From assembly GCA_965207065.1 (NCBI GenBank), contig OZ242260.1, positions 2,240,001 through 2,304,000 of the forward strand: a DNA stretch of 64,000 bases, written 5' to 3'. The stretch is from a bacterium. GTDB lineage: Bacteria > UBA8248. The notes beneath the pieces were generated by a model. It did no database searches. It was given only the letters and a program-made list of their open reading frames with translations, and was not told the DNA's origin. The translations under genes were made by a program, and so were the position numbers. Positions 1 through 64,000 of this stretch are shown piece after piece (the stretch's first letter is position 1; each line of letters begins with the position of its first letter).

Positions 1-431
1 CGTTCCCAGCGCCGTCTCAGGCGCTCGACTTCTCGCGCGAGTTCGGGGAAGAACCGTTTCATACGCGCAGTACTAAAAGCCGAGGCGACGATGCGCCGTC
101 GCCTGCGCCAGTCTTCCCCCTCAGCGGCGAACACACCGGCGAGGCCCATCTCCTCCGCCACTCCCGCCAGCGGCTTCGCGCGCCGGAAGCCGTGGGGCCG
201 CTTCCCCAGTATATGGGCTATGGCGTCCGCTTCCGAGACCACCGCGTAATTCCGCCTGCCCAGCGATATACGGTAGATCGGCCCGTATCGATCCGCCCAT
301 CTCTCGAGTATGCAGTGCATCCTCGCAAAACGAATCTGGTGAAGGTTGCCGAGCAGAGGCAGACCCAAAGGTCCGGGGAGGTCACCGAACTTCCTTTGGG
401 CGTTTCTAGTTCCCCTCGTCCCGGTGGCCAT
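1..431 (-). CDS. Cytochrome P450, 5' part of second copy (runs off window)
   Basis: Reverse complement of 42037..42467. Confidence 0.85.
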   Translation of the reverse strand, partial: MATGTRGTRNAQRKFGDLPGPLGLPLLGNLHQIRFARMHCILERWADRYGPIYRISLGRRNYAVVSEADAIAHILGKRPHGFRRAKPLAGVAEEMGLAGVFAAEGEDWRRRRRIVASAFSTARMKRFFPELAREVERLRRRWE

Positions 432-885
432 TTTCAAGTTTACCGAATAAACGACGCCATGCGCTCATATGCCGGCGAGGCCGAGTATCGCCGCTACAGC
501 CGCAGCGATACTCGAAAGCATAGAAACCACACCCAGAAACAGGCGTAGCGGGCTTCTCGCCTCTACTTCCGTATCCTGGGGAAACATCCGCTTCAAAAGG
601 CCGGGCGCGAACGTGGCAGCAGACAGCGAGAAGGCCGCGGCGCCCGCCCATAGGAGATTCGTATCCGTCCGCCCGATGTTCCACAGATACACCAGTGACG
701 CCCCCGAAAACGCCTGAATCGTCAGCCACAGCAACCCCTGGAGCAAGGCTGCGAAACGGCACGCCTGGACACGCTCCCCGCGGCTCTCGAGAACCCGGGA
801 CGCCGCCTCAATCGCACGAAAACGCCACTCCTCCTCTTCAGCGTCCGCACGTATGCGAACGCTGTCGAGCAGCCAAAGGCGGCGA
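1..885 (-). repeat. Inverted duplicate of 41583..42467 (3' part of membrane gene plus 5' part of cytochrome P450); probably continues past window start
   Basis: Position x mirrors 42468-x; ORF translations 465..746(-) and 406..762(-) match the tail of 41287..42003 and 41706..42062; identity ends at ...agccaaaggcggcga (885). Confidence 0.95.
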
Positions 886-889
886 AGCT

Positions 890-2216
890 AGCGGCGGCGG
901 GAGTGGATATGGTCCGGACGTATTCCACAATACGGCGCATGTGGTAGCGGGACCAAATCAGACGATCGAAGACGTCAGGCAAGCGCCGGCGATAGATTTT
1001 TCACGGAACGCTTCATATAGGAACCGGCGTTGAGCCGGACAGGAATCAACTCGGGACGACAGGTGAACATGGTGATGCGGCTATATCATCAGGTCATGTG
1101 CGCGATGGGGCAGGGCGTGACGCCGTGGTTGCTTATTTCAGCCAGTTCTTATTTACGGACTATAAGAGGTTCAGTACATTCCGGGAGCAACCCGTAGTTC
1201 GGGTTGCCCGGGGGACATCTGCCGCGCATACGGAATTGGTGGTCCGCGCCGTCCAGATACTCAATGCCTATCTTCCCCGTGAGAATCGGATGATATTGAG
1301 CGATATTTCATCGCCATACGGAGCCGACCTTGCTGATGTTCCCTATGGAAAAATTCATATCAACTTCGGCCCGTTTGGAGAACAGATTCCAGAAAATTTA
1401 AGGACACATCAAGGAGTATCAGGTGTCACTTCTATCGTAACTGATATTGATGGAGTGGAACAAACCTATGTAAATTCTTCCCGCATATGGATGAATACGA
1501 GGAGACTGTACCAATTTACCGATGAGGCCAATATCTCGACTATGGCCCATGAACTTATGCACTCTCTCGCATTCGGTGGACACCCGGACGCCGCCAGATA
1601 TCCTGATTCACTCTTGCGCTCCAGATCTCCACGTGGTTTCTCGAGACGAATCCTGGGGCCGATAAACCGTGATGTAATTGCTGCGGCTTTCGAGTATCCC
1701 CCCTCGGCTGCGTCGGCAAACGAACTCGAACCATGGAGCGATACGTCGTTTCATCTGCGCGGCGATATGAATGACGTATCATTCGGCGTTGCTTCTTTTA
1801 ACGGCTTGCTGCAGCCGTGGGCATCCGGTCTGAGACCGGCAACGAATCTGGCGGATAATCTGGCTCTATCGGGAAGTGCTAGCTGGTCTGGACGTCTCCT
1901 GGGGTTCACTTCTCAATCGTAATCACTCGCCGGAACTGCGGATCTCACCATCAACCTCGTAACGCTCAGGGACCAGATTGACTTTACCGGCCTCGAGCAT
2001 TGGGGCGTGAATGCTGCTCCCGGTTCTATCGGCTCAGGAACGACCTGGAATGACGGCGACCTGCGCTATGACGTCGTCGTTCGGGGCAATACGTTCACGC
2101 AGTCGGGTGGCGATACCGGCGAAGTTACGGGTGCTTTCTTCGGCCCAAATCACGAAGGGATGGGCGGTATCGTCGAGAGAAGCGATATGTCCGCCGGATT
2201 CGGCGGAACGCGTTAG
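890..2216 (+). pseudogene. Zinc metalloprotease plus C-terminal TbpB-like barrel protein, paralog 1 (5'-truncated, frameshifted, nonsense codon)
   Basis: HELMHSLAFGGH motif; in-frame TAA at 1920-1922 separates 1098..1922 from 2007..2216; C-terminal GAFFGPNHEGMGG...FGGTR; Gly-linker and RQAP motif in another frame at 890-1033. Confidence 0.75.
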
Positions 2217-2251
2217 AAAAGTGCCTGAAAATTCACCCTTTCATAATCATA

Positions 2252-3820
2252 ATGAGAACAAACCACTTGCGAAATAAAAATCGTTTCACTCAAATGGCAT
2301 TCTCCGTTCTTCTCTCTTTGGCGTTGATATTGCTTGGCTGCGGCGGTGGAGGCGGGGGCGGGAGTGCGGTTATCCCGAGAACACCTTCTGTCATTCCATC
2401 TTCTGTCATTCCGCTGCAAGCACCTGTTCATACGCGACAGGCCCCGATAATCGAATATAGCGATACCGTGCATGTGGGAGCCGGAGTCAGGCCGGAGGCG
2501 AACCAGCTTGCATCAGTGAGACAGGATGGCGATACGGTTATCTCATCCGGTCATGTGCGCGATGGAGCGGGTCGTGAGGCCGTTATCGCATTCCTGGGCC
2601 AATTCATCGAAAACTTTAGCCAGCTCTACGATAGCGAACCGTCGCTTCATACATGGGTAAGTCCGCCGGTAGTCCGCGTAGCGGAAGGAACCACCCCCAG
2701 GCAGACGGATTACGCCGTGCAGGCGGTACAGATAATCAACGCATATCTTCCTCGTGAAAACAGGCTGCGATTCAGCAGCGTTCCTTCCCCGCCGGGCGTC
2801 GGCACTTTTGAAGTATCGGAAGGGGATATTTTTATCGATTTCGCGCCGCACAGCCGATGGAACCCGCCGAGCAGACTGGTATATCGCGGAGTAGCGCGTC
2901 CGGCTCCTGTTTCCATTGCCGAATTTGAAGGCGGGCCAAGAACATTCCTAGAAATGCACAGCGCCAGAATATGGATAAATGAGGACAGGCTCGGGAATTT
3001 TACCCATGAGGCTAATATTCTGCTGCTGGCCCACGAACTTCTACACGCCCTTGGTTTACGACCTGGACACCCGGATTACGACATTTACCGTGACTCGATT
3101 ATGCGATCGCGTGTTCCCCGTTCGTATTCAGACCGCATTCTCGGCCCGGTTGACCATGAGCGATTCAGGCCATTTACGCCGCTTATGAGCCGGGCGAGAC
3201 GGACGTGCACAGCCTTGGCGCATGGAGCGATACATCGTTCCACGTTCGCGGAGATATTGGAGATATCGCATTCGGCGCGACCTCGAGAAACGGCCTGGTT
3301 CAGCCCTGGGCAAGAGGTCCCAAACCGGAAAACGACCTGACCGATAACCAGTCGCTATCGGGGAACGCAAGTTGGTCGGGCCGCCTCCTGGGAATGACTT
3401 CCGGTTCCGAGCCACTGAGCGGACATACCCGATTGAGCATCAACATCGGAACGCTCAGGGGGGCAGATTAACTTCATGGATTTGGAATATGTCGATTCAG
3501 GAACAGCCTGGAATGACGGTGATCTCAGCTATAGCGTCATCGTCAGAAAGAATACATTCATCCAAACGGGTGGCGATGCCGGAGAGGTTACAGGAATATT
3601 TTTCGGGTCAAACCACGAGGGAATCGGCGGTGTCGTGGAGAGTAGAGATATGTCCGCCGGATTCGGCGCACGCGATAGAAAAAGATGGAAAGGCAAGAAT
3701 GCAGGAGTGGGGACGGCGAAATATCAGGCTGATTCTAATTTTTTTCCGTTCCAATACTTAAGCTTGGAGTTTATCGCCTCTTCCTGGCAATTCTTGAAGA
3801 ATCACTGCCATTTGTACTGA
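2252..3820 (+). pseudogene. Lipoprotein zinc metalloprotease plus TbpB-like barrel, paralog 2 (two frameshifts)
   Basis: Lipobox LLG-C then poly-Gly; HELLHALGLRPGH; apparent 1-bp loss near 3160 and extra G in the run near 3460; segments 3205..3471 and 3476.. continue the homology to paralog 1. Confidence 0.8.
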
Positions 3821-4537
3821 CTCTTTCGCCCGTTTTCTGACGGCGGGGGAATTCCAGCGGGGGTGAGATTCCGCTATCCTGTTGATACCATTTCTGATAT
3901 TTCTTTTTTTTTCGAGATTGGTTGGGGGCTTGCTCCCTATTAAAAAGCAACCAAAACGGAAGCGGGCGAATTCTAACTCCTGCGCATGCCGGCACGTAAT
4001 TGTCGAAGCGTCTCCCGAATCCGCCCGATTCAGCAAGTCATTTCCTGGATTACCCGATAATTTTGTCGCAACCTCCGAGATGTTGCGGCTGATTGTCTCG
4101 AACCGGCCTCCAGTCCGACTTTCTGCATGCCACGAGTGATGACTCGTGTGACGATAATGGCTGAGCGCAATTAATAGAATTTCGATTGGTGTCAAGCCAT
4201 TCCCATCTCACCGTGAGTGCTCTCCCGCTACAAAAACGACGCTATCGAATTTGGCATTTGCGCTTGTCGGCGAATACAAGTTCGATTACACGATTGAGGC
4301 TAACATGTCATCGTGGATACGGCACCAAATCCTGGGCAAGATCGATGCTCCGGCCCGGATGGGTATATTGCCGCCCGGCAAAATCGTTGATATACCGATG
4401 CAGGCAAGCACGCCCACCTTCCGCACGCTGGCGATGCACTGAGTTCGTAGCGCATTCGGGGTCATGCGCCCGCAACCGCCTGGTTCGGTTTCGGCCGAGG
4501 TAACGGTCACCGGCCTTTCGCCGACTGACCCAGGCAG

Positions 4538-5344
4538 TCATATCGTGCGCGCGCGCCAGGTATTGAGGAACTCGCGCAGGCGATCGCTTCGCGGCCGCTT
4601 GAAGACATCGTCGGGGGAACCCCGCTCGATGACCTCGCCTTCGTCCATAAACACGACTTCGTCGGCCACATGCGCGGCGAATCCCATCTCGTGGGTGACC
4701 ACGACCATGGTCATGCCCTCGCCCGCAAGCTCCTGCATCACCTCGAGCACCTCGCCCACGAGTTCGGGATCCAGCGCAGAGGTCGGCTCGTCGAAATACA
4801 TCACGTGCGGCCGCATCGCAAGCGCCCGGGCGATAGCGGTGCGCTGCTGCTGACCGCCCGAGAGCCGGGCCGGGTAGGCGTGGGCCTTCTCCTCCATCCC
4901 CACCTTGGCCAGCGTCTCCATCCCGATCGCCTCCGCCTCCCGCCTGCCGAGCCTCTTCACCACGCGCAGCGCCTCGGTCACGTTGCCAAGCGCCGTCTTG
5001 TGCGGCCACAGGTTGTAGTGCTGGAAGACCATGCCGATGACGCTGCGCACGCTGTCGATGTTGCGGTCGCTGTCGGGCACACGCCTGCCGTCGACCTCGC
5101 GGTAGCCCAGAAGCCGGCCTTCGATGAACACCCGGCCCTCGTCGTAGCGGTCGAGAAACGCCATGCAGCGCAGAAGCGTGCTCTTTCCCGAACCCGACGG
5201 GCCGATGACGCAGACAACCTGCGAGCTGTCGACCGCGAGGTCGATCCCCCTCAGGACGTGAGCCGCGCCGAAGCGCTTGTGCAGGCCCTCGACCAGGACC
5301 ACGGGTTTGTGTTCCATGGCGCCGCCGGCCTCTTCGCCCCTCAT
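4538..5344 (-). CDS. Polar amino acid ABC transporter ATP-binding protein
   Basis: [28 protein letters not shown]. Confidence 0.95.
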
Positions 5345-5997
5345 GATGCGTGGCCGAGCCGGCGTTCGAGCACCCCGCCGGTGAGCGCGATGCCCTCGAT
5401 GAGCAGCCAGTAGAGCAGGGCGACCGCCACGTATGGCTCGACCACGGCGAAGGTCTCATTGACCATCTGCGTCGTGTTCTTCGTCAGCTCGGCGACGGTG
5501 ATGATCGACAGGAGGGCCGATTCCTTGACCAGGATAATGACCTGATTGGTGGACGGGGGTATGATCAGCGTCAGCATCTGGGGGATCTGGATGCGGGCGA
5601 CGATCAGCCGGCGCGGGATGCCGAGCATGCGCGCGGCTTCGAGTTGCCCCGCGGGGATGGACTGGAACCCGGCCCTGAAAATTTCTGCGAAATACCCCCC
5701 GCCGTAGAGTCCGAGGCCGATGATCCCGACCGGTTCGGCATCCAGGGTCAGGCCGAACGAAGGCCCCCCGTAGTACAAGATGAACAACAAGGTCAGTATC
5801 GGGATCCCGCGCATGACCTCGATGTAGGCCCGGCACAGAAGCTTCACGGGGCGCAGCGGCAGGCCGTAGAGCACCGCAACCCCGAGACCGGCGGCGACGG
5901 CCAGAAGCGACGCCAGCGCGCAGACATGGACCGTCGTCCACAATCCCGACAGCAACAGCGGGCCATAGCGGAACATGATGTCGATGTCGAAGGACAT
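5341..5997 (-). CDS. Amino acid ABC transporter permease
   Basis: RGIP and AEIFRAG...GQLEAA motifs; hydrophobic. Confidence 0.95.
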
Positions 5998-6014
5998 GGT
6001 TTCTCCCGGAGCGG

Positions 6015-6671
6015 CTAGCGCGCCGCCACCGCGTAGCGCCTCTCGAACCAGGCCCCGGCGCGGGCCAGGAACAGGTTCATCGCGAGGTATATGAGGGCCG
6101 CGATCGTGTAGGCTTCCAGCGGCCGGTACGTGACGGACACCACCTGCTGGCTGGTGCGCATGAGTTCGGTCACCGCGATCACCGAGATCAGCGAGGAGTT
6201 CTTGAGGATGCTGATGGTCTCGTTGACGAGCGCCGGCAGCACCAGGCGCATCATCTGCGGGATCAGGATCCTGACCCGGATGGCCGGCATACCGATCCCG
6301 AGCATGCGCGCGGCCTCGACCTGGCCCGGCTGGATGGACAGCAGGCCGCCCCGGAATATCTCGGCCTGAAACGCCGCGGTATTCATCGTCAGCGCGATCA
6401 TCGCCGCGGCGACAGGCGGCACGTCGAGGCCGATTTCCGGCAGCAGGTAGAAGATGATCAGCAACTGCACCAGAATGGGCGTCCCTCGCCAGAAGCTCCG
6501 GTAGGCGGCCGAGGGCCGCCGGATCGACCGGCTACGGGAGATCAGGCCGAAACTGAGCCAGAGACCCAGGATCATGCCGGCGGCGATGGAGACCGCAGAT
6601 ACCGTGATGGTCATCCCCGCCCCGGCGAGGAACGCGCCGTAGTGGTTCGAAATGACGCCAGAAAAATCCAC
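6015..6671 (-). CDS. Amino acid ABC transporter permease
   Basis: RGTPILVQL, AEIFRGG, GQVEAA, LKNSSL. Confidence 0.95.
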   Translation of the reverse strand: MDFSGVISNHYGAFLAGAGMTITVSAVSIAAGMILGLWLSFGLISRSRSIRRPSAAYRSFWRGTPILVQLLIIFYLLPEIGLDVPPVAAAMIALTMNTAAFQAEIFRGGLLSIQPGQVEAARMLGIGMPAIRVRILIPQMMRLVLPALVNETISILKNSSLISVIAVTELMRTSQQVVSVTYRPLEAYTIAALIYLAMNLFLARAGAWFERRYAVAAR

Positions 6672-6701
6672 CGGCGGGACCCGTAGATTGCCGGCCGGCG
6701 C

Positions 6702-7565
6702 CTAGTCGAGCGGTACCGGCAGCTTGTCGGACGGCAACTCCATGGGCCCGCCGAACCACTTCTTCTGAAGCGCGGTCAGCACACCCGACCTGTTGAGCTC
6801 GGAGAGTTGCTTGTTCATGAAGGCGACCAGCGAAGCGCTGTTGTCGTCCTTGCGCCCGGCCCAGCTGAAATACTTCTTGGGACCGAATGTCGGCAGCACC
6901 ACCTCGAACCTGTCCGGCCGCTTGCGAACGAGATCCAGCAGGTTCGGCAGGCTGTTGCAGACGGCGCTGATCCTTCCTGCCGCCAGATCGGCGAAGGCCT
7001 CGTTGAAATCGACGTAGGTCTTGATCCCCTTGACCCCCTTGACCCCCTTGCCTGCGCCCTTGAGTTTGTTGGCGAAAGCCTGGAGGGCCTGGAGCTGCGC
7101 CGAGCCCGCCTGTGAGCCCACCATGCGCCCGGCGATGTCTCCGGGCGCCCTGATTGAATCGTCGCCCTTGCGCTTGACCAGCGCCATGGTCGCGTCGGCT
7201 ATCGGCAGGCTCAGCGCATACTTCTCGTAGCGCGCCCTGGTGACGGTCACCGAAGTGACGACGTAGTCGAACTTGGCCGCGGACAGGCCGGGAAGAATCC
7301 CCTGCCAGGGAAGATCGAGCCGTTTCAGCTTGACCCCCGGCAACGCCTTCATGACGTGCGCCATGATGTCTGTCGAGTAGCCTACGATCCTGCCGTCCTT
7401 GACAAACTCGAATGGCGGGAACCGGGCCTCGGTTCCGACGATGAATTCGCCTCGTTTCTTGATATCGGAGAGGAGGTCCGCTCTGGCCGGACCGCTGGAA
7501 ATGCCAAGACTCGCCGCCACTGCAACTGCAAACCCGACCGCCCACATCCGTTTGAATGAAGCCAT
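6702..7565 (-). CDS. Amino acid ABC transporter substrate-binding protein (family 3)
   Basis: Signal peptide; GTEARFPPFEF, WQGILPGL, KKWFG. Confidence 0.93.
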   Translation of the reverse strand: MASFKRMWAVGFAVAVAASLGISSGPARADLLSDIKKRGEFIVGTEARFPPFEFVKDGRIVGYSTDIMAHVMKALPGVKLKRLDLPWQGILPGLSAAKFDYVVTSVTVTRARYEKYALSLPIADATMALVKRKGDDSIRAPGDIAGRMVGSQAGSAQLQALQAFANKLKGAGKGVKGVKGIKTYVDFNEAFADLAAGRISAVCNSLPNLLDLVRKRPDRFEVVLPTFGPKKYFSWAGRKDDNSASLVAFMNKQLSELNRSGVLTALQKKWFGGPMELPSDKLPVPLD

Positions 7566-7890
7566 TGCCCCTATCCTCCCCTCTCACGCGCGGCGCCGAA
7601 CACGCCGACGCGGAATGGAATAAAGCATCAGTGATTGCCCATGACGGCTTCACCCTCAAAATCTAGTGCACTCCCCGAAGCCTGTCAATCCAGGAGCCCT
7701 GAAGGCTACGCTACGCGATGTCAAGCGGGCCGGATTACCCCGCCCGGCTCAACGATTTGGACGTCACGCCACCGCTCGCGGGCGGACGAGCACAGGTGCC
7801 GGGCCCGATCGCATCGCGCCGGATCGACACCTTGACGCCGACGCGACGCGGGGGTTATGTTGGCGGTTCCAGCCATCAAGGGGGAGCGTT

Positions 7891-8490
7891 ATGACCGGGT
7901 TACAGACGATTCCGGCGCGAAGCGGCAAGGCCGCTCCGGTCGCCAGGGGCCAGAAGATCAAGGTCGTCAATACCCACGGCCAGCAGGTCGTGGACACTTG
8001 GGCTTTCGCGCAGCGCGACCTGCGCGAGTTCATGTCGATGGAACACACCCGCGCAACCTTGACGAAAATGCGCCCGGACGTGGGCGATGCGCTCTACAGC
8101 AACCGCCGCCGTCCCATCCTGACGCTCGTCGAGGACACCTCGCCCGGCGTTCACGACACGCTGGTCGCCGCATGTGACGACTACCGCTACGGCCTGCTCG
8201 GCTGCACGGAATACCACGACAACTGCACCGACAATCTGGCCGCAGCCCTCTACGAACTCGGACTGACGCCGCCCGGGACGCCCTCGCCGCTCAACCTGTT
8301 CATGAACATCCCCTGGGAGCCGGCCGGCCGCCTCGCCTTCGCCGCGCCGGTTTCGAAAGCGGGCGACCACGTGCTGTTCGAGGCCAATCTCGACGTCGTC
8401 GTCGCCTTCTCCGCCTGCCCGCAGGACATCCTTCCGATCAACGGCGAGGCGCGCGAGCCGACCGAAGCGCATTTCCAGATCCTCGACTGA
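7891..8490 (+). CDS. Urea carboxylase-associated / DUF1989 protein
   Basis: GQQVVDTWAF, GVHDTLVAACD, PLNLFMN, SACPQD; RBS-like GGGGAG before ATG 7891. Confidence 0.9.
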   Translation: MTGLQTIPARSGKAAPVARGQKIKVVNTHGQQVVDTWAFAQRDLREFMSMEHTRATLTKMRPDVGDALYSNRRRPILTLVEDTSPGVHDTLVAACDDYRYGLLGCTEYHDNCTDNLAAALYELGLTPPGTPSPLNLFMNIPWEPAGRLAFAAPVSKAGDHVLFEANLDVVVAFSACPQDILPINGEAREPTEAHFQILD

Positions 8491-8529
8491 CCCGCCCCGG
8501 TCGAACTCCGGCAACACCGCTTCCAGACA

Positions 8530-9260
8530 TATGTTTCCCGGACCGTCCGTGATGGTGAAGTGCAGCGGCTTGTAATTGGACATGTAAGTCCCCCGGACGG
8601 TCGCGGCCATAAGCATCACCCACGCCGACCTCGCGGTCTCGATCGTGGTGAAGGTCTGGGTGGGGATGCTCAGGTCGACGAAGCTCTAGCCCCCGGAATG
8701 GTCACGGACCGATACCCGCTGTTGCCTGCGGCGATATGGTCGCCGCCGTCCCCCACGTAGTAGTTCACGGCGATGGGAGCGGCCGGTACCGGATCCTGGC
8801 GGATGCGGACCGTGAAGATCGTCCCCTCCTCAAGGGTGTACAGGCCGCCGCCCTCGGTGACACCCGTCGAGAGGGTGCCCTTGATCGTGATGTAGGCGCC
8901 CCCTGTCGTGAATTCATCGGGAAGCTCGCCGTCGTTGTAGATGGTCACCCTAGCCGACTGGTGGAGCTTGCTACTGACAACCCCGGACGGCACCGAGGCG
9001 ATGTTGAACCGCTCCTGAACCTCGACCGCTGTGTCCTCGGTGGTCTGGATGTCGAAGGTGTGCGAAGCGGCATTGGCCGGGATGGTGACGGTGGCCGAGC
9101 AGGCAGTGTAGTCGCTGCTGCTCGCCGTCTTGTTTGTGCAGGTTATGCCGACCGCCGTGGGCGAGCTCCGCGTCTGGACGATGTTCAGCGTGACGCTAAC
9201 CGCGTCGCCCTCGTACGCGCCGTACGTCGCCGCAGGGGTCGGGGGCGAAGAGGACGGCAT
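8530..9260 (-). pseudogene. Fragment of a Calx-beta repeat surface protein
   Basis: YGAYEGDAV...SSDY...TVTIPA...IQTTEDTAVEVQERF; second repeat EEGT...VTIPGA; frameshift near 8680; 5' end lost next to the IS256 remnant. Confidence 0.65.
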
Positions 9261-9269
9261 CGGGTTCTA

Positions 9270-9718
9270 GACTCTGTCGATGCTCCATGAGATGTGGGGG
9301 GCCGACACCCGCGAGCATGCGAAGAACGCGTTCGAGCGCTTCTGCGCCACCTGGGAGGTGAAGTACCCCAAAGCCGTCGAGTGCCTGGCGAAGGACTGCG
9401 AGGAGTTGTTCGCCTTCTACGACTTCCCGGCGGCGCACTGGCGGAGTATCCGGACGACGAACCCCATCGAGTCGACCTTCGCCACCATCCGGCTTCGAAC
9501 GGCGAAGACGAGGAACTGCCTGAGCGAGAAGTCGGCGCTGAGCCTCGTGCATCAACTCGCCATGAGCGCCGAGAAGCGATGGGGGCCGCTACGCGGCCTG
9601 CGTCATCTGGCGGACGTGATCACCGACGTGAGGTTCATCAATGGGGTGAACGAAAAGGAAACCGGCAGGGAGGCCGCTGAACTCAGGACGGCCATACACA
9701 ACATTTGACAGTAACTCC
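9270..9718 (+). mobile_element. IS256-family transposase C-terminal remnant with right end
   Basis: KYPKAVECL, FYDFPAAHWRSIRTTNPIES motifs; end acacaacatttgacagtaactc. Confidence 0.85.
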
Positions 9719-9814
9719 GGCTCGGCTTATAGTACGCGAAATTGGGACAGACGAAGCTTGGAAGGCGTGCGTGTTGCGCGCGGAGTGCCGGGCGACAGGT
9801 TTGGAGGCGATGCG

Positions 9815-10631
9815 ATGACCATGATGGATTTGGCGAGGGACGTGTTGCGCGCGACGGGAACGACGGTCGCGCAAGCGCTGGGCCTGAACGGCAAGGTGAT
9901 CGAAGCGCGTTCGCGCGAGCCCTTGACAAACCCGGATGATGCGGTTGTTACAATAAGCCGGGTCGCCGGGTCGCCGGGTCGCCGGGTCGCCGGGTCGCCG
10001 GGTCGCCGGGTCGCCGGGTCGCCGGGTCGCCGGGTCGCCGGGTCGCCGGGTCGCCCAACCTGCGTCCGTGGCTTGGGCGATGAATCTGTGCGGCGCATGG
10101 CGGCGCTGGCTCCAGTCTCCAGCATCCCCGTCTGAGTCGGGCCGCTTCGGCGGTGCCGCGGCTGTCGTGCGCCTGTCCATCCTGGCCCTGACGTGTCTGC
10201 TGCTTGCGGGGCTCTCCTCCCAAGCCTACGCGCAGCGTGTGGACAGGACCGGCTGCCCAAATGTGAACCTATACCCAGGAGAGATTGCGAAGAGCGAGAT
10301 TGATCCGCTCATGGCAGCCTACAAGGCCGCCGCCGAAGCACTGCGTGGAGATGCTCTGGCCTACTTGACCAAAACTGGGGCAGCGTTCACTACCGCCGAG
10401 GCTGCTGGGGAGGCACTCCTCCAAGGGATGCGAAGCGTGCGTAATCGAATACGAAGCGGCGGCACAGAAGTCGGCGCTCCGCACTATAATGTCGCGTTTC
10501 AGTGGCAGCTTGATCTGGCCAAGCTCAATGGCGTGTCGAGACGCCTGAACAAGCACACCGGGTTACGACAGGTTGCTAACGACATCAAGTACGATGCGAG
10601 GCGATGTGAAGGCATCACGCGCAGCCACTAG
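9815..10631 (+). CDS. Putative secreted protein, split by the 8-bp repeat (currently out of frame)
   Basis: GGAGG then ATG at 9815, stop at 10135; downstream frame 10053..10631 is open and has signal-like RLSILALTCLLLAGLSSQAYA. Confidence 0.5.
9946..9954 (+). promoter_or_regulatory. Candidate extended -10 promoter (TGtTACAAT), with TTGACA at 9923-9928
   Basis: Near-consensus motif; the -35/-10 spacer of 20 bp is too long, so only the extended -10 is plausible. Confidence 0.35.
9957..10052 (+). repeat. Tandem repeat (GCCGGGTC)x12
   Basis: 96 bp of perfect 8-mer copies counted directly. Confidence 0.98.
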
Positions 10632-10699
10632 TGTGCCAGCCAGAAAACCCCCGTTTCGATCGGAATTCGCTGCATGGGCGAGATGATTCCTCGCACCTC

Positions 10700-10990
10700 G
10701 TCGACTTGTGGAAGGTACGCAACCCGGCTAATGTTTTGGAGGCGGACGGGATGCTGCGGTTCACAGGCATGCGCTTCGAAGACGGCGCGAACTGGAGCGA
10801 CGGCGACCTGCGTTACTTCATCGAAGTCAGCGGCAGGGAATTCCGTCGAGTGTGCAGTTCGTTCGTGCCCAACGGGCCCGCCGACTCCAATGAAGTGCCT
10901 TACTACTGGGCGTCGGGTGAGGATTTCGGGGTCGTCACGGGCGTGTTCTTCGGGACTGCGCACGAAGGGATGGGCGAACGGAAAAGCAAT
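10700..10990 (+). pseudogene. C-terminal barrel remnant of the metalloprotease/TbpB-like family
   Basis: FTGMRFEDGANWSDGDLRY...VTGVFFGTAHEGMG matches the C-terminus of 43642..44520. Confidence 0.75.
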
Positions 10991-11319
10991 AGCAGCTTCC
11001 GGCGCCGGTGCGGGAAGTCGATGACATGCCGCACCTTGAATTTTCAGGAACGCACGAGATGTTGATTGTTGGGCAGTTTCCATAGATACTGGGAAGACGA
11101 TTTTTTTCGATAATCAAGACTGGCTGAACGGTGCTAAAGAGAAAGCGCCCCGGCTCAAATAACGCTTTTCGCCCACTCGTGGTGTCTCGTCGGGTGATGG
11201 CGAAATGGTTATCGTGACGGGAGGCTAATCCAGTTCCCGAATGAGTAGTGGGTTTTCATTTCTCCTCGGAAAAGCCACAAGCGCGAAGTATACAGGGATG
11301 AAATGCCCTTCGCCCGATA

Positions 11320-12804
11320 ATGTCCAATTTTGACGGTTCGCAAGATGATCGAAGTCAGGTGGTTTCATGCCGCTTGTTTTACAAAATGTCGCGGATGCGA
11401 TTTTTCGTTTCGGCGGGTCTAGCGGCGCTAACTGCCTTGATGCCCGCTCATTCCGCCCTTGAGGAGCGCGAGGGGCGTGTATTCCCCTCGACGAAGACCC
11501 TCACCATGTCCGACGCGATTCAGCAGGCCCTACGAAACAACCGAAGCCTCATCGACGCGCGCCTGAGGCGCATCACGGAGAAGTTCGCGCTCGAGAGGGC
11601 GGAAGAGCGTTACCATCCCAGGCTTAGCGTGACTCCCTCCGTGTCCGTCGACAGCTCGGGTTTCGGCGCGGACGTTGCATCTGAGGTGTCGGTGCGCGTT
11701 CCCACGGGCGGTCGTTTCACATTGAGTTGGTCGAAAGGGATCCGGGAAGGGGAGGATGAGGTGGACGAGCCCGTCGTTCTCCGTTTCGAACAACCTTTGC
11801 TCAAAGGCGCCGGCGTTGCCGTGGATACCGTTCCCGTGAAGGTCTCGAGGCTGCGGGAGAAGCTGAACATCCTCTCGTTCAAGTCGGCGGTGAGCGACGT
11901 CGTCGTCTCGGTGATCGAAGCCTACCGGAGGGTTCTGGAATCGAAACGGCGATTGGAGATCGCCGAGCGGTCTCTGGAGAGGCTGAAAGGACAGCTCGAA
12001 GTCAACAGGGCGCTGGTCCAGGCGGGCAGAATGGCCCGGCAGGACATCGTTCAGACCGAAGCGGACATCGTCAATCAGGAGATCCGGCTCACGGAGGCCC
12101 GCAACGAGCTTGAATCCACGCGCCTGTCGTTGCTCGTCTTGCTGGGTCTGGACAGCCGGCTGCGTCTGCGCTTGTCGGAGGATTTGCAATTCGCCGCATC
12201 GCGTGTACGACCGGGTTTCGTGCGCAGCTTTGAATCGGCGCTACGCAACCGGCCTGATTACCTGAGGGAGCGGATCAACGTTAAAATCGCCGAGACCGAT
12301 TATCTTGTGGCCCGCAACGAGCAATTTCCCGATCTGTCGCTGTTCTCGGAGTTGGGGTTCGACGTGAAGGGCGAGGAGGATAGCGACTATTCCGCCGGGC
12401 TGGAATTGACGCTCACGCTGGGGGATCGCTCACGGGAAGAGCGGCTCCTGAACGCGAGAGTCTCCCTGAGGCGTGCGCAAAACGCTCTTGCGCGAGTGCG
12501 CGATTCGATTGGAATCGAAATCCGCAGGGCGGTTCAGGACCTGCGGCTGAAGTCCCGTCAGGTGGAATTCTCCAGGCGGGCGCTGAGGCTCGCGGAACGA
12601 AAACTCATGATAGCGCAGGAAAAACTGCGCCTGGGACTCTCGTCGAACTTCGAGATGACGCAGTTTGAGCAGGACCTGATTTCAGCGCAAAATGCCGAGG
12701 CCGAAGCCGTCGTTTCCTTGCTGAACGCGCGAACGGCTTTCGACCGATCGCTTGGCGCGACGCTGGAGACATGGAAGATCGACGTCAAACGGGTGGAAGA
12801 ATGA
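11320..12804 (+). CDS. TolC-family outer membrane efflux protein (true start probably 11386 or 11395)
   Basis: LTMSDAIQQALRNN, FEQPLLKG, ALRNRPD, KLRLGLSSNFE repeats typical of the OEP family. Confidence 0.9.
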   Translation: MSNFDGSQDDRSQVVSCRLFYKMSRMRFFVSAGLAALTALMPAHSALEEREGRVFPSTKTLTMSDAIQQALRNNRSLIDARLRRITEKFALERAEERYHPRLSVTPSVSVDSSGFGADVASEVSVRVPTGGRFTLSWSKGIREGEDEVDEPVVLRFEQPLLKGAGVAVDTVPVKVSRLREKLNILSFKSAVSDVVVSVIEAYRRVLESKRRLEIAERSLERLKGQLEVNRALVQAGRMARQDIVQTEADIVNQEIRLTEARNELESTRLSLLVLLGLDSRLRLRLSEDLQFAASRVRPGFVRSFESALRNRPDYLRERINVKIAETDYLVARNEQFPDLSLFSELGFDVKGEEDSDYSAGLELTLTLGDRSREERLLNARVSLRRAQNALARVRDSIGIEIRRAVQDLRLKSRQVEFSRRALRLAERKLMIAQEKLRLGLSSNFEMTQFEQDLISAQNAEAEAVVSLLNARTAFDRSLGATLETWKIDVKRVEE

Positions 12805-14621
12805 TGGCAGACAGCGCCTCCTTGTATGAAAACATCGTGAGCACCATCTCCGCCGCCGTGATATCCCTGAGTCCCGACGGCGTGGTCACCAGTTTCAACC
12901 CCACGGCGTCGAAGCTCACGGGCTTGTCCGCAGAGGCGGTCATCGGAAAGAAGTTCTCCGAACTCATCCTTTCCCTGGAAGGGGCGGATGAGCTGTTCGA
13001 CGCAATACTCGAAGCCGTTTACGATGCTTCGGTCGTCCACCAGCGCACCGTGGAAGCGGTTTTCGCAAACCGGCTGTATTATTTGTCCGTGACAACGACC
13101 TACATTCAGGATGAACGCGAGGGCGAACTGGTCAGGACCGGTATCCTGGCGGTATTCGAGGATATCTCCGAAATCAGGGAGTTGCACCTCAACGAGTTGC
13201 GCCTCAAGAAGGAGTTGGAAGATGAGCATGAAAAACTGCTCGACGCTTTCCGGAAGATCGAGGCCGGCAACCGGCAGTTAAGGGCGGCTTCGACGAAGAT
13301 TCGCGCTCTGAGATTGGGAGCGGCCGCCTTCGCCCTGATTCTGCTAGCGACGCTCGGGGCCTATTTCTGGAAGGCGGGGTTTCTCCTGATCGAGGATAGG
13401 CTTGCGAGCGATGCCGTACGAATGATGCCGCCGGCCGTCCTGCAGGATGTTCCCGGTATTGTGGTTTCACCGAGGCGGATTTTTTCCTCGATTTCCATCC
13501 CCGGACGACTGGAGCCGAAGCGTCGGGTCGAAATCACCGCTCCGCTCGAGGGTAAAGTGGCGGAGATTCATTTTCAGTACGGCCAACGGGTTGCGAAAGA
13601 CCAGACGCTGATGGAACTGGACGTGGAGCCGACTCGGATCAAACATCGCCGTGCGCGGGTCGAGTACATCAAGGCGCGCAAGCGGGTCAAGGAACTCGAA
13701 GATTTGTCCGGCAACGTCGTCGTGTCCCGGGCGCGACGGGCCGTGGAGCAAAATAAGGCCGAACTAGAAGTGAACAAGGAAAGACTTTCGAAATCCGCGT
13801 TTCTGCTCGGGCGGGGCCTGATACCGGACTCTGAACACGAGGCAATGAAACGAACCCATCACAACTTGCAACTAAATCTCGAGTCGGCGGAACTCGATCT
13901 GAAGGTTATTCTCGCGGACGCCAACATCAATCGTGAAGCGGCCCGGCTCGAGTTCGACAACGCCCGGGTGAGATTGAAGACTCTCGCCGAGATTATACGC
14001 CGCTCGAAAGTGAAGGCGCCTTTAAGCGGGGTCATTATACAGCCGGGAGCTGGCAGTCGGGTGTCGAACACTCAACTGGGCCCCGTTGTGATGAAAGGCA
14101 CGACAGTGAAGCAGGGAGGCTACTTGCTGAGCATCGGCGATTTCTCCGGCCTGAAAATAGTCGGTAACGTGGATGAGGTGGACGTCGTGCGGATTCGCGC
14201 CGGTCAGGCCGTCACAATCGTTGGCGACGCTTTCCCGGGTATCAGGCTGAAGGGCAAGGTTGCGGAAGTCGCCCAGCAAGCCATGAGAGGCGGCTTTAGA
14301 AGGGGGGGGCTTCCGCGTTTCAAGGTGGCCGCCGTCGTGGAAGAGCTCACGGACGCGCAACGCAAGGTGCTGCGACTGGGCATGTCGGCTGTATTGCGCA
14401 TCGTGGTCTACGACAAACCCAACGCATTGGTGGTCCCTATCGGCGCGGTGAACACGCAATCAAGCCGTCCTCGCCTGCTGGTGAAAGACAAGGAGACCGG
14501 CGAGGCGCGATTTGTCGAGGTGGTCACCGGCGTGACGACCGTGAGCGAAGTGGAGATACTCGAGGGGCTTGAGGCGGGCGATGAAATCATAATCCCTGCG
14601 CGAGAAGATTCTGTGTCTTGA
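12801..14621 (+). CDS. Membrane fusion (periplasmic adaptor) protein with N-terminal PAS domain
   Basis: N-terminal VISLSPDGVVTSFNPTASKLTG...FEDISE (PAS), coiled coil, TM helix, then ITAPLEGKV, KAPLSGVI, VDEVDV, GLEAGD. Confidence 0.85.
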   Translation: MMADSASLYENIVSTISAAVISLSPDGVVTSFNPTASKLTGLSAEAVIGKKFSELILSLEGADELFDAILEAVYDASVVHQRTVEAVFANRLYYLSVTTTYIQDEREGELVRTGILAVFEDISEIRELHLNELRLKKELEDEHEKLLDAFRKIEAGNRQLRAASTKIRALRLGAAAFALILLATLGAYFWKAGFLLIEDRLASDAVRMMPPAVLQDVPGIVVSPRRIFSSISIPGRLEPKRRVEITAPLEGKVAEIHFQYGQRVAKDQTLMELDVEPTRIKHRRARVEYIKARKRVKELEDLSGNVVVSRARRAVEQNKAELEVNKERLSKSAFLLGRGLIPDSEHEAMKRTHHNLQLNLESAELDLKVILADANINREAARLEFDNARVRLKTLAEIIRRSKVKAPLSGVIIQPGAGSRVSNTQLGPVVMKGTTVKQGGYLLSIGDFSGLKIVGNVDEVDVVRIRAGQAVTIVGDAFPGIRLKGKVAEVAQQAMRGGFRRGGLPRFKVAAVVEELTDAQRKVLRLGMSAVLRIVVYDKPNALVVPIGAVNTQSSRPRLLVKDKETGEARFVEVVTGVTTVSEVEILEGLEAGDEIIIPAREDSVS

Positions 14622-14678
14622 GGATGCGGGTTGTCATCGCCGACTCGGGGAGCATTCAAACCGCAGAAGTGAGGAAAC

Positions 14679-15362
14679 ATGCTTGAATTGGTGGACGTTC
14701 ACAAGAGCTACGTCACGGGTCCGGTCACCACGGAAGTTCTCAGAGGCTTGCAACTCGAAGTGAGACGGGGCGACCTGCTGTCGATCATGGGGCCCTCCGG
14801 CAGCGGAAAATCGACGTTGCTGAACATCATCGGCCTTCTTGACCGCCCTACGAGCGGCTCCTGCCTGCTGAATGGCCGGGAACTCATGAAAATGAACGAC
14901 GATGAACTGTCTTCGCTTCGAAACGTCAGTATCGGCTTTGTATTTCAGTCGTTCTTTCTGTTGCCCCGCCTCACGGCGCTGGAGAACGTATCCGTCCCGC
15001 TCGTATACAGGAGATGGAGCGGAGCGGCGATCAGGGGCCGATCTCTCGAGATGCTCGAGAAGGTCGGCATGGGGGACCGCGCGAACCACAGACCCAACCA
15101 GCTCTCCGGTGGACAGCAACAGCGCGTGGCCATTGCGCGCGCCCTCGTCGGAGACCCGGCGGTCCTGCTGGCCGACGAACCTACCGGCGCTCTGGATTCT
15201 GACACTTCCGAAGCAATCATGGCGTTGTTTCTGGAACTGAACGCTTCGGAAGAGGTGACAGTCATCATTATCACCCATGACCGTGACGTCGCCCGCCGAT
15301 GTGCGCGGCGCACCCGCATACGAGACGGCTTGCTGGAGGAGTCCCCGGAAACCGGTGAGTGA
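14679..15362 (+). CDS. MacB/LolD-type ABC ATP-binding protein
   Basis: [33 protein letters not shown]. Confidence 0.95.
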
Positions 15363-15405
15363 ACGGCGTCATCTCCGGCGAATTTATTTTTGAAAGCACA
15401 ATAAA

Positions 15406-16593
15406 ATGTTAGAGATCACGAAAAGTTATCTGAAAGAGGCGATGCGCAGCCTATACTCTTCCAAGCAGCGCAGCCTGCTCACGATTGTCGGCGTCGTAGT
15501 CGGCGTGAGTTCAATGATCGCGATGGTTTCCATCGGGTTGATCGTGCAGCATGAGGCCCTCAAGCGGTTCCGGGCGCAGGGCACCGACATCATGATGATC
15601 AGAAAACTGGAAGAACCCCAGACTTCGAAAAAAAACAACATCACCCTCGAGGACGCCCTCGGACTGATGAAGCTTTCCACCATCGTGTCCTCGGCCCCGT
15701 TCCTCGTCTCCTCCTGGCAGACCTCTGTCGCCAAAAGGAATCTGAACGTCCGGGTCTTCGGGGTTACGGAACGTTTCGCGGCCCTCAGGAAACTTCCGCT
15801 GGACGAAGGACGATTCATATCGGACCTCGACCATCGCCGGTATTTCTGTGTTCTCGGAGCGGACATCGCCAGCGCCCTGCGCAGTGCTGGCGTCCGCCCC
15901 CTCGTCGGAGGCTCGTTTGTGGTGCGAGAGGTGGTCTATACCGTCGTGGGCGTCTTGCGCAAAACCCCGAGCAACCCGCTGGGGTTTCGCGATGCGAACG
16001 AAGCCGTTTTCATTCCTTTCAGTACGGCGAAAAGGGTTTTCGGCAATCCAGAACTCGAAGATGTCGTGGCCCGAATGACCCCGGGAGCGCATCACGACGA
16101 TATGATCGCGCAGGTGAAGGATTACTTTCGCCTCAAACCGAACGGTCCTAAAATAGAAGTGAGCACCCCGAGGCAGCTGATTGAGCAAATGCAGAATCAA
16201 ATGCGATTGATCACGCTGTTCTTAGGGTCGGTGGGAGGCATTTCTCTCCTCGTCGGAGGACTCGGCGTCATGAACGTCATGATGGCGACTGTATCGGAGC
16301 GGCGTCTGGAGATTGGAATCAAGCGCGCCCTCGGGGCTCGTCGCCGCGACATTCGGTGGCAATTCCTGATTGAATCGCTCATCCTGTCCATGCTCGGCGG
16401 CGGATTCGGAATTGCCCTGGGGCTCGGCGTGTCAAATGTCATCAGCAACCAGAACGGCTGGCAGTTTTTCGTGTCGCCCGAAACGGTCGGCCTGGGATTC
16501 GGCATCACCGCAGGCACCGGTCTATTCTTTGGTTTCTATCCGGCCTATATGGCGGCCAGGCTCGATCCTATCGTTGCGTTGCGCGGTAATTAG
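15406..16593 (+). CDS. MacB/FtsX-type ABC permease
   Basis: [53 protein letters not shown]. Confidence 0.93.
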
Positions 16594-16999
16594 GCGGGTG
16601 GTTTCCTCTCCGGCAAGGTTAGGGATTGACCGTCGCGCCTGCGCCCACGCGCGGATTGAAGCGCCATGTTTCGACGTGGTCTATGCCGGAAAGGTTTTCC
16701 GGCAATAGCACTACTTTTTTATCGTGACTCATCACGCTTGCCGGCCATCGTTTGGTGTCCCGGAAAGAAGCATCCGCCAGCTCCGTTCAATGCAGTTCGT
16801 TCGCGTTGTAGCACCATGAATCATGAAATCCCTGAAAAAAACTGCCAATTCCGTTCATGCTCAATAATAATATAAATACCCCGTATTCGGGTTTTTCGTC
16901 AGGCGCAACGACTCAAACGAGGTAAAGACGCTGAGGGATTACCGTGCAGAGGGAGATAAGTATTTCGCGGTGCGGTTTTTCAATCTGGAGTAACAGCAG

Positions 17000-17470
17000 G
17001 TCCAGTTCAGGGACGGCCGTTGGGGGAATTGGTCCCCGCCTTAAAGGGCCTGTACGCTGCGAGCAGACTCACGCGGTTGATCGGATGGATCAGGGAAAGC
17101 GGTTACGTTCCGCGCACGTAGGTATCGCTCAAGACCGACTCGAAGCGTTCACAATCCGTGTGACTCATAAAGCCGACGGCGTGGAGAAGCTCGCGAACCA
17201 GAACCTGCTTGATCTCCTTGTCGCTGAAAGAGACAACGGCGTCCAGAGCGATCAGGCCGTCGGCACGGAGCGCGCCTTCCCAAAATCCGGCTTCCGATCA
17301 CTCCCTTTGCTCATGGTAGAAGACATACTTCAATACCCTCGTCCTGCCGAATTCGTCCGCGTTGGCGCCCGACCAATATTTGTGAGACGGCTTCTTGGGC
17401 AAGAACCGTACGTTCTGAGATCGTATCGGTAGAAATACTCCGTGCGTTCCTCGGTTATCGGCCGGTCGAT
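17000..17470 (-). pseudogene. Decayed metalloprotease-family paralog
   Basis: Manual minus-strand translation: SGANADEFGRTRV...VLVRELLHAVGFMSHTD...*...IHPINRVSLLAAY, matching 43642..44520; first His of HExxH replaced by Arg. Confidence 0.75.
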
Positions 17471-17481
17471 GGCCTCCAATC

Positions 17482-18027
17482 TCAGCAGCCTCTGCCGCCA
17501 CCATCCTTGATATAGCCGGTGTATGAGATGGTACTCGGCAACAGGGTCTCCACGCGTACCCAATTACCGTTTTGTTGTATCCATCCTCCATACTGGGAAG
17601 CTTTTGGCTCAGACAGCTGCAGAGTAAGGCTTTCCTGACCCTCATTGATATTGTCATTTAACGTTTGCACGTAGATGCGCGCGCCGTTGACGCCAGCGCT
17701 GAACTCAACTTTGCCGGTGGTATTATTGTAGTCATTTCCGGCCACAGCAGTGCCGTTTTCTGTTTTGTATCGATAGGTGAGACTTCCGCTATAAATGTTC
17801 TTGCCCGGCCTGGCTATCCCGAAACTCAACCGCCCTCCTTCACACGCATTCGCGGACTGTGCTAGCGCATGCGACGGCACAATGACACCGGTCATCAACG
17901 GAACAGCGAACACGGCAAATACCAAGGCCCACAAAGCGCGCTTCTTTCGGGTATTCCTTATGGTGACTGTGAGCGTGGCAACCGCAATCGGCACCCGCGC
18001 TATGCTTCTGTAAAATGCCTTTTTCAT
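17482..18027 (-). CDS. Small secreted single-domain Calx-beta protein
   Basis: Signal peptide ending ALA; YKTENGTAVAGNDY...GKVEF...VQTLNDNINEGQES. Confidence 0.85.
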   Translation of the reverse strand: MKKAFYRSIARVPIAVATLTVTIRNTRKKRALWALVFAVFAVPLMTGVIVPSHALAQSANACEGGRLSFGIARPGKNIYSGSLTYRYKTENGTAVAGNDYNNTTGKVEFSAGVNGARIYVQTLNDNINEGQESLTLQLSEPKASQYGGWIQQNGNWVRVETLLPSTISYTGYIKDGGGRGC

Positions 18028-18071
18028 GTCAGTTTCTCCCTTGATTGATGGTAGAAGCGGCTGCTCAGGTA

Positions 18072-18584
18072 TCAGCACCCCCCTGCCTGTGCTTGCGCAA
18101 CCGAGATTGAACCGTCGTCATCGATAATCTTCCCCTGCCTCTCGAATTGCCTCGGGAACTCCGGAGAGAGTTGGATAGGCGGCGTCATCCACCCCTCGAC
18201 GTTGCTGTAATACCCAGACATCTGGAAATCGTAGAACTTCAGAACGAAGAATTCGTCATTTTCCTTGGTGCAGTCGTCGCGCGTTTTCACCGAAATTCTC
18301 TTCTTCGATTCGCCCGGCCCAAATTCCACCTTGCCGCTGACCGACTCGAAATCCTGTCCGCTCGTGGCCGATCTGCCTTCCGTTCGATACGACCAGCGAT
18401 AGGACCAGTTATTCGGCGGGAGGTTCGTATCTATCTTGAACGTCATAGTCCCGCCCTCGCGAGCCTCGGCATCGGCCGCCAATGCCAGCGGCGAGCCGGT
18501 CGCTGCCCCGATCATCATCATGACAGCGAAAGTGGCCGCCGCAATCGGAAGTGGTGTGATATTGCGGTAGAATGGCTTTTCCAT
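18072..18584 (-). CDS. Small secreted single-domain Calx-beta protein
   Basis: Signal peptide; YRTEGRSATSGQDF...GKVEFGPGESKKRISVKTRDDCTKENDEFF. Confidence 0.88.
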   Translation of the reverse strand: MEKPFYRNITPLPIAAATFAVMMMIGAATGSPLALAADAEAREGGTMTFKIDTNLPPNNWSYRWSYRTEGRSATSGQDFESVSGKVEFGPGESKKRISVKTRDDCTKENDEFFVLKFYDFQMSGYYSNVEGWMTPPIQLSPEFPRQFERQGKIIDDDGSISVAQAQAGGC

Positions 18585-18609
18585 GTAGGTCCCCTTTATC
18601 TTGATGGAC

Positions 18610-18880
18610 TGTCGTACTCGGTAGCTTCTAGTCCTAGTCGGCCTTGGCCTTGCTGTCCCGCGTCTGATACGAGTACCGAAAGTCGGAATCCGGCACCGTA
18701 TAGCCCGGTGCAGCGGTGGGCGCCGCGATCACGAACTCCGCTGCCTCACCATCGGTCACCGTGACATCCTGCGACGCGGCCGACTGGGCAATCGACGTGA
18801 GCATAACGTCGAGCAGGGCTCCTCCCCTCAACATTCGCAACCACGCGGGTGCCTCGACAGAAATCGATTCTTCATAACTT
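18610..18880 (-). pseudogene. Truncated third Calx-beta paralog
   Basis: QDVTVTDGEAAEF...FRYSYQTRDSKAKAD*; frameshifted leader. Confidence 0.55.
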
Positions 18881-19178
18881 TCTTCTTGTCCGAGTGCCGT
18901 TTCGTACTTCCGGTTCTTCTCTATCCCAATAATATTACAAGCCCGGAAATCGAAAATCAATTTTTTTTAATTTTAATTTCCAGAATAAAATCAATATAGT
19001 GGCGAGGTCTCGGAAGGACCGGAAGGAAATGCCCTCCGCCCGAAAGTGACGGATTCCGACGGTTAAAGAGATAATCGGCGGCAGGCGGTTTCATTCGCCT
19101 AATATATGAGAGTGGCACAAGGGGAGGGGTGATACGATTTGTCTGCTACCCGGGATCAGGGACATCACGGTTTGCTGC

Positions 19179-19466
19179 ATGAAGCTTTCGCTCACGCTGT
19201 TTCTCGTTTCGGCGAGCCTGGCGACACTGGTCTTTATGACACCCGTCTCCTCGACACCTGTGGAACGAAGCGGGCGAGCGTTGCCCTCGACTGAGAAGCT
19301 CACGTTGGCCGATGCGATTCGACGAGCCCTGCGGAATAACCGAAGCCTCATCAATGCGCGCCTCGCGCGCATCGCACAGAAGTTCACGCTAAAGAAAGCG
19401 GAAGAAAGGTATCATCCGACGCTGAGCGTCACCCCCTCAGTTTCCGTCGACCGCTCCGGTTTCGGG
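19179..19466 (+). pseudogene. 5' fragment of a second TolC paralog, cut by mobile elements
   Basis: LTLADAIRRALRNNRSLINARL...LSVTPSVSVDRSGFG parallels the 11320 gene; homology stops at the intron-end palindrome. Confidence 0.88.
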
Positions 19467-19509
19467 GGCCGGGTAGGCGGGGGCATTGCTGCGCCCCGCC
19501 TACCCGGCC
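19467..19509. repeat. Palindromic scar of two opposed group II intron 3' ends (16-bp perfect arms)
   Basis: ggccgggtaggcgggg-N11-ccccgcctacccggcc; both strands read as domain VI end plus terminal C. Confidence 0.85.
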
Positions 19510-19517
19510 AATGGTTA

Positions 19518-20449
19518 GTAACAGTTCGGCGGAGGGGTGATAACTTAGTCGATGCCGGAGACATTTGTAGGAATTGCGCGGTGTAGCCAGCTTCAGCTGG
19601 TGCTTTCCTTTTCTTTATCACCCCACGACCGAACGAATATTGCGCCAGGCTAAGCCCTGGAGAGGAGGATGCCATGACCTGAAACCTCTCGTAGCGACCC
19701 AGCGGGTTCGACTCCCGCCCGGCAAAGGCGAAGCCGGCCAGCCGGAAGCGAGTCTTGCATGGCGTGCGGCAACGCCCGTCGTGAAGCGTAGACAGCAGGT
19801 GATGAAGCGGCGGGGTAAGCCTCGAAATCGGTCAATCGACGACGCCTTCATTGTTAATCGTGTGGGGGCAGCACCAGGAGCGCCGCCAATGGCGAGGCGC
19901 AACGGGTCGTCCGGGGTCGTGGGCCGGCGCAAAGTCACGGGACGGGTCGCCAGGGAACCTGGGAGATCCTGCTCTTGCCCGTGGGCAAGAACGCTGGAAA
20001 GGGGACGGCCAGCGTGAACAATCCAGACCCCGGCCCGTCGCCGGACCTGCACGGCGGCGGGAGCGCCCCAGGGCGGACACGAACCCGGCAGGCGCCCGCG
20101 GAACCGGCTGGCCAAAACAATAAGCCGAAGGACATGCGAGGGTAGGAAGTCGTAGCGCCCTGATAGTACCGCTGAAGGCGGGGAACCGTGGCCATCGGGA
20201 CCCGCTGGAGGGAAGCGGGGCGTCATCTGTACAGAACCACTGATGGGAAACGATGGAGGAAACTCTGAGTTCCACCAACACGTACACGAAACAGCAGTGG
20301 ATAGCCGAACAGGCGAGGAATGCCTCGACCTGCGGACCAAGGGTGACAACCCCTTGAGCGAACCTGTCAGGTGAGGAACCGAGTGCGTCAATCGCGCACG
20401 CTCGGGTCTGCGGGGGGAGGGGCGCAGCAATGCCCCCTCCTACCCGGCC
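19518..20449. mobile_element. IS66-type MITE (122 bp at 19518..19639 plus terminal C at 20449) carrying an intron in its right TIR
   Basis: Left gtaacagttcggcggaggggtgataa, right ttatcaccccacgaccgaacgaata|c; 20/24 match to the IS66 TIR at 49409; flanked by aatggtta / atggtta. Confidence 0.8.
19640..20448 (+). ncRNA. ORF-less group II intron, copy A (809 nt)
   Basis: Starts TTGCG; near-identical to 45140.. until the early IEP; DV gaggaaccgagtgcgtcaatcgcgcacgctcgggtctg; DVI ends cctAcccggc. Confidence 0.92.
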
Positions 20450-20461
20450 ATGGTTAGTAAC

Positions 20462-21625
20462 CGATGGAGTGGACGCGCCCTCCCGGCGCCATCAAACTGG
20501 GCGTGTTGACATTGGTCTGCCGCCCTGCGGGAGGAGCGAGATGGAACAGGTCCACATCATCGGTATCGACTTGGCGAAACACGGATTTCAACTCCACGGC
20601 GCGCGCCCGGACGGGTCGGTCGCGTTCCGCAAGAAGCTGACGCGGGGGAAGGTGTTGGGTTTTCTGGAATCGCAGCCTCAGTGCCGGGTTGCGATGGAGG
20701 CATGCGGGAGTGCGCACTATTGGGGCCGCGAGATCGGCGAACTCGGCCATGAGGTGAAGATCATGCCACCGCGATATGTGAAGGCGTTCGTCAAGCGTCA
20801 GAAGAACGACGCCGCGGATGCAGAGGCGATCTGCGAGGCGGCCTCTCGTCCCACGATGCGCTTTGTGGCCGTGAAGACAGAAGAGCAGCAGGCTTTGGGG
20901 ATGCTGTTCCGCACGCGCGACTTGCTGGTTCGCCAGCGGACCCAGACGGTCAACGCCTTGCGCGGGCACCTGGCGGAGTTCGGCGTCATCGCCCCCAAGG
21001 GTACCGCCCACGTCGTACAGCTGGCGTCCGCCGTTGCGGACCCGGACTCGGGGCTGCCCGAGTCTGTTCGCGAACCGGGCGGGCTTCTGCTCGGGCAGAT
21101 CGCCGACCTGAACAGGAAAGTCGGGGAACTGGAGAGCCGGATCCGCTCGGGCGCTTACGAGGAACAGGAGGCGAGGCGACTGATGAGCATCCCGGGAATC
21201 GGGCCGATCTGCGCGTCGGCGATACTGGCCTTCGCGCCGCCGATGGAGAGCTTCCGGAGCGGGCGGGACTTCTCCGCCTGGCTCGGCCTTGTGCCGCGAC
21301 AGCACTCGACCGGAGGCAAGTCTCGACTGGGCAAAGTGTCGAAGATGGGACAGCGCGACATCAGGCGGCTGTTGATCACGGGTGCAATGACGGTGGTGCG
21401 CTGGGCGGACTGGCGCGGCGCGCCGCCGGGCTCCTGGCTCGCCCGGATGCTGGCGCGCAAGCCGAGGATGCTGGTCGCGGTGGCGCTGGCCAACAGGATG
21501 GCGCGCATCGCCTGGGCGCTGATGACGAAAAGAGAATGCTACAGGGAGCCTGCGCCGGGCATCTGAACGGCAGGCGGGCGAATATAGACGGGAGGAATGT
21601 AAGCAGGTCGGAAGGAGCAGAGGCG
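20462..21625 (+). mobile_element. IS110 family, IS1111-type element (right non-coding end appears truncated)
   Basis: Left end cgatgga-gtggacgcgccc resembles IS1111-type ends; transposase downstream; no matching right subterminal IR found. Confidence 0.8.
20541..21566 (+). CDS. IS110-family transposase (DEDD)
   Basis: IGIDLAK, MEACG, KNDAADAEAI, IPGIGP, WLGLVPRQHSTGG, VALANRMARIAW. Confidence 0.95.
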   Translation: MEQVHIIGIDLAKHGFQLHGARPDGSVAFRKKLTRGKVLGFLESQPQCRVAMEACGSAHYWGREIGELGHEVKIMPPRYVKAFVKRQKNDAADAEAICEAASRPTMRFVAVKTEEQQALGMLFRTRDLLVRQRTQTVNALRGHLAEFGVIAPKGTAHVVQLASAVADPDSGLPESVREPGGLLLGQIADLNRKVGELESRIRSGAYEEQEARRLMSIPGIGPICASAILAFAPPMESFRSGRDFSAWLGLVPRQHSTGGKSRLGKVSKMGQRDIRRLLITGAMTVVRWADWRGAPPGSWLARMLARKPRMLVAVALANRMARIAWALMTKRECYREPAPGI

Positions 21626-45139: not shown

Positions 45140-45752
45140 TTGCGCCAGGCTAAGCCCTGGAGAGGAGGACGCCATGACCTGAAACCTCTCGTAGCGACCC
45201 AGCGGGTTCGACTCCCGCCCGGCAAAGGCGAAGCCGGCCAGCCGGAAGCGAGTCTTGCATGGCGTGCGGCAACGCCCGTCGTGAAGCGTAGACAGCAGGT
45301 GATGAAGCGGCGGGGTAAGCCTCGAAATCGGTCAATCGACGACGCCTTCATTGTTAATCGTGTGGGGGCAGCACCGGGAGCGCCGCCAATGGCGAGGCGC
45401 AACGGGTCGTCCGGGGTCGTGGGCCGGCGCAAAGTCACGGGACGGGTCGCCAGGGAACCTGGGAGATCCTGCTCTTGCCCGTGGGAAAGAACGCTGGAAA
45501 GGGGACGGCCAGCGTGAACAATCCAGACCCCGGCCCGTCGCCGGACCTGCACGGCGGCGGGAGCGCCCCAGGGCGGACACGAACCCGGCAGGCGCCCGCG
45601 GAACCGGCTGGCGAAAACAATAAGCCGAAGGACATGCGAGGGCAGGAAGTCGTAGCGCCCTGATAGTACCGCTGAAGGCGGGGAACCGTGGCCATCGGGA
45701 CCCGCTGGAGGGAAGCGGGGCGTCATCTGTACAGAACCACTGATGGGAAACG

Positions 45753-48700
45753 ATGGAGGAAACTCTGAGTTCCACCAACACGTACACGAAACAGCAGTGG
45801 ATAGCCGAACAGGCGAGGGAGCATCCGGAGCGGGTGTTCACGTCCCTGCACCACCTCATCGACGGCGAGTGGATGCGCGAAGCGTATCGCCGCACGCGCA
45901 AGGATGGGGCGAGGGGTATCGACGGCGTGAGCGCCGCCGACTACGAGAAGGACCTGGAGGTGAATCTTGACGACCTCCTGAGCCGGATGAAGTCGGGTCG
46001 ATACTTTGCGCCGCCGGTGCGTCGGCACTACATCCCGAAGGCGGACGGCACGAAACGACCGCTCGGCATTCCGACGTTCGAAGACAAGGTGGCGCAGCGG
46101 GCAATCCTGATGCTGCTGGAGCCGATTTACGAGACGGACTTCCTGACGTGCTCGTACGGCTTCCGGCCCGGACGGTCGGCTCACGATGCCCTGGGCGCAC
46201 TTCGCACGGGCATCATCGAGCAGCGCCAACGGTGGGTGATTGACGCCGATATCTCGAAGAACTTCGACTCGATATCGCACACCCACCTGCGGTCAATCCT
46301 CGACCTGCGGATTAAGGACGGCGTCGTAAGGCGCATGATTGACAAATGGCTGAAAGCGGGGGTGCTCGAAGAGGGAGCCGTGCACAGGCCGGTCACCGGC
46401 ACTCCCCAAGGCGGGGTAATGACACCCCGAACGCAAAAGGCAACTTCCAGTTTGAGCGCCAGATTGTGGCGTGGCGGGATCGTTCGTTACTTGATTATCG
46501 TCGCAAGAGGTAATATCATTATGACAAATGACGCGTTCAACGAAGTCCCAGAAAGCCGAGCGGATCAACGCAGCCTACACGCTGCTCGCGCAGGGCGTCA
46601 CGGCGAACGAGGCTGTAGCGCTGCTATCGCAGCGTTTCGGCGTATCGAAGCGGCAGTCCTACCGCTACGTTCAGCAGGCGGTAGCCATGGACCGGCCGGC
46701 AGAGCCGGTCGAATCCCGGATTCCCATCACCATCAAGATTCCGGGCGTGTTGGCGCAAGCCCTGCGTACGCACGCCAGAAGCAGCGGCCAGGCCATCGGG
46801 GACATCGTTGCACGGGCCCTGAGACGCTTTCTCCCGGATGTGGATTGAAATGGCTGCGCGTCGCCCGGGTTCGCGGCCCGGCGTTGAACTTGATTATCGT
46901 TTCGATCGCCTGTTCGCAGCCAGGCTCCAGAATGCCTACGAGATACTGGTTCCTGATCAGGCCCACAAAATCCCTGCCCGAAGACATGACACAGGAGACG
47001 AGGATGAAAGTCGCAGCCCTTTATGCGCGAGTCTCGGGCGAGCAGCAGAGGGAGAGCAACACGATCGCCAGCCAGACCGAGGCGCTGGTCGAATACGCCA
47101 GGAACCACGGCTACAGCGTCGCGCCGGAGATGCTCGTCGAGGATGACGGCTACAGCGGCGCTGTTCTCGAGCGTCCGGGGCTGGAGCGGATCAGGGACCT
47201 CGCCGCGGAAGGGCGCTTCGATACATTGGTGGTTCATGCCCCGGACCGTTTGAGCCGCCGCTACGCCCACCAGATGCTGATCATCGAGGAGATGGCCCGC
47301 CAGGGCGTTGAGACCGTGTTCGTGAACGCGCCGTCGATGGAAACCCCGGAAGACAACCTCCTCGTCCAGTTCCAGGGCATGATCGCGGAATACGAGCGCG
47401 CACAGATCCTGGAGCGTTCGCGTCGCGGCAAGCGTCATCGGGCGCAGCGTGGTGAAGTTGCGGTTCTCGGAGGCGCGCCTTATGGCTACCGCTACCACAA
47501 GAAAACCTTCGAGAGCGATGCCTATTATGAAGTGCTCGAACCTCAGGCGTCGGTGGTTCGCGAAGTCTATCACTACTATACTCATGACCACATGAGCATT
47601 GGCGAGATCACCCGCAAGCTCAACGAGCGGGCGGTGCCCACGTCCTCCGGTCGCGGACGCTGGGAGCGTTCGGCCGTGTGGGCGATGCTGCGCAACCCGG
47701 CGTACAAGGGCAAGGCGTGTTTCGGCAAGACCCGCCAGATGCCGCGAAAAATCGTGACCCGTCCCTTGCGATTGCGCGGCGGTGTGGCCGGCGCCACCAC
47801 CGGCGGTCACGAGAAACCGCGTGAGGAATGGATCGAGATTCCGGTGCCGGCGATCGTCAGCGAGGAAACCTTCGCCCTGGCCGAAGAGCGGCTGGAGATG
47901 AACTAGGCCCGCGGGCCGCGCCGAACAAAGACGCCCAGCGTGGTGCAGGGGCTGGTCTCATGCGCCAAATGCGGCTATTCCCTGTATCGCACATCGACCC
48001 GGACGAGCGCCCGCACGATTTACTATTATCGCTGCCTGGGGCCCGATGCATGGCGGCATCTCAACGGGCCGGTATGCGACAATCGGCCGGTGCGCCAGGA
48101 TCTGCTTGACGAAGTTGTCTGGAGCGAAGTCGTCCGCCTTCTCGAGGATCCGAATCTGATCGGCGCCGAGATCGAGCGTCGGCTGGAGGCGGCCCGCGAC
48201 TCCGACCCCAGTCGGCAGCGCGAGACCGACTTGCGGCGCCGGTTGATCAGGGGACGAAAGAGTATCGACCGCCTGGTCAATGCCTATCAGGAGGAGCTGA
48301 TCACCATCGACGAACTGCGCGAGAGAACGCCCGAACTACGTCGTCAGGAACAGGCCCTTCATCGTGAGCTGCAGTCCGTTGTCGACCAGGTCAAGGATCG
48401 GGAAACCTACCTCCGGCTCGCCGACACGCTGACCGGGTTCCTGGCGCGGCTTCGCCCTCCGCCCGGACTCTGGGTGCCATCGAGCAACAGCTCCTTGTCC
48501 GTCTCCTCGTCAAGGAGGTATTGGTCAGTGAGGAGAAGATCACCATTCGCCATTCCATCCCGATCCCGGGGACGTCCCGTGGCAGTCCGGCCCCGTCCGA
48601 ACCCGACGACGGAGGCGAAAAGCAAAGTTACCTTTTGCGTTCGGGGTGTCATCTCGCCAATGCTTTCCAACATCTTCCTGCACCACGTGCTGGATAAGTG

Positions 48701-49325
48701 GTTCGAGGAAGAGGCGAGGCCGCGCTTGCGCGGAAACTGCCAGTTGGTGCGATTCGCCGACGACTTTGTCGTCGCCCTGGAAGACCGCCACAGCGGCAAG
48801 CGATTGCTTGACGTGCTGGGCAAACGTCTCGGCCGATACGGACTCACGCTCCATGAGACCAAGACGCGCTATGTGGACTTCCGCCGGAGGCGTCCCTACG
48901 GGCGTCACTGGATGGCGTCGGCCACGACGTTCGACTTCCTCGGCTTCACCCACGTCTGGGGGCGGTCGATGCAAGGCAAGGACGTCGTCCGCCAAATCAC
49001 GGCGAAAGGCCGCTTCGCCCGCGCGCTGAAATCGGTGCACGAATGGTGCAAGAGAAACCGGCACCTGCCGGTCAAGGCGCAGCATGACTATCTCGTCCGG
49101 GCGATACGAAGCCACTGCGCATATTACGGTCTGAGGGGGAACGGCAAACGTCTTCGGTGGTTCCGCTACCAGGTGGCTCGCACGTGGCGGAAGTGGCTTG
49201 CGCGCCGCAACCGCCTGCGTCGCATGAACCGGGACTGGATGAACGCGCTCCTCATGCGATACCCTCTTCCATATGTCTCTTACGCGCGCTCACGGCAAAG
49301 CTTCCTGAGCGAACCTGTCAGGTGA
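45753..49325 (+). CDS. ltrA: Group II intron reverse transcriptase/maturase, interrupted (45753..46420 + 48653..49325 = 446 aa; no endonuclease domain evident)
   Basis: RPLGIPTFEDK, SYGFRPGRSAH, GTPQGGV|ISP, VRFADD, FDFLGFT. Confidence 0.92.
46528..46848 (+). CDS. Small HTH / ribbon-helix-helix-like accessory protein of the recombinase element
   Basis: LSQRFGVSKRQSYRY; ITIKIP...IGDIVARALRRFL. Confidence 0.65.
   Translation: MTRSTKSQKAERINAAYTLLAQGVTANEAVALLSQRFGVSKRQSYRYVQQAVAMDRPAEPVESRIPITIKIPGVLAQALRTHARSSGQAIGDIVARALRRFLPDVD
47004..48650 (+). pseudogene. Large serine recombinase (resolvase, recombinase and Zn-ribbon domains), inactivated
   Basis: YARVS, DDGYSG...RPGL, DRLSR, CAKCG; in-frame TAG 47904-06; frameshift near 48455; corrected frame runs into the right IR (YLLRSG). 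Confidence 0.9.
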
Positions 49326-49443
49326 GGAACCGAGTGCGTCAATCGCGCACGCTCGGGTCTGTGGGGGGCGGGGCGCAGAAATGCCCCCGCCTACCCGGCC
49401 AATGCTCCGTAACCGTTCGGCGACAGGGTGATGGGAGTTGTTT

Positions 49444-50315
49444 CAGCGATTGAGGACTTGCTTCCAGTTGTTCCGGAGGGGACGTAGTCAGACATCCTTT
49501 TTGGGTTTGTCGTGGCGTTTGTACCTGTCGTATCGTCCGCGTCCCTGTGTGGTTCCGACGTGAATCCATCCTGAAGCCCTGTAGACGGCGCCGGTGTAGC
49601 GCGGCGTCTCGACGAAGGTCTCGATGAGGACGGGGGTGGTATTGTAGCGTTCGGTCCAGTCGTCGGGCAGGCGCCGGCGGATGATGGCGAGGAGATGCGA
49701 GCCGAGGTTGGGGATCTTGATCCATGGCAGGATGAGGAACCTCGGGTTGTCGACCACGAGGGGAAGGTTCTTCTCGCGCAACTGCGGCGTCCAGCCGATG
49801 AAGGCATCGCGCGGGGCGAGCTTCCACGCGGCGGTGGAGAAGCCGAGCATGGCGAGGGGCCTGCCGCCCCGGTCATGTACGGCGTAGCGCATCTGGGCGC
49901 CGACGAGGGTCTTGTAGCCGAGGTAGTGGTAGCGTGCGACGAACTCGTTCCAGAGCCTGCCCTCGCGGGTTCCGCGCACGACGATGCGCATCCCGAGGGG
50001 ACGGACCTCGTCGAGGGTCTCGGGCGCCGGGATGAGAGGCGCTTCGGTGTCTGGCCCGAAGACGATCGGCCGGGCCGGGTGCCGCGGGCGCTTCGGCGGG
50101 GGAAGCGTGATCAGGCCGTCTCTGTGCATGGCGAGCATGGTCACCCGGGCCATCATGTCCTTGAGTCCGCCGTCGGGCTTGAACCAGCCGATGCGCCGGC
50201 AGAACTCCTTGGAGAGCACGTTGCGATTGAGCGCGGGAGGGCCGGCGATCAGTTCGCGCAGCAGCGCCATCTCTTCCGTCGTGAAGTCGCGTCCGTAGTA
50301 GCGGCACTCGATCAC
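49444..50315 (-). CDS. DUF4338 (DruA-like) protein; premature TGA at 49488 trims about 14 aa
   Basis: WNEFVARYHYLGY, RDAFIGW, RFLILPW, NLGSH, LIETFV, YRASGW..VGTTQGRGR; TGG>TGA relative to the 44558 copy. Confidence 0.85.
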
Positions 50316-50319
50316 GGCG

Positions 50320-52632
50320 TCATCCCGGCGCCGTGAGGGCGCGCCTGCGCTCGGCGCTCATCGACCAGGGCAGCCACGCGGAGAGGTCCCCGGGCGCCCG
50401 GCCGCCGATCTGCGCGCAGGCGGTGAGCCATGCATCGAGCCAGCGGAGCGGGTCGATGCCGTTCGAGGAGAGTGTGCCGAGGACCGAGTACATCATTGCC
50501 GTGAACCCGGCGCCGGCCTCGCTGTCGGAGCCGAACGAGAGCCGCCTCCCGATCACGGGACCCCTGAGCACGCGTTCGATGGCGTTATTATCTGTCGGCA
50601 CCCAGGGGCGCTCGAGGAAGACGCTCAGCCCCTCGCGGTGGTTCAGCAGCGAGCGAAGCGCCTTGCCCTCGCGCGCCTGCGCTGGCAGGGCGGCCAGTTC
50701 GCGTCGGGCCTGCGCGAACAGGCCCTCGAGCGCCTTCTTCAATTCGTCGTGCGCCGCGTCGAACGCCGCGTCCTGGTGTTCGAGACCTGAGTCGTAACGG
50801 GCCAGGCGCGCCTCGTTCAGGCGGTAGAGCAAGGCGATCCGCTCGATCCACCTCTCGCACCACGGCGTCAGGCGCGCCTCGCCGGCCGCGCAGTCGATAA
50901 TGGTTCTTCTTTGGTGTACCCAACATGATGCGAGAGTGACCAGACCCCCGAGTTCGCGCGCCAGCTTCTTGTAGGCGCTGTAGCGGTCGCAGACGAGGAC
51001 CGTATGGCGGCCGGCCGCGCCGAAGAGCTTCATCGCGACCTCCGCACTCCGCGAGGGGTCGACGTGGAAGTAGACGGAGTCTGCGCTTAACGAGGCCCAC
51101 AGCCAGGCGCGGCTCGAGCGCCCCTGCTCGCGAAGCGACTGTATCCGCCAGGTCGTCTCGTCCCCGTGGCGCAGCGCAGACTCGTTCTGGCGGGCGAGGA
51201 TAGCCCCGGCCAGCGGCTCGAACAGGGGCGTGAACCGGTGCGCGCTGTCGCCCAGCGTCCCCGCCGAGACGGCAAGCCCCTGGTCGGAGAGCCACGCGGC
51301 GACCCGGCGCAGCGGGCGGAAGCAGGCGTAGCGCTCGAACAGGAAGCGCGCCCATACGCTCGTCCCGAAGGACGTGCCCGCGAACAGGCGCGGCGCGGGC
51401 GGCGCCGACACCTCCATGGGAGACGATGCGCATTCGCACCCCCGGCGCCACCTCGGACGGCGGATGACGCGCTTGTGGGCCGAGACCTCGATCTCGACGA
51501 GGCTCGATACACGCGCGCCGTTGGCCACGTAGGGCTGCCCGCAACAGGCGCAGACGCGCGCACCGGGCGGCGGGTTGCGAACTTCCGTCCTCGCCTCGAG
51601 CGCGGGACGAGGGGTGCGGCCATGGCCCCGGGCGCCGGGCTGCCCGCCGCGCCTGCGCTCCGAGCGTGGCTTCTCCTGCCGCTCGCTCTTGCGCCCGAAC
51701 AGCCTCCTCGCCAGCACCGCTCCCGTGGCGCGAAGCTTCGCGAGTTCGGCCTCCAGCCGCGCACGGCGGGCTTCCGACTTGCGTAGCGCACGGCGCAACC
51801 GCGCGTTCTCCCTGGTCAGGGACCCGAGCGCCGTCTTCTGGCGCCGCGACCTCCCCAGGGCCTTGCGAAGCGCCTCGTCCGAACGAGGCGTCCTCGAGCG
51901 CGCCGCCTCCTTCGCGCGCAACAGCCGCTCCTTCAGCCCCTCCTTCACTCTGGCTGCGGCCCTGAGAGAGACCCGCAAATCGTCGCGCGATTCCCGTAAC
52001 TTCCCGTAGAGCCGGATAAGCTCCTCTTCACGATACCCGATGGTCTTCTTGTGATCCGCCGTCTCCAGCTTCTCCCAGGCCAGCCGATCCTCCAGCCGGG
52101 CGACATCCTTCTCCCGCCCCTCAAGCTCCTCGCGAAGAGACTCTATCGTCTTCTCCTGCTTCTCCACGACCCGGCGCAGCCGCGCGGCCTCCTTCGGTGG
52201 CAAAGCGCCCGAGAGGGCCTTGTTCAACCGGGCCACATCCTTGCGCAGCGACTCGAGCGGGCTGCGCTCCCCCGGCTCGACTCCCGCTTCCGCGAGCAGC
52301 TTCTCCAGCCGCGCCACTTCCGCCTTGAGCGACAGCGCGTCCTTCGCCGCGCGGCGGGCTTCCTTCGCCTCCCCGGCTACCTCCTCAAGCTTCCTCCGGC
52401 TCTTGTCGAGACACCACTTCAGCGAACCCGCCCGCGCGCGCGAATCCACTTCCGCCCACCGCAACTCCTCGCAGCGCGCCTCCGCCGCCTCCGCGCGCGC
52501 ACGCGCGCGCTCGTACAGCGAACGCCAGTACGCCTCTGCTGTTGCGGGCAACCCGGGAGAATGAGGACATGGGGCATCCGGCCTCTCGACCAACGCCGGC
52601 TTCGTCTCGACAGCTTCCGTGCAAATCTTCAT
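50320..52632 (-). CDS. IS66-family transposase with long N-terminal coiled coil
   Basis: LFGRKSE, CACCG Zn motif, HGDETTW, VCDRYSAY, CWVHQRR, TDNNAIERVLR. Confidence 0.92.
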   Translation of the reverse strand: MKICTEAVETKPALVERPDAPCPHSPGLPATAEAYWRSLYERARARAEAAEARCEELRWAEVDSRARAGSLKWCLDKSRRKLEEVAGEAKEARRAAKDALSLKAEVARLEKLLAEAGVEPGERSPLESLRKDVARLNKALSGALPPKEAARLRRVVEKQEKTIESLREELEGREKDVARLEDRLAWEKLETADHKKTIGYREEELIRLYGKLRESRDDLRVSLRAAARVKEGLKERLLRAKEAARSRTPRSDEALRKALGRSRRQKTALGSLTRENARLRRALRKSEARRARLEAELAKLRATGAVLARRLFGRKSERQEKPRSERRRGGQPGARGHGRTPRPALEARTEVRNPPPGARVCACCGQPYVANGARVSSLVEIEVSAHKRVIRRPRWRRGCECASSPMEVSAPPAPRLFAGTSFGTSVWARFLFERYACFRPLRRVAAWLSDQGLAVSAGTLGDSAHRFTPLFEPLAGAILARQNESALRHGDETTWRIQSLREQGRSSRAWLWASLSADSVYFHVDPSRSAEVAMKLFGAAGRHTVLVCDRYSAYKKLARELGGLVTLASCWVHQRRTIIDCAAGEARLTPWCERWIERIALLYRLNEARLARYDSGLEHQDAAFDAAHDELKKALEGLFAQARRELAALPAQAREGKALRSLLNHREGLSVFLERPWVPTDNNAIERVLRGPVIGRRLSFGSDSEAGAGFTAMMYSVLGTLSSNGIDPLRWLDAWLTACAQIGGRAPGDLSAWLPWSMSAERRRALTAPG

Positions 52633-52739
52633 GCCGACATGATTACCACATGCCGAAAAGTGTTACCAGAGCTTCAGGGAAATCTCTTCGATTATCCGGG
52701 ATGAGAAAAGCGGGCCATCACCCTGTCGCCGAACGGTTA

Positions 52740-53548
52740 TTGCGCCAGGCTAAGCCCTGGAGAGGAGGATGCCATGACCTGAAACCTCTCGTAGCGACCC
52801 AGAGGGTTCGACTCCCGCCCGGCAAAGGCGAAGCCGGCCAGCCGGAAGCGAGTCTTGCATGGCGTGCGGCAACGCCCGTCGTGAAGCGTAGACAGCAGGT
52901 GATGAAGCGGCGGGGTAAGCCTCGAAATCGGTCAATCGACGACGCCTTCATTGTTAATCGTGTGGGGGCAGCACCGGGAGCGCCGCCAATGGCGAGGCGC
53001 AACGGGTCGTCCGGGGTCGTGGGCCGGCGCAAAGTCACGGGACGGGTCGCCAGGGAACCTGGGAGATCCTGCTCTTGCCCGTGGGCAAGAACGCTGGAAA
53101 GGGGACGGCCAGCGTGAACAATCCAGACCCCGGCCCGTCGCCGGACCTGCACGGCGGCGGGAGCGCCCCAGGGCGGACACGAACCCGGCAGGCGCCCGCG
53201 GAACCGGCTGGCCAAAACAATAAGCCGAAGGACATGCGAGGGTAGGAAGTCGTAGCGCCCTGATAGTACCGCTGAAGGCGGGGAACCGTGGCCATCGGGA
53301 CCCGCTGGAGGGAAGCGGGGCGTCATCTGTACAGAACCACTGATGGGAAACGATGGAGGAAACTCTGAGTTCCACCAACACGTACACGAAACAGCAGTGG
53401 ATAGCCGAACAGGCGAGGAATGCCTCGACCTGCGGACCAAGGGTGACAACCCCTTGAGCGAACCTGTCAGGTGAGGAACCGAGTGCGTCAATCGCGCACG
53501 CTCGGGTCTGCGGGGGGAGGGGCGCAGCAATGCCCCCTCCTACCCGGC
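52740..53548 (+). ncRNA. ORF-less group II intron, copy C (809 nt)
   Basis: Same length and deletion junction as copy A, at least 2 SNPs apart. Confidence 0.92.
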
Positions 53549-53961
53549 CAATGCTCCGGCGACAACGACCCCCCGGGATACGCAGGCATTGTAACGAATC
53601 CGCTTGCGGGTTGATTACGGGTCGTGGAGGGTGGATTTCGAAGATTCAGTTAAAGATAATACTATCAATATATTAGATAGATATGTGTCTAATCTAACCG
53701 GATGGATGCACCTAATTTATCGAATAACCCCGTGAATTTATCTATATTTACGGAAATGATTATTTGCATTTCGCATGTTCCCCGCTTCGACTGATCGACG
53801 GCCCGGCTCCTGCGATCCGCGCCCCTTCCACCCCCTGAAAAAAGAAAGCCGACGGGCTGTCTCCCGAGCATACCCCATCCCCCCGGAAATTCCGTAACGG
53901 CGAATGCGGGCACATGCGCGCGCCGAACGCGACCTGTTCGGGACGAGGAGGAAGAGAACCA

Positions 53962-54103
53962 ACCCCCCTACCCCCCCTTGTCAGGGGTCAAACGCGAGTG
54001 AGGAACGAGCGTTTGCATAAGCCATTGGCGGGAAACGCATCGGCTTGCAATTCCTCTCTCCCCGGTCGGAATTGACCCCTGACAAGGGGGGGTAGGGGGG
54101 GGT
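53962..54103. repeat. Palindromic intergenic element (about 29-bp arms, structured interior)
   Basis: cccccctacccccccttgtcaggggtcaa / ttgacccctgacaagggggggtagggggg. Confidence 0.8.
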
Positions 54104-54548
54104 GACTATATGGGTTTTCCTTTCAAGGTGGTTGCCTTTACCCACTCAAGGCCTTTTTCAACAACCCCGAGGAGCGAGCGTTCGCAGGCCGGGGGACGGT
54201 CTCCATCATTGCGGGAAATCAAACCCTACCGATGAGAGAGTTCACGGTCTTCAAGCGTCATCGTCCCGGGGCCATCTTTCGCGTCGACTTGCGATGCCGG
54301 CGGCATCGCCGATTCCGGATTCCGGCATTCGCAAACCACCTTGCCCGGGGCCGGTTCCACCGATTTTCAGACCATTGCAAATCATCCCGGTTTCCCGTAT
54401 ACACGAACAATATAGAGAATGACAAAAGGAAGCTCTCGAACTCGTGGTCCGCACATGTGCGGGGGCATGCGACGGCCGACGATGAGCGACGCGACAGGGT
54501 TCGCCATCATGGGGAAATCGGGGTCGCCGCAGCCGGAATAGGAGAGTC

Positions 54549-55676
54549 ATGGCTGCCGTTGATCTCATCGACGTGACGAAGCGGTTCGGCCGGGTCACCG
54601 TCATCACCGATCTGAACCTGCAGATCGAAGAAGGCGAATTCGTGGTGCTGGTCGGCCCCTCGGGCTGCGGCAAGTCCACGACGCTTCGCATGATCGCCGG
54701 TCTCGAGGAAGTCTCGGCGGGCCGCATCATGATCGCCGGAAACGACGTCACCCATGCGCCTCCCAAGGCCCGCGACATCACCATGGTCTTCCAGTCCTAC
54801 GCGCTCTATCCGCACATGGACGTGGCGGGCAACATGTCGTTCTCGCTGCGCCTCGCCAAGTTCCCCAAGGCGGAGATCGCCGCGCGGGTGGCGCGCGCCG
54901 CGGAAATGCTCGGCCTGAGCGAACTGCTGCACCGCCAGCCGAGGGAGCTTTCGGGCGGTCAGCGCCAGCGCGTCGCCATGGGACGCGCCATCGTGCGCGA
55001 CGCCTATTGCTTCCTGTTCGACGAACCCCTATCGAACCTCGACGCCAAGCTCCGCGCCCAGATGCGCACCGAGCTGGCGCTGCTGCACAAGCAGCTCGAC
55101 CGCACCATGATCTACGTGACCCACGACCAGATCGAGGCCATGACGATGGCCGACCGCATCGTGATCATGGACGAGGGGGTCATTCAGCAGATCGGCACGC
55201 CGCCCGAGGTCTACAATCACCCCGTCAACCGGTTCGTCGCCGGCTTCATCGGCTCGCCGGCCATGAACATGCTCGACGGGGAGATCAAGGGGGAAGGTTC
55301 GGAATACGTGATTTCAGGAGACGGCTTCGAACTGCCGGTTCCCAGGGCCTTCCACGAGAGCCTCGCCAGCGCCGGTTCCCGGAAAGTCGTCGCGGGCCTG
55401 CGTCCCGAGCATTTCTCCTCGACGGGAGCGAGGTATTCGGGCGGCGCCACGGCCCCGGTGCAGCTCGCGGTCGACGTCGCCGAGTATGTCGGCTCCAACC
55501 AGTTTCTCGCCGCGCGCATCGGCGAGCAAAGGATTTCCGTCTCCGTGGAAGCCGGCCCGGAGCACGGGCGGATGGAATCCGGCACTTATTATTTCGAAAC
55601 GGAGCGGCTCTACCTGTTCGACAGGGAGACTGGTCTCGCGCTCAAGCCGGCCGCACGGGGCGGTACGGTTTCATGA
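54549..55676 (+). CDS. Sugar ABC transporter ATP-binding protein (MalK/UgpC type)
   Basis: GPSGCGKST, MVFQSYALYPHM, DEPLSNLDAKLR, FIGSPAMN. Confidence 0.96.
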   Translation: MAAVDLIDVTKRFGRVTVITDLNLQIEEGEFVVLVGPSGCGKSTTLRMIAGLEEVSAGRIMIAGNDVTHAPPKARDITMVFQSYALYPHMDVAGNMSFSLRLAKFPKAEIAARVARAAEMLGLSELLHRQPRELSGGQRQRVAMGRAIVRDAYCFLFDEPLSNLDAKLRAQMRTELALLHKQLDRTMIYVTHDQIEAMTMADRIVIMDEGVIQQIGTPPEVYNHPVNRFVAGFIGSPAMNMLDGEIKGEGSEYVISGDGFELPVPRAFHESLASAGSRKVVAGLRPEHFSSTGARYSGGATAPVQLAVDVAEYVGSNQFLAARIGEQRISVSVEAGPEHGRMESGTYYFETERLYLFDRETGLALKPAARGGTVS

Positions 55677-55687
55677 GGGATGGTTTT

Positions 55688-55872
55688 GTAGGGACAGGCC
55701 CCTTCGATACGCCGCCATCGGCGGCTACTCAGGGTGAGGCGGCGTGGCGCCCGATTGTGCATAGGCAACCCCGTCTGCGGCGCAAGTGTAGGGGCCGCAT
55801 ATATGCGGCCCATGGCGGATGGCGAAAAAAGGCCGGGTCGCATATATGTCGGACATATATGTCCGACCTACA
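55688..55872. repeat. Cluster of REP-like palindromes
   Basis: gtaggggccgcatatatgcggccc; opposed gtcggacatatatgtccgacctac; cccttcgatacgccgccatcggcggctactcagggtga. Confidence 0.65.
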
Positions 55873-56025
55873 CCCCCTCGACAAGGAGAATGAGAAAACC
55901 TCAAGAACGAGGGAATGGGAATGATGAATCGGGCTGCTGGATTCTTTATGAATGGACCACTCAGGAGAAGTTGTCGATTTAAGTGTATGATTCCATTTCA
56001 TTACTAACCTGATAAGGAGGAAATC

Positions 56026-57381
56026 ATGAAAACGAAATTCCGGATCACAGGATTGGTCGCGCTTGCGGCGGCCCTGGCCCTGACGTTCAGCGCCACGACG
56101 CTGATGGCCAATCCCTACGAGAAGTACAAGGGCAAGACGCTGGTGGTCAGCTGGCCCTCGAATTCGCACTTCAAGAAGGCCAAGCAACTGGTCGCCGAGT
56201 TCACAAAGGAAACGGGCATCAAGGTCGAGATCGACTACTCCCAGTACCTCAAGATGCGGAATCGCCAGCTTCTGGAGATGAGCAAGAAAGACGGCGACTT
56301 CGACGTCGTCGCCTGGGTGGTGATGTGGAAGGGCGAGTATGTGGCGAAGGGCCTGCTGACGCCCCTGTCGCAGTTCTTCACCAGCCCCGCGTTCGTCGAC
56401 CCGAACTACGACATCGATGACATCGCCGACGCCTACATCCAGAACGGCGGCATCGTCGGCGGCAAGAAGGGCTATCTGCCCGGCAAGTCGGGCGCGCTCT
56501 ACGGCCTGCCGTTCGGCGCCGAGACCTCGATCCTGGCCTACCGCAAGGACGTGTTCAAGAAGCTGGGCCTCGCCGTGCCGAAGACCTACGCCGACGTCCG
56601 CAAGGCGGCGAAGACCATCAAGGAGAAGACAGGAATGGGCGGCCTCACCATGCGCGGCAAGACCGGACACCAGGTCACGGCCGCCTGGCTGTTCCATGCC
56701 GCGCCCATGGGCGCCCGCGTCTTCGACGACAAGTGGCAGCCCGTTTTCAACAGCCCCGCCGGCGTGAAGACCGCGGAGTTCCTGCGCGAGACGGTGAAGT
56801 ACGGCCCCCGGGGCATTCCCTCCTACAGCTACGGCGAGGCGTCCAAGGCGTTCCTGCACGGCGACGCCGCCATGTACATCGACTCGCTGAAGATCGCCGC
56901 CAGGGCCCGCGACCCGAAGCAATCGAAGGTCGTCGGCAAGGTTGGCTACGCGCTCCACCCGACCGACGTCCAGTGCGGCTCCGAGACGGGCGGTTTCGCC
57001 ATGGGCATACCGGCCAACTCGAAGAACAAGGAGGCGGCGTTCCTGTTCATCCAGTGGTTGACCTCGAAGAAGGCCGACCGGCGGATCGTCGAACTCGGCG
57101 GCGACCCGATCCGCATCTCCACGCTCACCGATCCGGTGTTCTCCAAAAAATTCCCGGAATATCCGGTGATCGCGGAACAGCTCAAATGCGCCGACCCGGA
57201 CTGGCGGCCGCTGATCCCCGAGTGGAACGAGTTGAACATCAAGGTGCTCGGCATCGCGCTGCACCAGGTCCTGACCTCCGACAAGCCCATCAAGCCGATT
57301 CTGGACAAGGCGGCGGTAAAGGCGCGCGCCGTCATGAAACGCGAGGGCTACTATCGGTGGCAGTCGAAATCCTCCAAGTAG
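56026..57381 (+). CDS. Sugar ABC substrate-binding protein
   Basis: Signal peptide; FTKETGIKV, LYGLPF, YRKD, KEAAFLFIQWLTS. Confidence 0.94.
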   Translation: MKTKFRITGLVALAAALALTFSATTLMANPYEKYKGKTLVVSWPSNSHFKKAKQLVAEFTKETGIKVEIDYSQYLKMRNRQLLEMSKKDGDFDVVAWVVMWKGEYVAKGLLTPLSQFFTSPAFVDPNYDIDDIADAYIQNGGIVGGKKGYLPGKSGALYGLPFGAETSILAYRKDVFKKLGLAVPKTYADVRKAAKTIKEKTGMGGLTMRGKTGHQVTAAWLFHAAPMGARVFDDKWQPVFNSPAGVKTAEFLRETVKYGPRGIPSYSYGEASKAFLHGDAAMYIDSLKIAARARDPKQSKVVGKVGYALHPTDVQCGSETGGFAMGIPANSKNKEAAFLFIQWLTSKKADRRIVELGGDPIRISTLTDPVFSKKFPEYPVIAEQLKCADPDWRPLIPEWNELNIKVLGIALHQVLTSDKPIKPILDKAAVKARAVMKREGYYRWQSKSSK

Positions 57382-57397
57382 CCGAAACCCCTGAAAC

Positions 57398-57426
57398 CGC
57401 CTCCCCCGGCCCTGCCGGGGGAGGCG
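57398..57426 (+). terminator. GC-rich stem-loop after the SBP gene (attenuator or mRNA stabiliser)
   Basis: cgcctcccccggc-cct-gccgggggaggcg; no U-tract. Confidence 0.55.
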
Positions 57427-57463
57427 CTTCGCCCGCAGGCAGCCGGTTCCCGGAACGCTCGCC

Positions 57464-58375
57464 ATGAGCGACCCGTCCCCTCCGGTCGCAACGGGCATGC
57501 GGCGGTGGGTCGTCGGTTACCTGTTCGTCGCGCCCGCCGTCCTGCTCATGGGCGCGGGCCTCATCTATCCGGTCGTCCAGGGGCTTTTGCTCAGCATGCA
57601 GGACTGGGCGATCGGCACGCCGATGTCGACGGCGGAGTTCATCGGCGCAGACAACTATCTGCGCATGCTACGCGACGAGAACGTCCAGGAATCCATGTGG
57701 GTGACGTTCAAGTTCGGCTTCTTCACGATCACCATCGAGATGACGCTGGGGGTCGCGCTGGCCCTGCTGCTGGAGAAACCGATTCGCGGCGCGTCCATCT
57801 TCCGGACGATCTTCATCATGCCGCTCATGATTTCGCCCGTGGTGGTCGGGTTGGTATGGCGCTACCTGTTCGACGCCCGGGCGGGCTGGATCAACCATTA
57901 CATGGAACTCGCCGGCTTCGAGCCGCTGATCTGGCTGGGGGAGCCGCATCTCGCGTTTTTCGCCATCGTGTTCACGGACATCTGGCAGTGGACGCCGTTC
58001 GTCTTCATCATCGTGATCGCAGGCCTTCAGGCGCTGCCCTCGGAGGTGCTCGAAGCGTCGCGCATCGACGGCGCGAATACGTGGCAGCAGATCTTCCTGG
58101 TGAAGCTGCCGATGATCAAGTCGATCCTGATCATCGCTCTCCTGCTCCGGCTCATCGACGTCTTCAAGGGGCTGGAGGTCATGCTGATCCTGACGGAAGG
58201 CGGCCCGGGGCTGGCGACGGAACTGCTGTCGCTGCACGTCTACAAGACCGCCTTCGACGCCCAGCAACTCGGCTATGCGGCGGCCATCTCCGTCCTCCTG
58301 CTGCTGATCGTCTTCGCCCTCAGCCTGGCGATCCTGCTGGTCAGCAACCCCATGAAAACCCGCGCCGACGTGTGA
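57464..58375 (+). CDS. Carbohydrate ABC permease
   Basis: WQWTPF, EASRIDGA, TEGGPG. Confidence 0.95.
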   Translation: MSDPSPPVATGMRRWVVGYLFVAPAVLLMGAGLIYPVVQGLLLSMQDWAIGTPMSTAEFIGADNYLRMLRDENVQESMWVTFKFGFFTITIEMTLGVALALLLEKPIRGASIFRTIFIMPLMISPVVVGLVWRYLFDARAGWINHYMELAGFEPLIWLGEPHLAFFAIVFTDIWQWTPFVFIIVIAGLQALPSEVLEASRIDGANTWQQIFLVKLPMIKSILIIALLLRLIDVFKGLEVMLILTEGGPGLATELLSLHVYKTAFDAQQLGYAAAISVLLLLIVFALSLAILLVSNPMKTRADV

Positions 58376-58376
58376 G

Positions 58377-59219
58377 GTGAAGGCGATGCGTTTCGAACCG
58401 GCCAAACCGAGAATGATCTTCCACTACGCGGGACTCATCCTGTTGTCGATCATATGCCTGACGCCCATCTACATCATGATCAGCACTTCCTTCAAGAACG
58501 AGGTGCTGATCTTCGACGGGAATCCCGTGTGGTTTTTCTTCTTCCCCACCCTGCAGAACTACGTCGACATCATCGGCGATGCGCACTTCGACCGGTATCT
58601 GCTGAATTCCGTCATCGTGGGCGTTTCGACAACCCTGATCACGCTGACGGCCGGCGGCATGGCGGCCTACGCGCTGGCCCGCATGCAGTTCCCGGGCCGC
58701 CAGTCCATCGCCAACGGGGCGCTCCTGGTCCGCATGATACCGCCGGCGGTGCTGGCGATCCCGGCCTTCGCAGTCTCCATCGTGCTGGGGATTGCGAACC
58801 AGCTTTCGGGCCTCGTCTTCTTCTACACGGCGCTCAACCTGCCCTTCTCCATCTGGCTGCTCTACGGCTTCGTGAAGCAGGTTCCGGTCGAGCTCGAGGA
58901 AGCCGCCATCGTGGACGGAGCCACGCCCTGGCAGGTGTTCACCCGCGTCCTCTTCCCGGTGATGAAGGCCGGTTACGCGGTGACCGGAATCTTCGTATTC
59001 CGGATCGCATGGAACGAGTTCATCCTGGCCCTGCTGCTGACGGACAGGACCACGCGCACGCTGCCGGTCGCCACCAGCCTGTTCCTGACGGACTCGGGCC
59101 CCGAGTGGGGGCGCATCATGGCCATGGGCACGCTCATCGTCATCCCGCCGCTCATCTTCACCTTCTTCTCCGCACGTCAGATCATCGCCGGCATGACGGC
59201 CGGCGCGGTGAAGGGGTAA
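58377..59219 (+). CDS. Carbohydrate ABC permease
   Basis: ELEEAAIVDGA, WNEFILA, GMTAGAVKG. Confidence 0.95.
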   Translation: MKAMRFEPAKPRMIFHYAGLILLSIICLTPIYIMISTSFKNEVLIFDGNPVWFFFFPTLQNYVDIIGDAHFDRYLLNSVIVGVSTTLITLTAGGMAAYALARMQFPGRQSIANGALLVRMIPPAVLAIPAFAVSIVLGIANQLSGLVFFYTALNLPFSIWLLYGFVKQVPVELEEAAIVDGATPWQVFTRVLFPVMKAGYAVTGIFVFRIAWNEFILALLLTDRTTRTLPVATSLFLTDSGPEWGRIMAMGTLIVIPPLIFTFFSARQIIAGMTAGAVKG

Positions 59220-59329
59220 CGGGAGGACCTGTGCGGTCTCCGGAGGCGGCGTTCCTTCACGTTTACAAGAGAAATGGCTGAGGGCAAAAAAAGTTGAGAA
59301 CGCGTCGTAATCGACCGCCCGAGAAGCCC

Positions 59330-59953
59330 CTACCCCGCCAACCCGTCAATAACCCTTCGCCACGCATCGGGCGTTACTTCCACGATCTCCATCTCACCTA
59401 CGGAGACGCTGCATATCACGACGTCGACTTCCAGTTCCCGGAGCGTTGCGAGGCTGCCCGCCATCTCCGCCTCATCGCCCCCGTCGTCGGTGACGACGAT
59501 GGTCTTCCACTCTCCACCATCCAGATAAATCGCGTCGCCCGTGAAGAGGTACGTCTTGCCGTGGGGCGAGCGGTAGCACACGCTGTTATTCGTGTGGCCC
59601 GGCGTATGAAGAACCTCGATGTCGCCTGAGAGAAACTCGCGCGGGGGAGAATCGAAAAGAATGTCGGCGGAAACCGCCTCTGGCAGATAGGGCGCGACGA
59701 GCGCGTGGCAGCACAGTTTCGAGCCGAATCGCCCGGCCGCATCTGCGAGCGACTCGTCCACCTCGTGGCAATGGCTCAGGCAGTGATGCGCAACACCTCC
59801 CCGCTCGCTTATCTCCTCGAAATCGCCTGAACTTCTCGGGTTGTAGAAGAGGACGTTGCCTCCCGGGCGTTCGAGCAGATAGGCGTGAACGGTGAGGACG
59901 CCGAACTGTTTTTCCTCGGCCGTCTGCCACAGGTCGGGGTAGAGACGTTTCAT
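59330..59953 (-). CDS. Metallo-beta-lactamase-fold hydrolase
   Basis: LSHCHE, HTPGHT, LFTGD. Confidence 0.8.
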   Translation of the reverse strand: MKRLYPDLWQTAEEKQFGVLTVHAYLLERPGGNVLFYNPRSSGDFEEISERGGVAHHCLSHCHEVDESLADAAGRFGSKLCCHALVAPYLPEAVSADILFDSPPREFLSGDIEVLHTPGHTNNSVCYRSPHGKTYLFTGDAIYLDGGEWKTIVVTDDGGDEAEMAGSLATLRELEVDVVICSVSVGEMEIVEVTPDAWRRVIDGLAG

Positions 59954-60158
59954 GTTTTACGCTCACTCCTCATAAAGCCGGGCCGCTCCCTCGGTGAAAG
60001 CCTACTCCTTCTGTTCTTCATAGGAGATGAAGGTGATGTCCACCGCCTCCAAGATGATAGAAATGCATCAACTATGATAACGTATTCTGCCGAATCGTCA
60101 TTTTCAGCAAATGCCTGGTTGAAGATATGGTTATTTTCACTCTTGAGGAGGCTAAAAA

Positions 60159-61166
60159 ATGAATATTACCAATAATTTTACTCATCAAACTCCCAGGCCA
60201 AAAACTACCGTCGCGCCCGTAACGGTCATCCGCTTCGGTGAAATGATGCCTGATTGGGGGGAATATCACGAATCGCACATGGAGGGGAACCATCGAGCGA
60301 TATATCGATACATCGGCGGAATTTCCGGTCAAAATCTTCGCTCTCCACTCCCCGGCTGGGAATTCACCTGTGGCGTCGTCATGGCTCCCCCTCAAAACGG
60401 CGCACCTCTTCACGATCATCCGGATGAAGAGGTTTTCATGGTCTGGGAGGGTGAATTTGAGATTTTCTGGGAAGATTTTGATTCCAAAGAGCTAAAAAAC
60501 GTGATTCTGGGCAAATATGATCTTATCCGCGTCCCCTCGGGTGTGATGCGCGGGTTCAGAAATGTCGGAAAGGACGATGGCTTCCTGCACTTCATCCACG
60601 GGCAAGGCGACTACCAATATCCCGTCTACCCCGAATCGCTACAAGAGGGTCTGCCCGAAGGTGTTCGCACCAAACCTTACGTCAACCAACCCGCATATGA
60701 CCCGGCTTCCCAATTGGTGCGTTTCGAGGAATGTCCACGCAACTGGAATGTATACCACGAAGCAAAATTGCCTGAGTGTGTTCGTTCCCTGAGGCGCTAC
60801 ATCGGCGGTGTATCCGGGGATACGGATGAAGGCCCACCGCCTTCACTTTCCGAAGGAGAGATAGGGTACGCCATGGTGGAATGCGGCAATGGACGGGGCG
60901 CACCGCTTCATGACCATCCGTGTGAGGAAATATTTATCCCGCTGGAAGGCAGGTGGGTCGTCTACTGGTCCGATGAACGCGGAAGCATCCACCAGGCCGT
61001 TCTCGACCCGTGGGATGCCTGCTGGGTGCCCACCGGAGTACAACGCGGGTTCCGGAACGCCGACCGCACCGAGGGGAAAATTCACATCATTCAAGGACAA
61101 GGAGGAACCCCGGCCCCAAACTATACGGCGGATTACTCCACTCTAAAAAATATTCAAACGAAATAA
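60159..61166 (+). CDS. Tandem cupin (bicupin) protein
   Basis: Two copies of YHE...RYIGGxSG...GAPLHDHPxEExF...PxGVxRGFRN. Confidence 0.85.
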   Translation: MNITNNFTHQTPRPKTTVAPVTVIRFGEMMPDWGEYHESHMEGNHRAIYRYIGGISGQNLRSPLPGWEFTCGVVMAPPQNGAPLHDHPDEEVFMVWEGEFEIFWEDFDSKELKNVILGKYDLIRVPSGVMRGFRNVGKDDGFLHFIHGQGDYQYPVYPESLQEGLPEGVRTKPYVNQPAYDPASQLVRFEECPRNWNVYHEAKLPECVRSLRRYIGGVSGDTDEGPPPSLSEGEIGYAMVECGNGRGAPLHDHPCEEIFIPLEGRWVVYWSDERGSIHQAVLDPWDACWVPTGVQRGFRNADRTEGKIHIIQGQGGTPAPNYTADYSTLKNIQTK

Positions 61167-61362
61167 CAGGACGGAAATGAACTCGACCAGTAATTCTGTC
61201 CGTTTTACTTTTCTCGGCGATGACGCGCTCCCTCTTTGGCGTTACTCTGATGTTCTTCTTCTGCGGTATACTTGAGGAATTGTCGTTCGAGAAGGCGGAT
61301 ATCACCGTCCTCTGGGAGAAATTCTCGGAGTATCGTACCTATGTCGTGAAAGGTGAGGACTG

Positions 61363-62410
61363 ATGGATAGCGGCAAACGTGACGAGAATGGGGAGAACGC
61401 CCGTTTCTTGCTGGAAAGTCTTCAAAACGCCGTTGCGCTGCTTGTCCGTCTATGCGACTTTAAGATTGTCTTCGAGAATGAGCGGTTCCGCTCCTGGCTC
61501 CCTGCAACCGGCGAGAACGTGAATACGCTTGTTTCTCGAATAGGCGAGTTGGACGGCGCGGCGGTGAAGACCTGCCTGGACGGCGGCGATCCGTATCTTT
61601 TCGAGATGTTGGCGCGGGAGGAATCGAGGCCGAAACCGCTGCAAGTCGTGATTCGCAGGCTCCCCGGTTCGTGGGCGGCGCATGTGATGGTGGAATGTTT
61701 CGACATATCAAGGCAACACGAATTAGAGCACATGATGGAGAGTTATTTGGAGATATTCGAAAGGGCGCATATCGACCTGAGTGAAAAACTGCGCGGCGGG
61801 GAGAAGCTGATTGGCAACATGTTGCACGGGTTCGTCCGTCGCGAACTGGAAAATCAAGGGGTCGTGGCACCGCGAAGATTCGAACGCCTGACAACGTTAA
61901 TACTTGATTTCGTCGATTTCACAACAACGACCATGTCGCAGGACCTCGCTCACGTGGTCATGATATTGAACGACATCTGCACGGAATTCGACCGCATTGC
62001 GGAGATATCCGGGTGCGAGCGGATCAAGACGATTGGAGACGCCTGGCACGCGGTGCCCGCCCTTCCAGTTCCGGATGATCGCCAATCATCCAAAGTGGCG
62101 CGGATGGCGCTCCGGATGAGACATTACATCAAAGAACGCAACCGCACTCATCCGGAACAATGGGTGCCGCATCGGGCTCGCTACCGGCCCGGCAATCGGG
62201 GCCATGGTAGGAGTGCAAAGGCTTGCCTATGACGTGTTCGGGCCGAGCGTGAACCTTGCATCCCGCTTGGAGGCGCTGGCCGATTCGATGCAGATCCTTG
62301 TCTGTGAAAAAACGCAAGCGTTGACGGAGGCGGAGTTTTCCTTCGGCAAATGGGGAGAGGTCGAAATCAAGGGTTTTGGATCCCAGGTGATTCACGAACT
62401 CTTCGACTAG
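61363..62410 (+). pseudogene. PAS plus class III adenylate/guanylate cyclase, frameshifted near 62165
   Basis: DFVDFT, IKTIGDA, then in another frame YDVFGPSVNLASRLE, EIKGFG. Confidence 0.85.
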
Positions 62411-62605
62411 ACGAATCCTCTGGTTTCTTGCTCCCTCATTTGCCTGAACAAGAATAACCCCCTAGGTTAGCGAATGATTCGCAAAGTTGTTTGACGTGCG
62501 AGACAAAGCGATCTTGGGCATGTAATATGTCCACATTCTGTTGACTTAAGGCACAGGCCTCTATATATCGCTTACCCGCCCTGCCAAACTTTCCGGGAGA
62601 AGATA

Positions 62606-63922
62606 ATGATGAACAGAGAGCGGAAATACCGACTGGGAACAGGGGTACTTGGGTTCGTCATGGCTTTGTCGTTGTTCGCCGCGCCTGCCGCCGGTGGAGA
62701 GATGGACGACCTCAAGACGCAGATCAAGGCGCTCATGGAGCGGCTCGAAGCCCTGGAAGCCCGAGAGAAGAAGATGAAGGCCGATATGATGTCTGCCCAG
62801 GAGGCCGTCCGGAAAAAAGCCGTGGCCACGGGCGATTTTCCGGGTTCGTGGAAGATGCCGGGGTCGAACACTTCCGTTTCGTTCAGCGGCTACGTGAAGC
62901 TCGATGCGATCTATGATTTCGACAAGGATCTGGGCGATTCCTTTTTCGGCTATGATTACGGGGGCGGTGCGAGCGGCATTCCTCTGGATGGCGATGCCAG
63001 ACGACAAAAAACCTCCCTGCACGCCCGGCAGACGCGCCTTCGCTTCGACAGCCTGACGCCGACGAAGATGGGCGGGCTCAAGACCAGGATCGAAACAGAT
63101 TTTTATTACAATTCCGGCGCACCTTTGAGACTTCGCCACGCCTACGCCACTTTGGGCGGGGTGCTCGCCGGCCAGACCTGGACGATCCTGCAGGACGAGA
63201 ATACCTATGCCGACACGGTGGACTTCGAAGGTCCTGTCGGCGTCGTTACGAGCCGCCTGGCCCAGTTGCGCTACACCCAGGCCATGGGAAAGAACCTCAC
63301 CGCCCAGGTTGCGCTCGATGACCCCGGCAGCCCGACCATTCTGAAAGCAGGCGGCAATGCCTCGTCCGAGGACCGGATGCCGAACCTGCTTGCGGCCCTG
63401 CGCCTGAAGACGGCCTGGGGCGCCGTTAACGTATCGGGCCTCATCGGACAGGTACTCTACGAAGAAGGGGCGGTTGAGGAGAGCCTGACCATCTCCGCAC
63501 TTCACCTCGGCGCAAACGTCGGTCTGGGCAGGGACACCCGCCTGTGGGGCACGTTCAACGTGGGCCAGGGCGGTTTGGGGAACTACATGCTCGGAGTACC
63601 CGCCGCCGCCGTCCTGGGTGCGAATAACGAACTGGAGGCGCTGGATTCGACGGGCGGGTTCGTGGGCATCACGCACAACTGGAGCGGTTCGGTGAGTTCG
63701 AGTTTATATTACGGCTGGGTGGAGAACGATTATGAGGACCCGGCCAGGGCGGCGTTCCCGGACCTCAGCCAATCGCTCCAGACGGTGCACGCCAACGTCT
63801 GGTGGTCACCTGCGCCCAAGACGAGGGTAGGCGTGGAATTCATCCATGGCCGACGCGAGACGAACGACGGCAGAGAGGGTGACGCGGCGCGCCTGCAGTT
63901 GGGGCTGCAGTACAGCTTCTAG
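62606..63922 (+). CDS. dcaP: DcaP-family trimeric outer membrane porin
   Basis: Signal plus coiled coil, FSGYVKLDAIYD, ARQTRL, RLRHAY, LAGQTW, terminal QYSF. Confidence 0.88.
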   Translation: MMNRERKYRLGTGVLGFVMALSLFAAPAAGGEMDDLKTQIKALMERLEALEAREKKMKADMMSAQEAVRKKAVATGDFPGSWKMPGSNTSVSFSGYVKLDAIYDFDKDLGDSFFGYDYGGGASGIPLDGDARRQKTSLHARQTRLRFDSLTPTKMGGLKTRIETDFYYNSGAPLRLRHAYATLGGVLAGQTWTILQDENTYADTVDFEGPVGVVTSRLAQLRYTQAMGKNLTAQVALDDPGSPTILKAGGNASSEDRMPNLLAALRLKTAWGAVNVSGLIGQVLYEEGAVEESLTISALHLGANVGLGRDTRLWGTFNVGQGGLGNYMLGVPAAAVLGANNELEALDSTGGFVGITHNWSGSVSSSLYYGWVENDYEDPARAAFPDLSQSLQTVHANVWWSPAPKTRVGVEFIHGRRETNDGREGDAARLQLGLQYSF

Positions 63923-64000
63923 TTTTTTTATATGGCTTGTGGGCTGCCGCTACCGGCATCCCCGGTTGCTTGCTATCATCACTGCGTGCGACGGCAGCGT

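Follow-up and report, generated by a model that had tools for sequence, protein, structure and literature searches.

A probable IS-like large serine recombinase element in the reverse transcriptase gene of a bacterial group II intron

The window analysed here is the whole 64,000-nt stretch of bacterial DNA (GTDB lineage Bacteria; UBA8248; assembly GCA_965207065.1, contig OZ242260.1, positions 2,240,001 to 2,304,000 of the forward strand), and positions below are counted within it. The locus holds three nested mobile elements, as the original prediction had described: a group II intron lies in the end of an IS66-family element that has a DruA-like gene, and the reverse transcriptase (RT) gene of that intron is in turn split by an element encoding a large serine recombinase (LSR). 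The features are as follows.

44520-45139, reverse strand: inverted copy of a 620-nt fragment of an IS66-type element end (3' part of a DruA-like gene)
45140-49409, forward strand: host group II intron, with bounds taken from the flanking inverted repeat
45753-46418, forward strand: N-terminal half of the RT, 222 codons, ending in GTPQGGV
46419-46420, no strand: left AT core copy, bases 1-2 of the RT Ile codon
46421-46446, forward strand: left terminal inverted repeat, 26 nt, putative P' half-site of attP, conserved in the family (ending in CCCYGAACGCAAAAGGYAAC)
46421-46513, forward strand: segment encoding, on joined ends, the last 30 LSR residues and the stop (TAA, 46511-46513)
46491-46519, forward strand: promoter-like site TTGATT-17-TATCAT upstream of ORF1 (consensus match only; one found against 0.6 expected)
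46528-46848, forward strand: ORF1, 106 aa, helix-turn-helix (HTH) and ribbon-helix-helix (RHH) DNA-binding protein, from the profile match of a relative and the predicted fold
about 46850-47146, forward strand: ORF2, small conserved protein and candidate recombination directionality factor, from conservation and a complex model
47004-47903, forward strand: LSR residues 1-300, Resolvase and Recombinase domains
47904-47906, forward strand: premature TAG stop in the LSR gene
47907-48455, forward strand: LSR residues 302-484, zinc ribbon (Zn_ribbon_recom) and putative coiled-coil region, in the unchanged frame
48455-48458, forward strand: frameshift, one base missing, placed by the frame switch between tblastn HSPs
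48458-48650, forward strand: LSR residues about 486-550, in the shifted frame, stop-free through the right repeat (tblastn against relatives)
48625-48650, reverse strand: right terminal inverted repeat, 26 nt, putative P half-site of attP
48651-48652, no strand: right AT core copy
48651-49325, forward strand: C-terminal half of the RT, 224 codons and the stop, beginning ISPMLSNIF
49410-52632, reverse strand: IS66-family element, with the DruA-like gene at 49488-50315 and the IS66 transposase at 50320-52632

Group II intron RNA was matched by RF02005 at 45209-45426 (123.6 bits; gathering score 49) and by RF00029 at 49325-49399 (35.3 bits, below the gathering score of 40). RVT_1 matched both RT halves, and since its profile positions 1-124 lie on the left and 125-204 on the right, the split of the RT is exact; a Pfam profile search did not detect GIIM in the C-terminal half of the window copy. 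The RT is interrupted between two inverted sequences (46419-46446 and 48625-48652) of 28 nt that are complementary at 27 of 28 positions. Once the outer AT at each end is excluded, the terminal inverted repeats match at 25 of 26 positions and the element proper measures 2230 bp (46421-48650). The same genome has a second, empty copy of the host intron (G000, 1477043-1478111), 99% and 97% identical to the two RT halves of the window copy. The empty site is GGGGTAATCTCGCC, with a single AT, and its uninterrupted RT reads GTPQGGVISPMLSN. Comparison of the occupied and empty sites therefore indicates a precise insertion with the 2-bp AT on both sides, which is the pattern of exchange at a 2-bp core. 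The repeat comparison and the empty site agree with the element that had been predicted from the window, in its length, its repeats and its duplicated AT between GTPQGGV and ISP. They also bear out the expectation that excision would restore a 446-aa intron-encoded protein, 222 and 224 codons making 446. With less than about 3 kb of DNA, terminal inverted repeats and no cargo, all three of its ORFs being regulatory or recombinase-linked, the element has the make-up of an insertion sequence. Its 26-nt ends, 2-bp core and multi-copy relatives fit the further suggestion of an IS-like LSR element with a nearly palindromic att site.

The three genes that the original prediction named, an HTH/RHH-like protein, a small ORF and an LSR, are supported by domains, fold and conservation, and all three are conserved as proteins among relatives. 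ORF1 is 109 aa long in relatives and altered at its 3' end in the window copy; a relative matches Pfam RHH_1 (E 2.4e-4), and the predicted fold has three helices and then a pair of RHH-like ones (mean pLDDT 88.6). A fold search against the PDB gave no whole-chain match at E<=0.001, only local RHH and HTH resemblances, and ORF1 had no NCBIfam match. ORF2, with the motif LDYAFDRLL..KL..AY.ILVPD, is present in 29 of 32 distinct relatives and matched no Pfam or NCBIfam family. The LSR has the catalytic domain PF00239 (E 1.8e-35), in which R9 and S11 (YARVS) are invariant in 29 relatives and kept in the window copy, and, C-terminal to it, PF07508 (E 6.5e-20) and PF13408 (E 1.1e-10). Residues 302-484 are 83% identical to the relative at locus L015, and cysteines C320, C323, C344 and C358 are invariant among relatives. 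Residues 283-515 align to residues 105-317 of the A118 integrase C-terminal domain (E 6e-4), and the nearest solved relatives are SPbeta SprA (YokA) and the TP901-1 and A118 integrases. No NCBIfam model reached its cut-off with the LSR; the XisF model scored 100.7 bits against a cut-off of 375.

The nonsense codon and frameshift that had been noted in the LSR gene are both present. The TAG is AAG in the second genomic copy and K in relatives, and an extra T follows 48455 in contigs of sequencing runs X21 and X24. The LSR frame does run into the right inverted repeat, as noted, but as a trait of the family rather than an artefact of decay. The genome of the window has two copies of the element family, both broken, and one distant LSR (30% identity); there is no intact copy of the family anywhere in it. 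Given the stop, the frameshift and the lack of an intact copy, the RT copy stays split. As judged by these lesions, the window copy is apparently unable to move and the RT gene of its intron permanently split. The earlier claim that the RT stays off unless recombinase is supplied in trans gains from the absence of an intact copy, and is to be qualified by the intact, 97-99% identical RT elsewhere in the genome, which may serve the window intron in trans. The second genomic copy is truncated and lies in a non-RT gene; its flank is RT-like by codon motif only and gave no Pfam match.

A preference of the element ends for RT genes can be seen in relatives. We found 584 relatives and analysed the best 79 loci; among the 134 ends located in these, 118 adjoin RT motif DNA by tblastn or codon motif, and 94 adjoin an RT half by strict tblastn adjacency. 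The other 16 lack the RT motif, with no fewer than three false end calls among them. Complete elements number 54, of which 42 sit at the same RT codon, 24 forward and 18 reverse. The occupied sites, 39 of them distinct, give a clear logo. The host RTs are diverse: the 41 C-terminal halves (40 matching RVT_1 and 28 GIIM) fall into 19 clusters at 50% identity, and of 13 loci scanned for intron RNA, 11 had it, with five D1-D4 model types represented. Relatives have a 2-bp flank with no longer duplication, and their targets are overwhelmingly RT genes at this codon; neither of the outcomes that the original prediction had named as refuting it was seen. In multi-copy genomes, the similarity between copies ends at the core dinucleotide. 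The core pairs of the 42 RT-inserted relatives are AT/AT in 22, GT/GT in six and mixed or different in 14, which would not be expected if 2-bp cores had strictly to match. The survey shows, as far as sequence comparison can, that the family inserts site-specifically into DNA encoding PQG(G/S)x-(I/V/L)-SPxLxN of group II intron RTs. The exchange point is evidently bases 1-2 of the I/V/L codon, mostly AT and sometimes GT, in both orientations. Apparently live relatives in many bacterial phyla use the same codon, and the element is by all appearances a parasite of another mobile element.

Within 47 of the 54 complete elements, the LSR gene meets no stop codon. When the ends were joined head to tail in silico, the LSR frame of 45 of these 47 crossed into the left end for 87-93 nt before its stop. 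The two remaining reading frames run into stops at +7 and +20, and the peptide of the tail is conserved. Differences by codon position come to 1560/1183/2229, an excess at the third position. By tblastn, residues 551-580 of the relatives' joined ORF map to 46418-46507 in the window copy, and a natural public LSR of 579 aa (P0003), found with a natural 45-aa junction stretch from locus L097 as query, carries the junction-encoded tail. These observations show that the LSR gene evidently continues across the joined ends, such that the full enzyme of about 580 aa would come only from a head-to-tail (circular or tandem) form. In an integrated copy, the last ~30 residues of the LSR would be replaced by flank-encoded sequence.

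The original prediction had proposed a search for the junction of the excised circle, which gave a tandem remnant and no circle in the loci and metagenome contigs covered. A degenerate 40-nt pattern of the head-to-tail junction occurred in none of 96 loci and in three contigs of a metagenome collection, all of one locus type. We rejected these three contigs as circles, as in them a full element is preceded by a 42-nt right-end remnant, which marks a tandem remnant. Logan contigs of runs X19, X20, X21 and X24 include some that skip 46418-48651; we did not retain these as evidence of excision, since the empty paralogous intron of the genome, or introns of relatives, would explain them.

Structure prediction points to a partner for the LSR. 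The ORF2-LSR complex gave an ipSAE of 0.76 in all three runs, against 0.00 for the best of three controls; the mark applied to this score lets through 58 of 80 solved complexes and two of 110 mismatched pairs. The runs agree in at least 65% of contacts, with a partner pLDDT of at least 58, and the predicted interface uses the conserved ORF2 residues 10-36. The model is a prediction from alignments made for this analysis, may echo solved structures of LSRs with directionality factors, and supports binding of ORF2 to the LSR.

We conclude, with a probability of roughly 0.85, that the insert is a decayed small IS-like element whose sole enzyme is an LSR, that it is site-specific for the RT motif of group II introns, and that its LSR gene spans the joined ends. 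By analogy with serine integrases, each of the two 26-nt inverted ends would be one half-site of an attP that is almost palindromic and measures about 54 bp, and the RT motif DNA would be attB. Strand exchange at the 2-bp core would then leave the core on both sides. In serine integrases the core dinucleotide sets the orientation of insertion; because the AT core is palindromic, orientation would here be left free. ORF1 would be the transcription regulator of the element, and ORF2 would act as directionality factor, attached to the LSR at its coiled-coil base.

Four other explanations have to be weighed. The element might be passive cargo of its host intron, or be spread by homologous recombination between RT genes, the LSR playing a minor part after one or a few old insertions. 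Indeed, a single genome can have the same RT flanks several times (as at loci L025, L027 and L028), flank combinations are shuffled, and five elements have two like flanks, N/N or C/C. Some of the within-genome copies stem from duplication of an intron-plus-element unit or from recombination between copies. Moreover, introns that lack an ORF or have an interrupted one can be served in trans, and the genome of the window has seven copies of the intron 5' part and matches to the RT region at three places, one of them partial. Nonetheless, near-identical elements are found, in either orientation, in RTs that share only 17-40% identity with one another. Within a genome, host RTs have diverged far more than the elements that they carry; the window's genome has an empty copy of the same intron, and the LSR, ORF1 and ORF2 are conserved as proteins. 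We therefore regard transport by the intron or by RT recombination as unlikely to be the main explanation.

Precise excision would restore the 446-aa RT in frame and the LSR resembles XisF and SprA-type enzymes, as might be expected of a domesticated on/off switch for the intron RT that is excised on cue, like the skin, SPbeta or fdxN elements. This is improbable for elements that are multi-copy, in both orientations and in many phyla, that hit a gene of a selfish element rather than of the host, and that become stuck when decayed, with no host regulatory link seen. That an ordinary LSR island or a prophage remnant landed here once and by accident, with no preference for the RT gene, is very improbable: the window by itself shows a single event, and the second genomic copy is in a non-RT gene, but relatives in 19 RT clusters and many phyla recur at the same codon, and even the second copy's flank, though non-RT, is target-like as DNA (AT TTCACCG). 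Least probable are the ends of a DDE-type transposon (IS630/mariner-like), mobilised in trans with the LSR as passenger, for which the terminal inverted repeats and 2-bp flank would speak, since the element has no DDE gene, the LSR frame is built across both ends, the flank is AT, GT or CT as the target codon dictates rather than a fixed TA, and the 26-nt arms fit serine-integrase half-sites. On this evidence, we dropped the transposon, the chance insertion and the host-domesticated switch.

Returning to a site-specific LSR element, we tentatively suggest a reading of its gene arrangement that we hold to be rather less probable than the element itself and, on balance, doubtful: a topological switch in a dedicated hyperparasite of group II introns across bacterial phyla. 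With attP inside the recombinase gene, the excised head-to-tail form would encode a 580-aa LSR with a conserved 30-residue tail (..NAKGNFxFERxIxxWR..DLRRK), and the integrated form a tail-less or hybrid LSR, with ORF2 predicted to dock at the coiled-coil base. Jointly with ORF2, the excised and integrated forms might favour opposite reactions, integration and excision, such that the DNA state itself would decide the direction, with no factor under separate regulation.

The element would be a clear instance of a selfish element that specialises on a second one. No other stretch of the intron RT gene is as conserved as its target, and the intron cannot alter this stretch without losing the enzyme; the element thereby gains a safe, multi-copy and horizontally travelling landing site, and knocks out the intron RT. 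Copy numbers reach nine loci in one Pseudomonadales MAG and three to four in several other MAGs. The family would offer a natural serine-integrase set, with a defined, long and conserved attB (the 39-site logo), a symmetric attP and an enzyme gene spanning attP. It would also offer a testable model in which directionality resides in the state of the DNA, and compact integration tools might be derived from it. Intron censuses would score such split RTs as pseudogenes and overlook the cause; on plasmid pUSDA76 of Bradyrhizobium elkanii USDA 76, for instance, the labels are 'recombinase family protein', 'CopG family' and two 'reverse transcriptase domain-containing' fragments. Harmless rhizobia in culture bear apparently intact copies of the family, among them B. 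elkanii USDA 76 on pUSDA76, Bradyrhizobium sp. 141 and Sinorhizobium psoraleae CCBAU 65732, so the idea should be testable at the bench. Among the titles, openings of abstracts and passages of papers covered, we found no RT-targeting LSR element and no LSR gene spanning attP.

Among known systems, serine integrases such as phiC31, Bxb1, A118/LI, TP901-1 and SPbeta SprA have in common with the LSR of the element the set of Resolvase, Recombinase and zinc ribbon domains, as well as short att arms and a 2-bp core on both sides. In the element, too, a small partner, ORF2, is predicted to bind near the base of the putative coiled coil. Unlike them, the element is only 2.2 kb long, has no cargo and is multi-copy, its integrase gene itself spans attP, its attP is a near-perfect palindrome formed from its own ends, and its attB would be DNA that codes for a conserved protein motif of another mobile element. 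LSR transposons of the Tn4451/Tn5397 type carry resistance cargo and have a GA dinucleotide at their ends. In Tn4451/Tn4453 (TnpX) and Tn5397 (TndX), an LSR serves as the 'transposase' via a circular form, as proposed for the element, and LSR expression is influenced by the ends being joined in that circle. The element differs from that type in having no cargo ORF and flanks of AT, GT or other dinucleotides, which places it outside the group. Moreover, its junction completes the LSR coding sequence, with no sign of building a promoter, and its target is a defined RT motif. An LSR element that splits a gene and restores it by precise excision is also seen in skin/SpoIVCA, SPbeta/SprA and the fdxN element/XisF. 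Those are single-copy elements in host genes under developmental control, whereas the family described here is multi-copy and inserts in either orientation into a selfish element's gene, the intron RT.

By the rule of Durrant et al. (bioRxiv 10.1101/2021.11.05.467528), an LSR cluster found in many 50%-identity clusters of target genes is multi-targeting, and the element family would count as such; its many targets are nonetheless one conserved motif rather than a sign of loose specificity. The main text of that preprint mentions neither reverse transcriptase nor intron nor maturase. A parallel to the gene arrangement comes from the integration-dependent immunity of mycobacteriophage BPs and its relatives (PMC4557955), in which attP lies inside an ORF and integration changes the C-terminus of the product, such that the free and integrated proteins differ. 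The split gene of BPs encodes the repressor, and its integrase is a tyrosine enzyme; in the element, the gene split at attP would be that of the serine recombinase itself.

A repeat search of the window returned a sole strong inverted pair, at 46419-46446 and 48625-48652, in which 27 of 28 nt match. Without the outer AT, the arms are 26 nt long with 25 matches, and they bound an element of 2230 bp (46421-48650), as in the original prediction. This element carries a gene for a large serine recombinase (LSR) and lies within the reverse transcriptase (RT) gene of a group II intron. The features, in order, are:

45209-45426, group II intron RNA match (RF02005, 123.6 bits)
45753-46418, left RT piece (Pfam RVT_1 profile positions 1-124)
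46528-46848, ORF1, a conserved 109-aa protein in relatives
about 46850-47146, ORF2, with the conserved core LDYAFDRLL..KL..AY.ILVPD
from 47004, LSR gene, with Resolvase, Recombinase and zinc-ribbon domains
48651-49322, right RT piece (RVT_1 profile positions 125-204)
49325-49399, group II intron RNA match (RF00029, 35.3 bits, slightly below the gathering score)

The RVT_1 match breaks between adjacent profile positions 124 and 125, so the RT gene is cut cleanly at GTPQGGV/ISPMLSN, where the split had been placed. The same genome (one 4.48-Mb contig) has a second copy of the intron, with RT halves 99% and 97% identical to those in the window and exactly two bases apart. This empty copy, when aligned, reads GGCGGGGTAATCTCGCC, with a single AT and an uninterrupted RT. 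Because AT stands on both sides of the element in the window and once in the empty paralogue, we conclude that the element inserted at AT; the duplicated AT, and an RT in frame on precise excision, are as the original prediction described. The intron itself lies between inverted copies (620 nt, 96%) of one end of an IS66-family element with a DruA-like gene, which confirms the proposed three nesting levels (IS end, intron, LSR element).

The 620-nt inverted duplication occupies 44520-45139 and 49410-50029, with the intron at its exact centre and exons that are mirror images. A 25-nt piece of the same IS66-type element end lies directly upstream of an intron copy without an ORF at 52740. Together, these arrangements suggest that the intron homes to the IS66-type element end. 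The 613-nt 5' part of the intron has seven full copies (96-100%) in the genome, including window 19640-20252 and 52740-53352 and genome positions 1524934, 28331 and 2308718. The RT-coding region is matched at just three places (the window, 1.477 Mb and, partially, 1.925 Mb), so most intron copies seem to lack the ORF and to depend on an RT supplied in trans. In other runs, contigs that join 45814-45824 to 49299-49306 at high depth represent the same ORF-less form.

A scan of one genome per species with the LSR N-terminus gave 584 related stretches, and we used the best 79 of these 584 loci (63-85% identity). By their records they come from Binatia, Alpha- and Gammaproteobacteria, Acidobacteriota, Gemmatimonadaceae, Spirochaetia, Vulcanimicrobiaceae and others, and include cultured Bradyrhizobium and Sinorhizobium. 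Several genomes have many copies, with nine loci in one Pseudomonadales MAG. Element ends were located by a conserved 16-nt end motif (at least 12 of 16 matches), and the flanks were then read. This gave 134 ends, including the two in the window and one from a second copy in the same genome. Under a strict rule that requires the tblastn alignment to extend up to the junction, at RT residues 218-222 or 1-5, an RT half adjoins 94 of the 134 ends from these best 79 loci. With a codon-motif test added, 118 are of RT type, 61 on the PQG (N-terminal) side and 57 on the SP (C-terminal) side; one end called SP-side by motif only is that of the second copy, at a look-alike site in a non-RT gene. The other 16 ends are neither, and include at least three false end calls on internal sequence (L054 left, L059 left and L033 right).

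The host RTs are diverse. RVT_1 is found in 40 of 41 C-terminal halves and the intron maturase domain in 28; they are 17-85% identical to the half in the window and form 19 clusters at 50% identity. Intron RNA was detected in 11 of the 13 loci scanned, with five different D1-D4 model types. The logo from 39 distinct occupied sites reads GG.ac.CCgCAaGG.Ggggtg aT ctc.CC..TgcT..ccAAcaTcTtc, and in multi-copy genomes the likeness between copies stops exactly at the core, the 2 bp at the insertion point. Longer target-site duplications, or targets unrelated to RT genes, had been named as evidence against the original prediction; in the relatives, the duplications are not longer, and insertion is preferentially into RT genes. 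Judging from these flanks, the family is site-specific for the intron RT motif, and in that sense "intron-hunting".

Fifty-four elements with both ends and a length of 2100-2400 bp were taken further, four being dropped for size (L021, L033, L062 and L076). At the same RT codon, 24 are forward and 18 reverse; seven have at least one non-RT flank, and five have two like flanks. The like-flanked elements (L013, L035, L056, L079 and L083) have the same RT half on both sides, either two PQG or two SP sides, which points to inversions or to exchanges between copies in different introns. Among the flank pairs of these 42 forward and reverse elements, given in RT orientation, 22 are AT/AT, six GT/GT and 14 mixed or other, so that the core is the first two bases of an Ile, Val or Leu codon. 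The orientation of serine integrase recombination is set by the core alone, and a palindromic AT without polarity fits the near-equal orientations. A strict matching rule does not predict the mixed pairs (14 of 42), such as AT with GT or AT with CT, seen in L010, L018, L022, L048, L060, L066, L067, L068 and others; these could reflect single mismatches that were tolerated and then resolved by replication, or later mutation. In L066 and L067, the odd base goes with the right end of the element in both orientations.

The LSR frame was predicted to run into the right inverted repeat. Indeed, 47 of the 54 elements have no stop in this frame inside the element, and the integrated-state length varies with the flank, from 556 to 948 codons. 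In silico joining of right end, core and left end carries the frame to a stop 87, 90 or 93 nt inside the left end for 45 of the 47, and the resulting proteins have 578-585 aa. Most elements have stops at +7 and +20 in the two alternative frames. The tail peptide is conserved (..SYLLRSGxHxxxNAKGNFxFERxIxxWR......DLRRKx), and its length shifts in three-base steps only. Beyond the repeat, 21 distinct left ends differ 1560, 1183 and 2229 times at codon positions 1, 2 and 3. A search of a protein collection with a natural 45-aa junction query found one 579-aa protein (P0003) that has all three LSR domains and ends in the tail, indicating that a head-to-tail form has at least once been assembled as one contiguous sequence. 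In this family, the LSR gene is split by integration. In another public protein (P0009, 277 aa), the RT sequence continues through PQGSPISPLYSNIYLNLLDQVWHRRGY and passes directly into the tail peptide; this insertion is ~20 codons further downstream than usual, at a look-alike site (GG..T-AT).

The excised circle that the original prediction suggested looking for (gtgtc-AT-gacac) was not recovered: the junction pattern was found in three metagenome contigs, all with a single type of locus, where it is a tandem remnant. There (L097 2572-2706, also L098 and L099), a complete element directly follows a 42-nt remnant of another right end, head to tail via AT. In public runs, examined as contigs, skips of the element are explained by empty intron copies.

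The expected HTH/RHH-like protein, small ORF and LSR are all present. ORF1 has a CopG-type RHH match (E 2.4e-4) and a confident predicted model (mean pLDDT 88.6) with three helices in its N-terminal part and a helix pair at the C-terminus; a fold search of the PDB gave only local RHH and HTH resemblances. The one promoter-like site is just upstream of ORF1. A perfect 13-nt direct repeat, ACTTGATTATCGT, lies at 46489-46501, overlapping the -35 of this site, and at 46888-46900, within ORF2; it is a possible operator for the ORF1 protein. ORF2 is present in 29 of 32 distinct relatives and matched no known family in Pfam or NCBIfam. Complex prediction for LSR residues 283-550 and ORF2, with a separate alignment for each, scored 0.76 in each of three runs, and the highest score among three controls was 0.00; 58 of 80 solved complexes attain this mark, as do two of 110 mismatched pairs. 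At least 65% of contacts agree between runs, and pLDDT for the partner is 58 or more. The predicted interface pairs conserved ORF2 residues 10-36 with LSR 371-393, 479-505 and 511-521; on the LSR side these are the helices forming the base of the long helical region, and the ITIRHSIP strand. These models support binding of ORF2 to the LSR, and may be echoing integrase-RDF structures already solved, such as those of SPbeta. We take ORF2 to be a candidate directionality factor and ORF1 a regulator.

Read against a relative 83% identical (L015), the window LSR has both predicted lesions: a TAG at residue 301, which is K in relatives, and a frame change between 48455 and 48458. Residues 551-580 map to 46418-46507, at the element's left end. 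In two other public runs, contigs have one extra T after 48455, the unshifted version. The second copy in the genome (L002 1501-3321; genome 1493317-1495137) is 98% identical and ends after element position 1825; it has AAG at the position of the window's stop, yet another stop elsewhere. It lies within a small non-RT ORF that neighbours a SIR2-like gene, and the site is the look-alike AT TTCACCG; three positions of its left repeat differ, against 98% identity elsewhere. Apart from the two broken copies, a genome-wide protein search for the LSR gave only one match, a distant LSR with 30% identity. This distant LSR (1512984-1514504) is apparently intact, matching without stops, and is ~18 kb from the second, 3'-truncated copy. 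With its own LSR broken and only these others in the genome, the copy in the window is stuck; it is a fossil.

The first reading is thus supported overall, and the observation confirmed. A cultured strain has the same three-level nest, on plasmid pUSDA76 of Bradyrhizobium elkanii USDA 76 (209787-216439), where pieces of an IS66-family transposase flank an RT split by an LSR element. RefSeq describes this copy generically, as "recombinase family protein", "CopG family" and two RT-domain fragments. By domain content and 2-bp core, the enzyme is a large serine recombinase, its activity being predicted. No description of such an LSR element was found in the literature searched, and the main text of Durrant et al. 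(bioRxiv 10.1101/2021.11.05.467528) mentions neither introns nor reverse transcriptase. Under the rule of those authors, as set out there, the family would score as "multi-targeting", yet it hits a single motif. Loss of the LSR tail on integration recalls mycobacteriophage BPs, in which the gene split by integration is that of the repressor (PMC4557955). The element may be likened to LSR-driven transposons of the Tn4451/Tn5397 kind, from which it differs in having no cargo, other ends and a defined target.
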